NCBI GenBank assembly: GCA_021796115.1
Contig: JAJYOP010000007.1
Span: forward strand, 6,867-70,866
DNA length: 64,000 nucleotides
Origin: a bacterium
GTDB taxonomy: Bacteria > Omnitrophota > Gorgyraeia > Duberdicusellales > 4484-171
Direction: 5' to 3'
Part shown: positions 1 to 64,000 of the stretch, one piece after another
Layout of the letters: the number at the start of each line of letters is the position of its first letter
Numbering within the stretch: position 1 is the first letter of the stretch
Translations under genes and position numbers: made by a program
The notes under the pieces: generated by a model
What the model was told of the DNA's origin: nothing
What the model saw: only the letters and a program-made list of their open reading frames with translations
Databases searched by the model: none

Positions 1-1
1 C

Positions 2-202
2 CGCAACTATTATTATAACCAAGGTATTTTTTCCAAGAATGGAAAAGAAATGCTTATACCGGAAGGGAAATATTTTTTTCTTGGCGATAACAGTATAAAT
101 TCACAGGATAGCCGGTATTGGGGCTTTGTTGACGAAAAAGATATAGTGGGTAAAGCAATATTTATCTGGTGGCCACCAAAAAGAGTAGGAATAATTGAAT
201 GA
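2..202 (+). CDS. lepB: signal peptidase I, C-terminal fragment (5' end outside window)
   Basis: Frame 2 reads ...[45 protein letters not shown], the conserved GDN-x-S-x-DSRYWG box of type I signal peptidases; TGA 200-202 overlaps next ATG (199). Confidence 0.85.
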
Positions 203-786
203 GCCTTGCCGATAAATTAACCATTCTTAGATTTATCCTTATCCCGGTCTTTGTCTCGCTTCTTTTTTACTTCGATGCAAATCATACCTATCTAAGATAC
301 ATACTTTTACTTGTTTTCGGAGTGGCAGTGCTTACGGATTTCTTCGATGGCCTGGCAGCCCGCATAAGAAAAGAAAAATCAGAAATCGGCCAAGTTATTG
401 ACCCATTAGCGGATAAATTGCTTTTACTCGCGGCTTTTATCGCTCTTTACGCATTAAGAATAAGACTGCCGGTAGTTAAAATACCTCTCTGGGTTGTTTT
501 GGTTATTGTAAGCCGCGACCTTCTCATTCTTCTTGGCGTAGGGATTCTTAATTTTCTGAAAATCGAAATTCCAATTGCCCCTTCTATGTGGGGCAAACTT
601 ACAACTTTTTTCCAGATGCTTACTGTTTTATGCGTTATCATGAATATTTCTTTTCTCGTTATGAATATTCCTTTTTGCAATATTATCTGGACCGCTGCAG
701 TAATTTTTACTCTTATTTCCGGTATAGGATATTTTGCAAGAGGAGTTAAATCTATAAACGCTAAAATCAATCCTACTCCTAAATAG
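199..786 (+). CDS. pgsA: CDP-alcohol phosphatidyltransferase (phosphatidylglycerophosphate synthase-like)
   Basis: 195 aa polytopic membrane protein; signature DG-x2-AR-x8-G-x3-D-x3-D present as [23 protein letters not shown]. Confidence 0.85.
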
Positions 787-807
787 TCAAGTCTTTTAAC
801 TAATCTC

Positions 808-1416
808 ATGCAAAAAATAATCCTTTTATTTTTAAGTTATCTCATCGGCAGCGTACCCTTTGGCCTGGTCATCGCCTACCTTGTAAAAGGTATAGATATA
901 AGAAAATTCGGTTCAGGCAACATTGGCGCAACCAATGTTCTTCGGGTGGTTGGGAAGAAGTGGGGATATCTGGTTTTTATTCTAGATTTTTTAAAAGGAT
1001 TTTTTCCGCCATTTGCCGCAAAGTTTTTCATCCAAACCAATAATTACACTTATATTCTTATTGCCATACTTCCTGTTTTGGGCCATATCTTTCCGATTTT
1101 TCTCAAATTTAAAGGCGGAAAAGGTGTCGCGACGAGTATCGGCGCTTTATGCGGCCTTAGCACTTTAAATAGTGTTTTCCCTAACTTATGGCTTGTTCTT
1201 TTAACATCATTAGGTATGTGGCTTATAGTTTTTTTTGTTTTCCGGTATGTTTCGCTGGCTTCTTTATTACTGGGGCTCTCTTTCTTCATTTTTTCTATTA
1301 TTTTTGCCCTGCCAAAAGAAATTAAAATTTTTTCTCTCATACTTTTTGTTTTCATTACGATAAGGCACCTGAAAAACATTAAAAATCTTTTCACCAAAAA
1401 AGAGCACCGGTTTTAG
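808..1416 (+). CDS. plsY: glycerol-3-phosphate acyltransferase PlsY
   Basis: 202 aa polytopic; PlsY motifs FGSGNIGATNVLR and KGGKGVATS. Confidence 0.9.
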   Translation: MQKIILLFLSYLIGSVPFGLVIAYLVKGIDIRKFGSGNIGATNVLRVVGKKWGYLVFILDFLKGFFPPFAAKFFIQTNNYTYILIAILPVLGHIFPIFLKFKGGKGVATSIGALCGLSTLNSVFPNLWLVLLTSLGMWLIVFFVFRYVSLASLLLGLSFFIFSIIFALPKEIKIFSLILFVFITIRHLKNIKNLFTKKEHRF

Positions 1417-1451
1417 CGGAAAAATGCATAATTGCAGCGGTCTTAAGGGGT

Positions 1452-1479
1452 TTGACACAAAGCAAACAAGAGGTATAAT
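1452..1479 (+). promoter_or_regulatory. sigma70-type promoter (TTGACA-N16-TATAAT), would give a ~300-nt recA leader
   Basis: TTGACA 1452-1457, TATAAT 1474-1479, read directly; located 35 nt after plsY stop. Confidence 0.55.
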
Positions 1480-1786
1480 CCTATGTTATATAGGGTAATA
1501 TAATATTATGAAATTCCAAGCTCCAAGCACCAACCCTTCGACTCGTTTTCACTCATTCAGGGTTGTCCTGAGCGAAGCCGAAGGACAAATTTCAAACAAA
1601 TTACAAATCTCAAATTCCAATGACCAAAACTTTAAGTTTGAACGTTTGGTCATCGGATATTGTCCGCCACTGATATATTTTTATATGTGGGCGACTTCGC
1701 CTCTGGCAGAGAATTTGTTTGTGATTTGAAAGTTGGGATTTGGATTTTTTATTCGTGATTATGTGCATATAAAAAGGGAGGTAACG

Positions 1787-2830
1787 ATGGCTAAGGACAA
1801 AAACATAATGGACGCAAAAAAGAAGGCTTTGGAATTAGCACTTTCCCAAATAGAGAAACAATTCGGCAAGGGCGCAATCATGCGGCTGGGCGAAGGCATG
1901 AAGCTGGATGTTGAGGTGATTCCTACAGGGATAATTTCTTTAGATAAGGCACTTGGGGTGGGGGGGCTTCCTCGTGGAAGGATCATTGAAATCTTTGGTC
2001 CGGAAGCATCAGGGAAAACCACTCTTACTTTAAGTATTATTGCCCAGGCGCAAACGCAAAACGGCACAGCGGCATTTGTCGATGCAGAACACGCTTTTGA
2101 TCCTACTTACGCAAAAATTATCGGCGTAAAGCTTGAAGATCTTTTAGTTTCCCAGCCTGATACCGGCGAACAGGCGCTTGAAATTGTTGAAACACTCGTG
2201 CGTTCAAACGCCGTTGATTTAATCGTTGTTGATTCGGTAGCCGCTTTGGTTCCGCGCGCAGAAATAGAAGGCGAGATGGGGGAAGCCCAAATTGCGCTCC
2301 AGGCGCGTTTGATGAGCCAGGCATTAAGAAAACTTACTGCCGCAATCAGCAAATCAAAAACCTGTGTGGTCTTTATCAACCAACTACGGGAAAAAATCGG
2401 CGTCATGTTTGGCTCGCCAGAAACAACTCCCGGCGGCCGCGCGCTTAAATTTTATTCATCCGTGCGTATAGATTTAAGAAGAATTGCTACGGTTACCAGT
2501 GGCGAACAGGTAGTTGGTTCGCGCGTCCGGGCAAAAATAGTTAAAAATAAAGTTGCCGCTCCGTTTAAAGAGGCAATTTTTGAAATTATGCACACTGAAG
2601 GAGTTTCTAAAGTCGGCGCATTAATTGATGCCGCTCTTGAATGCGAACTAATAAAAAAATCAGGCAGCTGGTTCTCTTATAAAGATAAAAATCTTTCCCA
2701 GGGGAAGGAACAATTACGTGAGCTTCTAAAAACCGATGAAAATTTACGTAAAGAGATAGAGGAGGAGCTGAATAAGGTAATCTACCCTGAAAGCAACAAG
2801 TCAAATGAGGCAGCAACTTTTCAAGCTTAA
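1787..2830 (+). CDS. recA: recombinase RecA
   Basis: Start moved to ATG 1787 behind AAAGGGAGG (track ORF starts 1733); Walker [10 protein letters not shown], typical RecA blocks [45 protein letters not shown]. Confidence 0.97.
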
Positions 2831-2856
2831 AAAGGCGTAGAAAAGTTACGTAGCCA

Positions 2857-2973
2857 AATTTAACCCAGCACTTATTTTTGAAAGTATGTCTGAAAAAGTT
2901 CAAAAAATATTTTGGTATAACTTTTTAGTATTTAAAGATAATAACGTTACAAAAATAAGTGCTGGGTTAAATT
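2857..2973. repeat. 24-bp perfect inverted repeat with 69-nt spacer between recA and htrA
   Basis: AATTTAACCCAGCACTTATTTTTG (2857-2880) is the exact reverse complement of CAAAAATAAGTGCTGGGTTAAATT (2950-2973). Confidence 0.9.
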
Positions 2974-3037
2974 CGATTACGCATTTTTTCGGTGCTGTTG
3001 CTTGAAAAAATGCTATCTCATTAAAGGAGGTAGCCGC

Positions 3038-4456
3038 ATGAAACGCACAATACTTATATTTATTGCTTTGCTTGGTTTTTGCTCGGTAGCGTATCCGGAA
3101 ACGCATACAAACCTGGAAGACGCAATAGTTAAAGTTGCCGCAAATAGCGGGAAATCTGTAGTTTCCATAAGCAGTGTGGTAAAAGAAAAAATTGGTGTCA
3201 GGTTCGGCCAGCCTGCGCCTTTTGGTGAATTCAATGATGATTCTTTTCATAAATTTTTTGAAGAATTCTTCGGCGGTTCGCCTAACATGGAGCTTAAACG
3301 CATGGGCCTCGGAAGCGGCGTAATAATCGATAAAAACGGATATATTCTCACGAACGAACATGTCATATCCGGCGCATCAGAGGTTAAAGTTAAACTGTCA
3401 GACGGAAGAGAATTTGATGCGCAAGTTGTAGGTTCGGACAAAAGAACGGATTTAGCAGTTATAAAAATAGATGCTGCGAATCTTCCCGTTGCAAAGCTTG
3501 GCGATTCCGATAACCTGAAAATTGGCAAATGGGTAGTCGCCATAGGAAACCCTTTTGGCTTTGCCATCGAAAACCCCGAGCCGACAGTTACGGTAGGCGT
3601 AATAAGCGCCCTTCACCGTTACATTCCTGCCTTGGGGAGAAGAGAGAGAAGCTATGATGAGCTTATCCAAACCGATGCAGCGATAAATCCCGGAAATTCC
3701 GGCGGCCCCTTGGTTAACCTTGACGGCGAAGTTATCGGAATAAATACCGCGATAATTTCTGTTTCCGGAGGTTACCAGGGTTTAGGTTTTGCTATACCCA
3801 TCAATAAAGTAAAAAGAGTGCTTGATAAATTAATGAAGGGCGAAAAAGTTACTTATGGCTGGCTGGGCATAAACATCCAGGATTTAAATGAGGATTTAAG
3901 AAGTTATTTCGGCATAAAAGAAGCAACCGGTATAATTGTCGTAAAGGTCTATAGCGGTTCACCCGCAGAGAAAGCCGGCATAAAAGAAGGGGATCTTATT
4001 CTGGCATTTGATAATCAGCCGGTCAAAGCGTCAAGAGACCTAATCCGCATGGTTGCTTCCTATGAAGTCGGCGCTGAAGTGCCGATAAAAATCGTACGCG
4101 ACAAGAAAGAAATTAATCTCAAGGTAAAAATCGGCGAAGGTCCGAAAGATTTAAGTAAATTAGAAGAGTCACAAGCCCAAAAAAAGCGCACGACTTTTAG
4201 AGGTATTGCGGTAGATGATATCACGCCTGTGCTTAAGCAAAGATTCAGATTAAAAGAAGACGAAGGCGTAATTGTAACTTACATCGAAGATAATTCTCTT
4301 GCTGACAAGAGCACTTTAAGCGTTGGAGATGTAATCAGTAAGGTAAACGGCAAAGAAGTTAAAAACAAAGAACAATTTATTTACGAAATCTCGAAAATAA
4401 AAGGAAGCTGGCTTTTAAAAACCAACAGGGGTTTCGTTGTCATTAAAGAAAAATGA
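3038..4456 (+). CDS. htrA: periplasmic serine endoprotease DegP/HtrA family with PDZ domains
   Basis: Start at ATG 3038 behind AAAGGAGG; signal peptide MKRTILIFIALLGFCSVA; trypsin-like triad contexts TNEHV, DLAVIK, GNSGGPL; two PDZ-like C-terminal segments. Confidence 0.9.
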   Translation: MKRTILIFIALLGFCSVAYPETHTNLEDAIVKVAANSGKSVVSISSVVKEKIGVRFGQPAPFGEFNDDSFHKFFEEFFGGSPNMELKRMGLGSGVIIDKNGYILTNEHVISGASEVKVKLSDGREFDAQVVGSDKRTDLAVIKIDAANLPVAKLGDSDNLKIGKWVVAIGNPFGFAIENPEPTVTVGVISALHRYIPALGRRERSYDELIQTDAAINPGNSGGPLVNLDGEVIGINTAIISVSGGYQGLGFAIPINKVKRVLDKLMKGEKVTYGWLGINIQDLNEDLRSYFGIKEATGIIVVKVYSGSPAEKAGIKEGDLILAFDNQPVKASRDLIRMVASYEVGAEVPIKIVRDKKEINLKVKIGEGPKDLSKLEESQAQKKRTTFRGIAVDDITPVLKQRFRLKEDEGVIVTYIEDNSLADKSTLSVGDVISKVNGKEVKNKEQFIYEISKIKGSWLLKTNRGFVVIKEK

Positions 4457-4463
4457 CGAATTC

Positions 4464-4566
4464 CTAATGACAAATGGCTAATTAATGCCGAATTCTCAAA
4501 TGTCTAAATAAATGTTTAGGCCTTAGGCATTTAAACATTAATTAGGCATTCGGAATTTGTCATTAG
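4464..4566. repeat. imperfect long palindrome built from words GACAAAT/ATTTGTC and AATGCC/GGCATT
   Basis: CTAATGACAAAT (4464-4475) pairs exactly with ATTTGTCATTAG (4555-4566); inner arms carry TAATGCCGAAT versus AGGCATTCGGAAT. Confidence 0.7.
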
Positions 4567-4582
4567 TCATTCAAGAAAAGAA

Positions 4583-5050
4583 GTGCAAGATTATAATAAA
4601 GCTTTAAACTATTCATATCTTCTTTTAAAATATAGGCTCAGAAGCAGGCATGAGATTATTGAACGTTTAGGCAAAAAGAACTACCCCTCTTCAATTATAG
4701 ATAAGGTTTTGAGTTCTTTAGAGAATGACAATTATATAAATGACGAAGAATTTTCCCGTCTGTTTGTTTCTTCTTGCCGCGCGAAGGGCTGGGGAAGAAA
4801 AAAAATAGATTACGCGCTAAAACGTTTAGGCGTGGCCGAAAATTACCGGCGAGAGGCGTTAAAAGATAAACAAGTTTTTAAAGAAGAGCTTAAAGAGCTA
4901 ATTGCAAAAAAACTTCCCCGCTACAAGCAAGGGAAAAATGCTTACCAGAGAATGATAAAATATTTAGCGGCAAGAGGCTTTGATTACAGCGATATAATAA
5001 AGGAGCTAGAGAATCTAGATTTTACGAGGTTCGATAATTACAGCGATTAA
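4583..5050 (+). CDS. recX: recombination regulator RecX
   Basis: GTG start; 155 aa helical-repeat protein (..YLLLKYRLRSRHEIIERL..INDEEFSRLFV..); classical position between recA and alaS. Confidence 0.8.
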   Translation: MQDYNKALNYSYLLLKYRLRSRHEIIERLGKKNYPSSIIDKVLSSLENDNYINDEEFSRLFVSSCRAKGWGRKKIDYALKRLGVAENYRREALKDKQVFKEELKELIAKKLPRYKQGKNAYQRMIKYLAARGFDYSDIIKELENLDFTRFDNYSD

Positions 5051-5059
5051 ATTATCGAA

Positions 5060-7699
5060 ATGAAATCCAACGAGTTACGCAAAAAATATTTAAAATTTTT
5101 CGCGAAGAAAAATCACAAGATTTTTCCTTCAGACAGCCTTATCCCTGACGATCCAAGCGTGCTTTTTACGCCGGCAGGGATGAATCAATTTAAATCCTAC
5201 TTTTTGGGCGAAAAGACCGATGTTAAGCGGGTAACATCTTCCCAGAAATGCCTGCGCGCCGGCGACCTTGATGAAGTCGGCCGCACGCCGTACCATCACA
5301 CTTTTTTTGAAATGCTCGGGAATTTTTCTTTCGGCGATTATTTTAAACGGGAAGCCATCCAATTTGCCTGGGAATTCCTGTCTTGCGAATTAAACATGAA
5401 GGAAAAGGATATTTGGATTTCCGTTTACAAGGATGATAATGAAGCGTATACGATATGGAAAAATGAAATTGGCATACCGGCACAAAAAATAGTAAAACTT
5501 GGCGAAGATAAAAATTTCTGGCCGGCAAACGCACCGACAAACGGCCCCGATGGCCCTTGCGGTCCATGCTCAGAAATATTTTTTGACCGAGGCTCTAGCG
5601 TTGGCTGCGGTAAGTCTACCTGTAGCCCAGCCTGCGGCTGCCCGCGTTTTGTTGAATTCTGGAACCTGGTTTTTACCCAGTTTAACCGCCAGGGTGTAAA
5701 TAATTTAAAACCATTGCCGCAGAAAAATATCGATACTGGCATGGGCCTTGAGAGAATGGCTGCGATATTACAGGGTAAAGTTTCGAATTTTGAAATCGAC
5801 ATCCTTGAACCGGCAGTTACCTTTGTTGTAAAATTTCTTAAAGCAGATATCAGTAACCCCAGAGATAAAAGTTTCGTTAATGCCATAGTTGACCACGCAA
5901 GAGCTGCAACTTTTGCAATTTGTGACGGCGTTTATCCTTCAAATGAAGATCGAGGCTATGTTATCAGGAAAATTATCAGAAAAGCTTTGTACCATGCGCA
6001 TATTTTAGCCAAGAAAGAAGCGTTTTTATATAGAATGGTGGAATTATATGCCGAACTCATGCAGGAACCATACCCTGAAATCGGCTCAAAGAAAAACGTA
6101 ATTGCCAAAGTCATACGCACAGAAGAAGATAAATTCATTTCTAGTTTAAAAGATGCTGAATCGCAATTTTTCCTGATTGCCAAAAATCTGGAAAAAAATA
6201 AGAGCGATACGGTTCTAGCAGGGGATGTATTTAAATTGTATGACACTTATGGCCTTCCGCTTGAGCTGACCAAAGAAATGGCAGCAAGATCTTTGCTTAA
6301 AATTGATGAAAACGGGTTCAAAAAACTTCTTAGCATTCAGCAAGAGCGTTCAAGAAAAAGCAGTATGTTTGACGAAAATATATTTAAGGCAGAGGGTATA
6401 ATTTTTAAAGAAACAACGGAATTTACAGGTTATGGCGAAAGCGAGATTAAAACGAAAATCCTGCATATGGTAAAGCTTGAGGCGGACAATGTTTCAAAGA
6501 GCGCCGAAGTAAAAGAGTTAGACACCGGCGAAGAGGGGGTAATTGTTTTAGATAAAACATGTTTTTATCCGGAAGGTGGCGGCCAATTAACCGATAAAGG
6601 GAAGATTTCTACGAAAGACGGAGAATTTTTAGTCGATAAAGTTTTTCGCAGCGCGCACGCTATCCTTCATAAAGGGAAAGTTACCAGAGGAAAAATTTCT
6701 AAAACCACAGTTCACGGTTCGATAGATTTACAAAGGCGCCAGGCATTGAAAAGAGCGCACACAGCTACGCATCTGCTTCAGGCTGCCCTGCGCAAAGTCC
6801 TCGGCGAGCATGTTATGCAGCAAGGCTCATTAGTTGATGAAGACCGTCTTCGTTTTGACTTTACTCATTTTAAGGCGCTTGCTGAAGAGGAATTAAAACG
6901 CGTGGAAGATATTGTTAACGGGTTTGTGCTTGATTCAGACAAGATAATTAAGGAAGAACTTTCTTACAAAGAGGCAAAATCCCGCGGTGCGCTTGCATTT
7001 TTTAAGGATAAATATAAAGATACCGTCCGCGTAGTTTCTATAGGAAGTTACAGCAAAGAGCTCTGTGGCGGCACACACCTTGATTTGACTTCCGAGGCAG
7101 GTACGTTCATGATAGTTAGCGAGTCGTCAATTGCCAGCGGCATAAGAAGAATTGAGGCAATAACCGGAAAAAAGGCTTACGAAAAAATTAAGGAATATAA
7201 AAATATTCTTTTGAATTTATCTGAAAAGGTAAAATGTCCTGTCGAAGAACTCATAAATTACTTTGAAAAACAGGAAAAAGATTTAAAAGATGCCAGAGCG
7301 GCTCTTTCTCTTAACGAAAAGCAAAACATCTCAGCTAAACTTAAAGAGGCATTGCAATCCAAAAAAGAAATCAACGGGATAGACTATCTGGCTTATGAAT
7401 TGAAAAATACCAGCGGAACAGGGCTCATCGAAGCTTCGGATATATTAAGAAAAGAAATTCCGGAATTATTCATTCTGCTTATTTCTGAGGCTAACGGGAG
7501 AAATGTCTTTGTCTGTTCGGTAACCAAGGCCCTCCTTGAGAAGGATATCAGTGCCGCAAAATTCGTTTCCTCGTATAAAGACGAATTACAACTTCGGGGC
7601 GGTGGCAAAGACGCGCTTGTTCAGGGAGTCATAACTAACAGGCTAGAGGATTTTTTAGTAAAAGCGGAAAACTGTATCGTTAAATTTTTGACAAAATAA
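5060..7699 (+). CDS. alaS: alanine--tRNA ligase
   Basis: 879 aa; class II AlaRS N-terminal core (FTPAGMNQFK, RAGDLDEVG), editing-domain motifs HTATHLL and CGGTHL. Confidence 0.97.
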   Translation: MKSNELRKKYLKFFAKKNHKIFPSDSLIPDDPSVLFTPAGMNQFKSYFLGEKTDVKRVTSSQKCLRAGDLDEVGRTPYHHTFFEMLGNFSFGDYFKREAIQFAWEFLSCELNMKEKDIWISVYKDDNEAYTIWKNEIGIPAQKIVKLGEDKNFWPANAPTNGPDGPCGPCSEIFFDRGSSVGCGKSTCSPACGCPRFVEFWNLVFTQFNRQGVNNLKPLPQKNIDTGMGLERMAAILQGKVSNFEIDILEPAVTFVVKFLKADISNPRDKSFVNAIVDHARAATFAICDGVYPSNEDRGYVIRKIIRKALYHAHILAKKEAFLYRMVELYAELMQEPYPEIGSKKNVIAKVIRTEEDKFISSLKDAESQFFLIAKNLEKNKSDTVLAGDVFKLYDTYGLPLELTKEMAARSLLKIDENGFKKLLSIQQERSRKSSMFDENIFKAEGIIFKETTEFTGYGESEIKTKILHMVKLEADNVSKSAEVKELDTGEEGVIVLDKTCFYPEGGGQLTDKGKISTKDGEFLVDKVFRSAHAILHKGKVTRGKISKTTVHGSIDLQRRQALKRAHTATHLLQAALRKVLGEHVMQQGSLVDEDRLRFDFTHFKALAEEELKRVEDIVNGFVLDSDKIIKEELSYKEAKSRGALAFFKDKYKDTVRVVSIGSYSKELCGGTHLDLTSEAGTFMIVSESSIASGIRRIEAITGKKAYEKIKEYKNILLNLSEKVKCPVEELINYFEKQEKDLKDARAALSLNEKQNISAKLKEALQSKKEINGIDYLAYELKNTSGTGLIEASDILRKEIPELFILLISEANGRNVFVCSVTKALLEKDISAAKFVSSYKDELQLRGGGKDALVQGVITNRLEDFLVKAENCIVKFLTK

Positions 7700-7708
7700 A
7701 GATGTTAT

Positions 7709-7782
7709 CGCGGATGCAAACGAATGGTTACGGATGTCACGGATTAATCCGTTGAATCCGCTATAATCCGTATGAATCCGTG
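7709..7782. promoter_or_regulatory. phased CGGAT x4 / ATCCG x4 word array containing TATAAT, upstream of hisD
   Basis: CGGAT/CGAAT at 7711, 7721, 7731, 7740; ATCCG at 7747, 7756, 7766, 7776; TATAAT 7762-7767; hisD ATG 7801. Confidence 0.6.
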
Positions 7783-7800
7783 TTATAAAAAAATAAAGCT

Positions 7801-9024
7801 ATGAGAGTAGTAAGAAACATCGAAAGCCTGGAAAAAGCCTTGCTTAAAAAACGTAATTGCAAGGGTAATATTACCGAGAAGGTATCCAAAATAATTAAAG
7901 ATATCGAAACGCGCGGGGATGACGCGCTTTTAGAATACACAAAGAAGTTCGACAAGGTAAAATTACAGGCAAAAGAGTTAAGAGTGAGCGAATCAGAAAT
8001 CAGCGCCGCATTCAATGAGCTCGATTCCTCAATAATATCGTCATTTAAACTCGCGATAGATAATGTAACCAAATTCTATAAAAAAGAAGCGCCGCAATAC
8101 ATTAAGCGCATTAAAGAAAGTAACGGGAAGGTTTTGATAAACCGTTATGTGCCGCTTGAAAGAGTAGGGGTATATGTTCCGGCAGGAACCGCGCCGCTTA
8201 TTTCAACCGTTTACATGGCGGTGATACCGGCTTTAGTTGCGGGAGTAAAAGAAATAGTCTTAGTTTCGCCGTTACGGAAAGATAAAACCGTAAACCCATT
8301 CATACTTTCTGTGGCTTCACTTTTAAAAATAAAAGAAATTTACCGCATTGGAGGAGCTCAGGCTATAGCCGCGCTATCCTTTGGTACAAAAACCATAAAG
8401 CGCGTAGATAAAATAATCGGTCCGGGCAACGAATTTGTTACCGAAGCTAAACGCCAGCTTTTCGGCAAAGTTGATATTGATATGCTTGCCGGGCCGTCAG
8501 AAGTCGTAATTATTGCTTCAAGAGGAGCAAACGTTGACTATATCGCTGCAGATTTAGAAGCCCAGATAGAACACCATAAAGGCATGGGGGTTGTTGTTAC
8601 TAATTCAAAGAAAATCGCTAAAGAATTAAGTAAAAAGAAAATAAAAGGTTTTGTCGTAAGGGTAAAATATCTTGAAGAGGCCTGTGAGGTGGCGAATAGA
8701 ATCGCGCCGGAACATCTTGAAATTTTTACTAAAAAGCCATCAGGTATTTTAAGGAAGATTAGAAATGCCGGGGCAATATTCCTGGGAGAAAATACGCCAA
8801 CAGCGCTGGGTGATTATACTGCAGGGCCCAGCCATATTCTTCCTACAGGAGGAAGTTCGAGATTCTTTTCGTCGCTTTCAACGAAAGAATTCCTTAAAGA
8901 AATACATATAATCAGTTATACAAAAAAAGCTCTTCAGGAAGAAGCGCAGGTTTTAGAAAAGATCGCCTCGCTTGAAGGTATGACAAAACACATCGAAAGC
9001 GTTAAGAAAAGATTGATAAGCTGA
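7801..9024 (+). CDS. hisD: histidinol dehydrogenase
   Basis: 407 aa; HisD-typical blocks [46 protein letters not shown]. Confidence 0.95.
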
Positions 9025-9054
9025 TATTTTATAGATTTATAAGAGGAGCGGGCT

Positions 9055-9603
9055 ATGAAAAAAAGATCCATAGGTGTTACTATATTCGGCTGGTGGTGTA
9101 TTATTTGCGGAGCATTAGGAATTTTTAGCTTCCCCATAATATTACTGATGGCAAAATTGCCTCCAAGCTATATGTATCCGAATAATATTTTTATAGGACA
9201 GTGCTCGAATATTTTTTATATCCTCTATTTATCTATAGCCACCATTGCGAATTTAGTTGCCGGAATAGGCCTTCTTAAATTAAAATCGTGGGCAAGGAAA
9301 CTGGTAATCATTCTTTGCTTGGCAGGGATGGTGTACAGTATTTCCTTTTCCGTTAAAATGATGATGAACTCTTCGCAATTCATAGAGGCATCATTGTCAG
9401 CCAACGCCCTGCCGAAAAATAGTTCGCCAGGAACAATAGAAGCGATGAAAGCATTTATGCAAGTTATTCTCGTTGGTTCCATGGTTGTAGGGATATCAAT
9501 TGGCATAGGTTTCCTTATCTTTATTATCTGGTTTTTTAACCGCAAAAGCGTAGTAGAACAATTCGAAGTCGATAATAAAGTCTCAGCCATGGAACAGAAA
9601 TAA
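9055..9603 (+). CDS. hypothetical integral membrane protein inserted in the his cluster
   Basis: 182 aa, 4-5 predicted TM helices, RBS AGGAG upstream; no recognisable motif. Confidence 0.55.
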   Translation: MKKRSIGVTIFGWWCIICGALGIFSFPIILLMAKLPPSYMYPNNIFIGQCSNIFYILYLSIATIANLVAGIGLLKLKSWARKLVIILCLAGMVYSISFSVKMMMNSSQFIEASLSANALPKNSSPGTIEAMKAFMQVILVGSMVVGISIGIGFLIFIIWFFNRKSVVEQFEVDNKVSAMEQK

Positions 9604-9620
9604 TTTAATCAAGGAGAAAA

Positions 9621-10256
9621 ATGGCAAAGACAGCAAAAAAAACAAGAAAGGTAAAAATAGCCAGAAAAACAGCGGAAGTAAACATACAAGGTGAATTTAA
9701 CATTGATGGTTCGGGCAAAACCAATGTTAAAACTCCTTTTGAACCGCTCAATCATTTGCTTACGCTTTTTGCTTTTCATGGTTTGTTTGATTTGAATTTG
9801 CAGGCCAAAGGCGATTTAGAGCACCATATTATCGAAGATATCGGCATTGCCTTGGGAAAAGCTTTTAAGGATGCGCTTGGAGATAAAGCTGGCATAAACA
9901 GGTCTGCTTCGTTTTCTATGGCTATGGACAGGGTTGTTGTTGAAGCAAATGTAGATATAAGCGGAAGGCCAACATTACATCAAGCAAGGGGAAAAGGTAA
10001 TCCAGACTTTGCGGATATTTTAGAACGTGAAAGGTTTGATAATACTAACTTTAGTTTTAATGATGCAAAAGAATTTCTTGAGGCATTTGTCCAGCATGCA
10101 GGGATAAGCCTTGTCTATGATATCAAATCAGCAGAGGGAGATTTGCATCATCTTCTTGAAGCCTTGTTTAAAGCCCTGGGTAAAGCTTTAGATGAGGCTA
10201 CCAAAATCGATCCACGCAGAAAAGGCATACCGTCCACGAAGGGAATAATTGATTAA
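9621..10256 (+). CDS. hisB: imidazoleglycerol-phosphate dehydratase
   Basis: Duplicated IGPD metal motifs DLEHHIIEDIGIALG and GDLHHLLEALFKALG. Confidence 0.9.
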   Translation: MAKTAKKTRKVKIARKTAEVNIQGEFNIDGSGKTNVKTPFEPLNHLLTLFAFHGLFDLNLQAKGDLEHHIIEDIGIALGKAFKDALGDKAGINRSASFSMAMDRVVVEANVDISGRPTLHQARGKGNPDFADILERERFDNTNFSFNDAKEFLEAFVQHAGISLVYDIKSAEGDLHHLLEALFKALGKALDEATKIDPRRKGIPSTKGIID

Positions 10257-10258
10257 AT

Positions 10259-10312
10259 TATAATTCAAATCATCTGTGAACATCTCGCGATTTTTATCTG
10301 TGTTAATCTGTG
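10259..10312 (+). promoter_or_regulatory. TATAAT followed by phased ATCTGTG-type words upstream of hisH
   Basis: TATAAT 10259-10264; ATCT(G/C) words at 10272, 10282, 10296, 10306; hisH ATG 10320. Confidence 0.45.
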
Positions 10313-10319
10313 GAAAAAT

Positions 10320-10931
10320 ATGATTGTAATAATTGATTACGGAATGGGGAATTTAAGGAACGTGAAGAAAGCCTGTGAGTTTCTTGGCTCATCTGCTAAA
10401 GTAAGTGATTCTCTTTCTGTGATCAAAAAAGCAAAAAAAATCATTTTCCCCGGTGTCGGTAATTTCGGCGAGGCAGTAAGAGAATTAAAGAAAAGAAAAA
10501 TATTCGATACGCTTATCGAAGCTGCCGAAAGCAATGTGCCTTTTTTTGGCATTTGCGTAGGGATGCAACTTCTTCTTGAGGGTAGTGATGAAGCTCCGGG
10601 AGCAAAAGGCCTTGGGCTTTTAAAAGGAAAAGTTAAAAAATTTAATGCCAAAAAAATGATTGTCCCGCATATGGGCTGGAACCAGGTCAAAATCAAAAGT
10701 AACGCAGACAACGGATTGTTCAGCAATATTAAGGATGGGAGTTATTTTTATTTCGCACACTCTTATTATTGCGATATCAAAGATAAAAAAACTATTCTTG
10801 CCACTACTAAATACGGTGTAGATTTTGTCTCTAGCTGCAATAAAGAAAACATCTGGGGTGTGCAGTTTCACCCGGAAAAAAGCCAGAAATTAGGCTTAAA
10901 GCTGTTCGAAAATTTTCTTAAACTATGTTGA
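10320..10931 (+). CDS. hisH: imidazole glycerol phosphate synthase, glutaminase subunit
   Basis: Class I amidotransferase: PGVGNFG, nucleophile Cys in FFGICVGMQLL, FHPEKS. Confidence 0.93.
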   Translation: MIVIIDYGMGNLRNVKKACEFLGSSAKVSDSLSVIKKAKKIIFPGVGNFGEAVRELKKRKIFDTLIEAAESNVPFFGICVGMQLLLEGSDEAPGAKGLGLLKGKVKKFNAKKMIVPHMGWNQVKIKSNADNGLFSNIKDGSYFYFAHSYYCDIKDKKTILATTKYGVDFVSSCNKENIWGVQFHPEKSQKLGLKLFENFLKLC

Positions 10932-11644
10932 TAATTCCAGCAATTGATTTATACGATGGGAAAGTTGTCCGGTTTGTGAAAGGCTCACCGGCCCACTCAA
11001 CAACCTACAGCGGCAATCCGGTTTCTATCGCGCGTAAATGGAAAGAAGAAGGCGCAAGAGTTCTTCATATTGTAGATCTTTCCGCGGCATTAGGAGAATC
11101 CGATAACGCAGATATCATTGAGCATATCATCAAGGAAATCGATATCGATATCGAAGTGGGTGGAGGAATCCGCGATGCCGGAAAAGCGTTACGTTTTAAA
11201 AGGGCCGGCGCCAAACGGATAATCGTGGGAACAAAAAGCTTAGACGATAATTTTTTAAAAGAATTCTTAAGTGCTTTGGGTAAAAATGCCTTAGCCGTGA
11301 GCGTTGATACCAAAGATGGTTTTGTGGCAACCAGAGGTTGGCAGGAAAAGAGTAAACTTAAACCAATAGAGTTTATAGAGAAAATTATTGCTCTCGGCAT
11401 AAGGTGGATAATTTATACCGATATATCCAAAGACGGAACCCTTGAAGGATTAAATTTTAAGGCTTTAAAAGAGCTTTCCGTTTTTAAGGGTGTAAATTTC
11501 ATCGCTTCCGGCGGCGTCTCTGGTCTCTCTGACCTTAAAAAAGTCAAAGAAGAGCTTCCCTTTATCTGGGGTATAATCTCCGGCAAAGCCCTTTATGACA
11601 ATAAGTTAACTTTTGCCGAAGCAAATTCATTCCTGGAGAAATAA
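10925..11644 (+). CDS. hisA: ProFAR isomerase HisA
   Basis: MLIIPAIDLYDGKVVR.., VGGGIR, SGGV, ISGKALY typical of HisA (beta/alpha)8; 7-nt overlap with hisH. Confidence 0.9.
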   Translation: MLIIPAIDLYDGKVVRFVKGSPAHSTTYSGNPVSIARKWKEEGARVLHIVDLSAALGESDNADIIEHIIKEIDIDIEVGGGIRDAGKALRFKRAGAKRIIVGTKSLDDNFLKEFLSALGKNALAVSVDTKDGFVATRGWQEKSKLKPIEFIEKIIALGIRWIIYTDISKDGTLEGLNFKALKELSVFKGVNFIASGGVSGLSDLKKVKEELPFIWGIISGKALYDNKLTFAEANSFLEK

Positions 11645-11662
11645 CATAATAATTATGTAACC

Positions 11663-13095
11663 CCAAAGTGATAATGTCCCTTTTGGGCAAAGTAAAAATG
11701 TCCCCTTTTACAATTGCTATAATATCTCTCGAAGGAGGGTATTATGGCAAAGAGAGGCATTATCACAATGAAGCAGGAGGAACTAAAACGGCTCTACATC
11801 GTCCGTCAGGTACTGGATAAAAAGCTAAAACAGGTAGAAGCAGCGGATAAGCTTGCTTTGAGCTACCGTCAGACTAAACGAATAACTAAAAGAATAAAAG
11901 AAGAAGGCGATAAGGGAATAGTTCATAAATCAAGAGGTAAGCCCTCCCATAACCGTATAGCTCTTAAGATAAAGAATAAAGTAATCAATCTCTGCAGAGA
12001 TAAATATAAAGGCTTTGGCCCTACCCTAGCTACAGAAAAGCTCTTTGAAATCGAAAAGATAAGGCTTAGCGATGAAACTCTTCGGAACTGGCTCACCCAG
12101 GAAGGCCTTTGGCAGCGCAAGCGCAAACATAAAGAATACCGCGCCTGGCGCGAACGCAAGCACCGTTTCGGAGAAATGATTCAGTGGGACGGCTCGCATC
12201 ATGCCTGGCTTGAAGATAGAGGCCCCTGGTGCGTGTTGATCAGCCAGATTGACGATGCTACCAATAAGAAATCCGGACAGTTCTATCCTTACGAAGGAAC
12301 TTTGCCTGCCTTCTCAAGCCTTAAACAATACATAAGACGCTACGGCATACCCCATAGCATCTATTTAGACAGGCACACAACGTATAAATCAAACAAGAAG
12401 CTCTCAATTAAAGACGAACTGAATGACAGAGAATTCTTAAGCCGGTTCGAAAGAGCCGCCAAGGAATTAGGCATAACCATAATCCATGCCAATTCTGCTC
12501 CGGCTAAAGGAAGAATCGAGCGCTCTTTTAAAACCGACCAGGATCGCCTGGTCAAGGAAATGCGCCTTGCGAATATAGCTACCATTGAAGAAGCCAATAA
12601 GTTCCTAAAGAAATACTGGCCTAAACATAACAAAAGATTCAGCGTAAAATCCATAGAAGAAGGCAACCTGCACAGGCCGATACCCGAGGGCACAGACTTA
12701 GACGCTATCCTTTGCAAAAAGACCGAGCATGTTTTAAGAAACGATTTTACTGTCGGCCATAACAAGAAGTTCTATCAGATACTGGATAAGGCGATAGGCA
12801 AAAGCGTAACCGTCGAAGAAAGAATAAATGGCGCCCTTTATATTACTTACAACGGCAGGAAGCTTAAATACAAACAGGTAAAGGCCAGGCCAAAACAGAA
12901 TAAACCAAAGCTTAAACTAAAGAACAGAGTTAAACCGTCCATGGAACACCCCTGGAGGAAACCTTACGGTAAAAAGACGACAGCTTACGGAAAAGCGCTC
13001 TATCAAAATAAAAGCTATACCGAGGAATTAGTATTATCAGAGGTCTAAAAAGAGGCCATTTTAACTTTGGTAAAAAAGGGACATTTTAACTTTGG
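11663..13095 (+). mobile_element. ISNCY-type insertion sequence with duplicated ~23-bp terminal motifs
   Basis: Left end carries CCAAAGTGATAATGTCCCTTTTGG + GCAAAGTAAAAATGTCCCCTTTT. Right end carries the reverse complements AAAAGAGGCCATTTTAACTTTGG + AAAAGGGACATTTTAACTTTGG. One transposase gene inside. No flanking direct repeat seen. Confidence 0.85.
11744..13048 (+). CDS. DDE (rve-type) transposase, ISNCY family-like
   Basis: 434 aa. N-terminal HTH (KQEELKRLYIVRQVLDKKLKQVEAADKLALSYRQTKR). Candidate DDE residues in QWDGSHH, IYLDRH, GRIERSF. Architecture recalled from ISNCY-family transposases. Confidence 0.85.
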   Translation: MAKRGIITMKQEELKRLYIVRQVLDKKLKQVEAADKLALSYRQTKRITKRIKEEGDKGIVHKSRGKPSHNRIALKIKNKVINLCRDKYKGFGPTLATEKLFEIEKIRLSDETLRNWLTQEGLWQRKRKHKEYRAWRERKHRFGEMIQWDGSHHAWLEDRGPWCVLISQIDDATNKKSGQFYPYEGTLPAFSSLKQYIRRYGIPHSIYLDRHTTYKSNKKLSIKDELNDREFLSRFERAAKELGITIIHANSAPAKGRIERSFKTDQDRLVKEMRLANIATIEEANKFLKKYWPKHNKRFSVKSIEEGNLHRPIPEGTDLDAILCKKTEHVLRNDFTVGHNKKFYQILDKAIGKSVTVEERINGALYITYNGRKLKYKQVKARPKQNKPKLKLKNRVKPSMEHPWRKPYGKKTTAYGKALYQNKSYTEELVLSEV

Positions 13096-13118
13096 CTTGA
13101 CAACTCGCATTATAGTTG

Positions 13119-13146
13119 TTGACATGTCCCAAAATAAGCGTAATAT
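13119..13146 (+). promoter_or_regulatory. sigma70-type promoter (TTGACA-N16-TAATAT) for the csp leader
   Basis: TTGACA 13119-13124, TAATAT 13141-13146. Confidence 0.5.
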
Positions 13147-13183
13147 AAAAATACTTTGATAAAAGAAGATTAGCATTCTTGAG

Positions 13184-13220
13184 CCGTAAGGTTGGGAGGA
13201 ACTAACCTTACGGTTTTTTT
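13184..13220 (+). terminator. intrinsic terminator/attenuator inside the csp 5' leader
   Basis: CCGTAAGGTT (13184-13193) / AACCTTACGG (13204-13213), 10-nt loop, followed by T7 (13214-13220); lies 39 nt upstream of csp ATG. Confidence 0.7.
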
Positions 13221-13258
13221 GTTTATATGGGGCGTAAATCCATTAGGGGGGGGTAAAG

Positions 13259-13465
13259 ATGCATACAGGTAAGATTAAAAAATTAATAAAAGACCGCGGT
13301 TTTGGTTTTATCAGCGATACGGACGGCAACGAAGTATTTTTTCATAAGAACAGTTTAATTGATGTCCAATTTGAAGCCTTGGCCGAAAACCAGGCAGTGG
13401 AATTCGAAACGAAAAAAACCCCAAAAGGATCAAACGCTATCAACATTCGTATAGCAAATGAATAA
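13259..13465 (+). CDS. cold-shock domain protein
   Basis: 68 aa; RNP1-like GFGFI and RNP2-like VFFH motifs. Confidence 0.9.
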   Translation: MHTGKIKKLIKDRGFGFISDTDGNEVFFHKNSLIDVQFEALAENQAVEFETKKTPKGSNAINIRIANE

Positions 13466-14213
13466 GGATGGCATTCTAGCCGTAAGTAATTCCTGGTTAA
13501 TCTTCAAACAGTCGATACAGTCGGTGATAATATGGATTGTAGGGGCTGCTTTGATTGCTATCTTGTTCTTGGCGATGGCGTTATTGTCTATATTGCTCTA
13601 TCCTTTTGACCGTAAGCGTAAAATTGTTCACGCTCAGTGTTTTTGGTGGGCAGATGCAGTTATTGCGTTGAATCCTTATTGGAACGTACAAATAAAAGGC
13701 CTTGATAATATAGATCATAAAAAGACATATGTCATTGTGTCTAACCATCAGAGTTTGGCTGATATTGTATTAATGTATAAGACCAAGATGCAATTTAAGT
13801 GGGTAGCCAAAGATAGCCTTTTCAAAATTCCGGTGCTGGGGTGGAATATGTTACTTGCGCGCCATATCCGGATCGAGCGCGGTGATTTCTCAAGCATCAA
13901 GAAAGCTTACACGGAAGCTGGGGAATGGTTACGTAAAAAAGTATCGGTGGTATTCTTTCCCGAAGGGACCAGAAGCGTAAAAGAGAAAATAGGAGAGTTT
14001 CAAAATGGCGCATTTAAACTTGCGATCAAAGAAAAAGTTCCCATTTTGCCGGTGTTGATCAAGGGGACCAGAGACGCCATTCCCAAAGGAAGCTGGAGAT
14101 TTACGACTAAAATTTCCTGTGTTATAGAAGTGCTTGCGCCAATAGAAACCCATAATTTGCTCTCCAGCGATTTTACTAAATTGCGCGATTCTGTTAAAGC
14201 TCAATTATCTTGA
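13458..14213 (+). CDS. plsC: 1-acyl-sn-glycerol-3-phosphate acyltransferase
   Basis: NHQSLADI (NHxxxxD) and FPEGTRS motifs; N-terminal TM; ATG overlaps csp stop by 8 nt. Confidence 0.88.
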   Translation: MNKDGILAVSNSWLIFKQSIQSVIIWIVGAALIAILFLAMALLSILLYPFDRKRKIVHAQCFWWADAVIALNPYWNVQIKGLDNIDHKKTYVIVSNHQSLADIVLMYKTKMQFKWVAKDSLFKIPVLGWNMLLARHIRIERGDFSSIKKAYTEAGEWLRKKVSVVFFPEGTRSVKEKIGEFQNGAFKLAIKEKVPILPVLIKGTRDAIPKGSWRFTTKISCVIEVLAPIETHNLLSSDFTKLRDSVKAQLS

Positions 14214-14345
14214 TAAGGAAACAATAGGATATTAAAAACTGCAGTAACTAACCGTTTGATTAATTTTCTTAAATATGGTTTTTTCAAATATAATGTCTAT
14301 CTTAAAATGAATAGACACGCTTATCTGTTAGCAATCCAGAGAGTT

Positions 14346-14405
14346 AGGTGATTTATAGACAAAAAATAACGGACAAATTGGACAAATTTCGCGAGGAAAT
14401 CACCT
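14346..14405. repeat. hairpin/word element (AGGTGATTT ... AAATCACCT) with GACAAA words
   Basis: AGGTGATTT 14346-14354 is the reverse complement of AAATCACCT 14397-14405. The loop carries GACAAA at 14358, 14372, 14381. The ACGGACAAATT..GCTAAT part recurs at 29096-29136. Confidence 0.55.
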
Positions 14406-14423
14406 CTCTAAACCGCTAATTTC

Positions 14424-14452
14424 TTGATAATCACCACGTTTAGCCCTATAAT
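14424..14452 (+). promoter_or_regulatory. near-consensus sigma70 promoter TTGATA-N17-TATAAT
   Basis: TTGATA 14424-14429, TATAAT 14447-14452. Confidence 0.6.
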
Positions 14453-14458
14453 ACATAC

Positions 14459-14584
14459 CTGTAGACAAGGAGAGGTTTCCCTTCGTGGCATACGAGTGGG
14501 ACCCCAGTCTTTCTCGTCTCCAAGTGAGAGGAGAGAAGGTTAAGGCCCTGGTTACTTAACGTGACCAGGGCCTTAATTTTTGTT
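14459..14584 (+). ncRNA. candidate ~125-nt small RNA (promoter- and terminator-bounded copy of a dispersed repeat)
   Basis: Starts ~7 nt after TATAAT and ends at a 14-bp GC-rich hairpin plus U-run. No ATG/RBS inside. The 5' part is homologous to 52513-52578. Confidence 0.45.
14542..14584 (+). terminator. strong intrinsic terminator
   Basis: AAGGCCCTGGTTAC (14542-14555) / GTGACCAGGGCCTT (14561-14574), loop TTAAC, then AATTTTTGTT. Confidence 0.8.
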
Positions 14585-14588
14585 GCGC

Positions 14589-14696
14589 CATATTTCGGAG
14601 TTTCGAAAAGAATAAAGAAAGCCTTCCAATCTTCTAAAAGCTGTTTGTAGAGAAGATATCCTCGTAGGTAATATTTCTGCTCGTCCAAGGAAAACC
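14589..14696. repeat. dispersed intergenic repeat, family 1 (copy b)
   Basis: CCATAT..TTCGAAA..ATAAAGAAAGCC..AGCTGT..GAGA.GA..CCTCGT aligns at roughly 70-75 % (hand count) with 18920-19030. Confidence 0.6.
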
Positions 14697-14747
14697 GTTA
14701 CATCTATGCTAACAATCTATAGGTAATTAATAATATTTAACAATACG

Positions 14748-14775
14748 GGAACTTTTTTTATTTTGGATTGTCTAA
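14748..14775 (+). promoter_or_regulatory. ECF (RpoE-like) promoter GGAACTT-N16-TCTAA
   Basis: GGAACTT 14748-14754, GTCTAA 14770-14775; ~60-85 nt upstream of the first ORF of the operon that ends with an ECF sigma/anti-sigma pair. Confidence 0.55.
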
Positions 14776-14857
14776 TATAAAAGAACCAAGAAACAAAATA
14801 TAAAGGGCTCAAATTATATTAAAAAGGAGGCAAAATGAAAACATCAAGGTACTTATC

Positions 14858-15145
14858 ATGGACAATTTGTTAGTATCAATGGTTTGTGCTGCGTCGGTAT
14901 TATTACCAAAAATTTATGCTCAAAATATAGAAGATAATAACACAGATAATACTTTTAATAACGGCGATATGAACGAACAAAATCAAATAGTTGATTCAAG
15001 CCAAGACGTAAACGATACCTTAAGTAATCTTGAGACTATTAAAAATGATCAGCAGAAGAATACAGACGAAAACACAAAAGATAGCGATAATTCAGACAAA
15101 AATAACTCAAGCGATAATACAGGTAGCCAAGACGATTCAAAATAA
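14858..15145 (+). CDS. small secreted Asp/Asn-rich low-complexity protein (start uncertain, possible frameshift with ATG 14835)
   Basis: 95-aa ORF with hydrophobic N-terminus ending ..KIYA/QN; the only good RBS (AAGGAGG) serves ATG 14835 in another frame that stops after 12 codons. Confidence 0.4.
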   Translation: MDNLLVSMVCAASVLLPKIYAQNIEDNNTDNTFNNGDMNEQNQIVDSSQDVNDTLSNLETIKNDQQKNTDENTKDSDNSDKNNSSDNTGSQDDSK

Positions 15146-15267
15146 AAAACCATACATCTATAATGAGTTACCTAATAGTTAGTATTTTACTATTGCTTTA
15201 TATCGCACTTGTCTAAAAAACGCTTTTTCTCAAAACAGTTAGGCAAACATTATTAATGGGGGTAAAC

Positions 15268-15804
15268 ATGGCAAAACAGATTTTAAAAAGCAAAATTTGG
15301 ATAATTGCAATACTCGTATTTGCATTTTTACTATCTTCTTCTAACGCCTTTGCTTGGGGGCACGGTGGCAGATATTACTGGCATGGCGGAGGATGGCACA
15401 GGGATGGTTGGTTCTGGGGCGGAGTAGCAGTGAGCGCTTTAACTGTAGGAGCTGTAGTTGCTTCTCTCCCGCCTCATTATAAGGTTGTCTATACCGGTAA
15501 CGCCCCTTATTATTACGATGGCACTTATTATTACCAAAGCTACCCAAATGGTTACGTTATCATGGCGCCACCAGTGATTCAACCGGCGCCAGTCGTTGTA
15601 GTGCAGCCCCAAACTGCAACTGTTCCTGTTGCTCAGCTGCAAGCTCATAATCCAAATACAGTAGTCGTTAACGTTCCTAATCAAAATGGTACCTACACCG
15701 CGGTTACGCTCACAAAACATAAAACTGGTTATCTAGGGCCGCAAGGTGAGTATTACGAAGGGCATCCTACGGTTAAACAATTAAGAGTTTTGTACGGTAA
15801 ATAA
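15268..15804 (+). CDS. secreted Gly/Trp/Tyr-rich protein with conserved 45-aa C-terminal module
   Basis: Signal peptide ..SSNAFA/WGHGG; YYYDGTYYY segment; Pro/Val linker; C-terminus VNVPNQNGTYTAVTL..GYLGPQGEYYEGHPTVKQLRVLYGK shared with next gene. Confidence 0.65.
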   Translation: MAKQILKSKIWIIAILVFAFLLSSSNAFAWGHGGRYYWHGGGWHRDGWFWGGVAVSALTVGAVVASLPPHYKVVYTGNAPYYYDGTYYYQSYPNGYVIMAPPVIQPAPVVVVQPQTATVPVAQLQAHNPNTVVVNVPNQNGTYTAVTLTKHKTGYLGPQGEYYEGHPTVKQLRVLYGK

Positions 15805-15835
15805 CATTTCAATTAACTAATGGTATGAAAAGCTT

Positions 15836-16369
15836 ATGTTTAAAGTAAAAAGAAATACATTCTTAACAATTCTTAGTGTATCGACTTTTCTGTTGACCGG
15901 CTGTTCAGCGTTTGCTCCTTCGACGCAACAATTTAATGTCAACACAAACGCTTCCGATGCCCAGATATTCATCAATGGTTTTTACGTCGGCAGCGGAAGC
16001 GTAAAAACTATAGTTCCCCGTGATCACCCGCTTTATGTAACAGCTCAAAAGAACGGTTATCATCCAATATCTATGTATGTTGGCACAAGATTAAGCAAAT
16101 CCGGGACACTTGATTCTCTCGGAGCCATATTCATTCTGCCTATCATCGGTCTTGCATTTCCTGGTTCCCAAGAACTAGCAATGGAGACTGTTTCGTTAAT
16201 GTTTCCGATAATACAAAAAAATGCGCTGGCCGTAAATGTTCCCAATTCCAACGGTAGCTATACCGTTGTTAACTTGATACAGCGGGGCAATGGCTATATT
16301 GGGCCGCAGGGAGAATATTATGAAAGTTACCCAACAGTTGACCAATTAAAAGTTTTGTATGGTAAATAG
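15836..16369 (+). CDS. PEGA-domain lipoprotein with the same 45-aa C-terminal module
   Basis: Lipobox LLTGC; PEGA-like ASDAQIFINGFYVGSGSVKTIVP..YVTAQKNGY; C-terminus VNVPNSNGSYTVVNL..GYIGPQGEYYESYPTVDQLKVLYGK. Confidence 0.7.
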   Translation: MFKVKRNTFLTILSVSTFLLTGCSAFAPSTQQFNVNTNASDAQIFINGFYVGSGSVKTIVPRDHPLYVTAQKNGYHPISMYVGTRLSKSGTLDSLGAIFILPIIGLAFPGSQELAMETVSLMFPIIQKNALAVNVPNSNGSYTVVNLIQRGNGYIGPQGEYYESYPTVDQLKVLYGK

Positions 16370-16397
16370 GGGTTAGTAAACAAAAAAGGAGGAAGTC

Positions 16398-16925
16398 ATG
16401 AAATATGTTATTAGGTCTGTTGTTGCAATGTTTTGTGCGATGGCATTTTTTTCTCCATTAGCCTTTGCAGAAAAAAATTCTGGCGAATGCAATTTTACAC
16501 CGAAATATGGCAGGACATTGTTTGATAAAGATCACGAAGGAATGTTTTTGCGCAAAGCGCATTTAATTCTGATGAAAGCCAACGAATTGGGCCTAAGCGA
16601 TGAACAAATACAAAAGATAAAGACGCTCGATTACAATCTTAAAAAAAGCTTCATAAAGGATGATGCAGACATTAAATCATTGGCCTTGGATACAAGAGAG
16701 GCAACGGGCAAAGATGACATCGATCTCAATACTGTAAATTCACTCATCGACAAGAAATACGCCGCTAAAGCCGAAAAAGTTAAAGACGATATCCAGGCTT
16801 ATGCAAATCTCAAAAAGATTTTGACTCTGGAACAGAATAAAAAATTAAAAGAGATGCGATTTGCAGGTATGAAGGAAAGATTTTGGCATGGAAGGGATTT
16901 GCATCAGAAACCGGTGGAAAAATAA
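16398..16925 (+). CDS. periplasmic Spy/CpxP-like (LTxxQ-type) protein
   Basis: Signal peptide ..PLAFA/EK; helical, LSDEQIQKIK and LTLEQNKKLKEM repeats. Confidence 0.55.
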   Translation: MKYVIRSVVAMFCAMAFFSPLAFAEKNSGECNFTPKYGRTLFDKDHEGMFLRKAHLILMKANELGLSDEQIQKIKTLDYNLKKSFIKDDADIKSLALDTREATGKDDIDLNTVNSLIDKKYAAKAEKVKDDIQAYANLKKILTLEQNKKLKEMRFAGMKERFWHGRDLHQKPVEK

Positions 16926-17105
16926 CGAAGAGTATGATCCTGGAAGCTTTCGATAACTATATTATCGGAGGCTTCCAATAAAGGATGAATAGGGATTTAT
17001 AATAAGCTTTACTTACCAGTTAATTGCGTTATATTATGGTCAAATATATTAATGCAGTAAAGAAATTTTACCGGGCCGGCTTATCTAAGGTTAGCGAAAA
17101 TACCA

Positions 17106-17669
17106 ATGCAAAATATTACCAGGGAAACTTTGATAAAAGCTCAAAAGAGGGATCTTAGGGCATTTGAGGATATCTATAAAGAAAGTTCCGGGTTTGTTTA
17201 CAACGTTGCCTTGCGTATTTTGAATAACAGGCAGGATTCTGAAGAGGTTGTACAGGAAGTTTTCTTAAGCATTTATCATAATCTTAAAAATTTCCGTTTT
17301 CATTCTTCTTTTAAAACCTGGGTTTATAGGATTACGGTAAATTGCGCAATCAATCATATTAATAAAATGACTAAAGAAAAAAATAAATTAAAGGAATACA
17401 GTAATAGTTTGATTCAAACAACAGATAAATTTCAAGCACCGCAGATAGAAAAGATAGACACCGCACAGGAGGAAATGATCAATTCGCTCCTGGGAGCCCT
17501 CGATCCGGATCAAAGAACCTGCATAGTTTTAAGAAGCTTTGAGGGATTAAGTTACAAGGAGATATCTGACACACTGAAAATCAATATCAATACCGTGCGT
17601 ACCAGGTTAAAGAGAGCAAGAGAGAAATTATTGAACCTTAGAAAAGAGGTAGCAGGAAATGAATTGTAA
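17106..17669 (+). CDS. ECF-type RNA polymerase sigma factor
   Basis: 187 aa; sigma70 region 2 (VQEVFLSIYHNLKNF..WVYRITVNCAINH) and region 4 HTH (LSYKEISDTLKININTVRTRLKRAREKL). Confidence 0.9.
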   Translation: MQNITRETLIKAQKRDLRAFEDIYKESSGFVYNVALRILNNRQDSEEVVQEVFLSIYHNLKNFRFHSSFKTWVYRITVNCAINHINKMTKEKNKLKEYSNSLIQTTDKFQAPQIEKIDTAQEEMINSLLGALDPDQRTCIVLRSFEGLSYKEISDTLKININTVRTRLKRAREKLLNLRKEVAGNEL

Positions 17670-18156
17670 AAAAATCAAAGAATTAATTCTTACCGATTAT
17701 ATTGATAATCAAATGTGTGAGAAAGATAAAACATGTCTTGAATCCCATTTTGTTTATTGCAGGGAATGTAGAGATTTTTTTACGGCAGTAAAAAAGGCTG
17801 CAGTTGAGCCATTTATCAATACAAAACAGAATACGCCGCCGGAATTTATTTGGGAGCGGATAAAAGCGTCAATCTTCGCCGGCCAAAAAGAAAAAATAGG
17901 ATTTTCCGCCAATTTAAAAGAAAGGTTAAAAGGTATTTTTTATATACCCAAACCAGTTTTAGTCATGTCGACGATAACGATAGCAACGCTCATTATTGTA
18001 TTATTTGGTGTTTTGAAATTTGCCAATAAAGAAACTTCGCAAATTAGTATGGAAGAACAGGCTGAATATTCCATTTATTCGATGGAGGCGCCTGCTAGCA
18101 CCATTTTGAATAATGATAATGGATTTGGGACTTTAGTTGAAAAATATTTTTTATAA
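17659..18156 (+). CDS. anti-sigma factor (zf-HC2, single-pass membrane)
   Basis: H-x3-C-x2-C motif (HFVYCRECRD), TM VLVMSTITIATLIIVLFGVL; 11-nt overlap with sigma gene. Confidence 0.75.
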   Translation: MNCKKIKELILTDYIDNQMCEKDKTCLESHFVYCRECRDFFTAVKKAAVEPFINTKQNTPPEFIWERIKASIFAGQKEKIGFSANLKERLKGIFYIPKPVLVMSTITIATLIIVLFGVLKFANKETSQISMEEQAEYSIYSMEAPASTILNNDNGFGTLVEKYFL

Positions 18157-18180
18157 TTTTAAGAGGAGGAAAAAATATCC

Positions 18181-18660
18181 ATGAGAAAGTTAAATTTGCT
18201 TGCTATTCTAACTATTGCCGCATTAAGCGTATCTGTGCCTGCAGGCTATGCGGCTTCGCCAACGCCGGCGAATGGCCAGAAAAGTTCATTCTTGCAAAAA
18301 ATGGATACAAAACGAAAACAGCTTTATGACGAGCTTGGTTTAAACAATGAACAAAGGAAATTATTGGAAGCAAATAAAGATAAACATAGAGAGCAAACCA
18401 AAGCTTTGTTTTCACAAATCCATCAAAACATGGATTTGCTTCGTCAGGAGCTGGAGAAGAACGAATTAGACATGCAGGCAATTTATAAAACTAATAATGA
18501 ACTCAAAGAACTGCAAGCGCAAATGTTTGATAACAGGTTAGAGCGTATACTAGAGGTAAGAAAAATATTGACCCCCGAACAATTCAAAAAATTTGAAGAA
18601 AAAATGAATAAACGTATGTCACATTTTAAGAATAGGGACAAATATGGTAAAGATAGATAA
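18181..18660 (+). CDS. periplasmic Spy/CpxP-like (LTxxQ-type) protein
   Basis: Signal peptide ..PAGYA/AS; LNNEQRKLLE, LTPEQFKKFEE repeats. Confidence 0.65.
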   Translation: MRKLNLLAILTIAALSVSVPAGYAASPTPANGQKSSFLQKMDTKRKQLYDELGLNNEQRKLLEANKDKHREQTKALFSQIHQNMDLLRQELEKNELDMQAIYKTNNELKELQAQMFDNRLERILEVRKILTPEQFKKFEEKMNKRMSHFKNRDKYGKDR

Positions 18661-18919
18661 TAGTTTTAAGCAAATCATAATCATGAAAAATGTACCAGTT
18701 AATTTCCATTATTTTTATCAAGTGGCGAATAAAATACTATTGTATTCTTTGCTATTTGTTTTTAGCTTTTTTGTTATTTCTTTAATTTCTTCACGCCAGA
18801 ATAGGTTTTCTTGACTATATTAAAGAAGCGCTGATTATTAATTAATAGCTGACTATTAATAGATTGCTATGTTACCCTCTAGCCTTTAATGCCAGCATCA
18901 AGAGTGCCTCTTTATTGTA

Positions 18920-19030
18920 CCATATCTCTGTTATTCGAAATGGATAAAGAAAGCCATTCTAACTTTCAAAGAGCTGTAAACGGAGAGGAGAGACCCTCGT
19001 GCGATAGTCTGCCCTGACGAGAATCACCTC
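18920..19030. repeat. dispersed intergenic repeat, family 1 (copy c)
   Basis: CCATATCTCTGTTATTCGAAATGGATAAAGAAAGCC..AGCTGTAAACGGAGAGGAGAGACCCTCGTGCGATAGTCTGCCCTGACGAGAATCACCTC. Aligns with 14589-14696 and 43718-43781. Followed by the palindromic hairpin TCATTCTTCTTTTC/GAAAAGAAATAGAATGA and then TATAAT. Confidence 0.6.
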
Positions 19031-19108
19031 ATCATTCTTCTTTTCGAAAAGAAATAGAATGATATAATTAAAAAATCACAAATGAAGATATTCTAACTCA
19101 TAAAATTT

Positions 19109-19495
19109 ATGCTTAGATTTAGATTTTTATTTTTTATTTTTTTATGCACATTTGTACTCTCATGTTCCAAGCAGAATGTTGTATCATCACCTATTTCAGA
19201 AGATAATGCTAACCATCTTTCTAGTGCCAAGGCAGGTAACTTTGCACCAGGCCAACTCGAAGCGCACTATTTGAAACACGGTTATCAATTCGGCAATATT
19301 ACCCAAGAGCAGTATTTAGAAAACGCACAGAGTCTTCTCGACGCTTCTCCTGGAAACGATATCTTAGAGAAAAGAAGAGATAATGGCGATATTTTGCATT
19401 ACAAGGTAAGTACTGGCGAATTTGCAGTTATGGCTCGCAATGGAAGAATTAGGACGTATTTTAAAGCCAATTACCAATATTGGCTAAAGCAATGA
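19109..19495 (+). CDS. small lipoprotein with toxin-like C-terminal domain (function unknown)
   Basis: Signal peptide + FVLSC lipobox; C-terminal region AHYLKHGYQFG..TQEQYL..A..L...NGDILHY..GEFAV...G.IRTYFKA..YW recalls H-x2-KH nuclease-type polymorphic-toxin domains (recollection, unverified). Confidence 0.5.
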   Translation: MLRFRFLFFIFLCTFVLSCSKQNVVSSPISEDNANHLSSAKAGNFAPGQLEAHYLKHGYQFGNITQEQYLENAQSLLDASPGNDILEKRRDNGDILHYKVSTGEFAVMARNGRIRTYFKANYQYWLKQ

Positions 19496-19746
19496 GTAAA
19501 AATAAGTATATGTGTCCAGTGTGTGGTTTTAAAGGTTTAAAGGAAGAGCCTTACAATAGACAAAACCTGCCTTCACATGAAATCTGTCCTTGCTGCGGTT
19601 TTGAGTTTGGATTTGATGATGTCGCTAGCCAAGATGCATTTAGTCAAAACTGGATTAAAAACGGTGCAAACTGGTTTATGCCGAAATTAAAACCCATTAA
19701 TTGGAATCTAAATGAACAATTAAGTAATCTTGTTAAAAAAAATTAA
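19492..19746 (+). CDS. cysteine-rich CPCC-family protein
   Basis: CPVCGF..(22 aa)..HEICPCCGFEFGFDD; ATG 19492 overlaps upstream stop as ATGA (track start 19480 also possible). Confidence 0.75.
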   Translation: MSKNKYMCPVCGFKGLKEEPYNRQNLPSHEICPCCGFEFGFDDVASQDAFSQNWIKNGANWFMPKLKPINWNLNEQLSNLVKKN

Positions 19747-19844
19747 TATCGCCATATATTATCGTTCATCCATTCGATAATGTATAAAACATACTTCTGT
19801 TGTCCACTTAGAATAGGTAGACAATTTGTATATGTTTATATAGT

Positions 19845-19944
19845 GAAGCCCCACGAACTAAAGTCCGTGGCTTCCTCCTGAGCAGAAATCCCAAAAAGGC
19901 ATTTATCCCTCGGGTCATCCCATCTGGGATAGCCCGCGAGGAAT
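19845..19944. repeat. two hairpin repeats: GAAGCC..CACG..AAGTCCGTGGCTTC type and family-2 type
   Basis: GAAGCCCCACGAACTAAAGTCCGTGGCTTC (19845-19874) resembles 49505-49534. TTCCTC..GCAGAAATC..GGGATAGCCC..GAGGAA (19872-19944) resembles the reverse complement of 59472-59546. Confidence 0.5.
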
Positions 19945-19978
19945 GAATATAATTCCTGCTTCATAAGGAGCAAATACG

Positions 19979-22210
19979 ATGAGAAGAATTCTTTTGTTTG
20001 TTTTGCCAATTCTTATTATTGTTTCTGCGGCGTTTACCATTTTTGGTATCTTCCAAGTTCGCTTTGAGGAGGAGAAACTGCTTGATGATCTGCAACGTAA
20101 AAGCCGAATCGTTGCCGAAAGTATGGATATCGTAGTGAAGCAGGTTCTGGAAAACAACGATCTCAAAACCGCCAATTATCTTGTTGAGAGGTTCGAGGCT
20201 CGTGAACGATTGCAGGGTTGTGTCATATATAACAAAGAAGGGCAGATAATTGCAATTACCAAACGATTTACCGACTGGGAAAACAAACCGAAGCCATATA
20301 TTCAAGAAGTATTAAATAATAAGACTGCCCGCGGCGAGCTGGAAAATTTTAAAGATTACACAGTATACAGTTATATTCTTCCTATAACCGATAGCAAAGA
20401 GCAGGTTTTGGGTTTAGTTGAAGTCATCAATGATACTTCCTATGTGTTTACGCGTATAGCCGATCTTTGGAAACGCCTAAGTATTACCTTAATCGTTATA
20501 GTTATAACCATTATAATTATCTCAATTTTTCTACATAGGCAGATTTTCGTTTTACCGATAGAGCGCCTTACGGAATGGTTTAACCGTTTTCAGAAAGGTG
20601 AGACAGACGCAAAGCACCCCATAAAAGAAAAAGGGGAGTTAGGCAAACTGGCCAGCGAGGTTGAGCAGGTTGCCTTGAGTTTACGCGTCGCCCGCAGAAC
20701 GGTTTCTGATGAAGCAGCCGCGCGTTTTAATAAAACAGAAATGTGGACAGAAGCCAAATTGCGGGATTTAATTCATGCAAAATTAGGCGACAACGCTTTT
20801 TTTGTAGTATCAAACCGCGAGCCTTACATGCATGTTGTCGATGAAGTTCTGGGTTTTGTAGAATGTATCAGGCCGGCAAGCGGCGTTGTAACTGCGATAC
20901 ACCCTATTTTAGCTGCCTGCGGCGGGACGTGGATTGCCCACGGCGGGGGTAGCGCCGATAAGCAGTTCGTTAATTCTAAAGATAAACTGGGCGTTCCTCC
21001 GGAAAATAATCAATATATTTTAAAACGGATCTGGCTTTCTAAAGCGGAAGAACAAGGGTATTATTACGGTTTTTCCAATGAAGGCCTCTGGCCGCTTTGC
21101 CATAATACCCATACACGGCCAATTTTTCGGGAAAGCGATTGGCAAACTTATAAAGAAGTGAATCAGAAATTTGCCAAAAGCATTTTGGAAGAATTACCAA
21201 AGAAAAATCCTTTCGTGTTTATCCAGGATTATCACTTTACACTTTTGCCAAAAATGATTAAAGAAAAACGGCCGGAGGCAATTGTTGCATTATTCTGGCA
21301 TATCCCCTGGCCTACGCCTGAATCGTTTTCGGTCTGTCCATACCAAGAAGAAATTTTAAGCGGCATGCTCGGCTGTGATTTGATAGGGTTTCACGTGCAG
21401 AGCCATTGCAATAATTTTCTTGATACCGCAAACCGGCTGCTTGAATCGCGCGTGGATACGGAAAAATTCAGCGTGGTGCGTTTCGGTAAAGAAACCTTCG
21501 TCAGGGCTTTTCCTATAAGCATAGATTATCATATTGGCAAAGAGCAAAAAATTGATCATGAACAATTAGAGAAAATCAGGAAAGAATTAAAATTGGAAGG
21601 AAAGATAGTCGGCGTAGGCGTAGACAGGATAGATTATACAAAGGGCATCGCCGAAAAGCTGATGGCCGTAGACAGGTTTTTAGAAAAATATCCGCAGTAT
21701 AAAAACCACTTTATTTTTATACAGATAGGCGCGCCAAGCCGTACCCACATAAAACGCTACCATGACTTAATTGCCGAAATTGATGAGCTGGTTGATAGGA
21801 TCAATTGGAAACATCAGGATGGGGAATGGAAGCCCATAGTATATCTTAAACGGCACTTTTCTCCGGAAGAAATCATACCTTATTATGCGCTTTCCGATCT
21901 TTGTATCGTGAGCTCTCTTCATGATGGCATGAATCTCGTTGCCAAAGAGTATGTCGCCAATAAGAAAGATTTGTCGGGAATTTTGATTTTAAGCCGTTTC
22001 ACTGGCGCAGCGAGGGAATTAACGGACGCTATCCAGATAAATCCCTATTCCATAGAAGAATTTTCCGACAGCATAAAATTTGCAGTTGAAATGCCTCTTG
22101 AAGAAAAAAAGCGGCGCATGGAAAACATGCAAAATATTATTTCAGAAAATAATATTTATCGCTGGGCTGGAAGCATTATCACTGAGTTAACTGCTTTAAA
22201 AAAGATTTAA
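19979..22210 (+). CDS. otsA: trehalose-6-phosphate synthase (GT20) fused to N-terminal TM-sensor-TM-HAMP module
   Basis: 743 aa. TM1 res 4-25, ~140-aa extracytoplasmic segment, TM2 LSITLIVIVITIIIISIFL, HAMP-like PIERLTEWFNRF..LGKLASEVEQVA. The GT20 core then begins at FFVVSNREPY, with WPLCH, IQDYHF, GVDRIDYTKGI, LHDGMNLVAKEY. Confidence 0.9.
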   Translation: MRRILLFVLPILIIVSAAFTIFGIFQVRFEEEKLLDDLQRKSRIVAESMDIVVKQVLENNDLKTANYLVERFEARERLQGCVIYNKEGQIIAITKRFTDWENKPKPYIQEVLNNKTARGELENFKDYTVYSYILPITDSKEQVLGLVEVINDTSYVFTRIADLWKRLSITLIVIVITIIIISIFLHRQIFVLPIERLTEWFNRFQKGETDAKHPIKEKGELGKLASEVEQVALSLRVARRTVSDEAAARFNKTEMWTEAKLRDLIHAKLGDNAFFVVSNREPYMHVVDEVLGFVECIRPASGVVTAIHPILAACGGTWIAHGGGSADKQFVNSKDKLGVPPENNQYILKRIWLSKAEEQGYYYGFSNEGLWPLCHNTHTRPIFRESDWQTYKEVNQKFAKSILEELPKKNPFVFIQDYHFTLLPKMIKEKRPEAIVALFWHIPWPTPESFSVCPYQEEILSGMLGCDLIGFHVQSHCNNFLDTANRLLESRVDTEKFSVVRFGKETFVRAFPISIDYHIGKEQKIDHEQLEKIRKELKLEGKIVGVGVDRIDYTKGIAEKLMAVDRFLEKYPQYKNHFIFIQIGAPSRTHIKRYHDLIAEIDELVDRINWKHQDGEWKPIVYLKRHFSPEEIIPYYALSDLCIVSSLHDGMNLVAKEYVANKKDLSGILILSRFTGAARELTDAIQINPYSIEEFSDSIKFAVEMPLEEKKRRMENMQNIISENNIYRWAGSIITELTALKKI

Positions 22211-22227
22211 TATTACATTTATAAACC

Positions 22228-23031
22228 ATGAAGCATTTTCTTGCAATTTGCGATAAACTTAAAAAAGTTTTAGCTGGTAAAACTATATTTCTTTTTTTGG
22301 ATTACGATGGTACGTTGGCTCCTCTTGTTGACAGACCGGGGAGGGCCTTTCTTACTAAAAAAACCAAGAGGTTGCTTATAAATTTAGCGAAGAATCGTAA
22401 TTGTAAAGTAGCTATTGTCAGCGGCCGCAGGATAAAAGACATAAAAAAAAGGGTAAGAATTAAGAAAATTATTTACGTTGGAAACCATGGCCTTGAAATT
22501 TACGGCCCGAAAATAAAATTTGAGGCCAAGATTCATCCTAAATTCCCGGCTACACTTAGTTCAATAAAAGAAGAACTTAACAAAAAACTTTCTAAGGTTG
22601 ACGGTGCATTTGTCGAGGATAAAGGGCTGACGTTGAGCCTTCACTATCGCTGTGTTAACGAAAGAGATATTCCCGATGTAAAAACTATTTTTCATGAAAC
22701 CGTAAGCACGCATCTGGCCGGCGATAAAATAAAGGTAAAAGCCGGTAAGATGGTATTTGAGGTAAGGCCGCCGATAACTTGGGATAAGGGCAAGGCTATA
22801 CTCTGGCTTTTAGCCAGGCAGCAATTTGCTAATAAAAATAGAAAAGCATTGCCTTTTTATTTTGGAGACGATACCACCGATGAAGATGCCTTTCGTGCTT
22901 TAAGAAAAAGAGGTATTACTGTGTTTGTGGGTTCGTCTGGAGAGTCTCATGCCGAATATTATCTTAAATCTACGCAGGAAGTTGCAAGAGCGTTAAAACA
23001 AATACTAAAGTATTGCAGCACTATTGAATAA
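22228..23031 (+). CDS. otsB: trehalose-6-phosphate phosphatase (HAD-IIB)
   Basis: FLDYDGTLAP, VSGR, GDDTTDEDAF motifs. Confidence 0.9.
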   Translation: MKHFLAICDKLKKVLAGKTIFLFLDYDGTLAPLVDRPGRAFLTKKTKRLLINLAKNRNCKVAIVSGRRIKDIKKRVRIKKIIYVGNHGLEIYGPKIKFEAKIHPKFPATLSSIKEELNKKLSKVDGAFVEDKGLTLSLHYRCVNERDIPDVKTIFHETVSTHLAGDKIKVKAGKMVFEVRPPITWDKGKAILWLLARQQFANKNRKALPFYFGDDTTDEDAFRALRKRGITVFVGSSGESHAEYYLKSTQEVARALKQILKYCSTIE

Positions 23032-23696
23032 TGAAAGAGTTAATAAAAGCGAAAGAACCGTTTCAATTTCATACCAGGCTTCATTTGTCAGGATTAACCG
23101 GATTGCGCGCTTCTAATCTGTCGCAACTTCTGGAACTTATTAAAAGCGTTCCCGGCTCTTGTATTTATCACCATACGCACAGATTTTTGCAGCAGCACCA
23201 ATATTTGTCCCCGGAGCCTCCCAATGATTTTGCTTATTGGGTAACCGAAGTTTTAGGAGAAGATACGTTGGGTGAAAAATTAGCAAGTATTGATACTATT
23301 CAATTCGTAACCATCCATAGTTTGCGGGAAGAAATAGTCAGTGTCATTGAAGAGCATTTAGAAAATAATAAATTATCAAAATTAAAATTTGCCAGCGAAG
23401 GGGAAGAATTTCATTTTATCAAATCAGTCAGTTTTATCCTGCCTACCAAATATACCGCATACGATTTAAAAGAATTTTTGGATATTTTAGAAAAAATAAG
23501 CATTGATTCGATATACTTTCATGTTTTTGAGGCGCGTTTAAGGCTTGAGCGACACACAAATGATTTTTCAAACTGGATAGAGACTTCTCTTGGGAATAAG
23601 GAACTGGCGCGGCGCATTGCGCATTTAGATCCGTATACCCGCACTTTGGAAGGTTTGCGCAATAAGCTTATTGAGATGATTAAGAAAGCGATATAG
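23031..23696 (+). CDS. conserved hypothetical protein (DUF5752-like by recollection)
   Basis: 221 aa soluble protein, ATG overlaps otsB stop (TAATG); no catalytic motif recognised. Confidence 0.5.
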   Translation: MKELIKAKEPFQFHTRLHLSGLTGLRASNLSQLLELIKSVPGSCIYHHTHRFLQQHQYLSPEPPNDFAYWVTEVLGEDTLGEKLASIDTIQFVTIHSLREEIVSVIEEHLENNKLSKLKFASEGEEFHFIKSVSFILPTKYTAYDLKEFLDILEKISIDSIYFHVFEARLRLERHTNDFSNWIETSLGNKELARRIAHLDPYTRTLEGLRNKLIEMIKKAI

Positions 23697-23787
23697 CATC
23701 ACGTCGCAGGCAACGCGTAGCAGGTGATGCGTGATATGTGGAACAAGGCAAGTTACGCTAAACGCAAGCTTAATTTGTGTTAAGAAA

Positions 23788-24999
23788 ATGATTGAACTCC
23801 AGGATTATACCCCTATTGTCGGTCAAAATGTCATTGATGATTTAAGATTGCTTGCCGAAAAGTTAGAAGGTAAAGCCATCCAGAATATTAATTCTACTGC
23901 CGTTGGCGGCGGCGTCGCAGAAATCCTTAACCGCTTAATCCCGCTTTTACAGGAATTAAACGTAGATGCGCATTGGGATGTTATTAAGGGCGGTGAGCAG
24001 TTCTTTGAAGTAACAAAAAAGTTTCACAACGCCCTTCATGGTTTAAATGAAGAAATACGGTCTCATGATTTCGATATTTTTATGGAGGCAAGCAGCAATA
24101 ATATTGCACAGACTAATATTTATGGCGACATAGTTTTTGTCCATGATCCGCAGCCGATAGCCTTAATAAAAAAGAAAGGAAGCAATAAATGGATTTGGCG
24201 TTGTCATATCGATGTGTCTAATCCTAACCGGCGGGTATGGGGGTTTTTAAGAGATTTCGTAATAAAGTATGACGCTGCTGTTTTTTCTTCGCCAAGTTTT
24301 TCGCAGAGATTGCCGATACGGCAATTTCTTATTTCGCCATCTATCGATCCATTGAGCGATAAGAATAAAGAGCTCCCCGAAGATGTGATAAACGGCGTAT
24401 TAAAAAAATACGGTATTACAAAAGACAAACCTATTATTGCGCAAATTTCCCGGTTTGATCGGTTAAAAGACCCTCTTGGCGTGATTGCTGCCTACAAGCA
24501 GGTAAAGAAATACAATGATTGCCAGTTAATTCTGGCCGGTGGCGGAGCCAAAGATGACCCCGAAGGGATAAAAGTTTTTGAGGAAGTTAAAGAAAAAGCA
24601 AAAGAAGATAAGGATATCCATGCTTTGCTTCTGCCGCAAAACGATTTAGAAGTTAATGCCTTGCAAAGGGCGGCAACTATTATTATCCAGAAATCATTAA
24701 AAGAGGGATTTGGCTTAACCGTGACGGAGGCTCTTTGGAAAGCAAAACCCGTTGTGGCATCTGCCGTAGGCGGCATACCTTTACAGATAAAACATAAATA
24801 TTCCGGATTACTGTGCCATTCGGTTGACGGAGCGGCATTCGCCCTAAAACAGCTTTTAAACAGCCCTGACTATGCCAAAAAATTAGGCGATAATGGCAGA
24901 GAGCATGTGCGCAATAACTTTTTATTGACGCGGCACCTTAAAGAGTATATGCTTTTATTTCTTACCTTGTATAACGACAAAGATATGGTTTATCTATAA
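23788..24999 (+). CDS. GT4 glycosyltransferase, TreT-like trehalose synthase
   Basis: Start moved to ATG 23788 (MIELQDY..). N-terminus NSTAVGGGVAEIL and C-terminal SLKEGFGLTVTEALWKAKPVV (E-x7-E region) are typical of the TreT/GT4 family. Confidence 0.7.
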   Translation: MIELQDYTPIVGQNVIDDLRLLAEKLEGKAIQNINSTAVGGGVAEILNRLIPLLQELNVDAHWDVIKGGEQFFEVTKKFHNALHGLNEEIRSHDFDIFMEASSNNIAQTNIYGDIVFVHDPQPIALIKKKGSNKWIWRCHIDVSNPNRRVWGFLRDFVIKYDAAVFSSPSFSQRLPIRQFLISPSIDPLSDKNKELPEDVINGVLKKYGITKDKPIIAQISRFDRLKDPLGVIAAYKQVKKYNDCQLILAGGGAKDDPEGIKVFEEVKEKAKEDKDIHALLLPQNDLEVNALQRAATIIIQKSLKEGFGLTVTEALWKAKPVVASAVGGIPLQIKHKYSGLLCHSVDGAAFALKQLLNSPDYAKKLGDNGREHVRNNFLLTRHLKEYMLLFLTLYNDKDMVYL

Positions 25000-25010
25000 A
25001 ACTTGTAAAA

Positions 25011-26354
25011 ATGCGCAGAAGATTAAAAGAAGAAAGTATTTTATTTATCAGCGTAATTAAATGGGTTATTCTTGCCGCCATCACAGGAATAATCGTGGGG
25101 TTATCCACGACAATATTTCTGAAAATATTAAATTGGAGCATAGCATTTACTGAAAAATATCCCTATTACTTTTTGTTGCTTCCAATCGCGCTATTTCTTA
25201 GCATATTAATAATTAAATATCTCGCTCCGGATGCCGAAGGGCACGGAACAGAAAAGGTGATAGAAGCCATTCACAGGCATGCCGGCAAGATAAAGGCTAT
25301 CGTTGTTCCGGTAAAACTGGTAGCAACTATAATTACTGTGGCATTGGGCGGTTCGGTCGGTAAGGAAGGGCCTTGTGCTCAAATCGGCGGCGGACTTTCC
25401 TCGATATTTTCCGACATTCTTAAGTTTGGCGACAAGGATCGGAAAAAATTGGTAATTTGCGGTATAAGCGCCGGTTTTGCTTCCGTATTCGGGACGCCTA
25501 TCGCCGGTTCTATCTTTGGCGTAGAAGTTTTATTTATAGGCGCTATTTTGTACGATGTTTTGCTCCCTTCTTTTATTGCCGGAATTATCAGCTATCACGT
25601 CTCATCATCTTTGGGCATAACCTACTTTTACCATCCCATAACTTTTGTTCCGGTTTTCAGCAATCAATTTTTTATCAAAGTTATATTCGCCGGTATTTTC
25701 TTTGGATTATGTTCAGTCCTGTTAATTGAAATATTAGAACGCACGCAAAAATTAGCCAAGCGATTAAGGTGGTGGGAGCCTCTAAAAGGCCTTGCCGGCG
25801 GTTCTTTCCTGGTTGGATTGACTTTTATATCTTCAAAAGAATATCTGGGCCTTGGTTTAAATACGATACAAAATACCTTAAGCGGCATCAAAACAGCATG
25901 GTATGCATTTATTTTAAAAATTATTTACACAAGCACAACCCTCGGGTTTGGCGGTAGCGGAGGAATCGTAACTCCTATTTTCTTCATTGGAGCGACTTCC
26001 GGAAGCTTATTTGCTTCTATTTTCGGATTAAACCCGGCTACTTTTGCGGCAATAGGTTTGGTCAGTGTTCTTGCCGGTTCAGCCAATACGCCGATTGCGG
26101 CAAGCATTATGGCGATGGAATTGTTCGGAACAAATATTGCGCCATACGCAACCGTTGCCTGCGTCGTAAGTTTCCTTATTACCGGACACAGAAGCGTTTA
26201 TCCATCGCAGGTGCTTGAAGTAAAGAAATCCGAATCAATCAATGTCGAAGTCGGCAAAGAGATAGAAAATGTGCTTGCTGAGGTAAGCCCCCGCAAAAAA
26301 AGCCTTACCGGAGCGATTCTTAAAATAACAAAAATATTTCGTAGGGTAAAATAA
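25011..26354 (+). CDS. ClC-family voltage-gated chloride channel/antiporter
   Basis: 447 aa, ~10-12 TM; ClC signatures GGSVGKEGP and FGTPIAGSIFGVE. Confidence 0.9.
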   Translation: MRRRLKEESILFISVIKWVILAAITGIIVGLSTTIFLKILNWSIAFTEKYPYYFLLLPIALFLSILIIKYLAPDAEGHGTEKVIEAIHRHAGKIKAIVVPVKLVATIITVALGGSVGKEGPCAQIGGGLSSIFSDILKFGDKDRKKLVICGISAGFASVFGTPIAGSIFGVEVLFIGAILYDVLLPSFIAGIISYHVSSSLGITYFYHPITFVPVFSNQFFIKVIFAGIFFGLCSVLLIEILERTQKLAKRLRWWEPLKGLAGGSFLVGLTFISSKEYLGLGLNTIQNTLSGIKTAWYAFILKIIYTSTTLGFGGSGGIVTPIFFIGATSGSLFASIFGLNPATFAAIGLVSVLAGSANTPIAASIMAMELFGTNIAPYATVACVVSFLITGHRSVYPSQVLEVKKSESINVEVGKEIENVLAEVSPRKKSLTGAILKITKIFRRVK

Positions 26355-26496
26355 TTAGCGCAACGACGGCAAGCAAGGGGATAACCTTAGTATAAAACGT
26401 TAAGCTAAATTTATTTTCAGAAAAACTCGAAGCGTGCTATAATTAAATATATTTCAATTTCTTTCCCGCTTACCATTATTTTTTAAAGGAGGTATT

Positions 26497-27219
26497 ATGG
26501 AACAACTAAAAATAGCTAACCAGTATAAAAAAATTCTTCAGAAGTTTGTTCAAGGCTTCAAAGATATCTATCAGGAAGAACTGCTGTCGCTTATTCTTTA
26601 TGGAAGTGCAGCAAGCGGAGAATTCGTAGATAGGCATTCCAATTTAAATGTGCTTGTGGTATTGAAAAATACTGATTTAGAAACAATAAAAAAATCAACA
26701 AACTTGGTACGTAAATTTAAAATGATCCAAACATTGTTTCTTACCGAAGACTATATTGCCAACTCTACCGATATTTTCCCTATAGAATTTCTTGATATGC
26801 AGGAAAATTATTTTGTTTTATACGGCAAAGATGTTCTAAAAGATATTCATGTGGATATACGCAATTTGCGCTTCCAGTGCGAACAAGAGTTAAAAGTAAA
26901 GCTTATTAAGCTAAGGCAAACCTATCTTTTTCTCAATGATAATATGCCCGCCCTGCGCAGTTTGTTATTTATTTCTTGCACCTCAGTTTTGCATATATTA
27001 CGTAATGTTTTACGCATAAAAGGTAAAAAACCAGCTTATTTAAAATCCGAAGTTTTAAAAGAATTAGCCTCTGAGTTTAAAATCGATATCCAGATATGGG
27101 ATAAAATATTAGCTGCTAAAAACAAGCAGACTAAATTAAACGGGAAGGAAATAGAGCAATTATTCATTAGTTTTGTGAAAGAATTGGAATCAGTAGTCAA
27201 TATAGTCGATAAATTATAA
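26497..27219 (+). CDS. nucleotidyltransferase-fold protein with degenerate active site plus helical C-terminal domain
   Basis: LILYGSAASGEFVDRHSNLNVLVVL: the hG[GS] motif is present, but N-L-N sits where the D-x-D carboxylates are expected. Confidence 0.5.
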   Translation: MEQLKIANQYKKILQKFVQGFKDIYQEELLSLILYGSAASGEFVDRHSNLNVLVVLKNTDLETIKKSTNLVRKFKMIQTLFLTEDYIANSTDIFPIEFLDMQENYFVLYGKDVLKDIHVDIRNLRFQCEQELKVKLIKLRQTYLFLNDNMPALRSLLFISCTSVLHILRNVLRIKGKKPAYLKSEVLKELASEFKIDIQIWDKILAAKNKQTKLNGKEIEQLFISFVKELESVVNIVDKL

Positions 27220-27223
27220 ATAA

Positions 27224-27982
27224 ATGCGCAAAATATTTCTTAGCTTATTTTTTCTTATCGCACCATTCTTTGGTTATGCCGAAAATGTCCCCCAACCGGC
27301 AGGCTGGGTCAATGACTTTGCAAATGTTATCGATAAAGGAACCAGCGAGAAAATAACTTCTTTGATTGAAGAGCTGGAACAAAAAACTACTGCGGAAATC
27401 GCAGTAGTTACAGTTAATTCTATTGCGCCTTACGATGAAAAGGAATATGCAAGGTTACTTTTTGACAATTGGAAACCAGGCAAGAAAGGCAAGGATAACG
27501 GTGTCTTGATTCTTTTAGCCATAAAAGAACACCGTTGGCGCATTGAAACCGGTTATGGGGTAGAAGGGATTTTACCTGACGGGCTTTGCGGTGAAATTGG
27601 GCGCAACTACATGGTGCCTTATTTTAAACAAGGCAATTACAGCAAAGGCTTATACGAAGGCGTAAAAGCTATCGCAAGTGTTATTGCCAAGAATAGCAAC
27701 ATTACTTTAAGTGCATCTGGTAATCCCGCTCAATTGCAATATGTTGAAAAGCCAATAGCTTTTCCACCCGAGCTCATATTTTTTATCATATTTTTAGTAA
27801 TTACTCTGATACCCGTGTTTACCACCGATAAATATCTTGGCGGGAGAAATTATCCCGGAGGATATTATGGTACTTACGGCGGAGGCGGCTTTGGAAGCGG
27901 TGGTTTTGGCGGGGGTGGAGGTGGTTTTGGAGGTTTTGGCGGCGGAGGCGGTGGTGGTGGCGGCGCCGGCGGAGGATTCTAA
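27224..27982 (+). CDS. TPM-domain (YgcG-like) protein with TM and Gly-rich tail
   Basis: Signal peptide; GWVNDFANVI..AEIAVVTV..NGVLILLAI..RIETGYG; TM; C-terminal (G/F/S)-rich run. Confidence 0.85.
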   Translation: MRKIFLSLFFLIAPFFGYAENVPQPAGWVNDFANVIDKGTSEKITSLIEELEQKTTAEIAVVTVNSIAPYDEKEYARLLFDNWKPGKKGKDNGVLILLAIKEHRWRIETGYGVEGILPDGLCGEIGRNYMVPYFKQGNYSKGLYEGVKAIASVIAKNSNITLSASGNPAQLQYVEKPIAFPPELIFFIIFLVITLIPVFTTDKYLGGRNYPGGYYGTYGGGGFGSGGFGGGGGGFGGFGGGGGGGGGAGGGF

Positions 27983-28011
27983 GTCTTTGTATAGAAAGGA
28001 GGGTAGCCAAG

Positions 28012-28578
28012 ATGAGAACATTTCTTATTGTATTAGCAGTTCTGGCAGCTATAGGGATATTAATTATCGCGCCGTGTATTGGGTTATATAATAGCATTGT
28101 TACTAAACACGAGACTATAACTGCTAAATGGGCGCAGGTTGAGAACCAGCTCCAGCGGCGTAATGATTTAATTCCCAATCTAGTTAACACTGTTAAGGGT
28201 TATGCCGCGCATGAAAAGTCTGTTTTTGAAGACGTTACTGCTGCGCGGTCTCAATGGGCAAAAGCCGGCACAGTAGATGAGAAAGTGAAAGCAGCAGGAG
28301 CCATGGATAGCGCATTATCGCGATTACTTTTAGTTGTTGAGAATTACCCTAACTTAAAAGCAGACCAAACGTTCTTAAGGCTTATGGACGAACTATCCGG
28401 CACGGAAAATCGTATTGCCGTAGAAAGAATGAGATATAACGAAACTGTTAGAGATTATAACATCACTGTCAGGAAATTCCCCGGTAATGTTGTTGCTGGA
28501 ATGTTTGGTTATAAAGTTGCCACAGAATACTTTAAAGCCGAAGAAAAGGCAAAAACAGTTCCCGAAGTAAAATTTTGA
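28012..28578 (+). CDS. lemA: LemA family protein
   Basis: N-terminal TM, then YNSIV..E.I.AKWAQVENQLQRRNDLIPNLV..VKGYA.HE, the typical LemA core. Confidence 0.9.
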   Translation: MRTFLIVLAVLAAIGILIIAPCIGLYNSIVTKHETITAKWAQVENQLQRRNDLIPNLVNTVKGYAAHEKSVFEDVTAARSQWAKAGTVDEKVKAAGAMDSALSRLLLVVENYPNLKADQTFLRLMDELSGTENRIAVERMRYNETVRDYNITVRKFPGNVVAGMFGYKVATEYFKAEEKAKTVPEVKF

Positions 28579-28607
28579 GCATATAATTTGTTCGAGGAGG
28601 ATGGGGT

Positions 28608-29084
28608 ATGAATTGTCCAAAATGCTTGGGTAAATTACAGGAAAAAATTGTTGAAGATTGCAAGGTGGATGTATGTTTTGTTTGCGAAGGCATCTGGTTT
28701 GATAACGGCGAACTTGAGAAAGTAATCAAAGCGGATGCCAAAGATTTTGACTTCCTTGATATTGATAGAGAAGAACTAGACGGAAAAGAAGCAGCGGAGC
28801 TTAAGGAAGAATTCGACAATAAAGAAAGTATATGCCCCCGTTGTGCAGATGGCACTAAATTAATTCGTAAAAAACATAAAGGGATACATGAAATCAATGT
28901 TGATGTTTGCCCTAAATGCAATGGCATATGGCTGGATGGCGGCGAAATTAAAGAACTAAGGCATCGTGGTTTAGTGAATTTAAAAGATGAAATTAACAAG
29001 GAAATCTCATTTTTGAAATATGTATTTTCTATTGATGGATTCAGAGATTTTATGCAAGGAGCGTTCCGTAAGCATCCAAAGTAA
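28608..29084 (+). CDS. double zinc-ribbon protein (two zf-TFIIB/TF_Zn_Ribbon-type modules)
   Basis: CPKCLG..VCFVCEGIWFDNGELEKV and CPRCAD..VCPKCNGIWLDGGEIKEL. Confidence 0.75.
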   Translation: MNCPKCLGKLQEKIVEDCKVDVCFVCEGIWFDNGELEKVIKADAKDFDFLDIDREELDGKEAAELKEEFDNKESICPRCADGTKLIRKKHKGIHEINVDVCPKCNGIWLDGGEIKELRHRGLVNLKDEINKEISFLKYVFSIDGFRDFMQGAFRKHPK

Positions 29085-29095
29085 GAATGCCTGGC

Positions 29096-29243
29096 TAAAC
29101 GGACAAATTTGGTTCGGGAATCGCCCCGCTAATGCCTAAAATATTTCAATTTCTGCGCAAATTTAAACCTATTTTTCTAAACTATAACCTCCCTTCCCTT
29201 GCGTTTTAGCTGCTTTATGGGCAGGTTTCCCCACCGCCGCTAA
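29096..29243. repeat. degenerate copies of the dispersed repeat family
   Basis: TAAACGGACAAATTTGG..GCTAATGCC (29096-29136) matches 14369-14420; GCGTTTTAGCTGC..GCAGGTTTCCCC (29201-29243) matches CGTTTAGCC..GAGAGGTTTCCC at 14437-14482. Confidence 0.45.
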
Positions 29244-29355
29244 AAAATATTCCTTAAACGCTATCTAAGGTTATATTAATATTAGTTAATATCTTAACAT
29301 TAAGGATATTGACAAATAGATTTTTTTAATATATCCTTTAAAAAGGAGGCAAGAT

Positions 29356-29907
29356 ATGAAAAAAATAGAAAAGAAAACCGAAGACAAACGTGCAATTTAC
29401 TATTGGGACAGGCTGCAGAATTACGGCAGGAAATACAAATGGTTTCATTGGCCTTCAGTCGAAGCATTCCTGAATTTGGTTTATACTTACGATGTAATTT
29501 CTAATCATTTTGCTTCTAAAATTCAACACACGGGCCTTTCGCGTTCCGCTCTTAATATTTTAAATATTATAAGCCGCAGCGATAAAAAGGGATGTACTCA
29601 TAAAGAACTAAGCGATTTATTGCTGGTTAGCCGTGCCAACGTGACTGGCCTGGTAGATAGTCTTGTGCGTAAAAATTTAGTCAAACGGCAGGATTCGCAG
29701 CATGACCGCCGCCTGAGTATTGTAAAAATTACCAAAAATGGCGAAGAACTGCTTAACTCCGTTCTCCCATCTTACTACTTAGAAATGAGGAGGCTTGCTT
29801 CGGATTTAAGCAATGATGAAAGGAATAAATTAAATGATATATTGATTAAATTAAGGCTGAAAATCTTTGATTTGTACAAAGATAAGAAAAAAACTGAATC
29901 TAATTGA
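29356..29907 (+). CDS. MarR-family transcriptional regulator
   Basis: Winged HTH core LSRSALNILNII..THKELSDLLLVSRANVTGLVDSLVRKNLVKR..DRR. Confidence 0.85.
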   Translation: MKKIEKKTEDKRAIYYWDRLQNYGRKYKWFHWPSVEAFLNLVYTYDVISNHFASKIQHTGLSRSALNILNIISRSDKKGCTHKELSDLLLVSRANVTGLVDSLVRKNLVKRQDSQHDRRLSIVKITKNGEELLNSVLPSYYLEMRRLASDLSNDERNKLNDILIKLRLKIFDLYKDKKKTESN

Positions 29908-29941
29908 AATTTCCGGCAGGACTATCCAGGATAATTATTTT

Positions 29942-31312
29942 ATGCAAAGTAAATTTATCATCTTTTTATTTTTAATGTCATTTTTATTTTTACCAACAGC
30001 TAATGCATCAAAAAATATTTCTGAAAACAGTGATAATAAAAAATCATTTGTGGGTCAATATACTTCTTTGAGCTTAAAAAGCGCTACGGAGCTGGCGTTA
30101 AAAAACAACCTCACCACTCTTTTAGCTAAGGCTAAAACTGAACAGGCTAAAGGAAAAGTTTTACAATCAGTTTCATATCTTTTGCCGCATGTATTGCTTA
30201 ATTTACAGCAATCGCGGGTTTTTAAAGAAAACCTTTCAGCTATGGGTTTTCCTTCCTGGGGCACTATCGGGCCTTATAATTCTTTTGACGGCAGAATTCA
30301 ACTGGTGCAGCAAATATTTGATTTAAGCGCGATAGAGCGGTTTCGGGCCGAGCAGGTTAATTCTAAAATAGCTCAACTGGACGAAGAACTTGCAGCTAAA
30401 CAAGTAAGGTCAGCGGTCAGCCTTGCATACTTAAATGCTTTAAGCGCAGAAGCAGATTTAAAAGCTGCCAAGGCAGACTTTGATTTGGCGAAGCAGCTCT
30501 TAAAACTAGGCCGTCACCAAAACGCGGCTGGTTTAGCCACAAGCATTGATGTAACAAGATTCGAAACTCGCGAAGCAGAAGAAGCAGCCAGATACTTGCA
30601 GGCTATAATGAATTTGCATAAAGCTTATATTGAACTTAATCGCGTAATAGGGCTACCGCTAAGCACACGTTTGAAACTAACCGATTCTATGGATCTCATG
30701 CTGGGGCATATTTTTTCTGTTAGCGAGGGGATAGATTTCGCTAATCGAAACAGAACAGAAATTAAAATTGCCAGCGAACGCATTCATCATCAAGAGCTGA
30801 AAGTTGAAGAAGCTAAATCAGAAAGATTACCCAAGGTTGGATTTTCCGGTGATTATGGTTTAGGCGGAGACAGTCCGAATAATTCGTTGCGAAATGTGGG
30901 CGAAGCAGGAGTACTTTTAAACATGCCTATCTTTGATAGTGGACTAATTAAAGGCGAGGTACAAGAAGCAGAGAGCAACAAACGTCAGTCCCAGTTAACT
31001 TATGATGATTTAACTAAACAAGTGCAGGAAGACGTGCGCCTGGCTTTTCAAACGCTCATTGTCGGCATTAAACAGGTAAAAGCAGCCAAAAAAACTCTTG
31101 GCTTAGCCAAAAGGGAATTAGATATGAGCAAAGATTTATTTTCAGCTGGCATAGGCGATAATATCCAGGTTATTGATGCGCAAACAGTGCTTGCGCGTGC
31201 CAGGCAGGAATACGTAGCTATGCTTTTTCAATATAATACCGCCCGCGTTAATCTTTATTCCGCTTTAGGTAACGTTGAAGCCTTCAGGCTTGTCAAAAAG
31301 AAAGGAGAATAA
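29942..31312 (+). CDS. TolC-like outer membrane efflux protein
   Basis: Start at ATG 29942 (MQSKFIIFLFL.. signal peptide); duplicated OEP helical/beta repeats. Confidence 0.85.
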   Translation: MQSKFIIFLFLMSFLFLPTANASKNISENSDNKKSFVGQYTSLSLKSATELALKNNLTTLLAKAKTEQAKGKVLQSVSYLLPHVLLNLQQSRVFKENLSAMGFPSWGTIGPYNSFDGRIQLVQQIFDLSAIERFRAEQVNSKIAQLDEELAAKQVRSAVSLAYLNALSAEADLKAAKADFDLAKQLLKLGRHQNAAGLATSIDVTRFETREAEEAARYLQAIMNLHKAYIELNRVIGLPLSTRLKLTDSMDLMLGHIFSVSEGIDFANRNRTEIKIASERIHHQELKVEEAKSERLPKVGFSGDYGLGGDSPNNSLRNVGEAGVLLNMPIFDSGLIKGEVQEAESNKRQSQLTYDDLTKQVQEDVRLAFQTLIVGIKQVKAAKKTLGLAKRELDMSKDLFSAGIGDNIQVIDAQTVLARARQEYVAMLFQYNTARVNLYSALGNVEAFRLVKKKGE

Positions 31313-31313
31313 A

Positions 31314-32204
31314 ATGAGCGATAAATTAAACGTACCGCCAAAAAAAGCTGAACCGTCAAAAAGAAAAATGGTTATTTTGTTTGCAGGAATACTAGCGGTA
31401 TCGGGATGTGTCTTTGGCCTAGGTTATTACTTTTATGCTTTGTCTCATACTTCAACAGACGATGCATTTATCGAAGGCCATGCCATTGCCATAAGCCCAA
31501 AAGTCTCCGGCCACATTTTAAAGGTTTACATTGACGATAATCAACAGGTCAAAGCCGGCGATCTTTTAGTCGAAATAGACTCTCGCGATTATGAAACGCG
31601 CTGTAAAATGGCAGAAGCGAATCTCGAGGCAGCCCAGGCAAAAGCAAGCCAGGCAGAAGAGGATGTTGGCCGTTACAAAAAACTTACTTTGAATGACGAA
31701 ATCTCCAAACAAGATATGGAACATGTCCTGGTCAAGGCGCGTATAGCTAACGCGGAATACGAGCAGGCAAAAGCTGCGCTTATGCAGGCGAAGCTTGAGC
31801 TTTCTTATACCAAAATTTATGCGCCGGCGACAGGAAGGGTGACTGAGAAATCGGTAGAAGAAGGCGCTTTTGTGCAAATTGGCCAGATGCTCTTAGAAAT
31901 TGTAACTCCAGAAAGATGGGTCATCGCAAATCTTAAAGAAACAGACCTTAAAAATATCTTGCCAGGGCAACCTGTTACCATAACTATTGATGCTTATCCC
32001 GGAAAAGTTTTTAAGGGCCATGTCGATAGTATACAGAGGGGCACGGGTGCAAGATTCAGCCTTTTACCTCCGGAAAATGCAACCGGCAACTATATAAAAA
32101 TTGTGCAAAGGGTACCGGTCAAAATAGTATTTGACGAAGAGCCTGACTCCCAGCATCCACTTGCTTTAGGGATGTCGGTAATACCCACTATTAAAACAAA
32201 ATAA
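31314..32204 (+). CDS. emrA: HlyD/EmrA-type membrane fusion protein
   Basis: Start ATG 31314 behind AAAGGAG; N-terminal TM, biotinyl-lipoyl-like segments (V..G..L..ID; I.AP..G.V), long coiled coil. Confidence 0.88.
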   Translation: MSDKLNVPPKKAEPSKRKMVILFAGILAVSGCVFGLGYYFYALSHTSTDDAFIEGHAIAISPKVSGHILKVYIDDNQQVKAGDLLVEIDSRDYETRCKMAEANLEAAQAKASQAEEDVGRYKKLTLNDEISKQDMEHVLVKARIANAEYEQAKAALMQAKLELSYTKIYAPATGRVTEKSVEEGAFVQIGQMLLEIVTPERWVIANLKETDLKNILPGQPVTITIDAYPGKVFKGHVDSIQRGTGARFSLLPPENATGNYIKIVQRVPVKIVFDEEPDSQHPLALGMSVIPTIKTK

Positions 32205-32234
32205 ATTTATGCATTCTAATAATTCGAGAAAGTT

Positions 32235-33803
32235 ATGAATATCGTAAGAGAAGCTTATGTAAAAAATAAATGGATGATTACGACAGCAGTTATGCTTGGC
32301 GCATTTTTATCTGTCATGGATACCAGTATAGTGAATGTTGCTCTTCCATACATGATGGGCAATTTTGCCCAAACCTTATCTGCCATTACCTGGGTAGCTA
32401 CCAGTTACACTATTGCGGCAATTATAATTATTACCATGACCGGGTGGCTAAGCACTTTAATGGGCAGAAAAAAGCTTTATCTATTTTCCTTTATTGTATT
32501 TACGGCTGGATCAGTTTTATGCGGAACAGCTAAAACGTTTCAGCAGATGTTGATTTATCGAATAGTCCAAGGTATAGGCGGCGGCGCGCTGATACCTATT
32601 TCTCAAGCCATTTTGCGTGAAACTTTTCCCAGAAAACAGCATGGAATGGCAATGGCTATTTTCGGAATGGGAGTGGTGCTTGCGCCTGCCTTAGGCCCGA
32701 TTGTCGGCGGCTGGCTGATTGATCATTACGGCTGGCCATGGATTTTTTATATCAACATACCTGTTAGCATAATAGGAATATGGATAGCGTATCATTATAT
32801 ACATGATCCTGAATATCTGAAACGTGGAGTTAAAAAAGTCGATTGGTTTGGGATATTATTCCTTACAATCGGGCTTACGGGTTTGCAGATAGTTTTGGAG
32901 AGAGGCCAGGAAAAAAACTGGTTTGATTCTTCATTTATTATAAGCTGGTCAATAGTTTCGCTAGTTTCCCTGATTGTTTTGATTTTTTGGGAATTACGGG
33001 CAAATGAGCCCGTAGTTGATTTGCGCATCTTGCGTAATGCACCGTTTGCTATAGGCTTTACTGTGGTAGCGTTATACGGCATTGCGCTTTACGGAACAAC
33101 TTTTATTTTACCGCAATTTACGCAAATCTTATTAGGATACTCCGCTTATCAATCCGGCCTGACGCTGCTTCCCAGGGCGTTTGCTTTATTTATTTTTATG
33201 CCGGTTGCCGGAAGGCTTTATAACCATATTGATGCCAAAAAGCTGATTATTTTCGGCATAGCTATTAGTTGCTGGTCTTATGCCTTATTAAGCCATCTTT
33301 CGCTCGATGTTGCTTTTGAAAATTTAATTCCTATATTGCTTTTAATGGGAGCCGGGATGGCCTTTGTATTTGTCCCTCTCTCGACAGTTTCTTTAATTAC
33401 CATAGCCAACAAGGATATGACTAATGCGACAAGCCTCTATACCTTGATGCAGCGCATCGGCGGCAATATCGGTTATGCCGTAACCGTTACTATCTTAGAG
33501 CGTAGAACCCAATTCCATCATTCGCATTTGGTTGAGAATATCTCTGCTTCGCATGGCCGTTTCTTAAATGTTTATCATGCCTTTACCGGATATTTACATA
33601 AAAATGGCTATGGCCCTGTTAGCGACAGACTGGGGACTTTTTCATTTCTTGACCATCTAATTAACCGTCAGGCAACAATGCTTTCTTATAATGATTTATC
33701 CTTGATTTTTATGTTAATGTTCCTGTTCGTTACAATTTTTATTTTATTTCTGCCACATAGCAGGACTGTCAAGAGTACTGAAGAAGTACCCCTTATAGAT
33801 TAA
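32235..33803 (+). CDS. emrB: MFS drug:H+ antiporter, 14-TMS DHA2 (EmrB/QacA) family
   Basis: 522 aa, ~14 TM; MFS motif A-like GWLSTLMGRKK. Confidence 0.88.
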   Translation: MNIVREAYVKNKWMITTAVMLGAFLSVMDTSIVNVALPYMMGNFAQTLSAITWVATSYTIAAIIIITMTGWLSTLMGRKKLYLFSFIVFTAGSVLCGTAKTFQQMLIYRIVQGIGGGALIPISQAILRETFPRKQHGMAMAIFGMGVVLAPALGPIVGGWLIDHYGWPWIFYINIPVSIIGIWIAYHYIHDPEYLKRGVKKVDWFGILFLTIGLTGLQIVLERGQEKNWFDSSFIISWSIVSLVSLIVLIFWELRANEPVVDLRILRNAPFAIGFTVVALYGIALYGTTFILPQFTQILLGYSAYQSGLTLLPRAFALFIFMPVAGRLYNHIDAKKLIIFGIAISCWSYALLSHLSLDVAFENLIPILLLMGAGMAFVFVPLSTVSLITIANKDMTNATSLYTLMQRIGGNIGYAVTVTILERRTQFHHSHLVENISASHGRFLNVYHAFTGYLHKNGYGPVSDRLGTFSFLDHLINRQATMLSYNDLSLIFMLMFLFVTIFILFLPHSRTVKSTEEVPLID

Positions 33804-33844
33804 TCTATATAAGAAAATGTTTTATAAAAGCAAGGAGGAGTAAA

Positions 33845-34534
33845 ATGAAAATTTTGCTTATCTCTTCAAGCCCGCATAAAGAAAAGAGCATGACCTTTCT
33901 TTTAGCTAAGGAAGCCGTAAAAGGCCTTGCACAGGAGGGGGTTGAATCAGAATCTATTCATTTGGATGATTTCAGGATACTTTTCTGTAAACATTGCGAA
34001 GAATGCCATAAACATATTCTGAACTGTCCTTTGCAAGATGATGTAAAAAATATCCTTAAAAAAATACTGGATGCCGACGGGATAATCCTGGCTTCGCCTA
34101 ACTATATAAACCAGATTACCGCCTCGATGAAAGCGCTTTTCGACCGTTCGGCGCACTTCATTCACTGTAAACGCCTTTCGGGTAAATATGTCATAGGTGC
34201 TGTTTCATCAGGAAGCGGACGGAATAAAGACGTTTTGACTTACCTTAAACATTATGCACATACTTGCGGAGCACAATATTGCGGCGGTATATCTAGCGCC
34301 AGGCAGCTCGGCGCAGATAAAATCAAGGAAGCTTTTAAATTAGGCAAAAAGCTGTCCGCAGATATCAAACAAAAAAAGATCTATCCAAAACAAATAGCGA
34401 TCATAGAAAAAAGCAAACAACATTTCCGGGAAATAATCAGGTTCAGGAAAAATGATTGGCAGGAAGAATATGCATACTGGGTGACGAAAGGCTGGATAGA
34501 CAAAGACAAGCAAGATATTTCACCAGACAAATAA
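33845..34534 (+). CDS. flavodoxin-like FMN reductase / iron-sulfur flavoprotein family
   Basis: MKILLISSSP.., ILASPNYINQIT, Cys cluster CKHCEEC...C. Confidence 0.7.
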   Translation: MKILLISSSPHKEKSMTFLLAKEAVKGLAQEGVESESIHLDDFRILFCKHCEECHKHILNCPLQDDVKNILKKILDADGIILASPNYINQITASMKALFDRSAHFIHCKRLSGKYVIGAVSSGSGRNKDVLTYLKHYAHTCGAQYCGGISSARQLGADKIKEAFKLGKKLSADIKQKKIYPKQIAIIEKSKQHFREIIRFRKNDWQEEYAYWVTKGWIDKDKQDISPDK

Positions 34535-34555
34535 ATTTTAATATATCATGATGAG

Positions 34556-35221
34556 GTGTATATGGATGACAAAATTATAATCATTGAGCTCGGCTTTGTA
34601 AATGCATTCTTGATTAAAGTAAAAGATGGCTTTATTTTAATCGATACCGGACTGCCTTGGCAATGGGAGAATCTTGAAGCGAAATTAGATTCTCTCGGTT
34701 GTCTTCCCGAGAAACTAAAACTTGTCATTATAACTCACGGAGATTTTGACCATACCGGCAATTGCGCTAAATTACAGGAAAAATATAAAGCCGAGATAGC
34801 CATGCATAAGGCAGATGCTTTTATGGCAGAAAAAAGAGTATTTTTAAAACGAAAAGCCAGGACATTAGCCGCAAAAATCAGGATTTTGATCTCACGGCTG
34901 CGCCATCGAAAAATAAGTTTTAATCAGTTCAAACCGGATATATTTTTAACTGACGGGCAAAGTTTGGTAGAATACGGTTTTAATGCCAAGATTGTCCATC
35001 TGCCTGGACACACAAAGGGCTCAATAGGAATACTGACCGATGAAGGCAATTTTTTCTCCGGAGACAGCCTGGTTAACGACAAAAAACCGAGTATCGCTAT
35101 ATACGTGGATAATTTTCAGGAACTTGAAAGCAGCATAGATAAATTGAAGAAGCTTAATATCAAAAATATTTATCCGGGGCACGGTAAACCGTTTCCATCA
35201 GAGGGTCTAACATATGAATGA
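34556..35221 (+). CDS. metallo-beta-lactamase fold hydrolase
   Basis: ITHGDFDHTGN (HxHxDH variant) and later HLPGHT, PGHG. Confidence 0.8.
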   Translation: MYMDDKIIIIELGFVNAFLIKVKDGFILIDTGLPWQWENLEAKLDSLGCLPEKLKLVIITHGDFDHTGNCAKLQEKYKAEIAMHKADAFMAEKRVFLKRKARTLAAKIRILISRLRHRKISFNQFKPDIFLTDGQSLVEYGFNAKIVHLPGHTKGSIGILTDEGNFFSGDSLVNDKKPSIAIYVDNFQELESSIDKLKKLNIKNIYPGHGKPFPSEGLTYE

Positions 35222-36017
35222 AATAATAATCAAAGTCGATAATTTATCAAAGAATTTTGGCCAGGTTCAGGCGGTCAAAAATATTTCATTTGAAGTTAAA
35301 CAATCAGAAATCTTTGCTTTTTTGGGCCCAAACGGGGCAGGAAAAACTACTACGATAAGGATGCTGATTACCTTACTTCTGCCCTCAAGCGGCGACGCAA
35401 CTATAAACGGTTATAGTCTAATCCATCACCCGGCCGAAGTACGCAAAGTTATTGGTTATGTGCCTCAGATGATTTCAGTGGACGGTTCGCTTACTGTGCG
35501 GGAGAACCTGATGCTTATGGCGCATCTTTACGATGTTTCTTATCGTGAGTGCAATGAGCGCATAAAAGAAACACTTGCCTTCCTTGATCTGGAAGAATAC
35601 GCTGGCTCACTTGTTCGAACGCTTTCCGGAGGCATGATTCGCAAGCTTGAAGTCGGACAGGCCATGTTACATCATCCGCACCTGCTTTTTCTCGATGAGC
35701 CGACAACCGGGCTTGACCCTATCGCAAAACGCCATATCTGGGAACATCTTATGGAACTGCGCGACAGCTTTGGCACAACGATTTTCTTTTCTACGCACAA
35801 TATGGACGAAGCTGAAGATGCCTGTGACAAAGTTGCGATTATGGATGCCGGAGAAATTGCCGCGATTGGCGCAATTTCGGAATTAAAAGAAAAAACCAAT
35901 AAAAAAGATGCTACCCTTGAAGATGCTTTCATCTTCTTTACCGGCAATGAACTTCAGGCTAACGGTAACTTTCGTGAAATAAAAAGGACAAGGTTAATAC
36001 ATCATAGATTGGGCTAA
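35214..36017 (+). CDS. ABC transporter ATP-binding protein (ABC-2/DrrA-like)
   Basis: Walker A GPNGAGKTT, signature LSGGMIRK, Walker B LLFLDEPTTGLD. Confidence 0.92.
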   Translation: MNEIIIKVDNLSKNFGQVQAVKNISFEVKQSEIFAFLGPNGAGKTTTIRMLITLLLPSSGDATINGYSLIHHPAEVRKVIGYVPQMISVDGSLTVRENLMLMAHLYDVSYRECNERIKETLAFLDLEEYAGSLVRTLSGGMIRKLEVGQAMLHHPHLLFLDEPTTGLDPIAKRHIWEHLMELRDSFGTTIFFSTHNMDEAEDACDKVAIMDAGEIAAIGAISELKEKTNKKDATLEDAFIFFTGNELQANGNFREIKRTRLIHHRLG

Positions 36018-36019
36018 AC

Positions 36020-36796
36020 ATGATGAATTATATCTTACAACTTATTAAAAAAACTTGGGTGATGGCGGAAATGGAGGTGAGAAAACTTCTCCACGATCCA
36101 ACAGAACTTATCACCCGTGCCATACAACCTATTTTATGGTTGGGTATTTTTGGAGAAGCATTGAGTAAAATCCGGGCGATACCAACCGAAGGATTCAGCT
36201 ATCTGCAATTTATCACTCCCGGTATCCTTACCCAATCCATAACTTTTGTCTCGATATTTTATGGTTTGGCAATTATCTGGGAACGCGATATGGGATTGCT
36301 TCAGAAGGTCCTGGTTACTCCAACGCCTCGCCTGGCGCTGGTTTGGGGGAAAATGATTTCAGCCGGCGTCCGGGGATTGAGCCAGGCAATTATCATCTAT
36401 ATTTTTACCCTTGTTTTGCAGATCCATCTTCGAATCACGCTTCTTTCAACGGTTGGCGTAGTTTTTATCACGATGCTCGGCGCAAGTTTTTTTACGGGAT
36501 TATCTATGATTATCGCTTCGATAGTGAAAACTCGCGAGCGTTTCATGGGTATAGGCCAGATTATCACCTTACCGTTATTTTTTGCCTCAAATGCTATTTA
36601 TCCAATTTCAATTATGCCTTCCTGGCTTCAGGCGATTGCCACCATAAATCCGCTGACTTACATGGTTAACGGCCTTCGCGCTCTGCTGGTTACAGGAAAT
36701 GTATCACGGCTTCCTTTTGATATCGCCATTCTTATTATTGCTACTTTTGGCATATCGTTTATAAGCGCATATATGTATCCCAAAGTAGTCGTATGA
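36020..36796 (+). CDS. ABC-2 type transporter permease
   Basis: 258 aa, 6 TM, immediately follows ATPase. Confidence 0.85.
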   Translation: MMNYILQLIKKTWVMAEMEVRKLLHDPTELITRAIQPILWLGIFGEALSKIRAIPTEGFSYLQFITPGILTQSITFVSIFYGLAIIWERDMGLLQKVLVTPTPRLALVWGKMISAGVRGLSQAIIIYIFTLVLQIHLRITLLSTVGVVFITMLGASFFTGLSMIIASIVKTRERFMGIGQIITLPLFFASNAIYPISIMPSWLQAIATINPLTYMVNGLRALLVTGNVSRLPFDIAILIIATFGISFISAYMYPKVVV

Positions 36797-36874
36797 AACA
36801 ATAAATTTTATTCAATTCTTGGCTTCATGCCGCTGGTTTCGGAAAATAAAGCCGTTTTAACATGAGCTCTGCAT

Positions 36875-36938
36875 CTATGAGAAACCATCTATCGCTATGA
36901 GAAATAATCTTGACTGAATTAACCATATGTGTTATTCT
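36875..36938 (+). promoter_or_regulatory. two 10-bp direct repeats CTATGAGAAA 20 bp apart, abutting promoter TTGACT-N17-TATTCT
   Basis: Repeats 36875-36884 and 36895-36904; TTGACT 36910-36915; TATTCT 36933-36938. Confidence 0.5.
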
Positions 36939-36961
36939 TTTTTTACCAAAAGGAGGTATTT

Positions 36962-37951
36962 ATGAGCCCGAAAAATGAGCAATCGTATATATTTAAGGGA
37001 ATCTATGAATTTGAAGATCCAAGCGGAGTTCTTGTGGCCGCCAAGGTACCCCCTGTTGGAACCGCTGATTTATATTCAGGAACGAAAATTATAGTAAAAG
37101 CCAATCAAAGCGCATTATTCGTATATAAAGGCCAGATTGCTGAGGTGCTGCCGGAAGGCACGCATGCGATTAAAACAGAAAATTTTCCTATCCTTACACG
37201 GTTAGCTAATTGGCAGTTTGGTTTTGAAAGCCCTCTTCAGGCTGAAATCTGGTTTTTTTCAAATGCTGTATTCGCCGGAAGGCGCTGGGGAACGACCCAG
37301 CCGGTGATTTATGATTTTTCCGAGTATCCCGCAGTTCCTGTAAGAGCTTACGGAATCTATAATATCATAGTCCGTGATTCTGAGAAAGTTTTTCTAAAGC
37401 TCGTAGGAAACAGGGCTAGTTATGATATTGCGGAATTAGATAACCTTATACAGGCTCAAATAACCGAGCTTTTCCCTTCAGCATTATCTGTCGTACCAAA
37501 TTTAGAATCTTTGAACAAATCGCAAGCAGCAGTTTCGAAAGAATTAATTACGCTTGTCAATAAAGCGCTGGAACAATATGGGATGGAGCTTTTAAGTTTA
37601 CAAGTGATAGCCATGGTGCCATCGCAGGAAGTTATACAGGCATTGGGAGATAAGGTCGCCATGAACATCATTGGGGATAAGCGGGAGTATTTAATATATA
37701 AAGCGGCAAATAGCTTGTTAGCAACGCATCCTACTGGCGAGAAAAGCTCCAGCGATTCCATGCAGCTAATGATGGGGCTTATGTTAGGGCAGACTATTTT
37801 AGACCATCGAGAAAAGGAGCGCTCTTACATAGCTTCGGATAATGTTTCAAGAGGCGCCTTGCCTGACAAATCTAAAGCCTGCCCTGCATGCAATGCTACG
37901 GTCGGGATTAATGACAAATTTTGTTCGTCATGCGGAGCTAAACTGCAATGA
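36962..37951 (+). CDS. SPFH-like (YdjI / COG4260 'virion core protein'-like) protein with C-terminal zinc ribbon
   Basis: Start ATG 36962 behind AAAGGAGG; C-terminus CPACNATVGINDKFCSSCGAKL. Confidence 0.65.
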   Translation: MSPKNEQSYIFKGIYEFEDPSGVLVAAKVPPVGTADLYSGTKIIVKANQSALFVYKGQIAEVLPEGTHAIKTENFPILTRLANWQFGFESPLQAEIWFFSNAVFAGRRWGTTQPVIYDFSEYPAVPVRAYGIYNIIVRDSEKVFLKLVGNRASYDIAELDNLIQAQITELFPSALSVVPNLESLNKSQAAVSKELITLVNKALEQYGMELLSLQVIAMVPSQEVIQALGDKVAMNIIGDKREYLIYKAANSLLATHPTGEKSSSDSMQLMMGLMLGQTILDHREKERSYIASDNVSRGALPDKSKACPACNATVGINDKFCSSCGAKLQ

Positions 37952-38640
37952 GTTTTGACATAATTTGTGCAAATTGTGGAGCGCCATCTTCTCCCGCTAT
38001 CGGGGTATGCCCCTACTGCAAATCAGTAATGACAACAGCGGAAGAGAAAAGTAATCCAGCTATAGGCAATATCAAGGAATTTTTTAACGATGGGCAATTA
38101 GAGAAGGCGCTTTCCTTAGCCAGGACCCTTGAGACACAAAGGCCAGATTCGTTAAAGAGTAAAGAATTCATACTATTGTACGTACAAATACTTATTGAGG
38201 CCGAAGGGCCATCGACGAAAATAAAATCATTATTGAACCAAGCTTTGATCGATAATCCTTCAGACCCGCAATTGTTGGAATATTTAGAAGTTGCCGAGGC
38301 AGAATCTAATTTATCGCGTGAGAAAAACGATGCCGGAGAGATAGCATTAGCTAATATTATTCGCCGCTCGCCGGAAAATGTCCAGGCATTATTTTTGCTG
38401 GGAAGCCATTTATTTTGGGTAGAGAAAGATGCTCAGAGGGCTTTGAGATATTTAGAGCAATGCGTAAGGCTTAGCCCGAATTTTTTTAAGGCCAATGCTT
38501 GTTTAGCCGCTGTCTATAAAACATTGAAAATGGATGATATTGCGACAAGGTTTTGTAATGAGTGTGCCTCAAAGGCAACCGACCCGCAAGTGAAGAAGCT
38601 TTTTACTGATTTTGCCAACACGCCATTAAATTTAGAATAA
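37948..38640 (+). CDS. zinc-ribbon + TPR-like repeat protein
   Basis: N-terminus CANCGA..CPYCKS; helical repeats; ATGA overlap with upstream gene. Confidence 0.6.
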   Translation: MSFDIICANCGAPSSPAIGVCPYCKSVMTTAEEKSNPAIGNIKEFFNDGQLEKALSLARTLETQRPDSLKSKEFILLYVQILIEAEGPSTKIKSLLNQALIDNPSDPQLLEYLEVAEAESNLSREKNDAGEIALANIIRRSPENVQALFLLGSHLFWVEKDAQRALRYLEQCVRLSPNFFKANACLAAVYKTLKMDDIATRFCNECASKATDPQVKKLFTDFANTPLNLE

Positions 38641-38704
38641 TACCACCCCGCCTTTTTAAATAAAAACAATACGCAACCTTTATACAAACATCCACATAAT
38701 TTAC

Positions 38705-38749
38705 TTGACTAAAGATTATTGAGCTGTAAAATTATTAACTTTATTAACT
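38705..38749 (+). promoter_or_regulatory. promoter TTGACT-N16-TAAAAT followed by tandem TTATTAACT x2 (probable MarR operator)
   Basis: TTGACT 38705-38710, TAAAAT 38727-38732, TTATTAACT at 38732-38740 and 38741-38749. Confidence 0.5.
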
Positions 38750-38783
38750 ATTAATATCAATAATATTTATGGAGGTGTAAATA

Positions 38784-39227
38784 ATGGAAGATAATTCTTT
38801 ATGCAAATTTGCTGATGAAATTAATAATCTGTTGCCTATCATAATGCGGGAATTTACCAAAAGGCAGGCAAAAGAATTATGCAAAAATAAAATTACCTTC
38901 CCTCAATTTTTTATCATCGATTATCTTTATAAACAGGGGCCGTCTACTATGACCGGCTTAGCTAAATTTATGGGTATAACTACAGCCGCGATGACTGGTA
39001 TGGTTGACAGGCTTATTGAACCCGGATATTGCCAGCGTATTTATGACACATATGACAGGCGTATCATAAGGATAAAAATCGCACCTTCCGGGAAGGAAAT
39101 CGCAAAAAAAGTAAATCAGGAACGCAGGCAAACAATCATCAACGTTTTTTGTCAGCTTTCAGCTAAAGAGCGCAGGGAGTATTTGCGGATTTTACGGCAT
39201 ATATATGAAATAATAATTTCAAAATAA
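38784..39227 (+). CDS. MarR-family transcriptional regulator
   Basis: Winged HTH: ITFPQFFIIDYLYKQGPSTMTGLAKFMGITTAAMTGMVDRLIEPGY..DRR. Confidence 0.85.
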   Translation: MEDNSLCKFADEINNLLPIIMREFTKRQAKELCKNKITFPQFFIIDYLYKQGPSTMTGLAKFMGITTAAMTGMVDRLIEPGYCQRIYDTYDRRIIRIKIAPSGKEIAKKVNQERRQTIINVFCQLSAKERREYLRILRHIYEIIISK

Positions 39228-39231
39228 AAAG

Positions 39232-40542
39232 ATGTGGCAGATGAAAAACTTACTGATTTACATTTTTGCACTATCTTCGGCATTTCTTTTTACCTTTCCG
39301 GCCTCTTTGCATGCTGAAGAAAAGAACGAGACCGAAGGAAAAACTCTTACGCTTAGAGATTGCTATAATCTTGCCCTTGCCAATATGGAAACTATTGCGA
39401 TTGATGCGCAACGCATAAAAGAGGCAGAAGCGCATTTCTTGCAGGCGCTGGCAATAGTCCTGCCGCATGCATCTTTTGCTTCCACAGATACCTATATAGA
39501 TACACACAACGGTATAATAAGTTCCGGTTCAGCAAACGCGCACGGCTACAAGCGAAATTTTGTTTTCCAGCAGGCGCTTTTCAGCGGTTTTAAAGAATAT
39601 GCCGCCATGCGGGCAAGTAAATTTGAGGAAAAACAGCGAGCCAAAGAGAAAGAACGCGCAGAACAACTACTTTTTAAAGATGTCTCCGATTCCTTCTATC
39701 TTTTTTTACAACAACAGGAAGATTTAAGGGCATTACAATCGATAGAGAAAGCACTTCTTGACCGTATAAGTGAATTAAACAAACGTATAGAGCTCGGCCG
39801 TTCAAGAAAGAGTGAAGTAGTAAATGTAATCTCTCAGCTCTATATTGTCCGGGCAGAGTTTGAGTTAGCAAGAAACCAGCGCGATTTGTCCAAGGAACTT
39901 CTTGAATTTTATACTGGCGTGCGCATCAAAGAAGTCGAGGAACCGGTGAATATACTTGCCAGGGTTAAACCTGTGGAATATTTTACGGAGCTCGCCAGAC
40001 GCAGAGCGGATGTTGTTGCCGCGGAAAACGCGGCAGGTGTGGCCAAAGCGAATGTTGATGTAGCCAAAAGCGGTTATTTTCCCACGGTAGATTTGCTGGG
40101 TGATTATTATACAAGCAGAAACAGCCAGCCGACAGGCTCAAAATGGGATGCCGGATTGGCGGTTACTATACCTATATTTGAAGGAACGCAAGTAATGGGC
40201 GACGTAAAAGAAGCCCGTGCCCGGGCGCGCGAAAGCGAATTATCGCTCTCATTGGCCGGTCGCAACAGCCAAACTGATGTGCTGGAGACTTATACAACTT
40301 TAAGGTATGCAATTTTGCGCCGGCAAGTTCTCAAGAAAGCATTGGGCGCAGCCGATGAGAACTATAATTTACAGAAAAAAGATTACGAATTCAATCTTGT
40401 AAATAACTTGGATGTTTTGGCAGCCATACAAACCTTGCTAAATACAAAAAGGGATTTGATCCAGGCTTCAAGTGAAGCAAAAAGAATATATTGGCAGCTT
40501 ATCGTTGCCTCGGGTGCTAATATAAAGGAAGAGTTGGAATGA
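39232..40542 (+). CDS. TolC-like outer membrane efflux protein
   Basis: Signal peptide ..PASLHA/EE, two OEP repeats; ATGA overlap with RND gene. Confidence 0.85.
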   Translation: MWQMKNLLIYIFALSSAFLFTFPASLHAEEKNETEGKTLTLRDCYNLALANMETIAIDAQRIKEAEAHFLQALAIVLPHASFASTDTYIDTHNGIISSGSANAHGYKRNFVFQQALFSGFKEYAAMRASKFEEKQRAKEKERAEQLLFKDVSDSFYLFLQQQEDLRALQSIEKALLDRISELNKRIELGRSRKSEVVNVISQLYIVRAEFELARNQRDLSKELLEFYTGVRIKEVEEPVNILARVKPVEYFTELARRRADVVAAENAAGVAKANVDVAKSGYFPTVDLLGDYYTSRNSQPTGSKWDAGLAVTIPIFEGTQVMGDVKEARARARESELSLSLAGRNSQTDVLETYTTLRYAILRRQVLKKALGAADENYNLQKKDYEFNLVNNLDVLAAIQTLLNTKRDLIQASSEAKRIYWQLIVASGANIKEELE

Positions 40543-43500
40543 CACTTTCCGATTTATCGATTAAAAGGCCGGTTTTTGGCTGGATGCTGATGATTGGCGT
40601 CATTGTTTTTGGCGTCATTGGATTCTTGCGCCTTGGCGTGAGCCAGCTTCCTGATGTTGATTTTCCTGTTGTAACCGTTTCGATAACCTGGGAAGGAGCG
40701 GCTCCCGAAGTTATGGAAACTGACGTAACCGATGTGGTAGAAAATGCCGTAATGAGCGTAGAGGGGTTAAAGGGAATCACGTCAGTCTCGATGCAAGGAG
40801 TTTCGCAAATTACATTGGAATTTTATCTCAATCGTAATATCGATGTCGCCCTCCAGGAAGTCCAGACTAAAATTGCCCAAGCACAGAAAAATTTGCCGCG
40901 CGACATCGACCCGCCTATAATTACCAAGACCAATCCTGAAGACCAACCTATAATGTTTGTCGGCCTCTCCGGAAACCTTCCCCTCAAAGATATGATTCAT
41001 TATGTAAACGAGAATTTGAAAGACCAGTTTGTTACTGTTCCCGGCGTCGGAGATATTCGCATGGGGGGTTATATTGACCCTAACTTAAGGGTCTGGCTTG
41101 ATTCTGCAAAAATGCAGGAGAAACAACTTACAGTTGAAGATGTTATCAATGCCATTGGCTATGAGCATGCAGATTTGCCGGCAGGCTATGTTGACTCCGG
41201 GACAAAGGAACTAAACGTGCGTGTCTATGGGGAAGCGCAGACGCCAGAACAATTCGAAAATCTGATTATACCTAGCCGTGTGCGCGAAGGGCCTATCTGG
41301 AAAACCATGCGTATCGGTGACGTTGGAACCGTTGAAGATGGCCTGGCAGATATTCGTAAAATTTCACGCAGTTGGGGCAAGCCGGCTATTGGCTTGGGCA
41401 TAATCAAACAGCGCGGCACAAACGCCATGGAAGTGGCCAAGGCCGTCAAAAAAAGAGTGGCAGAAGTCCGCAAGATGTTACCTAAGGGCATGCATCTGGA
41501 CGTTGTTTTTGATACAACCCAATTTATTAAAGATTCCGTAAACGAATTGGAGCGAAACCTGCTTCTTTCCATTCTTTTAACTTCTATTGTCTGCTATTTA
41601 TTTCTGGGATCCTGGAGCGCAAATATTAACGTTCTCCTGTCCATACCATTTTCTCTGGCCGGGGCTTTCCTGATACTTTATTTCATGGGTTTTACCATCA
41701 ACACATTTACTATGCTCGGCCTCTCCCTGGTTATAGGTATTATTGTTGATGACGCAATTATGGTGCTGGAGAATATTTCCCGCTATCATGAACAGGGGAA
41801 ATCCCGTGTGGACGCCGCGCTCATCGGCGCGCGGGAAATTACATTTGCCGCTATTGCAACATCTTTAGCAATACTTGCGATATTTGTACCGGTTATCTTT
41901 ATGCAAGGGATAGTCGGCAAATTCTTTTTGCAATTCGGAGTTACTATTTCCGTAGCAGTTATATTTTCTCTTATTGAAGCAATTACCATCACACCGATGC
42001 GCTGCTCGCAATTTCTTACTGTAGGCCATACGACAGAGCTTGGCAAATTCATAGAAAAAGTTACGAAATGGTTAGCTAAACGTTATCGCGAAACCCTTTC
42101 TTTTATATTAGACAGGCCAAAATCCGTATTAACCATAGCAACCGTTGTTTTCTTAGCTTCTTTCGCGCTGGTTGGATTATTGAAAAAAGAATTCGTTCCG
42201 CCACAAGACCAGGGGCGATTCTTGGCGCGTGTAATGTTGCCACTGGGTTCTTCTATAGAAAAAACAGACAGCGTATTTCACGAGGCGGAAAAATTTTTGA
42301 TGGGGCGCAAAGATATTGGAAACTATTTCAGCGTAATCGGCAGTTTCACGGGATCTCAGGTTAATACGGGGTTTCTCTATATCACTATGAAAGAGCGGGG
42401 TAAACGGCCTATAATAAATGGTCATCGCGAAACTCAAGCCGAATGCATGCAGATAGTTCGGAAAGCATTAAATAAAATTCCCGGAGTAGACAGGGCCGTA
42501 ATCCAGGATCTTTCTCTGATGGGATTTACCGCTAAACGTGGCTTACCAATTGAATTTACTGTAAGGGGCGCGGATTGGGATAAACTGGGAGAATACAGCC
42601 AGGAAATCATGAAACGCATGAAGGCGTCCGGTTTCATGATTGACGTCGATACAGACTATCAGCTTGGCATGCCCGAACTGCAGATTCACCCTGATCGAGA
42701 AAAGGCTGCGCAGCACGGTGTGAGCGTTCTTTCCATAGCAGATACAATAAATGCTACGATTGGCGGAATCCGTAGCGGCAAATTTACAGCTCACGGCAAG
42801 CGTTATGATATACGTGTCCGCTTAGCCGAAGCAGACCGGACAAGTCCCAAAGATATTAAAAATCTATGGGTGCGTAATGAATTTGGAGAGGTGGTTCCGC
42901 TGGCGGACGTTGTAACGGCAGAGGTAAAACCTTCCTTATTCTCCATTACGCGTGAAAATCGCGAACGCGCCGTCACTATTTTCGCAAATCCTGCACCGGG
43001 CCATTCCCAGCAAGAAGCATTGGACAAAGTTACAAAAATAGCTAAAGAAGTGCTTCCTCAAGGCTATCGCATAGTATTTTCCGGAGGGGCGCAGGCTTTC
43101 AAGGAATCTTTCCAAAGCTTGCTCTTCGCCCTTCTTCTGGGAATTTTTGTTGCTTATATGGTCTTAGGAACTCAATTTAACAGTTTCATCCACCCCCTCA
43201 CCGTGCTTTTGGCTTTGCCTTTCAGCGTTACCGGCGCATTTCTTTTACTTTTTCTTACGCATAATTCGCTTAATCTTTATAGTATGATAGGGCTTATTCT
43301 TCTCATGGGTATCGTAAAGAAAAACTCCATTCTTCTCGTTGATTTTACAAACGAGCGCCGCCGGCAGGGGATGAATGTAAGAGAAGCGCTTCTTGATGCT
43401 TGTCCAATACGCCTTAGGCCGATACTTATGACTTCCATAGCCATAGTTGCCGCTGCAATCCCCGAAGCGTTTTCAAAAGGTTCCGGTTCGGAGACAATGG

Positions 43501-43634
43501 TGCCCATGGCTGTTTCAATCATCGGCGGCGTAACGCTATCAACAATTCTTACACTTTTTGTCGTTCCATGTGCTTATGAATTATTCGCAAAAATTGAGCA
43601 CCATACGTATAAACCCGATAATAATAGTAAATAA
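40539..43634 (+). CDS. RND efflux permease (AcrB/HAE1-like)
   Basis: 1031 aa, 12 TM with two large periplasmic loops; N-terminus LSIKRPVFGWMLMIGVIVFG, conserved VIGIIVDDAIMVLENI. Confidence 0.95.
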   Translation: MTLSDLSIKRPVFGWMLMIGVIVFGVIGFLRLGVSQLPDVDFPVVTVSITWEGAAPEVMETDVTDVVENAVMSVEGLKGITSVSMQGVSQITLEFYLNRNIDVALQEVQTKIAQAQKNLPRDIDPPIITKTNPEDQPIMFVGLSGNLPLKDMIHYVNENLKDQFVTVPGVGDIRMGGYIDPNLRVWLDSAKMQEKQLTVEDVINAIGYEHADLPAGYVDSGTKELNVRVYGEAQTPEQFENLIIPSRVREGPIWKTMRIGDVGTVEDGLADIRKISRSWGKPAIGLGIIKQRGTNAMEVAKAVKKRVAEVRKMLPKGMHLDVVFDTTQFIKDSVNELERNLLLSILLTSIVCYLFLGSWSANINVLLSIPFSLAGAFLILYFMGFTINTFTMLGLSLVIGIIVDDAIMVLENISRYHEQGKSRVDAALIGAREITFAAIATSLAILAIFVPVIFMQGIVGKFFLQFGVTISVAVIFSLIEAITITPMRCSQFLTVGHTTELGKFIEKVTKWLAKRYRETLSFILDRPKSVLTIATVVFLASFALVGLLKKEFVPPQDQGRFLARVMLPLGSSIEKTDSVFHEAEKFLMGRKDIGNYFSVIGSFTGSQVNTGFLYITMKERGKRPIINGHRETQAECMQIVRKALNKIPGVDRAVIQDLSLMGFTAKRGLPIEFTVRGADWDKLGEYSQEIMKRMKASGFMIDVDTDYQLGMPELQIHPDREKAAQHGVSVLSIADTINATIGGIRSGKFTAHGKRYDIRVRLAEADRTSPKDIKNLWVRNEFGEVVPLADVVTAEVKPSLFSITRENRERAVTIFANPAPGHSQQEALDKVTKIAKEVLPQGYRIVFSGGAQAFKESFQSLLFALLLGIFVAYMVLGTQFNSFIHPLTVLLALPFSVTGAFLLLFLTHNSLNLYSMIGLILLMGIVKKNSILLVDFTNERRRQGMNVREALLDACPIRLRPILMTSIAIVAAAIPEAFSKGSGSETMVPMAVSIIGGVTLSTILTLFVVPCAYELFAKIEHHTYKPDNNSK

Positions 43635-43675
43635 ATTAACTTTTTAAATTCCTTTTTGAACTGCCCCCATCACCT

Positions 43676-43781
43676 TTCTGTACGGAACAAGGGGAACCGC
43701 CTCTCAAATTATGAAATAGCTGTCTACGGAGAGGATGTCCTTCGGGCAATATTTTTGTCCGGCCTGGCGAAAGTTACCTTC
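43676..43781. repeat. two tandem copies of dispersed repeat family 1 (copies d, e)
   Basis: TTCTGTACGGAACAAGGGGAACCGCCTC (43676-43704) and AGCTGTCTACGGAGAGGATGTCCTTCGGGCAATATTTTTGTCCGGCCTGGCGAAAGTTACCTTC (43718-43781); align with 18974-19030. Confidence 0.6.
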
Positions 43782-43912
43782 AAAATTTTCGAATCGCTAA
43801 CAACATAGAAATTATTTATCCTAGAGGAGCACTTTTATTTGAAGGAAGCAGCCTGATTGTTATAAGAGACCTCTGGAAAACTACCTTGAAACCGCCAAAA
43901 CACTAAATCACT

Positions 43913-44014
43913 GCCTGCCGGCAGGTCGCAAAGCCGCAAACGTAAAGATGCAAAATATGCAAAGAAATTTTTGCGCTTTTGCGATTAGTATTTTTGCGCT
44001 ACTTTGTGTTTTGC
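43913..44014. repeat. GCAAA x4 then TTTGC x4 word array preceded by 12-bp palindrome CCTGCCGGCAGG
   Basis: Palindrome 43913-43924; GCAAA at 43928, 43936, 43950, 43959; TTTGC at 43970, 43978, 43993, 44010. Confidence 0.6.
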
Positions 44015-44052
44015 GGCATAAACGGGCTTTTTCAGAGACCAGTATAAAAAAC

Positions 44053-44081
44053 TTGACAAGAGCATCAATTTAACGTATTAT
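44053..44081 (+). promoter_or_regulatory. sigma70-type promoter TTGACA-N17-TATTAT for arsR operon
   Basis: TTGACA 44053-44058, TATTAT 44076-44081, RBS AAGGAGG, GTG start 44109. Confidence 0.6.
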
Positions 44082-44108
44082 TACAATATAACGATAAAGG
44101 AGGTTATT

Positions 44109-44375
44109 GTGCCTTTGGATTACGAAAAGGAGAGTGAGTTACTTAAAGCGTTAGGGCACCCCATCCGTCTCAAAATAGTGGGAGGGCTTCTTAGCCATGA
44201 ATGCAATGTAAATAAGATGGTTAAGGTTTTGGGCATTCCGCAATCCACAGTATCACAGCATTTAGGGATACTTAAGAGCCGCGGGATAGTTCAAATCAGG
44301 AAAGAGGGCACCAAAACTTGTTACCGGGTCAAAGATGCGAGGATTGGCGAATTGCTTAAAATATTGAAAAAATAA
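44109..44375 (+). CDS. ArsR/SmtB-family transcriptional regulator
   Basis: 88 aa; LLKALGHPIRLKIVGGL..VNKMVKVLGIPQSTVSQHLGILKSRGIV. Confidence 0.9.
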   Translation: MPLDYEKESELLKALGHPIRLKIVGGLLSHECNVNKMVKVLGIPQSTVSQHLGILKSRGIVQIRKEGTKTCYRVKDARIGELLKILKK

Positions 44376-44391
44376 TTTTTTCTCACAATAA

Positions 44392-44415
44392 ACGTACTAT
44401 TCAGATAATACGTTA
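44392..44415. promoter_or_regulatory. imperfect palindrome AACGTACTATT-CAG-ATAATACGTT (candidate ArsR operator)
   Basis: Read directly; AACGTA also occurs inside the arsR promoter spacer (44072-44077). Confidence 0.35.
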
Positions 44416-44546
44416 TCAAAAACTGCATAAACCCTAAGAAAAAGGAAAGGGTAATGGCAGAAAAAAGTCTACAAAAAAACGAAATCAGCTATTCTGACAG
44501 TAGATTGTAAATGATATATTATTTAAAAGTTACCTTTAGGCAATAG

Positions 44547-45986
44547 ATGAAGATAAAGCTAAGATTGCAACTTAAATTAAAAATCAAAGGCACGAATTTC
44601 TTACCTAAACTTATTGCCATAGCTTTGATTTTTTCTTCCGCTTTTTCTCAAGACCTATATGCCGAGACTGGCCAGCCAGTTCGCGAGCCGCTTACTTTTA
44701 AGAATTTTTATCGGAAGGTCCTGGCTTATTATCCTAAATTAAAGCAGCAGAACGCCAATGTTAATCTTGCTATCGCCAATAAACTTACGGCAGTATCAGG
44801 ATATTTACCAAGGTTACAGGGCGTTACTTCCCTGACCAACGGCAATGACCCGGTTTATGTATTCGGAAGCCTTTTGAGAGAAAATCGTTTTACCGCAGAT
44901 AATTTTGCCCTTTCCAGCCTCAATACGCCGGACCCGCATACTACTTATAATGCTTCCATTCTTGGGCAGTTTCCTATCTTTGATGCTTTCCAAACTATCA
45001 ACCGTGTTCGTTCCGCGAAACTTAAGGTAGACTCTGCCCGCGATGAAGAATCATTTACAAAAATGGAAGCGCTTCTTGTGTCGGTAGAAGCGTATTTGCG
45101 CGCCATTGCCATCGATAAGCTTCTTGCTAACGTTGAGGAAGTCAGCCAGGCCAGCGAAGGCGATATTAAGCAGGCCCAAGATTTAAAAACCAAAGGGCTC
45201 ATCCTTGGCGCTGATTTTTATGCGGCAAAAGTGATGTATGGCAATATCAATCAGCTTAAGAACCAACTCATCCAGGAAAAGCAGGCAGCGCATATTTTGC
45301 TTAACATTTTGATGGGCGAGGAACCGCTTAATCCTATAACAATACAAGGCAGCCTGGCAGAAGACGTAAAAGATACGCAAGAATTAAAAAATTGGCTTGA
45401 AGCGGCATACAAGTCCCGGCCTGATTTTGCCGCGCTCGGTAAAACGATTAAAGCGCAGGAGTTTGAGGTTTCACGGGAAAAAGCAACGATTCTGCCGAGG
45501 GTCGATAGCTTTGGGGAGGCGCGGCAAGACGCGAATAGTTTTCGGTTTGACGGCGGTGAAAGTTATATTGTCGGCTTAAAGGCGCAAATGGACCTTTTTG
45601 ACCCGGCTTATTCCTCGCGCGTAAAAGCGTCAAAAGAGACACTGAAAAAATTGCAATACGATAATGTTATCCTAAAAGACAGGATTACCAAAGATCTTAC
45701 CGACGAATACGCTCATTACGAGGCCAGCTGGGATAATTTTCCGGTGATTAGCGCAATGCTTGATGACGCCAAACAGGCGATGGAGCTTACCTTGCCGCTT
45801 TACCATGAAGGCAGGAAATCCATTGCCGATTTATTGCAAATCAGGGATTCTTACCTTAATGTGGTCAGGCAATATTATACCCTTACGATTGATACCCGAA
45901 CTTCCTGGACAAGGCTCTTATATCTTTCTGGACAACTCGATGAAACAAAGTTAGCTGAAATAGAGAAGAGGTTAACAAATGAATAG
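44547..45986 (+). CDS. TolC-like outer membrane efflux protein
   Basis: 479 aa, signal peptide ..AFSQDLYA/ET, OEP repeats; 8-nt overlap with RND gene. Confidence 0.8.
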   Translation: MKIKLRLQLKLKIKGTNFLPKLIAIALIFSSAFSQDLYAETGQPVREPLTFKNFYRKVLAYYPKLKQQNANVNLAIANKLTAVSGYLPRLQGVTSLTNGNDPVYVFGSLLRENRFTADNFALSSLNTPDPHTTYNASILGQFPIFDAFQTINRVRSAKLKVDSARDEESFTKMEALLVSVEAYLRAIAIDKLLANVEEVSQASEGDIKQAQDLKTKGLILGADFYAAKVMYGNINQLKNQLIQEKQAAHILLNILMGEEPLNPITIQGSLAEDVKDTQELKNWLEAAYKSRPDFAALGKTIKAQEFEVSREKATILPRVDSFGEARQDANSFRFDGGESYIVGLKAQMDLFDPAYSSRVKASKETLKKLQYDNVILKDRITKDLTDEYAHYEASWDNFPVISAMLDDAKQAMELTLPLYHEGRKSIADLLQIRDSYLNVVRQYYTLTIDTRTSWTRLLYLSGQLDETKLAEIEKRLTNE

Positions 45987-48900
45987 CGCTACGCCATCAG
46001 GGAACCATAGAATAAACTTCCTGGGAAAAATCGTCGGAATCTTTACGCGTTCTAAAGTAACACCTTTAATCATCATAGCGTCGATCCTGCTTGGTTTCTT
46101 TGCCGTAATTAATCTACCCCGCGAGGAAGAACCCCAGATTTCCGTCCCGATGTTTGATATCTTTGTTTCCTATCCCGGGGCAAACGCCGAGGAAGTCGAG
46201 CGCAGGATTGTAGATGTTGGTGAGCGTAAACTTTGGGAAATTTCAGGGGTGGAATATATCTATTCTACTGCCGAAACAAATGGCGCGCTCATTATTGTAC
46301 GTTTTAAAGTCGGGGAGAACGTCGAAAACAGCCTGATTAAACTTTACACAAAAGTATATTCTAACCTGGATCTTCTTCCGCAAGGAGCATCCCAGCCGCT
46401 TATCAAATTACGCTCAATAGACGATGTGCCTATTTTAAGCCTTACTTTTCATAGCAAAGATAGGGATGATGTCAGCCTGCGCAAAGTTGTTGCCGCCATA
46501 CAAAACGAGGTAAATGCCATTCCGAATGTTTCGGAAACGCATATTACCGGAGGAAGGAAGCGCCAGTTCCAGGTGTTTTTTGACGAAAAGAAATTAAATG
46601 AGCATTTCCTGAATCCAAATGAAATAAAAGAGTTGATTCAGAAGGCCAATGTAAAAGCCGATGCTGGGCATTTAGAGAGCAAGCCGGAATTATTAAACGT
46701 GGAAGCCGACGCATTCTTTAGATCAGTTACGGATTTAGAAAATCTGGTTATCGGCGTAAGCCAAGGGCAGATTGTTTATCTTAAAGATGTGGCGCGCGTG
46801 GTTGATAGTCCGGATGAATTTGAAAATGCGGTGAATATCCGTTACGGAAGCGCATCCAGTAAAGCAGACAAGGGGCCGTTTGACGCGGTAACGTTGTCTG
46901 TCTCTAAAAGGAAAGGCGCAAACGCTACGTGGCTATGCAAGAAAATTATTTCCAAGGTAAAGAGCTTAAGCGGCACAACTATTCCCAAGGATATTACCTT
47001 TACGGTAACGCGGAATTATGGAGAAACTGCCGACGAAAAGTCTAATGAGCTTCTATTCCATATGGCTTTAGCTATTTTCGGAGTGAGTGTATTAATAGCT
47101 TTATCTTTGGGGCTTAGGGAATCGGGGGTTGTAGCTATAGCGATACCAATGACTTTGTCGCTTACGTTGGCAGCTTTTTATTTTTTTGGATTTACTTTAA
47201 ACAGAATTACATTGTTTGCTCTTATTTTTTCCATAGGAATTCTGGTCGATGACCCCATAGTAGACGTAGAAAATATTGTCCGCCACTTGCGCTTGCCGGA
47301 AAACAAAGGCCGTCCCTTGCTCGATGTGACAATTGAAGCGGTGAATGAAGTAAGGAGCCCGCTTATTCTGGCAACGCTTACAGTCATTGCGGCAATTTTG
47401 CCAATGGCTTTTGTCAGGGGCCTGATGGGGCCTTATATGCGGCCGATACCAATTGGCGCAAGTACTGCGATGTTTTTTTCCATGGCCGCGGCATTTATTG
47501 CAACGCCTTGGGCCGCCTACCGGATTTTAGGCAGCGCCTATCTTAAAGGTAAGTTAAAAGGCCACGGCGAGGGCGAGGAAGAGGATCTGCTTACCAGGCT
47601 TTACCGGTCATACATGAAACCTTTGATTTACAACACGAAAGTCCGAAAGATTTTTTTAAGGGTAGTATGCGGATTGTTTCTCTTTGCCGTTATCCTTGTG
47701 CCGCTTCGTTTGGTTAAGGTAAAGATGCTTCCTTTTGATAATAAAAACGAGTTTCAGGTTATCCTGGATATGCCTGAAGGAACACCGGTCGAAAAGACAA
47801 GCGCGGCATTAGAGGAAATAGCAAGATACTTGAGTGCGGTCCCTGAAGTTAAAGATATCGAAGCCTACGTAGGCACAAGCGCTCCTTATAATTTCAACGG
47901 TCTGGTCAGACATTATTATTTGCGCGATAAGCCATGGCAAGGAGATTTACAGGTTAATCTTGTAGGCAAAAATAAACGCAAGCGCCAAAGCCATGATATC
48001 GCAAAGAGCGTGCGTCATAAAATACATGAAATTGTGAATAAATATGCCGGCCACGTTCAGGTTGCAGAAGTTCCACCTGGGCCGCCGGTACTATCTACGC
48101 TTGTCTTTGAAATTTACGGTCCGAGTATCGAGGGACAGAATGAATTGGCAAAAAAAATTGAAGCCCTGCTCAATACAAGCAAGGGCATTACGGATATAGA
48201 TACTTATGTCGCCGCAAGGGAAAAACTTTTGCGCTTACGGGTGGATACACAGAAGGCAACTTTAAACGGAATCTCGGTTTCGGCAATCGCGCACACGATT
48301 GCTTTGTCGATTCATGGCAGCGCTATAGACCTGGCACACCTGCCAAATGAATATGAGCCGGTTGAAATAATCCTGCGCCTGCCTAAAGAAAAACGCGAGA
48401 ATCTTGATGCTCTCCTTAATATAACGATGCTTTCCCGGTATGGTTCGCCAATAGCCTTAAAGGATTTAGTGACAGTCGAAGATCTTTTAAAAGACCGGCC
48501 GATTTACCATAAAAATTTAATGCGCGTCGCTTATGTAATTGCCGATGTTGCAGGAAAATTCGAAAGCCCGGTCTATGCCATAATGGATCTTAAGGGGAAA
48601 TTGGCTAAAATACCTCTTCCTTCCGGCCAGGATAAACAAAAAAAGGGAATGCGCCAGTTTTTTACCAGCCAGCCTCCGTCATCGGATTTCTGGTCGATGA
48701 AATGGGACGGGGAGTGGCAGGTTACCTATGAGGTCTTCCGTGATTTGGGGCTCGCGTTTGTTGTTGTGCTTATTTTGATTTACGTGCTGGTAGTCGGATG
48801 GTTTCAGTCATTTAAAATTCCATGGATTATTATGCTGCCTATACCTTTAACGCTGATAGGAATTTTACCTGCGCACTGGATATTCGGGGTATTTTTTACC

Positions 48901-49215
48901 GCGACATCAATGATTGGCATGATTGCCGGAGCCGGCATTGTTGTGCGTAATTCCATAATCCTTGTAGATTTTATACAGCTTCGTATCGCGCAGGGTATGC
49001 CACTTGAAGAGGCAGTGATCGACGCCGGCGCAAAACGTTTTAGGCCGATGCTTTTAACCGCCGCAGCCGTTGTCGTGGGCGCTTCGGTGATTCTTTTTGA
49101 CCCGATATTCCAGGGTCTGGCAGTTTCACTTATGGCCGGTGAAATAGCTTCAACCATACTTTCGCGTACAGCAGTGCCGGTAATTTATTATATGGTAATG
49201 AAGAATAAATCTTAA
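45979..49215 (+). CDS. RND efflux permease (divergent AcrB/CzcA superfamily)
   Basis: 1078 aa, 12 TM, two large periplasmic loops; GILVDDPIVDVENI and VVRNSIILVDF blocks. Confidence 0.93.
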   Translation: MNSATPSGNHRINFLGKIVGIFTRSKVTPLIIIASILLGFFAVINLPREEEPQISVPMFDIFVSYPGANAEEVERRIVDVGERKLWEISGVEYIYSTAETNGALIIVRFKVGENVENSLIKLYTKVYSNLDLLPQGASQPLIKLRSIDDVPILSLTFHSKDRDDVSLRKVVAAIQNEVNAIPNVSETHITGGRKRQFQVFFDEKKLNEHFLNPNEIKELIQKANVKADAGHLESKPELLNVEADAFFRSVTDLENLVIGVSQGQIVYLKDVARVVDSPDEFENAVNIRYGSASSKADKGPFDAVTLSVSKRKGANATWLCKKIISKVKSLSGTTIPKDITFTVTRNYGETADEKSNELLFHMALAIFGVSVLIALSLGLRESGVVAIAIPMTLSLTLAAFYFFGFTLNRITLFALIFSIGILVDDPIVDVENIVRHLRLPENKGRPLLDVTIEAVNEVRSPLILATLTVIAAILPMAFVRGLMGPYMRPIPIGASTAMFFSMAAAFIATPWAAYRILGSAYLKGKLKGHGEGEEEDLLTRLYRSYMKPLIYNTKVRKIFLRVVCGLFLFAVILVPLRLVKVKMLPFDNKNEFQVILDMPEGTPVEKTSAALEEIARYLSAVPEVKDIEAYVGTSAPYNFNGLVRHYYLRDKPWQGDLQVNLVGKNKRKRQSHDIAKSVRHKIHEIVNKYAGHVQVAEVPPGPPVLSTLVFEIYGPSIEGQNELAKKIEALLNTSKGITDIDTYVAAREKLLRLRVDTQKATLNGISVSAIAHTIALSIHGSAIDLAHLPNEYEPVEIILRLPKEKRENLDALLNITMLSRYGSPIALKDLVTVEDLLKDRPIYHKNLMRVAYVIADVAGKFESPVYAIMDLKGKLAKIPLPSGQDKQKKGMRQFFTSQPPSSDFWSMKWDGEWQVTYEVFRDLGLAFVVVLILIYVLVVGWFQSFKIPWIIMLPIPLTLIGILPAHWIFGVFFTATSMIGMIAGAGIVVRNSIILVDFIQLRIAQGMPLEEAVIDAGAKRFRPMLLTAAAVVVGASVILFDPIFQGLAVSLMAGEIASTILSRTAVPVIYYMVMKNKS

Positions 49216-49233
49216 GCTTTGCGGAGGTGGAAT

Positions 49234-49416
49234 ATGCTGGAAAGAATGTTGCGCGGTATAGCCGGATTTTTTATTTTAGCAAGTTTGCTCCTTGCGTACT
49301 ATGTAAGTTATTACTGGCTGTGGTTTGCTGCTTTTGTCGGCCTTAATTTGCTGCAGTCAGCTTTTACCAACTGGTGCCCGATGATGACGATATTAAAAAA
49401 GTTAGGAGTTAAATAA
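49234..49416 (+). CDS. DUF2892 (YgaP-like) small membrane protein
   Basis: Start ATG 49234 behind GGAGGTGG; two TM and the conserved ..NWCPMM.. motif. Confidence 0.7.
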   Translation: MLERMLRGIAGFFILASLLLAYYVSYYWLWFAAFVGLNLLQSAFTNWCPMMTILKKLGVK

Positions 49417-49470
49417 CAAGATAACCTCTTCAATTTCCGAAACAACTTCCTGTATTTTACCCATTCGGCA

Positions 49471-49534
49471 GAAAGCCACGCTTACAAGGTGCGGATAAAT
49501 AAAAGAAGCCACGGCTGTAAGTCCATGGAGCTTC
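49471..49534. repeat. two tandem AGCCACG..TAAG..TGG hairpin words
   Basis: GAAAGCCACGCTTACAAGGTGCGG (49471-49494) and GAAGCCACGGCTGTAAGTCCATGGAGCTTC (49505-49534); latter resembles 19845-19874. Confidence 0.45.
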
Positions 49535-49693
49535 ACACTTTCAAAAAATTTATATTGACAAATACGCCATAAGGCATTTAGAACGCCGGGTGAAAGAGTT
49601 TCTGATATTATAAGTAAATATGAAGCTGATGAATTTGAAGAAATAACAGTGCAAAATGCCTGTGCGCAGCACGGTTGCATTAAAATTTTTGCT

Positions 49694-49885
49694 ATGAAGA
49701 AAATAGTGATGATTAATGAAAATTTATGTATTGGCTGCGGTAAATGTGTCAAATTATGCCCCAGGAAGATTCTCTATATAGATAAAACGGACAAGAAATG
49801 CAAAGTTTCAGATGAAACCAAGTGCGATAAACTCGCCGGCTGCCAAAAAATCTGCCCGGTAAAAGCCATAAGGATAATAAAATAA
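49694..49885 (+). CDS. small 4Fe-4S ferredoxin-like protein
   Basis: CIGCGKCVKLCP canonical cluster motif plus second Cys-rich segment C..C.....C...CP; start uncertain (GTG 49649 or ATG 49694). Confidence 0.65.
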   Translation: MKKIVMINENLCIGCGKCVKLCPRKILYIDKTDKKCKVSDETKCDKLAGCQKICPVKAIRIIK

Positions 49886-49914
49886 TCAATACTTTTTGCT
49901 AAAAAGCTCACTAA

Positions 49915-50064
49915 GCTTTCTTTCTAACAATAACCTTGCCGCAGGATGTAAAAACTAATAAAATGAGCGCGGAATATAAAAATGGTGTTTTGAAAATCAG
50001 CATGCCGAGAATTGAAACTAACAAAAAAGGCGCGGGGGCTGGCATAAAAATTCCTGTAAAATAA
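49915..50064 (+). pseudogene. 3' remnant of an Hsp20/alpha-crystallin gene
   Basis: Open frame after the in-frame TAA 49912-49914 reads AFFLTITLPQDVKTNKMSAEYKNGVLKISMPRIETNKK..*. This is the C-terminal ..R.I.LP..V....I.A.Y.NGVL.I..PK.. block of small heat-shock proteins; the ~100 N-terminal residues are absent. Confidence 0.7.
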
Positions 50065-50085
50065 AATATCATACATACCTCATTT

Positions 50086-50293
50086 TTCTGAACATTCCCC
50101 GGAATTTAAGGGTATCTTGGCATAACTCTATGTAAAACAAGCGATAACGAAGATAAAAATCTATGATTCTTCAGGGGGCGGAGGCAAACGGATTTTAGCG
50201 GATGCAGACGGATAAAAAACCTATAATTATCCGTATGCATCCACAATCATCCGTGACATCCGTCCTTAAAAATAAAAAAATGGGGAAGCTCCA
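50086..50293 (+). repeat. 208-bp cassette, copy A (direct repeat of 55992-56199)
   Basis: Hand alignment: 205/208 identical, no indels (differences at 50119, 50237, 50265). Contains CGGAG/CGGAT at 50179, 50189, 50199, 50209; TATAAT at 50222-50227; ATCCG/ATCCA at 50229, 50239, 50249, 50258. Confidence 0.95.
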
Positions 50294-50393
50294 GACCTCA
50301 TTTTTTCCTTTAAAAATCTAAACTATGTGGTAATATACATAATTTAGGTTTTATCATTCTTGGATTATTTTGCATCAATATAATTATGCCGAT

Positions 50394-51230
50394 ATGAACA
50401 TTCTAATTTTTACCATACTTATCTGGGCCGCCTCATTAATTGCCGGTTTCCTTGGCGCACTGACCGGGCTTGGCGGAGGAGTAGTCATAGTCCCTTTATT
50501 GACACTGGTGTTTGGCGTCGACATCAGATATGCTATTGGTGCCTCACTTATTTCGGTTATTGCCACTTCTTCCGGCGCAGCTTCTGCTTATGTAAAAGAG
50601 GGGTTCAGCAATATCCGCATCGGAATGTTTTTGGAGGTAGCAACTACCTTAGGGGCTTTGCTCGGAGCTTTTATCGCCACAAAATTATCCACTTCTGTGA
50701 TTGCGATAATTTTCGGACTTATCCTGATACACTCTTCGTATCTGACCATAAAACGTATAAGTGAATCTCAACTAGCAATAAAACCTGACCCGTTAGCCAC
50801 CCGTTTAAAATTTGACGGCGCATATCCTGTAGCCGGAGGTTCTGAATCCTATCATGTCCAAGGGGTACCGCAGGGATTTTCTATTATGTTTTTAGCCGGC
50901 AGTATTTCCGGATTGCTTGGAATCGGTTCAGGCGCGGTTAAGGTTCTTGCCATGGACCAGGCCATGCGCATACCGTTTAAAGTCTCTACCGCGACAAGCA
51001 ATTTTATGATTGGTGTTACCGCGGCAGCCGGCGCAGGTATTTATCTTAATCGCGGATATATCGATCCTGTTCTGGCTATGCCGGTAATACTTGGCGTATT
51101 ATTAGGCTCGCTTCTTGGCGCGCGACATTTATTTGAAGCAGAAACGAAAAATTTGCGCCTGATATTCAGCGCAATCATCTTGTTACTGGCGATAGAGATG
51201 ATTTATTCAGGAATAAAAGGATATCATTAA
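50394..51230 (+). CDS. TauE/SafE-family sulfite/anion exporter
   Basis: ~8 TM with internal duplication; GALTGLGGGVVIVPLL and GLLGIGSGAVKV motifs; start ATG 50394 (track uses TTG 50370). Confidence 0.85.
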   Translation: MNILIFTILIWAASLIAGFLGALTGLGGGVVIVPLLTLVFGVDIRYAIGASLISVIATSSGAASAYVKEGFSNIRIGMFLEVATTLGALLGAFIATKLSTSVIAIIFGLILIHSSYLTIKRISESQLAIKPDPLATRLKFDGAYPVAGGSESYHVQGVPQGFSIMFLAGSISGLLGIGSGAVKVLAMDQAMRIPFKVSTATSNFMIGVTAAAGAGIYLNRGYIDPVLAMPVILGVLLGSLLGARHLFEAETKNLRLIFSAIILLLAIEMIYSGIKGYH

Positions 51231-51231
51231 A

Positions 51232-51618
51232 ATGACAGGACAAAAACAAGCTTGGACTGACCATAAGGTAGAGGTGTTTATCGGCAATCTTTTAAGAGCC
51301 GGCGTTATTGGTGCGGCCTTACTGGTTGTTTTAGGCGGCATAATTTATCTATTGCACCAGGGTTTGTCCCTGCCTGATTTTAAAACCTTTAAAGGCGAAC
51401 CGCAAGAATTACGCCATGTAGGTGCAATTATCAAACATGCGTTTTCTCTTCACGGAAGGGGGCTGATACAACTTGGTCTCCTGGTATTGATTGCTACTCC
51501 AATAGCAAGGGTCGCGCTTTCAATATTTGCCTTTTCCCGCCAACGTGACAGGTTATACGTTATCGTAACCTGTATTGTTCTTGCTGTTTTATGCTACAGT
51601 CTTTTTGGGGGCAGATAA
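51232..51618 (+). CDS. DUF1634 membrane protein (usual TauE partner)
   Basis: 128 aa, 3-4 TM, starts 1 nt after tauE stop. Confidence 0.75.
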   Translation: MTGQKQAWTDHKVEVFIGNLLRAGVIGAALLVVLGGIIYLLHQGLSLPDFKTFKGEPQELRHVGAIIKHAFSLHGRGLIQLGLLVLIATPIARVALSIFAFSRQRDRLYVIVTCIVLAVLCYSLFGGR

Positions 51619-51658
51619 TACGGGGTGGTTATAATTTATTCAAAATGGACAAATAAAG

Positions 51659-52432
51659 ATGATAAAAAAAATATCCCAAAATATTTCTAAACTACAAAAT
51701 ACTTTATTATTTATTTGCGCTACTTTGTTGCTGGGTATCATTATAACACTTGGATGGATTAACCATTTTGATTTTGAACGCTCCGTCGTAAATGCGGAGT
51801 TGCGGGAGCTTTTAATTATTGCTAAGTCAGCCGGCCACGATATTGAAAACGGAATTATTGGCATTAAACAAGAACCGGCTTATATAGATAAACTTATACA
51901 GCATATAAATAACGAGGAAAAGTTTGCGACTTTTGTTATGAACAATAAACACATTGTTTTAAGCAGCCCGATTAAAAGGCAGGTGGGCAAGAATATCATT
52001 GAAATTGGGAGAGAAATATTAAATAATAAAGAAATGCACAAATTAAGCAGGTTTGTGCAAAAACTGGATTCGAACGACTCCGGAACAGCAATTTTACTTT
52101 TTCCTGCAAAAAGCGAAAGTTCAAAGAAAGAAATGAAGTTGTTTGCTTTCACTCATTTGAAAGGAAAAACCGGAATCTATTCTATTGTTGTGACAGAAAG
52201 GTTAAGCGCTCTCACGGGCCCGTTACGCAGAAATTTAAGAGATATATTAGTGCTGGTAGGGTTATTTTTCCTTATATCTTTAATCTTCATCTATATTTTT
52301 TATCATGGCCATCAGAAAAGGATAAAAATGGAAATCAGCGCCAAAGCCTTAGAGATAATCAATAGAGAATTGCATTGTACAATTGATGACTATAAGTGTA
52401 TTGAGAAGAAACTTAACGATTATAAAAAATAG
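51659..52432 (+). CDS. TM-sensor-TM-coiled-coil protein, looks like the N-terminal half of a signalling protein with no output domain
   Basis: TM1 LLFICATLLLGIIITLGWI, ~160-aa extracytoplasmic segment, TM2 ILVLVGLFFLISLIFIYIFY, ~45-aa coiled coil, then stop; followed by 556-604 nt of non-coding sequence. Confidence 0.55.
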   Translation: MIKKISQNISKLQNTLLFICATLLLGIIITLGWINHFDFERSVVNAELRELLIIAKSAGHDIENGIIGIKQEPAYIDKLIQHINNEEKFATFVMNNKHIVLSSPIKRQVGKNIIEIGREILNNKEMHKLSRFVQKLDSNDSGTAILLFPAKSESSKKEMKLFAFTHLKGKTGIYSIVVTERLSALTGPLRRNLRDILVLVGLFFLISLIFIYIFYHGHQKRIKMEISAKALEIINRELHCTIDDYKCIEKKLNDYKK

Positions 52433-52512
52433 ATGTTATCGGAAACTGCAAGCAGATATTAGGCCATTTTTGAATCTCTAAATAACTTCCCGGCGAATGC
52501 CTCCTTGCCAAA

Positions 52513-52605
52513 TTTAGCCCTACCCTACATACCTGTAAAACGGGAAAGCTTTCTCCTTGTGATATATGAGTGGGATCCATATTTTTGCCTTTGGCAAAAA
52601 TATGG
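52513..52605. repeat. dispersed repeat family 1 (copy f) plus 13-bp perfect hairpin
   Basis: TTTAGCCCTACCCTACATACCTGTAAAACGGGAAAGCTTTCTCCTTGTGATATATGAGTGGGATCC aligns (~75 %, hand count) with 14439-14503 but carries TACCCT where that copy has TATAAT. Hairpin CCATATTTTTGCC/GGCAAAAATATGG at 52577-52605. Confidence 0.6.
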
Positions 52606-52713
52606 AACAATTGCGCAATAGATAATAAAAGATATGGCAAAGCTCAATCGCGGTCTATTCTTTATTGCTCGATTGTTCAAACTGCCCTTAGGCGGGTTCA
52701 GTTAAAAAAAGAC

Positions 52714-52747
52714 GGTATGGTTTTTTTATTAAAAATAGAACCATACC
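52714..52747. terminator. AT-rich hairpin, possible bidirectional terminator
   Basis: GGTATGGTT (52714-52722) / AACCATACC (52739-52747) with T7 / A5 runs inside. Confidence 0.4.
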
Positions 52748-53036
52748 CTTGATTGTTAAATAATAATTAAACATTGCGTTTCCAGATTTGTAATTCCAAA
52801 TTAATTCTCTGGCTGAAAACTATAAGTTATGTTAATATCACAAATATAAAAAGGAAAAGTACTGTATTTATACCGGTTGGCATTCTTATTCCGCCTTTGA
52901 AATATAAAACCTTGGTTATGGTAAAATTGGCGTTTGTTTTAGCCTATAACAGCCAGAAAAATCAAATTCATAGTTAATTCTTTCTGCTTTGCGTGTTACT
53001 CTATCGAAAAGAACTGATTATTATAAGGTAATTAAA

Positions 53037-54770
53037 ATGAATCCCGAACTGACTCCTACCTATTATAACCGCAAGACAATCATAGTCGTGCTTTCGTTAG
53101 GCTTATTATGTTTTGCAGCTTATGGAACAAGTATCCATAATGGTTTTCTGATGGATGATGCTAAAGCGGTTCAGCAGAATATTTTAATTAGAAACTTATT
53201 ATCTTTCCCACAATATTTTCATCAACCATTCATGAAAGGTTATTATAGGCCAATGACTCAGTTTTCCTTTGCTTTAGATTATCTGATTTGGAAGCTGAAT
53301 CCTTTAGGGTATCATTTAACTTCCATAGCTATACATTTTTTAAATAGCGTTCTATTATTCATCCTGCTGCAAATAATATGGGAAAGATTTGCGCTGTCAT
53401 CAGTGGTATCGTTTTTATTTGCCGTTCATCCTTTAGGCAGTATAGCTGTCAATTATGTCGCTGACAGAAGCAACCTTTTAGGCACGTTATTTATGCTAAG
53501 CGCATTAATAGCATTCTGTGTGGCCTGGAAAGGATACGACAGGAGATTTTACCTGGTAGGTTTCTTATTCTTTATTTGCAGTCTCTTAAGCCACGAAAGC
53601 GCAATTTTATTTCCATTATATTTATTCTGTACCCTCTCACTGCTATCTAAAAAATCCGATACAAAAAAGTTGATAATCCTGACTGGTTTTGCCATTTTTA
53701 TAAGTTTTGGATATTATCTATTGCATATTCTCTTTTTTAACTTTGGCACAAAAATATTCCCCGATATTAAATTGCAGGAATATTTTCGAAATCTGCCCGC
53801 ATTATTTTATTTAATTTTTAAATATCTCTTGCTTGCAATATGGCCCGTCAATATTTGCCTGATTCGTTCTCTTGCCCCGATGCCAACTTTCAGCCCACTA
53901 GGAATCTTTTATATATTTCTAGGCATCGTTTTTATCTCTCTGGTACTAATCAAATTTCGTAAAAACCGAGTCATACTTTTTTCTTTGGCATGGTTTCTTA
54001 TCGGGGTTTTACCGTTATACCGTATGATGTTTGCACGGCCGGAAATGGGGTTGATTATGCAGGATAACTGGATATATTTTGCTTCTATAGGATTGCTGAT
54101 TATTTACGGCCAATGCATTTTATTTTTAAGGAAATTTTTTAAAAAATGGTTAATTTTATTATTGGCACTTTTGTTTTTTTATATAAATCTAGACCTGTTT
54201 AATAATGCGTTATGGAAAAACGGGGAAACGTATTGTTCTTATTGGCTTAAGGTAGTTCCGAAAAATCCACTCGCTTTTAACGGAATGGGGGTATTTTATA
54301 CTGATAGGAAAAATTATAAAAAAGCAAAAGAATATTTCTTAAAAGGAGTATTTTGTTGCAGGAAGATAAATGGTTTAAGTGTGACTAACGAACTAATACC
54401 AGGAAGATTATTGGGGGAACTTTTAAATAACCTGGCTATAGTTTCAGATATGGAAGGCAACCCGGATGAAGCAAGGCGTTATTGCGAGTTGGCAATTATG
54501 AGCTACAATAATAACTCCGACGCCTATTTTTTTCTGGGCAACTTATATTTGCGAAAGAATGATATAGATAAAGCCATTTTATATTATAAAGAGTCAGTGA
54601 AAAAAAATTATTATCGAATGGATGCTCATCGGCAACTAGCGCTACTTTATTCTTTAAAGGGTAATAAAAAAGAAGCAATTAAGGAAGCTATGGCGGCAAT
54701 CTCTCTAGATCCAAACTGTTTTAACGTATTTGGCAATACGCAGGGTGTTCGGAATACAAAGGAAAAATAA
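53037..54770 (+). CDS. GT-C fold glycosyltransferase (PMT/TMTC-like) with C-terminal TPR repeats
   Basis: Start ATG 53037; ~11 TM; first-loop acidic motif FLMDDAKAV; block FALDYLIWKLNPLGYHLTS shared with 57687 paralog; C-terminal TPR-like repeats. Confidence 0.75.
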   Translation: MNPELTPTYYNRKTIIVVLSLGLLCFAAYGTSIHNGFLMDDAKAVQQNILIRNLLSFPQYFHQPFMKGYYRPMTQFSFALDYLIWKLNPLGYHLTSIAIHFLNSVLLFILLQIIWERFALSSVVSFLFAVHPLGSIAVNYVADRSNLLGTLFMLSALIAFCVAWKGYDRRFYLVGFLFFICSLLSHESAILFPLYLFCTLSLLSKKSDTKKLIILTGFAIFISFGYYLLHILFFNFGTKIFPDIKLQEYFRNLPALFYLIFKYLLLAIWPVNICLIRSLAPMPTFSPLGIFYIFLGIVFISLVLIKFRKNRVILFSLAWFLIGVLPLYRMMFARPEMGLIMQDNWIYFASIGLLIIYGQCILFLRKFFKKWLILLLALLFFYINLDLFNNALWKNGETYCSYWLKVVPKNPLAFNGMGVFYTDRKNYKKAKEYFLKGVFCCRKINGLSVTNELIPGRLLGELLNNLAIVSDMEGNPDEARRYCELAIMSYNNNSDAYFFLGNLYLRKNDIDKAILYYKESVKKNYYRMDAHRQLALLYSLKGNKKEAIKEAMAAISLDPNCFNVFGNTQGVRNTKEK

Positions 54771-54771
54771 G

Positions 54772-55539
54772 ATGCTGTGTGGTAAAAAAATTGTTGTGGT
54801 TATGCCGGCATATAATGCCGAAAAAACGCTGGGAAAGACCTATGACAAAATTCCTAAAAATATTGTGGACGAAGTTATAATAGTAGATGATTATAGTACG
54901 GATGAAACAGTCAATATAGCGAAAAAGATTGGTTTAGAACCTTATATCCATGAAAAAAACAAAGGTTATGGTGCGAACCAAAAAACCTGTTATAAACTAG
55001 CAATCAAGCACAATGCTGACATTGTGATAATGCTTCACCCTGATTATCAATATCCCCCCGCATTAATTACTGCAATGGCTAGCTTATTATGTTCCGATAT
55101 GTTCGATATAGTCCTGGGGTCGCGTATACTGGGAGGATATGCTCTTAAAGGAGGTATGCCGTTGTACAAGTATATTTCTAACAGGTTACTTACTTTTGTA
55201 GAGAATTTAATTCTTGGAATAAAACTATCCGAATATCATACAGGTTACAGAGCATTCACAAGAAAAGTGCTTCTGGAGATGCCGTTGCTGAATAATTCCG
55301 ATGATTTCATTTTTGATAACGAAATCATTGTTCAGGCTGTTTATTTTGGTTACAAAATAGGCGAAATAACAGCCCCATCTTCTTATGGGGAAGATTCTTC
55401 CAGCATAAATTTGTGGAGGAGTATTGTTTATGGTTTAGGCGTGTTGTTAACGACGTTAAAATTTTTATTACAAAGTTTGAAAATCGCAAATTTTTCAATA
55501 TTTGATCCAAAAGGCAAAAAGCTTTTGGTGGAAGATTGA
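54772..55539 (+). CDS. GT2 glycosyltransferase, polyprenol-phosphate sugar synthase (Dpm1/GtrB)-like
   Basis: Start ATG 54772; VVMPAYNAEKTL, IVDDYSTDET, HPDYQYPP (variant of DADLQHPP), soluble GT-A domain with C-terminal hydrophobic helix. Confidence 0.8.
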   Translation: MLCGKKIVVVMPAYNAEKTLGKTYDKIPKNIVDEVIIVDDYSTDETVNIAKKIGLEPYIHEKNKGYGANQKTCYKLAIKHNADIVIMLHPDYQYPPALITAMASLLCSDMFDIVLGSRILGGYALKGGMPLYKYISNRLLTFVENLILGIKLSEYHTGYRAFTRKVLLEMPLLNNSDDFIFDNEIIVQAVYFGYKIGEITAPSSYGEDSSSINLWRSIVYGLGVLLTTLKFLLQSLKIANFSIFDPKGKKLLVED

Positions 55540-55540
55540 T

Positions 55541-55753
55541 TTAATCCTCGCTAGATACCCCAGTCTTTAGAGTAGGGATGCTTCGCTTTGGCAGAAAGAT
55601 AAATTTCAGATATCAAAAATACGAGCCTTCGCCGGCCAATATACGGCCAGTGAGGGCTTTATTTTTGATAAAGATTCGTTAATAAGAGAATAATAATTTA
55701 AATCCCTTGCATCTCTGCAAGCTCCGGCGTTCTGTCTCTTTCCGCAAGGGGTT
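55541..55753. repeat. family-2 type hairpin elements after GT2 stop
   Basis: TTAATCCTCGCTAGATACCCCAGTCTTT.. (from 55541) resembles 59473-59546 and 14494-14513. CCTTCGCCGGCCAATATACGGCCAG (55626-55650) resembles 43738-43766. Hairpin AATCCCTTGC (55701-55710) / GCAAGGGGTT (55744-55753). Confidence 0.5.
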
Positions 55754-55991
55754 AAAGACGATAAGCTGGCCCTTGACAAGATTCAGCGTTATTTTTATGC
55801 TGTAAGAAAAAGGAATGTTTTATCGGACAGGATTACCTTTGTTCAGAAAAAACTTTATTGCTTTTTTCATGGATTCGAAAAAGATGATTAGCACTAAGAC
55901 CAGCATGACAATGGTAAGGATGGCGTTTAAATTTCCCTGGAAAGTGTGTTTAGGCAGGTAATTATTTTATGTTATCAAGGCCAGCCACAAA

Positions 55992-56199
55992 TTCTGAACA
56001 TTCCCCGGAATTTAAGGGTATCTTTGCATAACTCTATGTAAAACAAGCGATAACGAAGATAAAAATCTATGATTCTTCAGGGGGCGGAGGCAAACGGATT
56101 TTAGCGGATGCAGACGGATAAAAAACCTATAATTATCCGTATACATCCACAATCATCCGTGACATCCGTCATTAAAAATAAAAAAATGGGGAAGCTCCA
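55992..56199 (+). repeat. 208-bp cassette, copy B (direct repeat of 50086-50293)
   Basis: 205/208 identical to copy A. TATAAT 56128-56133 flanked by CGGAK at 56085, 56095, 56105, 56115 and ATCCR at 56135, 56145, 56155, 56164. Confidence 0.95.
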
Positions 56200-56290
56200 A
56201 TCACAAATTTTCTTGAAAATTACCACAGTTAGTCCTATAATAACCTCCTTATACGCCTGGAGATTTTGTCAAATATTAAAAGGAAGTGCA

Positions 56291-57664
56291 ATGACAGGAG
56301 TAGAGAAGTATTCGCACAAAATTGTAAGAAAAATAAGATTTAGAATACCGGATATTCCCGGAGCCCTTGGCACACTTGCACTTGAGCTGGGATTAGAAGA
56401 CGTAACTTTAGGTGACATAACAAAAATCCAGCTTACCTCTAATTATATCGTAAGAGACATTACGGCCTTCTTTGATGACGAAAGTCATTTCAGCAGGGCC
56501 ATTGCTGCCGTAAAGAAACTCAAAGGTTATAAGATATTGCAGATACAAGATGAAGTTTTGAATTTGCATAAAGGCGGAAAAATTGAGGTGAAGCCCAGGG
56601 TTAAGGTCGACACGCTTACGGATTTGCGCATGATTTATACTCCTGGCGTTGCCCAGGTTTGTAATTATATCGTTGCCAATCCCGGTGCGGCAAAAAAATA
56701 TACTTCGATAGGTAATACTGTTTGTATCGCAACCAATGGCTCAGCGGTTCTCGGGTTGGGCGATATTGGCGTTTTGGCGGCAATGCCGGTGATGGAAGGA
56801 AAGTCTATCATTTTGAATAAAATGGCCAATGTAAGTTGCGTTCCGTTGCTTACAAAAAGCGATGATGCCGATACAATCGTCAATACGCTTAGTTGTGTAG
56901 CAGAAACATTTGGCGCAATCATGATAGAGGACATTAAAGCGCCGCTTTGTTTTGAGGTCGAGAAAAAATTACAGGAAAAAGTAAAAATTCCCGTATTCCA
57001 CGATGATCAACATGGAACAGCAACAGTTATATTGGCGGCTTTAATAAAAGCTCTCGGCATTACTAGGAAAAGAAAAGAAAAAGTAAATATCGTTATAAAC
57101 GGGGCCGGTGCCGCCGGGATCGCCACGACAAAACTGCTTTTAGGATACGGTTTTAAGAATATAACTCTTTGTGATAGGTCCGGGGCAATTTATCAGACAA
57201 GAACCGATGGCATGAACGAATATAAAAAAGAAATAGCAAAACTTACCAATAAACGCAAAGAGCAAGGAAGCCTTGAGAATGTCATAAAAGGCAAGGATAT
57301 ATTTATCGGTTTATCAGGCCCAGGGCTGGTTACGAAAGGTATGGTAAGAAACATGAACAAGCCACCGGTTGTCTTTGCTTTGGCTAATCCCATACCGGAA
57401 ATCTGGCCAAAAGACGCTGGAGAGGCCGGTGCGGCCATAGCTTTAGATGGCAGGACGATAAATAATGCGCTTGTTTTTCCAGGGCTTATCCGCGGGACAC
57501 TTGACGCAAATGCTTCTGCAATAACCGAGAAGATGAAATTTTCTGCCGCCGAAATGATAGCATCGCTGGCCGGCAAAAACGAAATCGTGCCTAACTTTAT
57601 GAACACGGCTGTGCACAAAAATGTGGCTCGGGCTGTATTCTTCTCTGCCGGTAAATCTAAATAG
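56291..57664 (+). CDS. NAD(P)-dependent malic enzyme with N-terminal ACT-like domain
   Basis: Start ATG 56291 behind AAAGGAAG (track start 56108 runs through the repeat). ACT-like IRFRIPDIPGALGTLALELG; then HKGGKIEV..IYTPGVAQVC, GSAVLGLGDIG, MEGKS, FHDDQHGTA, NGAGAAG. Confidence 0.92.
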   Translation: MTGVEKYSHKIVRKIRFRIPDIPGALGTLALELGLEDVTLGDITKIQLTSNYIVRDITAFFDDESHFSRAIAAVKKLKGYKILQIQDEVLNLHKGGKIEVKPRVKVDTLTDLRMIYTPGVAQVCNYIVANPGAAKKYTSIGNTVCIATNGSAVLGLGDIGVLAAMPVMEGKSIILNKMANVSCVPLLTKSDDADTIVNTLSCVAETFGAIMIEDIKAPLCFEVEKKLQEKVKIPVFHDDQHGTATVILAALIKALGITRKRKEKVNIVINGAGAAGIATTKLLLGYGFKNITLCDRSGAIYQTRTDGMNEYKKEIAKLTNKRKEQGSLENVIKGKDIFIGLSGPGLVTKGMVRNMNKPPVVFALANPIPEIWPKDAGEAGAAIALDGRTINNALVFPGLIRGTLDANASAITEKMKFSAAEMIASLAGKNEIVPNFMNTAVHKNVARAVFFSAGKSK

Positions 57665-57686
57665 CGATGATTTACTTTTCTAAGGA

Positions 57687-59468
57687 ATGAAAAAGTTAAA
57701 AATAATACTTTCATTTCTTTTTATCTTATTTTCCGTATTTACTGCATTTTTACCATGTTTAAATAATGGGTTCGTTAACTGGGACGATCCAGATCATGTT
57801 ACCGGTGAATCGGCTGTTCATGTTTTATCGTCGCCGAACTTAAAAGAAATTTTCACCTCCTTTTCTTCAGGCGAATATCAACCCATAACCACCTTATCTT
57901 TTTTATTGGATTATCATGTCTGGAAACTAAATGCATTTGGCTACCATTTGACAAGTTTAATCTTGCATGCAGTAAATTGCTTGCTTATATTTTGGCTGAT
58001 TTTTATCCTGACAAAGGATATTTTTGCCTCGTTAATTACTGCCTTATTATTTGGCATCCATCCATTACAGGTAGAGGCGATTGGCTGGATTACCCAGAGG
58101 AAAACCGAAGTTTATGCGCTTTTTTTCCTAGGGTCTATAATAGCCTATCTTTATTATCTTAAAAATAATTCTGCTGGGAAATTTTACTTTTTTTCGCTGA
58201 TTTTATTTATTCTTTCGCTTTTGTCAAAACCAATGGCTGTGACTTTGCCTATAGTTCTCCTTATGGTGGATTATTTTGAGGGTAGAAAAATAAGTAAAAT
58301 TGTTTTTATTGAAAAAATTCCTTTCTTTATTTTATCATTAATTTTTGCAATAATCGCCATCTATGGGCATAGCCTTGCACGCTTCATTCGGCATGTGGAC
58401 GCACCTAGTTTATTTTCCAATATAATGATTGCTTCGGGTTCAATTATCTTTTATCTGCAAAAACTGTTTTTTCCTGTTAAGCTTTCTGTTTTATATCCCT
58501 ATCACGGATTAGAAAATACCGGCTTACCACTGTTTTTATATTCGTTATTTGCTCTGTTTATCCTGATAATGGTTATTATTTTTTCAGGCCGCTGCACAAA
58601 AAAGATTATTTTTGGAAGCAGCTTTTTTTTGATTACGCTCTTGCCAGTCCTCCAATTTGTGCCTATCGGAGTAGCCATAGTAAATGATCACTATGCCTAT
58701 ATTTCATCCATAGGCATATTTTTTATTATAAGTGAAGGAATTGTCTGGCTGTTTTCTAAAAGGTTAAAAGGCCATAGCCTAGCCAGGTTAATACTTCTAT
58801 CGATTATAACCGCCCTAATCTTTGTTTTATTTTCGTTAACAGGGCAGAGATGCAAAGTATGGAAAAACAGTACAACTTTATGGAACGATGTTTTGAGTAA
58901 TTATCCCAATGCTGACATTGCATATAATAACAGGGGCGCAGAATTTTTGCTGCATAAACAATACGGCATGGCATATGAAGATTTTGTCAAAGCTTTAAGC
59001 ATCAACCCTGATTGCCTGCCTGCTTTTATTAATCTTGCCAGGGTTTATGATTACTCCGGAAAGTATAAAGAGGCGATAGAATACTGTAGCAAGGCATTGG
59101 AGATTGACCCGGCATCTTTAGAGGCATATGAATTACTGAGAGCTTTGTATGATAAAACCGGAAATTATGCTAAAGCGATAAATATTGATAAGGAAATAAT
59201 TAAAAAGTATCCGAATTACGCATTGGGATATTGTAATCTTTGCAGCGCTTATGGTACGGCGGGCAATTTAAAGGAAGCAATAGCAATGTGCAAAAAGTCT
59301 TTGGAAATTAATCCAGATTTAGCTTTGGCGCACATGAAGCTGTCAGTGGCTTATTTTTACACAAAAGAATATGCCAAGTCCATTGAAGAATGCAGGAAGG
59401 CAATGGAGTTAGGATATAATCCTCCCAAAGAATTTTTAGAATCACTCAAACAGGAATCTCCGAAATGA
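57687..59468 (+). CDS. GT-C fold glycosyltransferase (PMT/TMTC-like) with C-terminal TPR repeats, paralog of 53037-54770
   Basis: 593 aa; first-loop FVNWDDPDHV; FLLDYHVWKLNAFGYHLTS; ~11 TM; clear C-terminal TPRs (..AYNNRGAEFL.., ..AIEYCSKALEIDP.., ..AIAMCKKSLEINP..). Confidence 0.8.
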   Translation: MKKLKIILSFLFILFSVFTAFLPCLNNGFVNWDDPDHVTGESAVHVLSSPNLKEIFTSFSSGEYQPITTLSFLLDYHVWKLNAFGYHLTSLILHAVNCLLIFWLIFILTKDIFASLITALLFGIHPLQVEAIGWITQRKTEVYALFFLGSIIAYLYYLKNNSAGKFYFFSLILFILSLLSKPMAVTLPIVLLMVDYFEGRKISKIVFIEKIPFFILSLIFAIIAIYGHSLARFIRHVDAPSLFSNIMIASGSIIFYLQKLFFPVKLSVLYPYHGLENTGLPLFLYSLFALFILIMVIIFSGRCTKKIIFGSSFFLITLLPVLQFVPIGVAIVNDHYAYISSIGIFFIISEGIVWLFSKRLKGHSLARLILLSIITALIFVLFSLTGQRCKVWKNSTTLWNDVLSNYPNADIAYNNRGAEFLLHKQYGMAYEDFVKALSINPDCLPAFINLARVYDYSGKYKEAIEYCSKALEIDPASLEAYELLRALYDKTGNYAKAINIDKEIIKKYPNYALGYCNLCSAYGTAGNLKEAIAMCKKSLEINPDLALAHMKLSVAYFYTKEYAKSIEECRKAMELGYNPPKEFLESLKQESPK

Positions 59469-59471
59469 ATT

Positions 59472-59546
59472 TTTAATCCCTCAAAAGGTATCTAAGAAGG
59501 GCTATCCCTTCCGGAATGGCCAGAGCGATTTCTGCGAGGGATTAAA
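59472..59546. repeat. family-2 hairpin element directly after GT-C stop (11-bp perfect stem, 53-nt loop)
   Basis: TTTAATCCCTC (59472-59482) / GAGGGATTAAA (59536-59546); inner AAGGGCTATCCCTT hairpin; could act as terminator but lacks U-run. Confidence 0.6.
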
Positions 59547-59805
59547 TTCGGGAAAATTCTTAATGCACAACAAATTCGCCTTAAAAATAACCCTATGTTG
59601 CTTTATAATATCCGTCAAGAAATAGATAGCCAGTTCCAGCAGCAGAAAAAAGTCAAAAAAAACACGATACACGCCATTCACAAATTGCTGGATAAAATTA
59701 TATTCATTTCGAAGTATGAAGAAAATCCTTCTTGCTTACTTACTTCGGCATCTTTTTTATTTCTTGAAAAATATTAAAGAGCATTAATCAAAACTTAGAG
59801 GTATA

Positions 59806-60156
59806 ATGATAAAAATAAAAAGAGTTTACGAAACGCCAGCTAAGGATGACGGTTTTCGGGTGTTAGTTGACCGGTTATGGCCGCGGGGAATTTCTAAAGA
59901 AAAAGCAAAAATCGACCTCTGGCTTAAAGAGATAGCACCCAGCGAAGAGCTGCGCAAATGGTTTAGCCATGATTTAAAAAAATGTGCGGCATTCAAGAAG
60001 AAATATTTTACGGAATTAAAATCCAACGAAACAGCTGTTTTGAAAATTTTGGCGCAGGCTAAAAGTAAAACAACCACTTTACTTTATGCCGCAAAGGAAG
60101 AAGGTTGCAATAACGCAACTGTTTTAAAAGAATTTCTTGAAAAGAATGGAAAATAA
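59806..60156 (+). CDS. DUF488 (YeaO-like) protein
   Basis: IKIKRVYE....[38 protein letters not shown]. Confidence 0.85.
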
Positions 60157-60158
60157 TT

Positions 60159-61412
60159 ATGAAGAACGTAGTAATCTTGGGCAGCGGTTTTGCCGGAGTA
60201 AATGCCGCAAAAGCATTGTGCCGGGATAAAAATTTACAGATTGCCATTATTGATGAAAGGAACTATCATCTTTTCCAGCCCTTGCTTTATCAAGTTGCCA
60301 TAGGCGCGCTTAGCGGCTCCGATATAGCTGTGCCGATACGCACAATATTTTCCAAATTTCCCAATGTCAGGGTAGTAAAAGAAAGAGCCAAATCTGTCGA
60401 TTTAAAAAAGAAAAAAGTAGTTACCGACATACAAGAGCTTAGCTATGATTATCTTATAATGTCTTGCGGCGCAAAACATTCATACTTCGGTCATTATGAA
60501 TGGGAAGAGTTTGCCCCGGGATTAAAAACTTTGGAGCAGGCACTTGAGATACGTAACCGGATACTTGAAGCATTTGAAGAAGCAGAAAGACAGTGCGACA
60601 ACAAGTGCATAAACCAATTGCTTACCTTTGCGATTGTCGGAGGAGGGCCTACCGGCGTTGAACTGGCCGGAGCGATTGCCGAAATGGGGCAGCTTATTTT
60701 AAAAGGGGATTTCCGCAATATCGATCCTAAAAAAGTCTGTGTTGTTCTAATCGAAGCCGGGCCGCGCCTTCTTACAGGTTTTTGCGAAAAAATGTCAATA
60801 AGGGCAAAAAAAGATTTAGAAGGTATGGGGGTGGAGGTAAAGCTTAACGCACAGGTTACCAATATTGATAAAAACGGCGTAACCATCGGTAAGGAAAGGA
60901 TAGAGGCGGCTACTGTGCTTTGGGCAGCAGGTGTGGATGCCGCAGCGATAAATAAAACTCTTGAGCTTGAGCTTGACAGGTCCGGCAGGGTTACGGTTGG
61001 CCCTGATTTAAGCATAAAAAATTATCCGGAGGTTTTTGTCATCGGAGACCAGGCGAATTGCCCAGGTAAAAATGGCAAGTCTTTGCCCGGCGTGGCTACT
61101 GTGGCTTTGCAGCAAGGGACTTTGGCCGGAAAAAATATTTTAAGAGATATAAAAGGATTACCCAGAAAAAATTTTAAGTTTTTTGACAAAGGAAGCGCAG
61201 CTACGATTGGCAGAAGCAAAGCCATTGTGGAAGTGGGGCCTTTTAAATTTGGCGGTTTGCTTGCCTGGATTATCTGGCTTTTTATCCATCTTTGGTTTCT
61301 TACAGGATTCGAAAACCGCGTGGTCGTATTATTCAGATGGGCGTGGGTATATCTTCGGCATCGCCACGGCGCCAGGATTATTATGTCACGGCAGTGGCGT
61401 TTCTATGGGTGA
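60159..61412 (+). CDS. ndh: type II NADH dehydrogenase (NDH-2)
   Basis: Two dinucleotide folds VVILGSGFAG and VGGGPTGVELAG; C-terminal membrane-anchoring helices. Confidence 0.88.
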   Translation: MKNVVILGSGFAGVNAAKALCRDKNLQIAIIDERNYHLFQPLLYQVAIGALSGSDIAVPIRTIFSKFPNVRVVKERAKSVDLKKKKVVTDIQELSYDYLIMSCGAKHSYFGHYEWEEFAPGLKTLEQALEIRNRILEAFEEAERQCDNKCINQLLTFAIVGGGPTGVELAGAIAEMGQLILKGDFRNIDPKKVCVVLIEAGPRLLTGFCEKMSIRAKKDLEGMGVEVKLNAQVTNIDKNGVTIGKERIEAATVLWAAGVDAAAINKTLELELDRSGRVTVGPDLSIKNYPEVFVIGDQANCPGKNGKSLPGVATVALQQGTLAGKNILRDIKGLPRKNFKFFDKGSAATIGRSKAIVEVGPFKFGGLLAWIIWLFIHLWFLTGFENRVVVLFRWAWVYLRHRHGARIIMSRQWRFYG

Positions 61413-61442
61413 AGTAAAAAAGCTATGCGATAATGGCATGGC

Positions 61443-62096
61443 TTGGCTTTTGCAAGGAGAAAAATGGGATTGATTTCACTTTTGTTCAGCAATCCGGCGG
61501 AGTTCTTAATTCTTGCGATTATACTGCTTTACTCCGTTATTTTACATGAAGTAGCACACGGTTTTGTGGCGCATCTTTTTGGCGACAATACCGCTCTGTA
61601 TCACGGAAGGCTTACGCTTAATCCCGCGTCTCATCTTGACCCCCTAGGCACGATTATGCTTTTTATCGTGGGTTTTGGCTGGGCCAGGCCGGTACCGGTA
61701 AATTATTCAAGTTTTTCAAGCCGGCGTTTCGGATTGTTCTCCGTGGCTCTTGCCGGTTGCGCAACGAATATACTCATTGCGATAATCGCTTTATTCTTAT
61801 TGCAATTTAATTTCATTAATGCTAATGTAGCACTATCTGCCATATTACTTATCGTTGCCAGGATAAATATTATTCTCGGCGCTTTCAACTTAATTCCCAT
61901 ACCTCCGCTTGACGGCTCAAAAATCCTGATGAGTTTTCTTTCTTACCGCGCGCAGGAAAGCCTGTCAATGCTTGAACCTTACGGATTTTTCATTCTTGCC
62001 ATCCTTCTTTTTACCGGCCTGCTCAACCCGGCAATAGTTTTTATGCAGAATTTGATTTATGCCGGGATTGCTATCTTGTTTGGATTATTTAAATAA
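61443..62096 (+). CDS. site-2 protease family (M50) membrane metalloprotease
   Basis: HEVAHG (HExxH) in TM helix, later NLIPIPPLDGSK; start may be ATG 61464. Confidence 0.8.
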   Translation: MAFARRKMGLISLLFSNPAEFLILAIILLYSVILHEVAHGFVAHLFGDNTALYHGRLTLNPASHLDPLGTIMLFIVGFGWARPVPVNYSSFSSRRFGLFSVALAGCATNILIAIIALFLLQFNFINANVALSAILLIVARINIILGAFNLIPIPPLDGSKILMSFLSYRAQESLSMLEPYGFFILAILLFTGLLNPAIVFMQNLIYAGIAILFGLFK

Positions 62097-62194
62097 TTAC
62101 GTTTTAACGACAAAATCATTTTTGTAAGATTTTTCCACTTTAAGGAAAAAGTAGTATAATTTTATTTATTGGCCTATATTGTTTAGAGCAAACA

Positions 62195-63298
62195 ATGAGA
62201 AAATTTATTTTTATTCTACTGGCTTTTATTTTATTTTTCATTTCTCCCACGACTCTTCTACCTTCAGCGGAAAAAAGTAATCCATCTTTGCATGTCGCAA
62301 GTTTCTGGAACAAAGTTAATAATACAATCGTGCAATGCGGATTATGCCCCCGCAGATGTGTTCTTGCTAATGGCCAGAGAGGATTTTGCACCGCGCGTAT
62401 AAATAAAGGCGGCACACTTTATACCCTGGCGTATAACAATCCGGTAACTCTACAGGTTGACCCTATCGAAAAAAAACCATTTTTCCATGTAATGCCCGGC
62501 GAAAGCGCTTTTTCGCTTGCTGTTGCCGGATGCAACATGCGCTGTCTCTTTTGCCAGAACTGGCAGATATCCCAATCCCTGCCGGATGAAACAAGCAATT
62601 ATAATTTAACCCCCAAAGAAGTGGTAAATCTTGCCATAAAAAGTAAATCCAAATTCATCGCCTATACCTATACCGAACCGACAATCTTTTATGAGTATAT
62701 GTTGGACATAGCAAAAATAGCCAGGCAAAAAGGTTTGCGTAACGTTATGCATACCTGCGGCTATATCAATCGCGAGCCGCTGGTTAAGCTCCTTAAATAT
62801 ATGGATGCGGTGAATGTAGATTTGAAAAGTTTTGACAGTGCTTTTTATCATAAAATGGGCACGATGGCAGAATTGCAGCCGGTGCTTGATACTTTAAAAA
62901 CTATAAAAGCCGAAGGCGTATGGCTTGAAGTAACTAATTTGCTTATCCCCGGAGAAAATGATAGCCCTGAACAGATTCGTAAAATGTGCGCCTGGATAAA
63001 AGAAAATCTTGGCGACGAGGTGCCGTTACATTTCAGTCGTTTTAGGCCGGCTTTCAGGCTTGCCAATCTTCCGCCGACACCGGTTGAGAAAATGGAAGAA
63101 GCATATAAAATTGCAAAAGAGGCAGGATTGAAATATGTTTACCTAGGGAACCTTCCCGGCGCTGCAGAGGAAAGTACTTACTGCCCCAAATGCAACAAAT
63201 TGTTAATTTCGCGTTCAGGATATATTATAAATGAAATCAATATCAAGGACGGCCGCTGCAAATTCTGCGGTTACAAGATAGCCGGTATTTGGAAATGA
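62195..63298 (+). CDS. AmmeMemoRadiSam-system type radical SAM enzyme
   Basis: CNMRCLFCQNW (CxxxCxxC), N-terminal CGLCPRRC, C-terminal CPKC..CKFCG; N-terminal hydrophobic segment. Confidence 0.8.
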   Translation: MRKFIFILLAFILFFISPTTLLPSAEKSNPSLHVASFWNKVNNTIVQCGLCPRRCVLANGQRGFCTARINKGGTLYTLAYNNPVTLQVDPIEKKPFFHVMPGESAFSLAVAGCNMRCLFCQNWQISQSLPDETSNYNLTPKEVVNLAIKSKSKFIAYTYTEPTIFYEYMLDIAKIARQKGLRNVMHTCGYINREPLVKLLKYMDAVNVDLKSFDSAFYHKMGTMAELQPVLDTLKTIKAEGVWLEVTNLLIPGENDSPEQIRKMCAWIKENLGDEVPLHFSRFRPAFRLANLPPTPVEKMEEAYKIAKEAGLKYVYLGNLPGAAEESTYCPKCNKLLISRSGYIINEINIKDGRCKFCGYKIAGIWK

Positions 63299-63325
63299 TT
63301 GCGCTAATGCGGTATTTAATCTTAG

Positions 63326-63430
63326 GTTACGGAAGTTACGAAAGTTATATAGGCTACGAAGGTTGCACTAAATCGCAAAGTTTTAAATGTAACTTTCGTA
63401 GTTTGCCGTAACCTGGGTAACCTTTGTAAC
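63326..63430. repeat. GTTAC-type words x5 then GTAAC-type words x5 at ~9-bp phasing
   Basis: GTTAC/GTTAT/GCTAC/GTTGC at 63326, 63335, 63344, 63353, 63362; GTAAC/CGTAG at 63389, 63397, 63408, 63417, 63426; next ATG 63444. Confidence 0.6.
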
Positions 63431-63443
63431 CTCATAATAAATT

Positions 63444-64000
63444 ATGCTTATCGCGCTGCTACAGGTTTTTGCCATTGGATTCAGTCTCGGGTTTACCGGC
63501 CCGTGCCTTTTTTACTGCCTTCCCGTTATTCTTGCTTTTACTCAAGGGGCCGGCAAAGGTTTTAAAAAATCCTTAACCGATATCCTGATATTTTTCTGCG
63601 GCAGGCTGTTTGCCTATGTAGTGCTTGGCATCCTTGCCGGAATTTCCGGCATATTGCTTCGCAAATTTATTGATTCAAGCTTCAAATTATATCTTAATCC
63701 TTTAGCCGGATTAATCAGTATAGCTCTTGGTATTTTTATTTTGTTGAACAAGGAAGCCGGCCAGGAAAAATGCGAGAGAAAATTGAGTCAAGCCAGCACT
63801 TTTGGGAGCTTGTTCCTGTTTGGTTTTATAATTGGCATAAGCCCTTGTGCGCCGCTACTGGCCTTGCTTTTTGAAATCGCGCTTATTTCGAAGAGCGCAT
63901 TTGGCGGGGCGCTTTATGGCCTGGCTTTTGGTTTAGGCACATTTGTTTCCGGTGTCATTATCGCCGGCGGCTTTATAAAAATATTCAGCCGCCTTCCGGA
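63444..64000 (+). CDS. polytopic membrane protein, DsbD_2/CcdA-like (3' end outside window)
   Basis: Open from ATG 63444 to the window end; TM helices with paired Cys motifs GPCLFYCLP and SPCAPLL; not in ORF track because there is no stop. Confidence 0.5.
   Translation, partial: MLIALLQVFAIGFSLGFTGPCLFYCLPVILAFTQGAGKGFKKSLTDILIFFCGRLFAYVVLGILAGISGILLRKFIDSSFKLYLNPLAGLISIALGIFILLNKEAGQEKCERKLSQASTFGSLFLFGFIIGISPCAPLLALLFEIALISKSAFGGALYGLAFGLGTFVSGVIIAGGFIKIFSRLP

Follow-up and report, generated by a model that had tools for sequence, protein, structure and literature searches.

The 645-bp spacer downstream of plsC holds a promoter and an intrinsic terminator on either side of one copy (A1) of a dispersed intergenic repeat, and a short transcript predicted to start from the promoter at 14424-14452 and to end at about 14582 is well supported by these signals. 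We tentatively read A1 as a free-standing, repeat-derived gene for a non-coding small RNA of about 122-126 nt, an assignment in which our confidence stays somewhat below even. The repeat family is small and has not been described before. The analysed window comprises 64,000 nt with a G+C content of about 40%, and all its credible genes are on the plus strand. The spacer lies between plsC (13458-14213) and a co-oriented cluster (14858-18660), which encodes a small secreted protein, a DUF6515 protein, LTXXQ/CpxP-like proteins, an ECF sigma factor and a Metal_resist protein. Two other assemblies carry DNA that is 100% identical across the A1 locus, and the homologues of PlsC, of the DUF6515 protein and of the AcrB-family protein are labelled Candidatus Omnitrophota or Omnitrophica by their sources. 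The elements of the spacer follow each other in the order inverted core, promoter, A1 core, hairpin, terminator and a second repeat unit (B3):

14375-14425, minus strand: sixth copy of the repeat core, degenerate and inverted, abutting the -35 box
14401-14599, plus strand: A1 unit, whose core makes up the 5' half of the predicted RNA
14424-14452, plus strand: sigma-70-type promoter TTGATA-N17-TATAAT, matching 11 of 12 consensus positions
14453-14509, plus strand: A1 core (CM R1, 52.8 bits, E = 6e-11; fold; manual pair table)
14512-14534, plus strand: second hairpin of the predicted RNA, specific to the A1 copy
14535-14584, plus strand: intrinsic terminator with a 16-21-bp stem and the loop UUAAC, followed by UUUUUGUU
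14579-14759, plus strand: B3, a type-B unit with its core at 14635-14701, beginning in the terminator U-run

The near-consensus promoter reported in a preliminary description of this DNA was recovered as described, and the predicted transcription start (about 14457-14460) coincides with the beginning of the A1 repeat core. Four plus-strand sites in the whole window match at least 11 of the 12 consensus positions (1452, 14424, 44053 and 56213), compared with a mean of 1.2 in block shuffles. All four are intergenic, and the other three are found 28-254 nt upstream of recA, of an ArsR-family gene and of a malic-enzyme-like gene. From -40 to +1, spacer included, 14420-14453 shares 85% identity with the promoter that precedes the malic-enzyme-like gene by 51 nt (56209-56242); it is a paralogue of a genuine gene promoter. 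Hence the 14424 promoter is of a class that the organism evidently uses. It is the sole plus-strand site within the 645-bp spacer with at least 10 of 12 matches; between the terminator and 14858 the best sigma-70 match reaches 9/12 (14737-14764), in a scan that is blind to ECF-type promoters. The site upstream of recA is a perfect 12/12 promoter (TTGACA-N16-TATAAT, 1452-1479) at a distance of 254 nt, implying a long predicted leader for recA.

The hairpin with U-run behind the promoter, also claimed before, was found with 16-nt arms (14540-14555 and 14561-14576) that are 94% complementary around a 5-nt loop. The stem can be extended to 14535-14581, which gives 21 pairs followed by TTTTTGTT, and its fold has about -28 to -33 kcal/mol (-33.1 with z = -6.4). 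A scan of the window for intergenic hairpin and T-run sites on the plus strand gave only three at dG <= -20, the A1 terminator being the strongest; a simple terminator scan did not list the 14535-14584 hairpin. Since it is the only strong site of this kind that the window scan found downstream of csp-plsC, it probably also ends the csp-plsC operon. The predicted RNA of about 122-126 nt folds into hairpin H2, the second hairpin and the terminator (z = -6.3, mostly from the terminator) and leaves the purine tract AAGGAGAGG unpaired. No antiterminator fold was found, and the 5' arm of the terminator stays free of competing pairing until its 3' arm has been transcribed. From the terminator to the next start codon (14858) there are 281 nt. 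The proposal of a discrete transcript of about 125 nt fits well with the promoter and terminator signals, with the repeat and with the lack of an Rfam family.

The window contains six copies of the repeat, namely two A-type units (A1 and A2), three B-type units (B1, B2 and B3) and the inverted core. All six are intergenic; five are on the gene strand, with cores starting at 14453, 14635, 18968, 43714 and 52527, and one is inverted. Outside the plsC spacer these are:

18911-19090, plus strand: B1, a type-B unit with its core at 18968-19034, after a Metal_resist/LTXXQ gene
43658-43836, plus strand: B2, a type-B unit with its core at 43714-43784, 24 nt after an AcrB-family stop codon
52471-52689, plus strand: A2, the type-A paralogue with its core at 52527-52583 and a decayed promoter

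The five plus-strand units share a core of about 50 nt, A(G/C)CTGT-NN-AC-(N)GGAGAGG-N4-6-CCYTCG(T/G)G. After this core the base of a stem is kept (YUCG...CGAR, a bulge, then CC/GG), and according to the manual pair table the insert in the stem varies, with 3 nt in the A-type and 14-21 nt in the B-type. The core of A1 holds the start ACCTGT, the SD-like AAGGAGAGG at 14467-14475 and H2 (14478-14487 paired with 14491-14501, loop GCA). A1 and A2 match with 75% identity over 71 nt (14434-14504 and 52508-52578), which bears out the earlier claim of a repeat at 52.5 kb with TACCCT at -10. A2 is followed by a perfect 14-bp hairpin (52576-52606) without a U-run. The B units have a length of about 165-180 nt and are 72-73% identical, B3 and B1 being the most similar pair with 73%; the second repeat unit noticed earlier right after the terminator is B3, and it does recur, as B1 and B2. 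The 14858-18660 cluster lies between B3 and B1, which are direct repeats, and B2 is located upstream of the ArsR promoter at 44053. The CM of the core detected exactly the five plus-strand copies in the window with E <= 2e-5, the next match having E = 0.7.

In the equipment with promoters the copies differ. In A2, TACCCT stands in place of TATAAT and there is no -35 box, and the sigma-70 scan found no site with at least 10/12 matches just upstream of B3, B1 and B2. Of the idea that A1 may be the only expressed copy, this much stands: no other copy has a good sigma-70 promoter. For the type-B units an ECF-type promoter was considered and rejected, as there was no convincing -35/-10 and no motif shared with the region upstream of the sigma gene.

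The sixth copy was assigned from the comparison of its reverse complement with the B2 core. The resulting score of 37 was reached by 0 of 1000 shuffles and, among 5116 51-mers of the window, by known copies only; weak CM and nhmmer matches also occur at this position. A stretch of 26 nt (14392-14417) is 77% complementary to 14639-14664 in the B3 core. An invertible promoter (inverton) was rejected, because the arms are only 77% complementary and the same orientation is present at 100% identity in two independent assemblies; no invertase-type domain was found among the window proteins scanned. Very weak matches to the core model (E = 2.5-3.2) were seen on the plus strand in two further intergenic places, 50048-50085 and 55794-55859. 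They include the strings TACATACCT and GCTGTAAGAAAAAGGAATG, are situated beside 208-nt repeats and may be further decayed copies. The 208-nt sequence itself forms a direct repeat with 99% identity (50086-50293 and 55992-56199) just upstream of the promoters of a TauE-family gene and of the malic-enzyme-like gene. It contains many reiterated ATCCGT/ACGGAT motifs, and a similar cluster of them occurs at 7706-7785 between alaS and hisD. Such sequences could serve as arrays of binding sites for a regulator or belong to another repeat family.

Several observations bear on the question of whether the element acts as RNA or as DNA. A1 and A2 are identical at 18 of 23 positions in the promoter spacer, 14 of 20 in the core and 21 of 28 in H2, and beyond that at chance level (12/30 and 14/50). 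In the H2 stem A1 and A2 differ by four substitutions, all of which preserve pairing as G-U wobbles. This works only in an RNA from the plus strand; on the other strand they would be A-C mismatches. The basal stem of H2 is found around inserts of 3-51 nt in up to seven sequences, counting one doubtful member (L012, see below). Because the similarity is confined to the promoter spacer, core and H2, the pairing is kept by wobble and no ORF is conserved, an RNA-level element on the gene strand is favoured. Among the copies compared, the two partners of a pair never changed together in a compensatory way, and the predicted folds of the B copies are no more stable than those of shuffled sequence; the structural evidence is for these reasons suggestive only. 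The CM alignment A7 was left out of the pair statistics, since its registers for L020 (see below) and the B copies disagree with the manual alignment. A local SD:anti-SD hairpin (GAGG/CCUC) with a 5' P1 stem was discarded; the pairing is possible in several copies, in shifting registers that are too inconsistent.

Two ORFs overlap the element:

14485-14559, plus strand: GTG ORF of 24 codons (MAYEWDPSLSRLQVRGEKVKALVT), not conserved, no Pfam match
14446-14688, minus strand: ORF of 80 aa, not a gene, no Pfam match

The minus-strand ORF had been called a shadow of the repeats, and this label is justified, since the ORF over A2 is in a different frame; coding on this strand was rejected for the same reason and for the lack of a family match. 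The interval had been described as free of ATG and RBS. It indeed has no ATG, but the SD-like AAGGAGAGG precedes the GTG at 14485 by 9 nt, so the second half of this description is incorrect. That A1 is a small-protein gene, in which the 24-aa GTG ORF is translated from this tract, is nevertheless highly improbable. Apart from the spacing of tract and GTG, it could be argued for this possibility that A2 keeps the peptide xYEWDP with three synonymous third-position changes and that the arrangement of SD and GTG recurs in B1, L020 and L012. Yet A2 retains only codons 3-7 (YEWDP) of the ORF; the conservation ends after codon 7, and these codons are the 3' arm of H2. The ORF lengths among the copies are 24, 20, 2 and 53 codons with unrelated peptides, B1 having 2 codons, and no ORF of this kind exists in B2 and B3. 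Furthermore, the start codon would be buried in the H2 stem of the predicted fold, and the peptide matches no family.

Outside the window the repeat was hardly found. In five relatives with PlsC proteins of 82-88% identity, plsC is placed directly before a helicase or zinc-finger gene, and both spacer and element are absent from the orthologous position. No copy was present in about 110 kb of other Omnitrophota loci, about 60 kb of which came from the neighbourhoods of DUF6515 and AcrB homologues. A pattern scan of reference genomes gave 17 single, scattered matches. Similarity beyond the pattern itself was seen only in L020, where it is clear, and in L012, where it is doubtful. L020 is one locus in a MAG labelled Planctomycetia, and its similarity extends about 40 nt upstream of the search pattern (nhmmer E = 7e-6). 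The element lies just after a stop codon in gene orientation, and inside its H2 base CCCUCG...CGA-A-GGG lies a 51-nt insert with a hairpin of its own. By these similarities L020 is a probable true homologue of the core. L012 has seven further bases in common with L020 in a different context and remains doubtful as a family member. A tRNA-like reading of GGATTCGAAC in L020 was dropped, as ARAGORN finds nothing there. In a viral collection only chance matches occurred, all inside coding regions. As the sole probable homologue found outside, a distant one, is in the Planctomycetia-labelled MAG and the Omnitrophota DNA searched has none, the family appears to be rare and patchy.

The A1 RNA belongs to no curated RNA family. 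An Infernal scan with Rfam 15, as had been proposed, yielded no match at the gathering score in the window to 6S, SRP, tmRNA, RNase P or any other family, in line with the earlier inspection by eye. Scans at low threshold of 14150-14900, the whole window, the B2 unit and L020 gave only noise (E about 1), and ARAGORN reported no tRNA or tmRNA. In the literature we found nothing on non-coding or structured RNAs of Omnitrophota.

Multicopy families of intrinsically terminated small RNAs are known, for example LhrC1-5 in Listeria, the csRNAs of streptococci and the CcsR or "cuckoo" RNAs of alphaproteobacteria. A1 resembles them in its predicted length of about 100-130 nt, its own promoter and Rho-independent terminator, its intergenic paralogues, some of them adjacent, and a short conserved motif near a hairpin. 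The members of these families have C-rich anti-SD loops, and each copy is a transcription unit. Unlike these, the repeat described here has a purine-rich, SD-like conserved tract and a promoter in only one of six copies, and no orthologues were found for A1. Another type of comparison is offered by modular intergenic repeats such as BOX in S. pneumoniae, ERIC/IRU in enterobacteria and the Correia elements of Neisseria, which may be transcribed together with adjacent genes and bear signals resembling promoters or terminators. In the window, the repeat shares with them the dispersed intergenic occurrence and the modular build, with A- and B-type units around a common core. In contrast to these elements, its solitary units lack both terminal inverted repeats and an obvious target duplication, its copies are only 72-75% identical, and its orientation is biased to the gene strand.

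A third comparison comes from the same genome. A conserved unit was noticed upstream of csp-plsC (13117-13222 in the window) and upstream of plsC in three relatives:

L003, about 5870-5960: plsC leader
L006, about 5780-5880: plsC leader
L108, 1140-1250: plsC leader

It consists of a sigma-70-like promoter, AAAGATTAGNAAATC, a 12-15-bp hairpin (GCCGTAAAGG...CCTTTACGGC) with the conserved loop GGGCAYGACTACTAACC, and a T-run, in this order and 37-60 nt before the start codon. It has no Rfam match and has the look of a leader or attenuator conserved within the lineage, or of a small RNA. In both this unit and A1, co-oriented genes are preceded by a promoter with a strong hairpin and U-run no more than about 70-125 nt behind it. 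The plsC leader is close to its gene and shows orthologous conservation, whereas A1 is not conserved in relatives, is separated by 281 nt from the gene that follows and lacks an antiterminator fold. Since the lineage possesses such promoter-hairpin-terminator leaders, promoter plus terminator alone do not imply a free-standing small RNA here. Between the his genes and this leader an insertion sequence is inserted (11656-13102). Its ORF (11744-13048) encodes a transposase-like protein of 434 aa with HTH_28/HTH_23/HTH_32, its flanks are 29-nt inverted repeats (83%), and an identical copy exists on another contig (L026) beside ribosomal protein genes.

In the interpretation that we favour, the A1 transcription unit would have arisen from one copy of a dispersed intergenic repeat. 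Transcription would start at about 14457-14460, and the polymerase would terminate efficiently at the strong hairpin and release the small RNA; a small share of read-through transcription may extend into the genes downstream. The same terminator would also stop read-through from csp-plsC. In B3, B1 and B2 the core has no promoter of its own and follows or precedes a neighbouring gene, and the free RNA would present a core that is otherwise embedded in untranslated regions of mRNAs. Because the same core is present in neighbouring untranslated regions, a natural conjecture is that the A1 RNA mimics, or competes for, whatever recognises the core, for example the 30S subunit or an RNA-binding protein. 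Base pairing with targets, for which a prediction had been called for, received no support: over 60 start regions of the window the best duplex had -37.3 kcal/mol, compared with a mean of -39.4 in shuffles, and none was better.

It would go further to regard the core, together with the basal stem of H2 and its variable insert, as a so far undescribed RNA motif shared by Omnitrophota and Planctomycetota, to which a protein or the ribosome binds and which is located in the untranslated regions of envelope-stress, efflux and cell-wall genes, with A1 as a dedicated, strongly expressed decoy that titrates the binding partner. We consider this improbable. As an idea it is reminiscent of the decoy small RNAs CsrB and RsmZ, free RNAs bearing a motif of mRNA leaders, and the core contains the A(N)GGA-like ACGGA/AAGGA. 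Unlike CsrB and RsmZ, the A1 RNA has only three GGA triplets, which is about the chance level, and they are outside the hairpin loops of the predicted fold.

A1 has a promoter and a Rho-independent terminator of its own, as a free-standing small RNA gene should, and was not found conserved in relatives. The same arrangement could also belong to a terminated 5' leader (attenuator) of the cluster 14858-16925 or 14858-18660, with 14424 as the promoter of the cluster. In a possible variant, a ribosome on the 24-codon ORF would govern read-through: the stop codon of this ORF (TAA, 14557-14559) sits in the terminator loop, so that a translating ribosome would cover the 5' arm of the terminator; translation-coupled attenuators show a comparable placement. 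A leader would be consistent with the SD-like tract and GTG, with the lack of another plus-strand site of at least 10/12 in the spacer and with the common orientation of all genes. Moreover, read-through of leader terminators appears to be normal here, since a conserved promoter-hairpin-terminator leader precedes csp/plsC in the window and plsC in three relatives. Yet the ORF is conserved neither in length nor in sequence, and the ECF-sigma cluster may use a promoter that is not of the sigma-70 type and is invisible to the scan. Furthermore, the terminator stands out by its exceptional strength, the search for an alternative antiterminator structure found none, and the next gene is 281 nt away. 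For these three reasons the free-standing small RNA is favoured, and we judge the leader unlikely.

The inverted copy speaks against a small RNA in that it would suit a DNA-level or mobile element as well. It is conceivable, if still on the doubtful side, that the A1 region is left over from a mobile or recombining repeat of MITE-like or foldback type and has no function of its own. The cores would then be decayed long terminal repeats, with the inverted pair 14375-14425 and 14635-14701 on either side of an old insertion; the promoter and terminator would have come as cargo or arisen by accident, and the terminator would serve csp-plsC. In agreement with a remnant, there are six copies in 64 kb as opposed to none in about 110 kb of related genomes, the distribution is patchy with one copy in a Planctomycetia-labelled MAG, and an inverted copy flanks the unit. 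Likewise, the direct repeats B3 and B1 surround a cluster of lower G+C, the best relatives of its ECF sigma factor reach no more than 36% identity (JGI metagenome scan), the local synteny is not common to relatives, and the B copies are thermodynamically unremarkable. However, terminal inverted repeats are missing from the solitary units B1, B2 and A2, only the A1 region being bracketed by inverted cores, and no target-site duplication was seen by eye beside the inverted pair. No transposase is associated with the repeat, and the nearby insertion sequence has unrelated ends. As the copies are only 72-75% alike, such an element would not have been mobile recently. Nor does a remnant account easily for the co-orientation of five of the six copies with transcription, for H2 substitutions that keep pairing on the plus strand only, or for the gene-proximal position of all other near-consensus promoters.

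Omnitrophota is an abundant phylum known mainly from metagenomes. If the transcript is confirmed, A1 would be an early candidate for a small RNA or leader in this phylum, and it would show how a dispersed repeat becomes a gene by means of a promoter cassette and a terminator. If the decoy interpretation were true, it would reveal a Csr/Rsm-like regulatory circuit in an uncultured phylum. If A1 is only a decaying repeat, its value would be for annotation, since it explains the spurious 80-aa ORF and marks the csp-plsC terminator. The five plus one copies and the L020 homologue provide a seed alignment (model R1) for an Infernal census.

The region between B3 and B1 also gave some minor observations. 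The 4.1-kb DUF6515/LTXXQ/ECF-sigma cluster has a slightly lower G+C content (0.35-0.38) and may be an acquired island or a recombination-prone cassette. At its beginning (14820-14930) a perfect SD (AAGGAGG) precedes the ATG at 14836, whose ORF has only 12 codons (MKTSRYLSWTIC) and overlaps the called start at 14858 (MDNLLVSMVCAASVLLPKIYAQ...) in another frame. Together the two read like one signal peptide broken by a 1-nt frameshift, which may be an assembly error or real; two other assemblies have the same sequence.

Follow-up and report, generated by a model that had tools for sequence, protein, structure and literature searches.

A 207-bp hairpin-bearing repeat in an uncultured Omnitrophota bacterium is probably a recently inserted MITE

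Correia elements of Neisseria are bacterial MITEs that duplicate a TA and have 26-bp inverted repeats. REPs are 20–40 bp long, are mobilized by RAYT (IS200/IS605-like) enzymes and leave no target-site duplication. Bacterial MITEs such as Correia and the BrickBuilt/MITEPgRS elements of Porphyromonas gingivalis are 50–1000 bp in size, non-coding and intergenic, as is the repeated element described here, whose features fit the published description of MITEs (PMC4596501). Terminal inverted repeats, target-site duplications, several near-identical copies and a strong hairpin are likewise common to both, as is a position adjoining promoters from which expression may be altered, and with BrickBuilt our element also shares the presence of short internal repeats. 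However, it has no sequence similarity to either Correia or BrickBuilt, and it differs from Correia in duplicating 8–11 bp and in having imperfect repeats of 13 bp. Whereas BrickBuilt contains a 23-nt tandem minisatellite, our element contains 5-bp words that are phased at 10 bp and arranged as a palindrome. Its host also differs, being an uncultured Omnitrophota bacterium. A second point of comparison is the IS4 family, which makes duplications of ~10 bp and includes the IS10, IS50 and ISPepr1 subgroups with 5'-CT ends, with ISPepr1 favoring AT-rich targets (PMC2266710, Table 1). Reported duplication lengths are 9 bp for IS10, 8–9 bp for IS50, 7–8 bp for ISPepr1 and 10–13 bp for IS4 (PMC2266710).

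The element lies in a stretch of 64,000 nucleotides that was analyzed as a whole and that we call the window. A repeat search of the window and a MAFFT alignment both recovered the direct repeats that an earlier note on this DNA had reported, namely a gapless match of 208 nt between 50086–50293 and 55992–56199 with 3 substitutions and no indel. No other repeat pair in the window exceeds ~75% identity, in keeping with the note's contrast to other non-coding similarity of about 70–75%. Inspection of the borders reduces the unit to 207 bp (copies A and B, Table 1), as the first two T's of the 208-bp repeat are part of flanking duplications. When the last base (G/A) is counted, A and B differ at 4 positions, and copy-to-copy divergence is 1–2%, which agrees with the description of the copies as portable and recent. 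The gradual decay of similarity that had been noted past the right boundary resolves into the right target-site duplication followed by two similar promoter-like contexts; beyond the right duplications A and B are identical at only 16/40 positions. Each of the two boundaries is defined to the single base and bears a duplication.

Table 1. Coordinates in the window of the 207-bp element, its borders and related features
Feature	Position	Strand	Basis or remark
Probable MITE, copy A, 207 bp	50088..50294	+	Repeat search, MAFFT; exact 11-bp duplication at both borders
Probable MITE, copy B, 207 bp	55994..56200	+	Differs from A at offsets 32, 150, 178 and 207
Left terminal inverted repeat CTGAACATTCCCC	50088..50100 (copy B 55994-56006)	+	10/13 against reverse complement of right end
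Right terminal inverted repeat GGGGAAGCTCCAG	50282..50294 (copy B 56188-56200)	+	End comparison
Left target-site duplication, copy A, ACCTCATTTTT, 11 bp	50077..50087		Identical to 50295-50305
Right target-site duplication, copy A, ACCTCATTTTT	50295..50305		Exact 11-bp match to left one
Left target-site duplication, copy B, CACAAATT, 8 bp	55986..55993		CCACAAATT as 9-mer from 55985
Right target-site duplication, copy B, CACAAATT	56202..56209		TCACAAATT as 9-mer from 56201, 8/9
Long imperfect internal hairpin, 4 + 4 CGGAK/ATCCR words, ~10-bp phasing, TATAAT in loop	50176..50265 (copy B 56084-56169)		Folding
Related 88-bp CGGAT/ATCCG hairpin element between alaS and hisD	7702..7789		Aligns to offsets ~90-200 of the 207-bp element
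9-bp duplication AAAATAAAG flanking the 88-bp element	7693-7701 and 7790-7798		Sequence comparison
Promoter-like site after copy A, TTTAAA-16-TGgTAATAT, 8/12 plus extended -10 TG	50309..50336	+	Unique DNA, 3 nt past right duplication; direct reading, below scan threshold
Best promoter-like site of malic-enzyme operon, TTGAAA-17-TATAAT, 11/12	56213..56241	+	Promoter scan; unique DNA, 3 nt past right duplication of copy B

Contigs built from short reads end within the repeat, which could be taken to favor an artefact of assembly or a simple segmental duplication. The duplication was checked against the independent MEGAHIT assembly ERZ27233560. Three of its contigs are 100% identical to the window; between them they contain the A-left, A-right/B-left and B-right junctions, copy-specific SNPs included, and all three end inside the element. 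Outside the window, ~11 kb downstream of B, a third copy (C) occupies the end of ENA contig k141_351227 (11089–11261), with only its left flank on the contig; it is 98.8% identical over 173 nt and begins 2 nt past a Fer4_5 gene's stop codon. All 3 copies found in about 70 kb have one orientation and lie within 17 kb. With five distinct junctions with unique flanks, copy-specific SNPs reproduced in the independent assembly, base-sharp boundaries and neighboring genes that are not duplicated, there is next to no chance that the repeat is an artefact or a segmental duplication. The breaks that short-read assemblies of this organism show here are instead accounted for by the element.

The ends of the element form short, imperfect terminal inverted repeats, CTGAACATTCCCC and CTGGAGCTTCCCC, that match at 10/13 positions, a level reached by random 207-bp segments in 108 of 300,000 trials. 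The target-site duplications of A and B differ in sequence and also in length (11 versus 8/9 bp). Among 200,000 random window positions scored with the same offsets allowed, a match of at least 11 bp occurred at 3 and one of at least 8 bp at 72. Because A and B have separate target duplications they represent independent insertions, and neither gene conversion nor selection is needed to account for their identity. We found no ORF longer than 46 aa within the element, the longest being 39–46 aa, and no recorded protein corresponds to any of its ORFs. A size within 50–1000 bp, no credible coding capacity, terminal inverted repeats and site-specific duplications at A and B are all found in one unit. 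Taken together, these data make it probable that the element is a 207-bp non-coding, non-autonomous DNA transposon (MITE) that recently made no fewer than three insertions in a span of 17 kb. The earlier note had set a MITE-like mobile repeat against its own preferred regulatory reading, and it is this alternative that the separate target-site duplications, the terminal inverted repeats and the position of copy C favor. The family is new by sequence and resides in an uncultured Omnitrophota; features of this kind are ordinary, although the host is unusual.

The genes around the copies bear on the age of the repeat. Each of the two neighboring operons contains a GT-C/TPR gene, and the two had been described as modules that share the order cassette, genes, GT-C/TPR and terminal hairpin. 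Identity is only 28% between the GT-C/TPR paralogs, as against ~98–99% between the elements. The repeats are therefore not left over from the duplication of a module, and recent insertion rather than old duplication accounts for them. The 3' hairpin elements at 55541 and 59472, previously listed as related, have just a 10-mer in common, give no BLAST hit and are unrelated, and the proposed shared architecture is thus not supported. Direct repeats with an imperfect palindrome that flank co-directional gene groups could also be recombination sites (island attL/attR or integron attC-like) at the borders of mobile cassettes that would measure 5.7 and 11 kb. However, no integrase or recombinase, including tyrosine recombinases, is encoded between or beside the copies, and the genes between them are ordinary housekeeping or envelope genes. 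In addition, each copy has its own, differing flanking duplication, which site-specific recombination does not make, and as there is no match between the outer flanks (A-left and B-right), the segment from A to B did not move as a unit. We regard such sites as extremely unlikely.

As a MITE, the element would depend on a DDE transposase supplied in trans that recognizes the imperfect inverted ends CTGAACATTCCCC...GGGGAAGCTCCAG and cuts the target with a stagger of ~9–11 bp, with the element then inserting and repair of the stagger leaving the flanking duplications. Movement would have been recent and probably local, into AT-rich intergenic DNA, at least three times in ~17 kb. Copies A and B would have come to lie 3 nt before the -35-like hexamers of promoters that were already there, with the duplicated target keeping the promoter-proximal sequence intact, and any effect of the element on expression is probably secondary.

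The parent of such a MITE could possibly be an IS4-family element of the 5'-CT-ended IS10/IS50/ISPepr1 clade, although we hold this tentatively and somewhat short of an even chance. Like that group, the element has 5'-CTG termini, duplications of ~10 bp and AT-rich targets as for ISPepr1; its CTG.../...CAG ends accompany duplications of 11 and 8–9 bp. Compared with the IS10 ends, which we verified in plasmid R100 where they adjoin an IS4-like transposase gene, the ends of the element match at 8–10/13 positions (CTG....TCCCC), with the left end CTGAACATTCCCC scoring 10/13 against the outside end CTGATGAATCCCC and 9/13 against the inside end. This resemblance was noticed post hoc and spans only 13 nt, where similarity stops, and it is solely through these ends that the element may be placed in the IS4 family. 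Unlike IS4-family members the element has no transposase gene, and its seemingly variable duplications of 11 and 8/9 bp contrast with the 9 bp of IS10. Neither an IS4-family element nor a gene for a DDE/YREK transposase of that family was seen in about 70 kb of this genome (window and fetched contigs), and the only transposase in the window is of the ISNCY family, its element having unrelated ends (1–3/13). An autonomous partner with matching ends was not found in the window, the fetched contigs, JGI metagenomes or IMG/VR; in the latter two the left-end 18-mer gave chance matches only, and such a partner may exist elsewhere. No relatives of the 207-bp element were found in plasmids, GTDB species representatives or JGI metagenomes. 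In the nearest other genomes the malic enzyme is 84% identical and there is no synteny, and no comparator at strain level was found.

Within the element we confirmed the four CGGAK and four ATCCR words around a TATAAT. In copy A these are CGGAG and three CGGAT at 50178–50213 and ATCCG, ATCCA, ATCCG and ATCCG at 50229–50262, spaced by ~10 bp, with the TATAAT between the two sets at 50222–50227. The DNA hairpin of copy A folds at -24.4 kcal/mol (z = -7.0) and that of copy B at -17.5 kcal/mol (z = -4.2); two of the A/B substitutions weaken it without compensation, which is contrary to the proposal that the copies are kept identical by gene conversion or selection. Predicted RNA folds are also far more stable than those of shuffled sequences, on both strands (z = -5.1 and -5.2), as they would be if the repeat were a multicopy gene for a structured non-coding RNA (sRNA or cis-RNA) with a 207-nt transcript folding into a long hairpin. 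Yet equal folding of both strands is what is expected of a DNA palindrome, the substitutions are non-compensatory and flanking target duplications are not expected of an RNA gene. Rfam 15 gave no match in the window at the gathering threshold and, even at E ≤ 10, only noise. Neither strand has a convincing promoter or a terminator, an A-run following the hairpin on the plus strand and a T-run preceding it on the minus strand. We consider an RNA gene very improbable.

A hairpin of the same kind recurs in the 88-bp element between alaS and hisD (Table 1). The ends of the 207-bp and 88-bp elements are unrelated, and the hairpin is common to both. The loop of the smaller element has no TATAAT. This element is situated where two genes adjoin tightly, with 11 nt between it and the ATG of hisD, and in the reconstruction of its empty site alaS and hisD meet closely as TAA-AGCT-ATG. 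REP/BIME sequences, too, are short imperfect palindromes that contain GC and are found repeatedly in intergenic DNA, operon junctions included, and the 88-bp unit resembles them in this. The units here differ from REP/BIME in being 88–207 bp long and in having duplications of 8–11 bp, and the larger unit has distinct terminal inverted repeats.

The earlier note had favored a portable promoter/operator cassette. On such a reading the TATAAT of the hairpin loop or an outward promoter at the 3' end would drive the operon, the CGGAT words would be operators for a shared regulator, and selection or gene conversion would maintain identity. Copies A and B do have the same orientation and lie 76–100 nt ahead of the gene that opens a co-directional string. 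The distance of 90–100 nt to the first ATG given earlier holds for B (91 nt) and for A if ATG 50394 is the start (100 nt), but falls to 76 nt if A's gene starts at TTG 50370. Words of 5 bp about one helical turn (~10 bp) apart are often found in protein-binding arrays, and some MITEs are established carriers of promoters, for example Correia elements. The shared orientation is nevertheless little informative because all genes of the window are on the plus strand. The TATAAT has no usable -35 at 16–18 bp (the best being CGGATG, 2/6), and the promoter scan did not report it. The sole call of the scan within the element is a weak, outward-facing GTGACA-17-AAAAAT (9/12) at 50253–50281 and 56159–56187. 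Sites scoring 9/12 are common in this AT-rich DNA, with 53 found versus 38 ± 6 in shuffles. The strongest promoter-like sites instead lie in the unique DNA between each of these copies and its gene, with an 11/12 site after B and a plausible extended -10 site after A. The absence of TATAAT from the 88-bp hairpin so close to the hisD start, the location of copy C just past a stop codon, the uncompensated hairpin substitutions and the separate target duplications likewise stand against a promoter cassette, which we judge unlikely.

As a MITE, the element is a sign that transposition was recently active in an Omnitrophota genome. Its biological value is modest, as promoter-adjacent MITEs are a well-known route to expression change in bacteria and this is one more sequence-novel family. 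In both resolved 207-bp insertions, A and B, a -35-like hexamer follows at a distance of exactly 3 nt, and this spacing together with the shared hairpin module would mean promoter-targeted integration. In that event the hairpin might be a self-contained module of 4 + 4 phased CGGAT/ATCCG words, carried by two mobile units and serving as a platform for a host or transposon protein, and integration might wire unrelated operons (that beginning with tauE and that of malic enzyme) to one DNA-binding factor. We see this as a rather slim prospect; if true, MITEs would be building a regulon in a phylum for which there is little besides metagenomes. Interest would rise if the phased CGGAT array binds a protein or if insertion targets the upstream edge of promoters.

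Annotators should also be warned that the malic-enzyme calls of 492 and 518 aa start inside the element and are artefacts, as relatives support a 457-aa protein from 56291.

Alignment confirmed that positions 50086–50293 and 55992–56199 form a direct repeat of 208 nt with three substitutions and no gaps, and that it stands alone in the window, where the other repeat families are each only 70–75% identical. Copy A, upstream of the tauE operon, is bordered by an exact 11-bp duplication that abuts the element (ACCTCATTTTT / CTGAAC...CTCCAG / ACCTCATTTTT). Copy B, upstream of the malic-enzyme operon, is bordered by an exact 8-bp duplication (CACAAATT / CTGAAC...CTCCAA-T / CACAAATT), which matches at 8/9 positions when read as an abutting 9-mer. 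Among 200,000 random window positions with the same offsets permitted, flanking matches of at least 11 bp occurred 3 times and of at least 8 bp 72 times. Since two T's of the 208-nt repeat are part of these duplications, the element itself is 207 bp. Its ends are imperfect inverted repeats: the left end CTGAACATTCCCC matches the reverse-complemented right end CTGGAGCTTCCCC at 10 of 13 positions, a level reached by 108 of 300,000 random 207-bp segments. The reconstructed insertion sites without the element are CATACATACCTCATTTTT/TCCTTTAAAAATC and GGCCAGCCACAAATT/TTCTTGAAAATTACC.

An assembly artefact was ruled out by an independent MEGAHIT assembly (sample ERZ27233560) that holds both copies with unique flanks. 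Three of its contigs, each 100% identical to the window, start or stop within the repeat, and every one carries copy-specific SNPs as well as unique flanks. The third contig also contains a third copy (copy C), which begins 2 nt past the stop codon of a Fer4_5-domain gene, is cut by the contig end at element offset 173, and is 98.8% identical to copy A over these 173 nt. The differences between copies A and B fall at offsets 32, 150, 178 and 207. At offsets 14/32/150 the bases are GGG in copy A, GTA in copy B and AGA in copy C, a pattern that fits a simple tree, so that gene conversion is not needed to explain it. In the roughly 70 kb of genome examined (the window with 2.2 kb before it and 3.3 kb after it) the three copies are confined to 17 kb, and no copy was found in the 50 kb ahead of copy A; this clustering suggests local hopping. 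The A-side contigs break at offsets 173 and 62 (k = 141), which copies B and C alone do not account for; this is a faint hint that the sample contains a fourth copy or a variant.

Positions of the repeat copies, supporting contigs and related features (window coordinates unless stated)
Feature	Position	Description
Copy A	50088–50294	207-bp element
Copy B	55994–56200	207-bp element
Copy C	L003 11089–11261; window-equivalent about 67119–67291	On k141_351227, beyond the window end
k141_1109000	ends at 50260	MEGAHIT contig; end inside repeat (copy A)
k141_1108167	50149–56166	MEGAHIT contig; both ends inside repeat
k141_351227	begins at 56030	MEGAHIT contig; start inside repeat (copy B)
ISNCY insertion sequence	11656–13102	Sole IS in the window
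Promoter-like site after copy A	50309–50336	TTTAAA-16-TGgTAATAT; read directly, below scan threshold
Best promoter-like site of the region	56213–56241	TTGAAA-17-TATAAT, 11/12; unique DNA between copy B and malic-enzyme start
88-bp palindrome	7702–7789 (with duplication 7693–7798)	Inserted at alaS-hisD junction
76-bp unit	59473–59548	Perfect 11-bp terminal inverted repeat TTTAATCCCTC ... GAGGGATTAAA

The element is small and non-coding, has inverted ends and duplications of about one helical turn that differ by site, and occurs as near-identical copies in AT-rich intergenic DNA. These features fit a MITE, a small non-autonomous mobile element, and agree with the description of such elements in PMC4596501. 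Among the readings considered this one, which the earlier note had raised as its alternative, explains the data best, and we regard it as probable that the 207-bp element is a MITE. It represents a familiar type of element with a novel sequence, in a phylum about which little is known.

The ends of the element start with 5'-CTG and match at 8–10 of 13 positions the ends of IS10 (CTGATGAATCCCC and CTGAGAGATCCCC), which we verified in plasmid R100 beside an IS4-like transposase gene. Members of the IS4 family generate duplications of about 10 bp; the family includes the IS10, IS50 and ISPepr1 subgroups with 5'-CT ends, and ISPepr1 favors AT-rich targets (PMC2266710). Based on the IS10-like ends and the duplications of about 10 bp, we propose that an IS4-family transposase would mobilize the element in trans; no gene for such a transposase was found in the roughly 70 kb examined. 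Mobilization by the ISNCY element of the window was rejected, as its ends match those of the 207-bp element at only 1–3 of 13 positions. The ISNCY element encodes a transposase of 434 aa (11744–13048; 374 bits against NCBIfam NF033594). Its terminal inverted repeats (TGTAACCCCAAAGTG...) are 29 nt long and imperfect, subterminal words CAAAGTnAnAATGTCCC are duplicated at both ends, and no flanking duplication was evident. MEGAHIT contigs break inside it at 11796 and 12963, so it is probably multicopy.

The earlier note had favored a promoter/operator cassette built around a TATAAT (50222–50227) with flanking words. The words are indeed present, reading CGGAG/CGGAT/CGGAT/CGGAT on the left and ATCCG/ATCCA/ATCCG/ATCCG on the right with a spacing of 9–11 bp. 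Pairs of CGGAT words 2–9 nt apart number 10 in the window against 0.64 expected, and all 10 are confined to copies A and B and to 7706–7785. The cassette itself is unsupported, because the TATAAT in the loop has no -35 at 16–18 bp and is uncalled by a consensus scan, while the best promoter-like sites lie in unique DNA. The sole scan call inside the element is GTGACA-17-AAAAAT (9/12), and sites of this quality are common here (53 observed vs 38 ± 6 in shuffles). A sigma-54 promoter (TGGCAT-N5-TATGT, near offset 30) was also rejected since GC is missing at -12 and the GG is mutated in copy B.

In both copies a -35-like hexamer begins 3 nt (TCC or TTC) beyond the right-hand duplication, an arrangement that explains the regular distance of 90–100 nt to the ATG. 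The similarity said to decay gradually past the right boundary drops to 16/40 identity once the duplications are passed, and is explained by the right-hand duplications and the two similar promoter-like contexts. Because the target was duplicated, insertion left the promoter-proximal sequence unaltered. A secondary effect of the element on expression is conceivable. That two insertions sit at the same distance, 3 nt, ahead of -35-like hexamers (n = 2) we treat as no more than a lead. Homologues (relatives of 455–461 aa) place the malic-enzyme start at 56291, which gives a protein of 457 aa. The ATGs at 56108 and 56186 in copy B open ORFs in frame with this gene (56108–56290 and 56186–56290), and in one public annotation (P0121, 492 aa) the start codon lies inside copy B. 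The malic-enzyme ORFs of 492 and 518 aa that begin inside the element are artefacts. Just 5' of copy A a 33-codon ORF (49963–50064) resembles an Hsp20 C-terminal remnant (Pfam HSP20, E = 0.0035, profile positions 73–100 of 102), which suggests an old gene truncation in this intergenic region.

The two operons each contain a GT-C/TPR paralog, and had been described as modules ending in related hairpins. An old module duplication was rejected as the paralogs are merely 28% identical, and the supposedly common 3' hairpins at 55541 and 59472 do not hold up, with only a 10-mer in common. The 76-bp unit at the latter position comes directly after the stop codon of the second GT-C/TPR paralog, and the element at 55541 has no inverted arm matching that of this unit. 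A composite transposon spanning A to B was likewise rejected, because the flanks on the outer sides do not match and the duplications are separate for each copy, which shows that the stretch between the copies was not moved as one piece. A known RNA family was rejected as the element has no Rfam match even at E ≤ 10, and a protein gene as its ORFs are at most 46 aa with none on record as proteins. Its hairpin folds equally well on either strand (RNA z about -5; -24.4 kcal/mol for copy A as DNA), which is the behavior of a DNA palindrome. An intrinsic terminator was rejected because A's follow the hairpin on the + strand and T's precede it on the - strand. There is no sign of selection on the hairpin structure: two of the substitutions between A and B make the stem less stable and are not compensated (-17.5 kcal/mol for copy B).

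A related hairpin, the 88-bp palindrome between alaS and hisD, aligns to offsets of about 90–200 of the 207-bp element. It is built in the same way as the hairpin there, from 4 + 4 CGGAT/ATCCG words at 9–10-bp spacing. It is bordered by a 9-bp duplication AAAATAAAG (chance about 2e-4 to 1e-3) within which the alaS stop codon falls, and with the unit taken out a tight TAA-AGCT-ATG gene junction is restored. The unit is also present in Logan contig L227 (run SRR13170412). Its ends bear no relation to the ends of the 207-bp element (2–4/13), and the hairpin is therefore found in two mobile contexts. We considered nesting of an 88-bp-type hairpin in the 207-bp element; the hairpin region is flanked just by a 7-bp A-rich repeat (TAAAAAT), which we judged uninformative. 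The hairpin may have arisen by nested insertion or as a captured module, or may be an array for protein binding, and the phased CGGAT array is only a lead for follow-up. A hairpin of CGGAT/ATCCG words in an unrelated contig (IMGVR_UViG_3300025896_000151, L141 about 1010–1090; ACGGATGTCACGGATCTAACGGAT ... ATCCGTGTGATCGGTGTAATCCGTGG) indicates that such word-built palindromes occur outside this genome too.

An internal 22-mer of the element gave 0 matches in 185,579 GTDB species representatives and 0 in JGI metagenomes, and blastn against PLSDB plasmids gave none. The left-end 18-mer gave 3 IMG/VR and 48 JGI matches, all by chance and without extension past the pattern, and a 15-mer common to both hairpins gave 85 IMG/VR matches, which is about chance level. 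The closest malic-enzyme homologues are annotated as Candidatus Omnitrophica/Omnitrophota. By this enzyme, the nearest relatives are Candidatus Omnitrophota MAGs. An identical malic enzyme (P0001) lies on a 74,328-bp NCBI contig, and after it identity falls to 84% for the best of the remaining homologues. In about 90 kb of sequence from the nearest relatives, neither the element nor CGGAT clusters are present. The closest genomes (84% and 66–67% malic-enzyme identity) are too distant for a comparison of empty sites and are not syntenic.

ORFs of credible size are all on the + strand over the 64 kb (GC 39.8%), and no tRNA, rRNA or other Rfam family was detected in positions 1–64000. Elsewhere, a 151-bp palindrome (2840–2990; 44-nt arms, 84% complementary) lies 10 nt past the recA stop and ahead of a trypsin/PDZ protease gene; it could be a further MITE-like unit, or else a structure with a regulatory or terminator role. 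Two segment pairs of 66–90 nt (14434–14504 / 52508–52578 and 14579–14668 / 18911–19000; 73–76% identical), located in gene-poor stretches (14214–15255, 18661–19108 and 52433–52988), could represent leaders or promoters that are conserved, or else decayed fragments of paralogs.

Follow-up and report, generated by a model that had tools for sequence, protein, structure and literature searches.

What kind of element is the two-armed, phased array of short words that lies in the spacer before the last gene of this stretch of Omnitrophota DNA, and how did it come to stand between two genes? The stretch analysed (64,000 nucleotides, hereafter the window) had been described in an earlier note from its letters alone, which reported in this spacer five GTTAC-like words with exact 9-bp spacing, followed by inverted words. 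The spacer, here called E7, and its surroundings comprise the following features:

62195..63298, plus strand: gene for an AmmeMemoRadiSam-type radical SAM enzyme (ORF; TGA stop at 63296-63298).
63295..63411, plus strand: upstream ORF of 38 codons, within ORF 63289-63411, with the translation MIALMRYLILGYGSYESYIGYEG...
63299..63443, plus strand: E7, the lineage-specific 145-nt spacer that holds the element, delimited with the gene tables and DNA of relatives.
63314..63442, no strand assigned: full extent of the imperfect palindrome, with outer arms 63314-63347 and 63409-63442.
63324..63368, plus strand: left arm, five 9-bp units with the consensus GTTACGAAA.
63367..63388, no strand assigned: AT-rich centre or loop of 22 nt, ACTAAATCGCAAAGTTTTAAAT.
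63389..63432, plus strand: right arm, five inverted units with one 10-bp step, the other steps being 9 bp.
63444..64000, plus strand, running past the window end: gene for a DsbD_2 family membrane protein (PF13386 in the gene table of contig L001).

The left arm carries GTTAC at 63326 and 63335, GTTAT at 63344, GCTAC at 63353 and GTTGC at 63362, at a step of exactly 9 bp, and the inverted words of the right arm are GTAAC at 63389, CGTAG at 63397 (that is, GTAGT at 63398) and GTAAC at 63408, 63417 and 63426. The initial description is therefore borne out by the sequence itself, and also by shuffles and autocorrelation. Indeed, none of 5000 shuffles produced five phased words like those of the left arm (at most one mismatch, a single exact period), the lag-9 autocorrelation amounts to 0.61 in the left arm (0 of 5000 shuffles) and 0.54 in the right arm (4 of 5000), and Tandem Repeats Finder detects the 9-bp period in each arm (63326-63347 and 63408-63432). 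The two-armed architecture is likewise non-random. An inverted-repeat search gave a complementarity of 74% for the 34-nt arms and 79% for the 19-nt inner arms, and the folding energy of the E7 RNA is -47.9 kcal/mol, shuffles giving -28.7 +/- 3.3 (z = -5.85), with a minimum-free-energy structure in which 63314-63318 pairs with 63438-63442 and everything in between is included. A second record of the same 145 nt exists in an ENA contig (L001, 145/145 identity) and, because of this identity and of the imperfection of the arms, an assembly artefact is unlikely. The GTTAC/GTAAC array is confirmed as genuine, with a periodicity far above chance.

The junction itself was compared in ten relatives whose radical SAM enzymes are 64-83% identical, using gene tables and DNA (gene tables alone for the four closest). 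In all ten, the radical SAM gene either overlaps DsbD_2 or is separated from it by no more than 3 nt, the spacer being absent, and a 4-nt ATGA overlap of the two genes was found in two relatives (P0003 and P0005). On this comparison, E7 is an insertion at a junction where the two genes abut in each of the relatives compared. The best named homologues of the upstream product are radical SAM enzymes of AmmeMemoRadiSam systems from Candidatus Omnitrophota, and Pfam PF04055 is listed for this gene in the gene table, which continues beyond DsbD_2 with spermine-synthase-like and Fer4 genes. The N-terminus of the DsbD_2 protein (MLIALLQVFAIGF) fits the M-x-IALLQVF of 219-aa homologues; because the closest homologues begin in this way and have the same length, the ATG at 63444 is the ancestral start, and the idea that E7 supplied the start codon of DsbD_2 was rejected. 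The only ORF in the E7 spacer is a frame of 38-40 codons across the repeats: its ATG overlaps the radical SAM stop (ATGA), it passes through the left arm and it stops in the right arm, 33 nt upstream of the start of DsbD_2, at the TAA contained in the third GTAAC word.

No target-site duplication was detected around E7, the longest flanking direct repeat being 5 nt, a length reached in 1041 of 2000 shuffles, and the spacer resembles its flanks no more than expected by chance. A candidate 9-bp duplication (ATTGCGCTA / ATCGCGCTG) was rejected, as its 7/9 repeat is within chance; CGGTATTT at 63283/63310 and TCTGCGGTTAC / TCTTAGGTTAC were the candidate flank duplicates tested, and the left flank did not resemble the 5' end of DsbD_2 or the 3' end of the radical SAM gene above shuffled controls.

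Such an insert could have arisen on the spot, if slippage built a 9-bp tandem array and fold-back template switching copied it into an inverted arm, with neutral growth and decay and with neither a trans-acting factor nor mobility. Short-range template switching is documented to homogenise and extend inverted repeats. Examples of template switching at inverted repeats are contained in PMC7954356 and PMC13100816. Unrelated phyla show scattered hairpins with tandem-repeat arms, the unit differing from one hairpin to the next (two in L043, others in L052, L069 and L077), and some of these are nearly perfect and so look young. The absence of a target duplication at E7 agrees with a local origin, as do the periods, which vary between arrays (8-11 bp) as those of arbitrary slippage units would. 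However, no local source sequence is evident, because the similarity of the spacer to its flanks is not above chance, and two further observations, on a second copy and on the pattern of conservation, bear on this scenario.

When 2.34 Mb of related and unrelated loci were searched for E7 with nhmmer, the only matches fell at L083:6886-6948, on the plus strand with E = 0.0034 and, weakly and through the same palindrome, on the minus strand with E = 1.1. The reciprocal search of the window with the L083 copy returned 63324-63401 only (E = 1.7e-5). The L083 copy is located between plsY and recA, upstream of recA, a locus different from that of E7, and the two copies have in common the word, the 9-bp period, the centre and the orientation to the downstream gene, including TTTAAAT and the first right-arm units (TTTAAATGTAAC-N-TTCGTA). 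A remnant is present at the orthologous recA-upstream site of L082. The copy count is thus one in the 68 kb read of this genome and one full homologue elsewhere (L083).

Over the 17 units of these two copies, the deviations per position are 1, 2, 1, 1 and 1 in the word and 8, 8, 5 and 11 in the 4-nt spacer, a spread as uneven as this being obtained in 2 of 200,000 random allocations (p about 1e-5; 0.011 for the left arms alone). Within the same units, conservation of the word is therefore about five times that of the spacer positions. In the L083 copy, three outer left-arm words are exact though they have no pairing partner, so that hairpin formation alone is insufficient to account for them. 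Conservation of the word without that of the 4-nt spacers points to sequence-specific recognition. Neutral decay does not predict this pattern, and independent origins would not yield a homologous array at a non-homologous locus with matching unit, period, centre and orientation; we consequently consider a purely local origin unlikely. It had been proposed at the outset that absence of the arrays from syntenic spacers of close relatives would mark them as neutral slippage products. The absence is real, at ten junctions out of ten, but the inference drawn from it does not hold, given the homologous copy at a different locus and the stronger conservation of the word relative to the spacer positions.

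The other arrays of the window provide the context for E7. The earlier note had called for a scan against dinucleotide-shuffled controls. A scanner of exact 5-mers (at least two per arm and at least five in all, spacing 8-12, centre at most 80 nt) found four loci in the window (CGGAT at 7731, 50189 and 56095, GTTAC at 63326) and none in 40 dinucleotide shuffles. In 80 loci from other bacteria (1.23 Mb), it found five arrays against 0.7 expected, and the density of arrays in the window is about 15 times that of other bacterial DNA. The architecture is indeed common to E7 and the CGGAT arrays, as had been claimed, and it extends to the GCAAA hairpin at 43927-44012; the ATCTGTG spacer, which had been counted with them, holds direct repeats only (10272, 10296 and 10306), with no CACAGAT nearby. 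The further claim that each spacer has its own word has to be revised, since the words mark dispersed families and both GTTAC and CGGAT recur across loci. CGGAT/CGAAT arrays occupy three loci in the window, a fourth in L001 and six loci in L082, L083 and L084, and CACGGAT arrays of the same design are found in many GC-rich viral contigs. Periods also follow the families (9 for GTTAC, 10-11 for CGGAT, 8-9 for GCAAA). The claim of one word per spacer is thus only partly right, the words defining families rather than single spacers.

Several of these neighbours behave as miniature transposable elements do. The 207-nt element at 50088-50294, which contains a CGGAT hairpin (50188-50262) and has 13-bp inverted ends, exists in three copies of 98-99% identity, and its two complete copies are flanked by target duplications of 11 bp (p = 0.003) and 8 bp (p = 0.013). 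E4 (CGGAT, 7702-7789) is absent from L082 and L101 and present in L083 and L084, and its flanks show a 9-bp direct repeat (p = 0.01); at the alaS-hisD junction, CGGAT elements persist in three lineages. The hairpin spacers E2 (recA-htrA) and E3 (htrA-recX) are absent from L094, at about 78% nucleotide identity, and a distant Omnitrophota contig (L012) contains the 27-bp inverted ends of E2 four times. The htrA-recX junction carries a CGAAT array in L082 and the unrelated E3 in the window. A GC-rich mini-palindrome, CCTGCCTGCCGGCAGG, recurs in the clade and is often centred in arrays. We also observed that the start of the malic-enzyme gene is called at 56186, inside such an element.

Fixed spacing, a conserved word and variable spacers would also suit a cis-regulatory operator array, in which a transcription factor cooperatively occupies the GTTAC words of both arms, with an internal promoter between them, and so governs DsbD_2 and what follows it, each word family having its own regulator. 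OmpR/PhoB-type regulators, MraZ, ribbon-helix-helix proteins and Cox/Apl proteins are known to use phased arrays of short sites. Arrays lie directly upstream of the starts of hisD (E4), recA (the GTTAC array of L083) and DsbD_2 (E7), and both E4 and the central part of the CGGAT hairpin at 50188-50262 contain TATAAT. However, no sigma-70-like promoter is predicted in the E7 spacer and the TATAAT of E4 is not conserved among E4 homologues. The array is missing at the ten orthologous junctions, where the genes are coupled, so that it is not an ancestral control of DsbD_2, and E7 shows neither a promoter-fixed position nor orthologous conservation. Moreover, the genes downstream of family members are unrelated (hisD, malic enzyme, recX, recA and DsbD_2) and one junction can carry different families in different lineages. 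The suggestion that each word matches a nearby regulator is not supported: nothing links the words to such proteins, and the periods are family-specific. An operator array is in our opinion quite improbable. ACGGAUG resembles the CsrA/RsmE site; a CsrA-type reading of the CGGAT words was rejected, as it does not extend to CGAAT or GTTAC and pairing in the stem would hide the motifs.

The working form of E7 might instead be the RNA, as an intercistronic hairpin that serves as a processing site (for RNase III or a similar enzyme), a 3'-end stabiliser or a weak terminator and uncouples the two genes; the 38-codon upstream ORF could then melt the hairpin and hand ribosomes to DsbD_2. The position of this ORF between the radical SAM stop and the DsbD_2 start and the very stable fold are in agreement with such a role. 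The sense-strand RNA folds at -48.8 kcal/mol and the antisense RNA at -34.2 (14.6 better), with 9 versus 3 G-U pairs, and all arm mismatches within words are G-U on the sense strand, an asymmetry that hints at RNA-level constraint. Against this, the asymmetry is present in E7 and the GCAAA hairpin and inconsistent over 19 such elements, for which reason we rejected it as general evidence for RNA function, and the G-U bias can stem from strand-biased C-to-T mutation since GC skew is positive throughout the window. No intrinsic terminator is predicted at the hairpin (scan of 62900-63700), which lacks a U-tract and is followed by CTCATAATAAATT. Rfam 15 gave no match at gathering score in the whole window; with the limit relaxed to E = 1, the hits were confined to eukaryotic hairpin RNAs, namely two miRNA precursors and the rox1 RNA of Drosophila, at noise level (17-22 bits versus cut-offs of 58-90). 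A structural RNA needs pairing rather than one word per unit, and the unpaired outer words of L083 are nevertheless conserved. As the basis of E7, a function in RNA appears rather unlikely; it would describe an effect of the insertion and not its origin, and is in this sense compatible with the reading that we prefer, namely a mobile palindromic element.

A last alternative is that E7 is an iteron-type origin, or the stranded fragment of one from a phage, satellite or plasmid, whose GTTAC units are bound by a replication initiator. Arrays of iterons and of ribbon-helix-helix or winged-helix sites are the natural comparison for phased repeats. E7 has in common with iterons, ParR/parC, the omega heptads and the P2 Cox boxes short words at a fixed period of 7-11 bp, direct and inverted blocks around an AT-rich centre and a word that would be specific to a cognate protein. 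In viral contigs, GTTAC and GTTACGAAA arrays adjoin replication genes: non-coding arrays of GTTACGAAA or GTTACGAAT units (up to 12 copies) are present in L422 and L424-L428, the one in L428 between DUF669 and AAA_24 genes, and two-armed GTTAC arrays with AT-rich centres lie beside a Phage_rep_O gene in L210 (PF04492, E = 2.7e-16) and beside a VapE-like primase-helicase in L255. However, the viral set was selected by pattern and its homology to E7 beyond the word is not demonstrable; a scan with the centre motif TTAAATGTAACNTTCGTA returned only coding or unrelated sequence, and blastn found no match to E7 in plasmid and phage records. The viral CACGGAT contigs have 56-67% GC, and crude ORF calls are unreliable there. 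E7 itself has its phased repeats by an AT-rich region but is a lone 145-nt insert between two housekeeping genes, with no initiator or other cognate gene nearby, no phage or plasmid genes around it and no turn of the cumulative GC skew within the window. In addition, the complementarity of its arms suffices for a single long hairpin, a structure that is not required of origins. We regard a replication origin as highly improbable.

The explanation that we favour, with a probability of roughly one half, is that E7 is an old, partly decayed, non-coding palindromic element of MITE/REPIN-like type, belonging to a GTTAC family and inserted at the gene junction, with its word arms as putative protein-binding arrays. 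The insertion between abutting genes, the dispersed homologue, the stronger constraint on the word than on the spacers and the MITE-type behaviour of the neighbours are observed; we infer that a protein binds the words (from the conservation pattern only), that E7 itself is mobile and that it is neutral to the host. The element would have entered the junction of once abutting, translationally coupled radical SAM and DsbD_2 genes. Each arm would be an array of 9-bp units, a period different from the helical repeat, in which the 5-nt word GTTAC alone is constrained, and the words would be repeated binding sites of a sequence-specific protein by which the element is recognised or mobilised. A transposase, recombinase or initiator-like protein is the candidate binder, with one phased array per arm and the arms inverted. 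Transposon ends with multiple subterminal sites and the iterons of origins are the nearest analogies to such an arrangement. For the host, E7 is probably a tolerated passenger that separates the genes, leaves the original DsbD_2 start intact and would add a hairpin of roughly -48 kcal/mol to the operon mRNA. Such elements may nonetheless be retained for a host function, given the persistence of the CGGAT elements at the alaS-hisD junction in three lineages.

Among described systems, MITEs come close. E7, at about 130-145 nt, is a small non-coding sequence between genes and has inverted arms; its site is filled or empty across syntenic junctions and related copies occur at non-homologous loci, while the neighbour at 50088-50294 adds inverted ends, target duplications of 8-11 bp and near-identical copies. 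In contrast to MITEs, E7 lacks a detectable target duplication and is without a known autonomous partner. A scan of 30 of the window's proteins recognised neither a transposase nor an integrase nor a RAYT. REP doublets form hairpins known as REPINs, which are mobilised by RAYT transposases, and E7 resembles them as a dispersed, lineage-specific, extragenic hairpin of around 100 nt built of inverted copies of a short motif, at sites between convergent or co-directional genes; the mini-palindrome of the clade also looks REP-like. However, REPINs have one REP per arm and the arrays described here a phased series of three to five words, and E7 has AT-rich five-unit arms, a low copy number in the sequence examined and no visible Y1 transposase. 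The ends of Tn7 (TnsB sites), Mu (L1-L3/R1-R3) and hAT transposons (Ac, Hermes) carry direct repeats of binding sites with the two ends inverted, and a deletion derivative keeping only the ends would resemble a two-armed phased array. In the known bacterial examples, the sites measure about 20 bp, are more widely spaced and come with target duplications of 5 bp; hAT elements are eukaryotic, and no such transposase is linked to these arrays. A MITE with internal tandem repeats has been described in Porphyromonas gingivalis, where it holds a minisatellite (PMC4596501), and bacterial MITEs have been reviewed together with a mention of the general REP/REPIN class (PMC3184786). In E7, the tandem units form the arms instead of lying between them, and conservation is confined to the 5-nt word.

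The remark in the earlier note that its author knew of no described element class of this behaviour agrees with the Rfam, plasmid/phage and literature searches. Among the papers searched, none contained the CACGGAT/ATCCGTG repeat-unit strings of the CGGAT arrays or the spurious peptide strings, and none connected Omnitrophota with palindromic intergenic repeats. We tentatively suggest, as a possibility that we ourselves hold doubtful, that the arrays form an undescribed mobile or selfish class in which phased "iteron" arrays make up the arms in their entirety. A family would have its own word of 5-7 nt and its own fixed period, 9 bp for GTTAC and 10-11 bp for CACGGAT or CACGAAT, together with a filament-forming, sequence-specific protein co-evolving with the word. 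This class would be common to Omnitrophota, related bacteria and their viruses and would prefer the stop/start junctions of compact operons.

E7 thus looks like an unusual miniature mobile element and not like a new regulatory code. If this is true, miniature palindromic elements whose arms consist wholly of phased words colonise the gene junctions of compact Omnitrophota genomes. For annotation, they would yield spurious ORFs and false start codons, as for the malic enzyme at 56186; for operon biology, they would break translational coupling and add very stable hairpins to mRNAs. With regard to mobile elements, the code of word and period would predict cognate DNA-binding proteins, which might be found through arrays that flank their genes. 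The viral CACGGAT arrays and the GTTACGAAA arrays beside phage replication genes suggest that this principle of recognition may be widespread.

The spacer between the radical SAM gene at 62195-63298 (best named homologues: AmmeMemoRadiSam radical SAM enzymes from Candidatus Omnitrophota) and the following DsbD_2-family gene, here called E7, carries two phased arms of the words GTTAC and GTAAC, and the coordinates listed for these words in the earlier note are all correct. The reading offered there is supported in part. E7 lies in a window from an Omnitrophota chromosome, of about 40% G+C, with nearly all genes on the + strand and a positive GC skew throughout, and a second record (ENA contig L001) is identical over 145/145 nt. 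The features at this locus and at its only homologue, on the related metagenome contig L083, are as follows.

63299-63443: spacer E7, 145 nt, with the radical SAM gene on one side and the DsbD_2-family gene (start 63444) on the other
E7 left arm: five 9-bp units, GTTACGGAA, GTTACGAAA, GTTATATAG, GCTACGAAG and GTTGCACTA
E7 centre: 22 nt, AT-rich, after the left arm
E7 right arm: five reverse-complement units, one step being of 10 bp
63295-63411: ORF of 38 codons, start ATG in an ATGA overlap with the radical SAM stop, end in the right arm
L083, 6887-6950: GTTAC array between plsY and recA, five words with exact 9-bp spacing

Tandem Repeats Finder gave a period of 9 in each arm of E7. Five phased words such as those of the left arm were matched in 0/5000 shuffles, and lag-9 autocorrelation reached 0.61 in the left arm (0/5000 shuffles) and 0.54 in the right arm (4/5000).

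We propose, as the best-supported account, that E7 would be a copy of a palindromic, non-coding element of a GTTAC family that was inserted where stop and start of two coupled genes meet and has since decayed. The junction was compared in 10 relatives with a radical SAM identity of 64-83% (four via gene tables, six via DNA), and in all of them the two genes overlap (ATGA or TAATG) or are separated by at most 3 nt. The nearest DsbD_2 proteins share the N-terminus M-x-IALLQVF and equal the window protein in length; therefore the present start codon is original and is preceded by the additional DNA. Absence from syntenic spacers had been named as a sign of neutral slippage products: the array is indeed absent from 10/10 junctions, but the reading as a slippage product does not hold, since a homologue exists at another locus in L083. 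No target duplication was detectable at E7, and no transposase was found among 30 window proteins that were scanned.

With E7 as nhmmer query against 2.34 Mb of loci, the L083 array was the sole match (E = 0.0034; its palindrome was also matched weakly by E7 antisense), and the reciprocal search of the window returned only 63324-63401 (E = 1.7e-5). The L083 array continues with a centre ...AATTTAAAT and then GTAAC-CTTC-GTAAC, and a remnant TTCAAATATAATTTTCGTAAC occupies the orthologous site in the related contig L082; no further GTTAC array was found within the 2.4 Mb scanned. GTTAC arrays thus stand at different places in different genomes, so that the word marks a family and not, as the earlier note had it, a single spacer with its own word. 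The 17 units of the two copies were aligned (consensus GTTACGAAA; deviations per position 1, 2, 1, 1, 1, 8, 8, 5, 11), and random allocation gave so clean a five-position block in 2 trials of 200,000 (in a fraction of 0.011 if left arms alone are counted). In L083, the three outer left-arm words find no counterpart in the short right arm and are exact all the same, and the spacers of the outer units vary (AAAT, GAAA, GTAG, GAAT). A need for pairing alone would let units diverge by compensatory change, and neutral decay would strike the nine positions equally; what is seen agrees with a word that is itself recognised, at a fixed spacing. Because the word is conserved and the spacers are not, we infer a sequence-specific binding protein, and the arms would be putative binding-site arrays for a protein that recognises or moves the element. 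An origin on the spot, by slippage and template switching, is at odds both with this word/spacer contrast and with the dispersed homologue in L083. An operator array would fit the conserved word, but the array is missing from every orthologous junction examined, has no predicted promoter, and the genes downstream of family members are unrelated.

The two arms of E7 complement each other, and its folding energy is -47.9 kcal/mol (z = -5.85). Since the mismatches between the arms are G-U, folding favours the sense over the antisense strand by 14.6 kcal/mol, a bias that may stem from selection at the RNA level or from C-to-T mutation with a strand bias; across 19 elements such an asymmetry was not consistent. 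The 38-codon ORF has the overlap type (ATGA) of the relatives P0003 and P0005 and would encode, in the left arm, a Gly/Ser-Tyr-rich tripeptide repeat GYGSYESYIGYEG; its stop is the first of three in-frame TAA supplied by GTAAC words, and the DsbD_2 start follows 33 nt on. For the host, insertion would have separated the two genes, placed a hairpin of about -48 kcal/mol in the mRNA and created this predicted upstream ORF. A purely RNA-level element is compatible with these features as an effect of insertion, but leaves the repeated word unexplained.

Other junctions of the window also carry extra DNA. The recA-htrA-recX-alaS-hisD region is syntenic in the metagenome contigs L094 (about 78% nucleotide identity) and in L082, L083 and L101 (about 70%). 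The recA-htrA spacer (E2) is 171 nt long with a 27-bp perfect inverted repeat, against about 6 nt in L094; the htrA-recX spacer (E3) has 126 nt, whereas these genes overlap in L094; and the alaS-hisD spacer (E4), 101 nt with a CGGAT array, is replaced by an ATGA overlap in L082 and L101. Full-length homologues of E4 (about 70-80%), with a variable GC-rich mini-hairpin in the centre, occupy this junction in L083 and L084 and a different locus in L082; in the window, a 9-bp direct repeat, AAAATAAAG, borders E4 on both sides (p = 0.01). Relatives also have arrays in which every word is CGAAT rather than CGGAT; at the htrA-recX junction one of these takes the place that E3, unrelated to it, occupies in the window. 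Three copies (98-99% identity) were found of a 207-nt element whose imperfect inverted ends measure 13 bp (CTGAACATTCCCC ... GGGGAAGCTCCAG).

50088-50294: window copy, 11-bp target duplication 50077-50087 / 50295-50305 (p = 0.003), CGGAT hairpin inside at 50188-50262 with TATAAT in its loop
55994-56201: window copy, 8-bp target duplication 55986-55993 / 56202-56209 (p = 0.013)
L001, 11088-11261: third copy, in which the contig ends

By their target duplications, near-identical copies and empty sites, these neighbouring elements demonstrate that miniature insertion elements sit at gene junctions of this genome, a population to which the word arrays belong. Junctions are probably the sole places in so compact a genome where insertions survive, a limit that would account for different families being found at the same junctions.

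Several further observations concern this region. The E2 element (2840-2990; inverted ends AAATTTAACCCAGCACTTATTTTTG) is lacking at the same L094 junction, and a distant Omnitrophota contig holds four copies of its ends at 90-93% identity (L012:15322-15437 and 16533-16649). The two window copies of the 207-nt element bracket a 5.7-kb segment (TauE, DUF1634 and TPR genes). The malic-enzyme start of the public gene table (56186, ATGGGGAAGCTCCA) falls inside the element; ATGGGGAAGCTCCA is found in the other copy too and begins a frame of just 13 codons there. The gene probably starts farther downstream, e.g. at the ATG near 56291. A GC-rich mini-palindrome CCTGCCTGCCGGCAGG and its variants (window 43911-43925; L082:6890-6955, 9450-9470, 17510-17530 and 20790-20810; L083:12660-12680) often form the exact centre of CGGAT/CGAAT arrays and once stand solitary upstream of recA; REP-like in look, they may be a nested element. 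Upstream of recA, at 1452-1480, stands a canonical sigma-70 promoter (TTGACA, 17 nt, TATAAT), which is conserved at L094:6340-6370; the leaders behind it hold different hairpins, and a portion of the L094 leader (GCTTGAAAAAATGTTGTGCTCATTAAGGAGGTA) resembles the window sequence upstream of htrA (2975-3012). Two pairs of direct repeats of 60-71 nt and 73-75% identity (14434-14504 / 52508-52578; 14579-14638 / 18911-18970), in long ORF-free stretches (14214-15255, 18661-19108, 52433-52988), are candidates for non-coding RNAs, leaders or decayed elements.

The scanner for two-armed phased words proposed in the earlier note was run and found four window loci (CGGAT three times, GTTAC once) against none in 40 dinucleotide shuffles. 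In 80 loci of other bacteria (1.23 Mb) it found five where 0.7 were expected; the architecture is therefore present elsewhere, and about 15 times denser here. The ATCTGTG spacer, previously counted as two-armed, does not obey the rule: upstream of the hisH-like gene (10272-10312) there are three direct repeats (10272, 10296, 10306) and no inverted arm. Contigs of Bacteroidota, Terriglobia, Anaerolineae and Acidobacteriota (L043:16750-16880 and 2600-2730, L052:2580-2660, L077:19395-19480, L069:18209-18310) hold near-perfect hairpins built from tandem units of 8-12 bp in the arms, the unit differing from hairpin to hairpin; one hairpin is nested and has two different units. Slippage and template switching suit these sporadic, unique, often near-perfect hairpins of other phyla.

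Pattern scans of viral contigs gave matches far above chance. The majority of the GTTAC matches are coding Gly-Val-Thr-type repeats, and the exact unit GTTACGAAA or GTTACGAAT forms non-coding arrays in several phage contigs. Such arrays, also of GTTACAAAT, reach 12 units (L210:8041-8165, L255:1793-1990, L422, L424, L425, L426, L427, L428), and some are two-armed around AT-rich, TATATATA-like centres. The two-armed ones adjoin a Phage_rep_O gene (L210) or a VapE-like primase-helicase (L255), or lie between DUF669 and AAA_24 genes (L428), and they are probably origin iterons. Viral ACGGAT arrays, with the unit CACGGAT(G/A)A(A), have an inverted arm in 24 cases out of 142 (20 distinct), chiefly in contigs of 56-67% G+C. 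Here units at 10-11-bp spacing are followed by ATCCGTG units (L298, L306, L307, L345, L353, L356, L366, L379, L399, L402 and others), sometimes in several arrays per contig; word and design are those of the window's CGGAT arrays. The unit resembles ACGGAUG, the CsrA/RsmE RNA site. Homology of the viral arrays to E7 could not be shown, and they are analogues. That E7 might be the remnant of a replication origin has this viral analogy as its sole point in favour, and in its context E7 is not an origin.

E7 is likewise not a REP/REPIN, an intrinsic terminator or an Rfam family. It agrees with a MITE in size, inverted arms and filled/empty sites, but not in target duplication; as to copy number, one copy was seen in the window and one homologue elsewhere. 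In working, the multi-site ends of some transposons and iteron arrays come closest. We found no description of such arrays in the literature searched; the nearest published relative found there is a MITE with an internal minisatellite (PMC4596501). E7 thus belongs among the miniature palindromic dispersed repeats, its novelty being the arm architecture with a family-specific word and period; at this single locus the insertion is old and its activity uncertain. A family-level pattern across Omnitrophota, GC-rich viral contigs and phage replication modules was unexpected, and the pattern of word and period offers a concrete route to the proteins that read the words.
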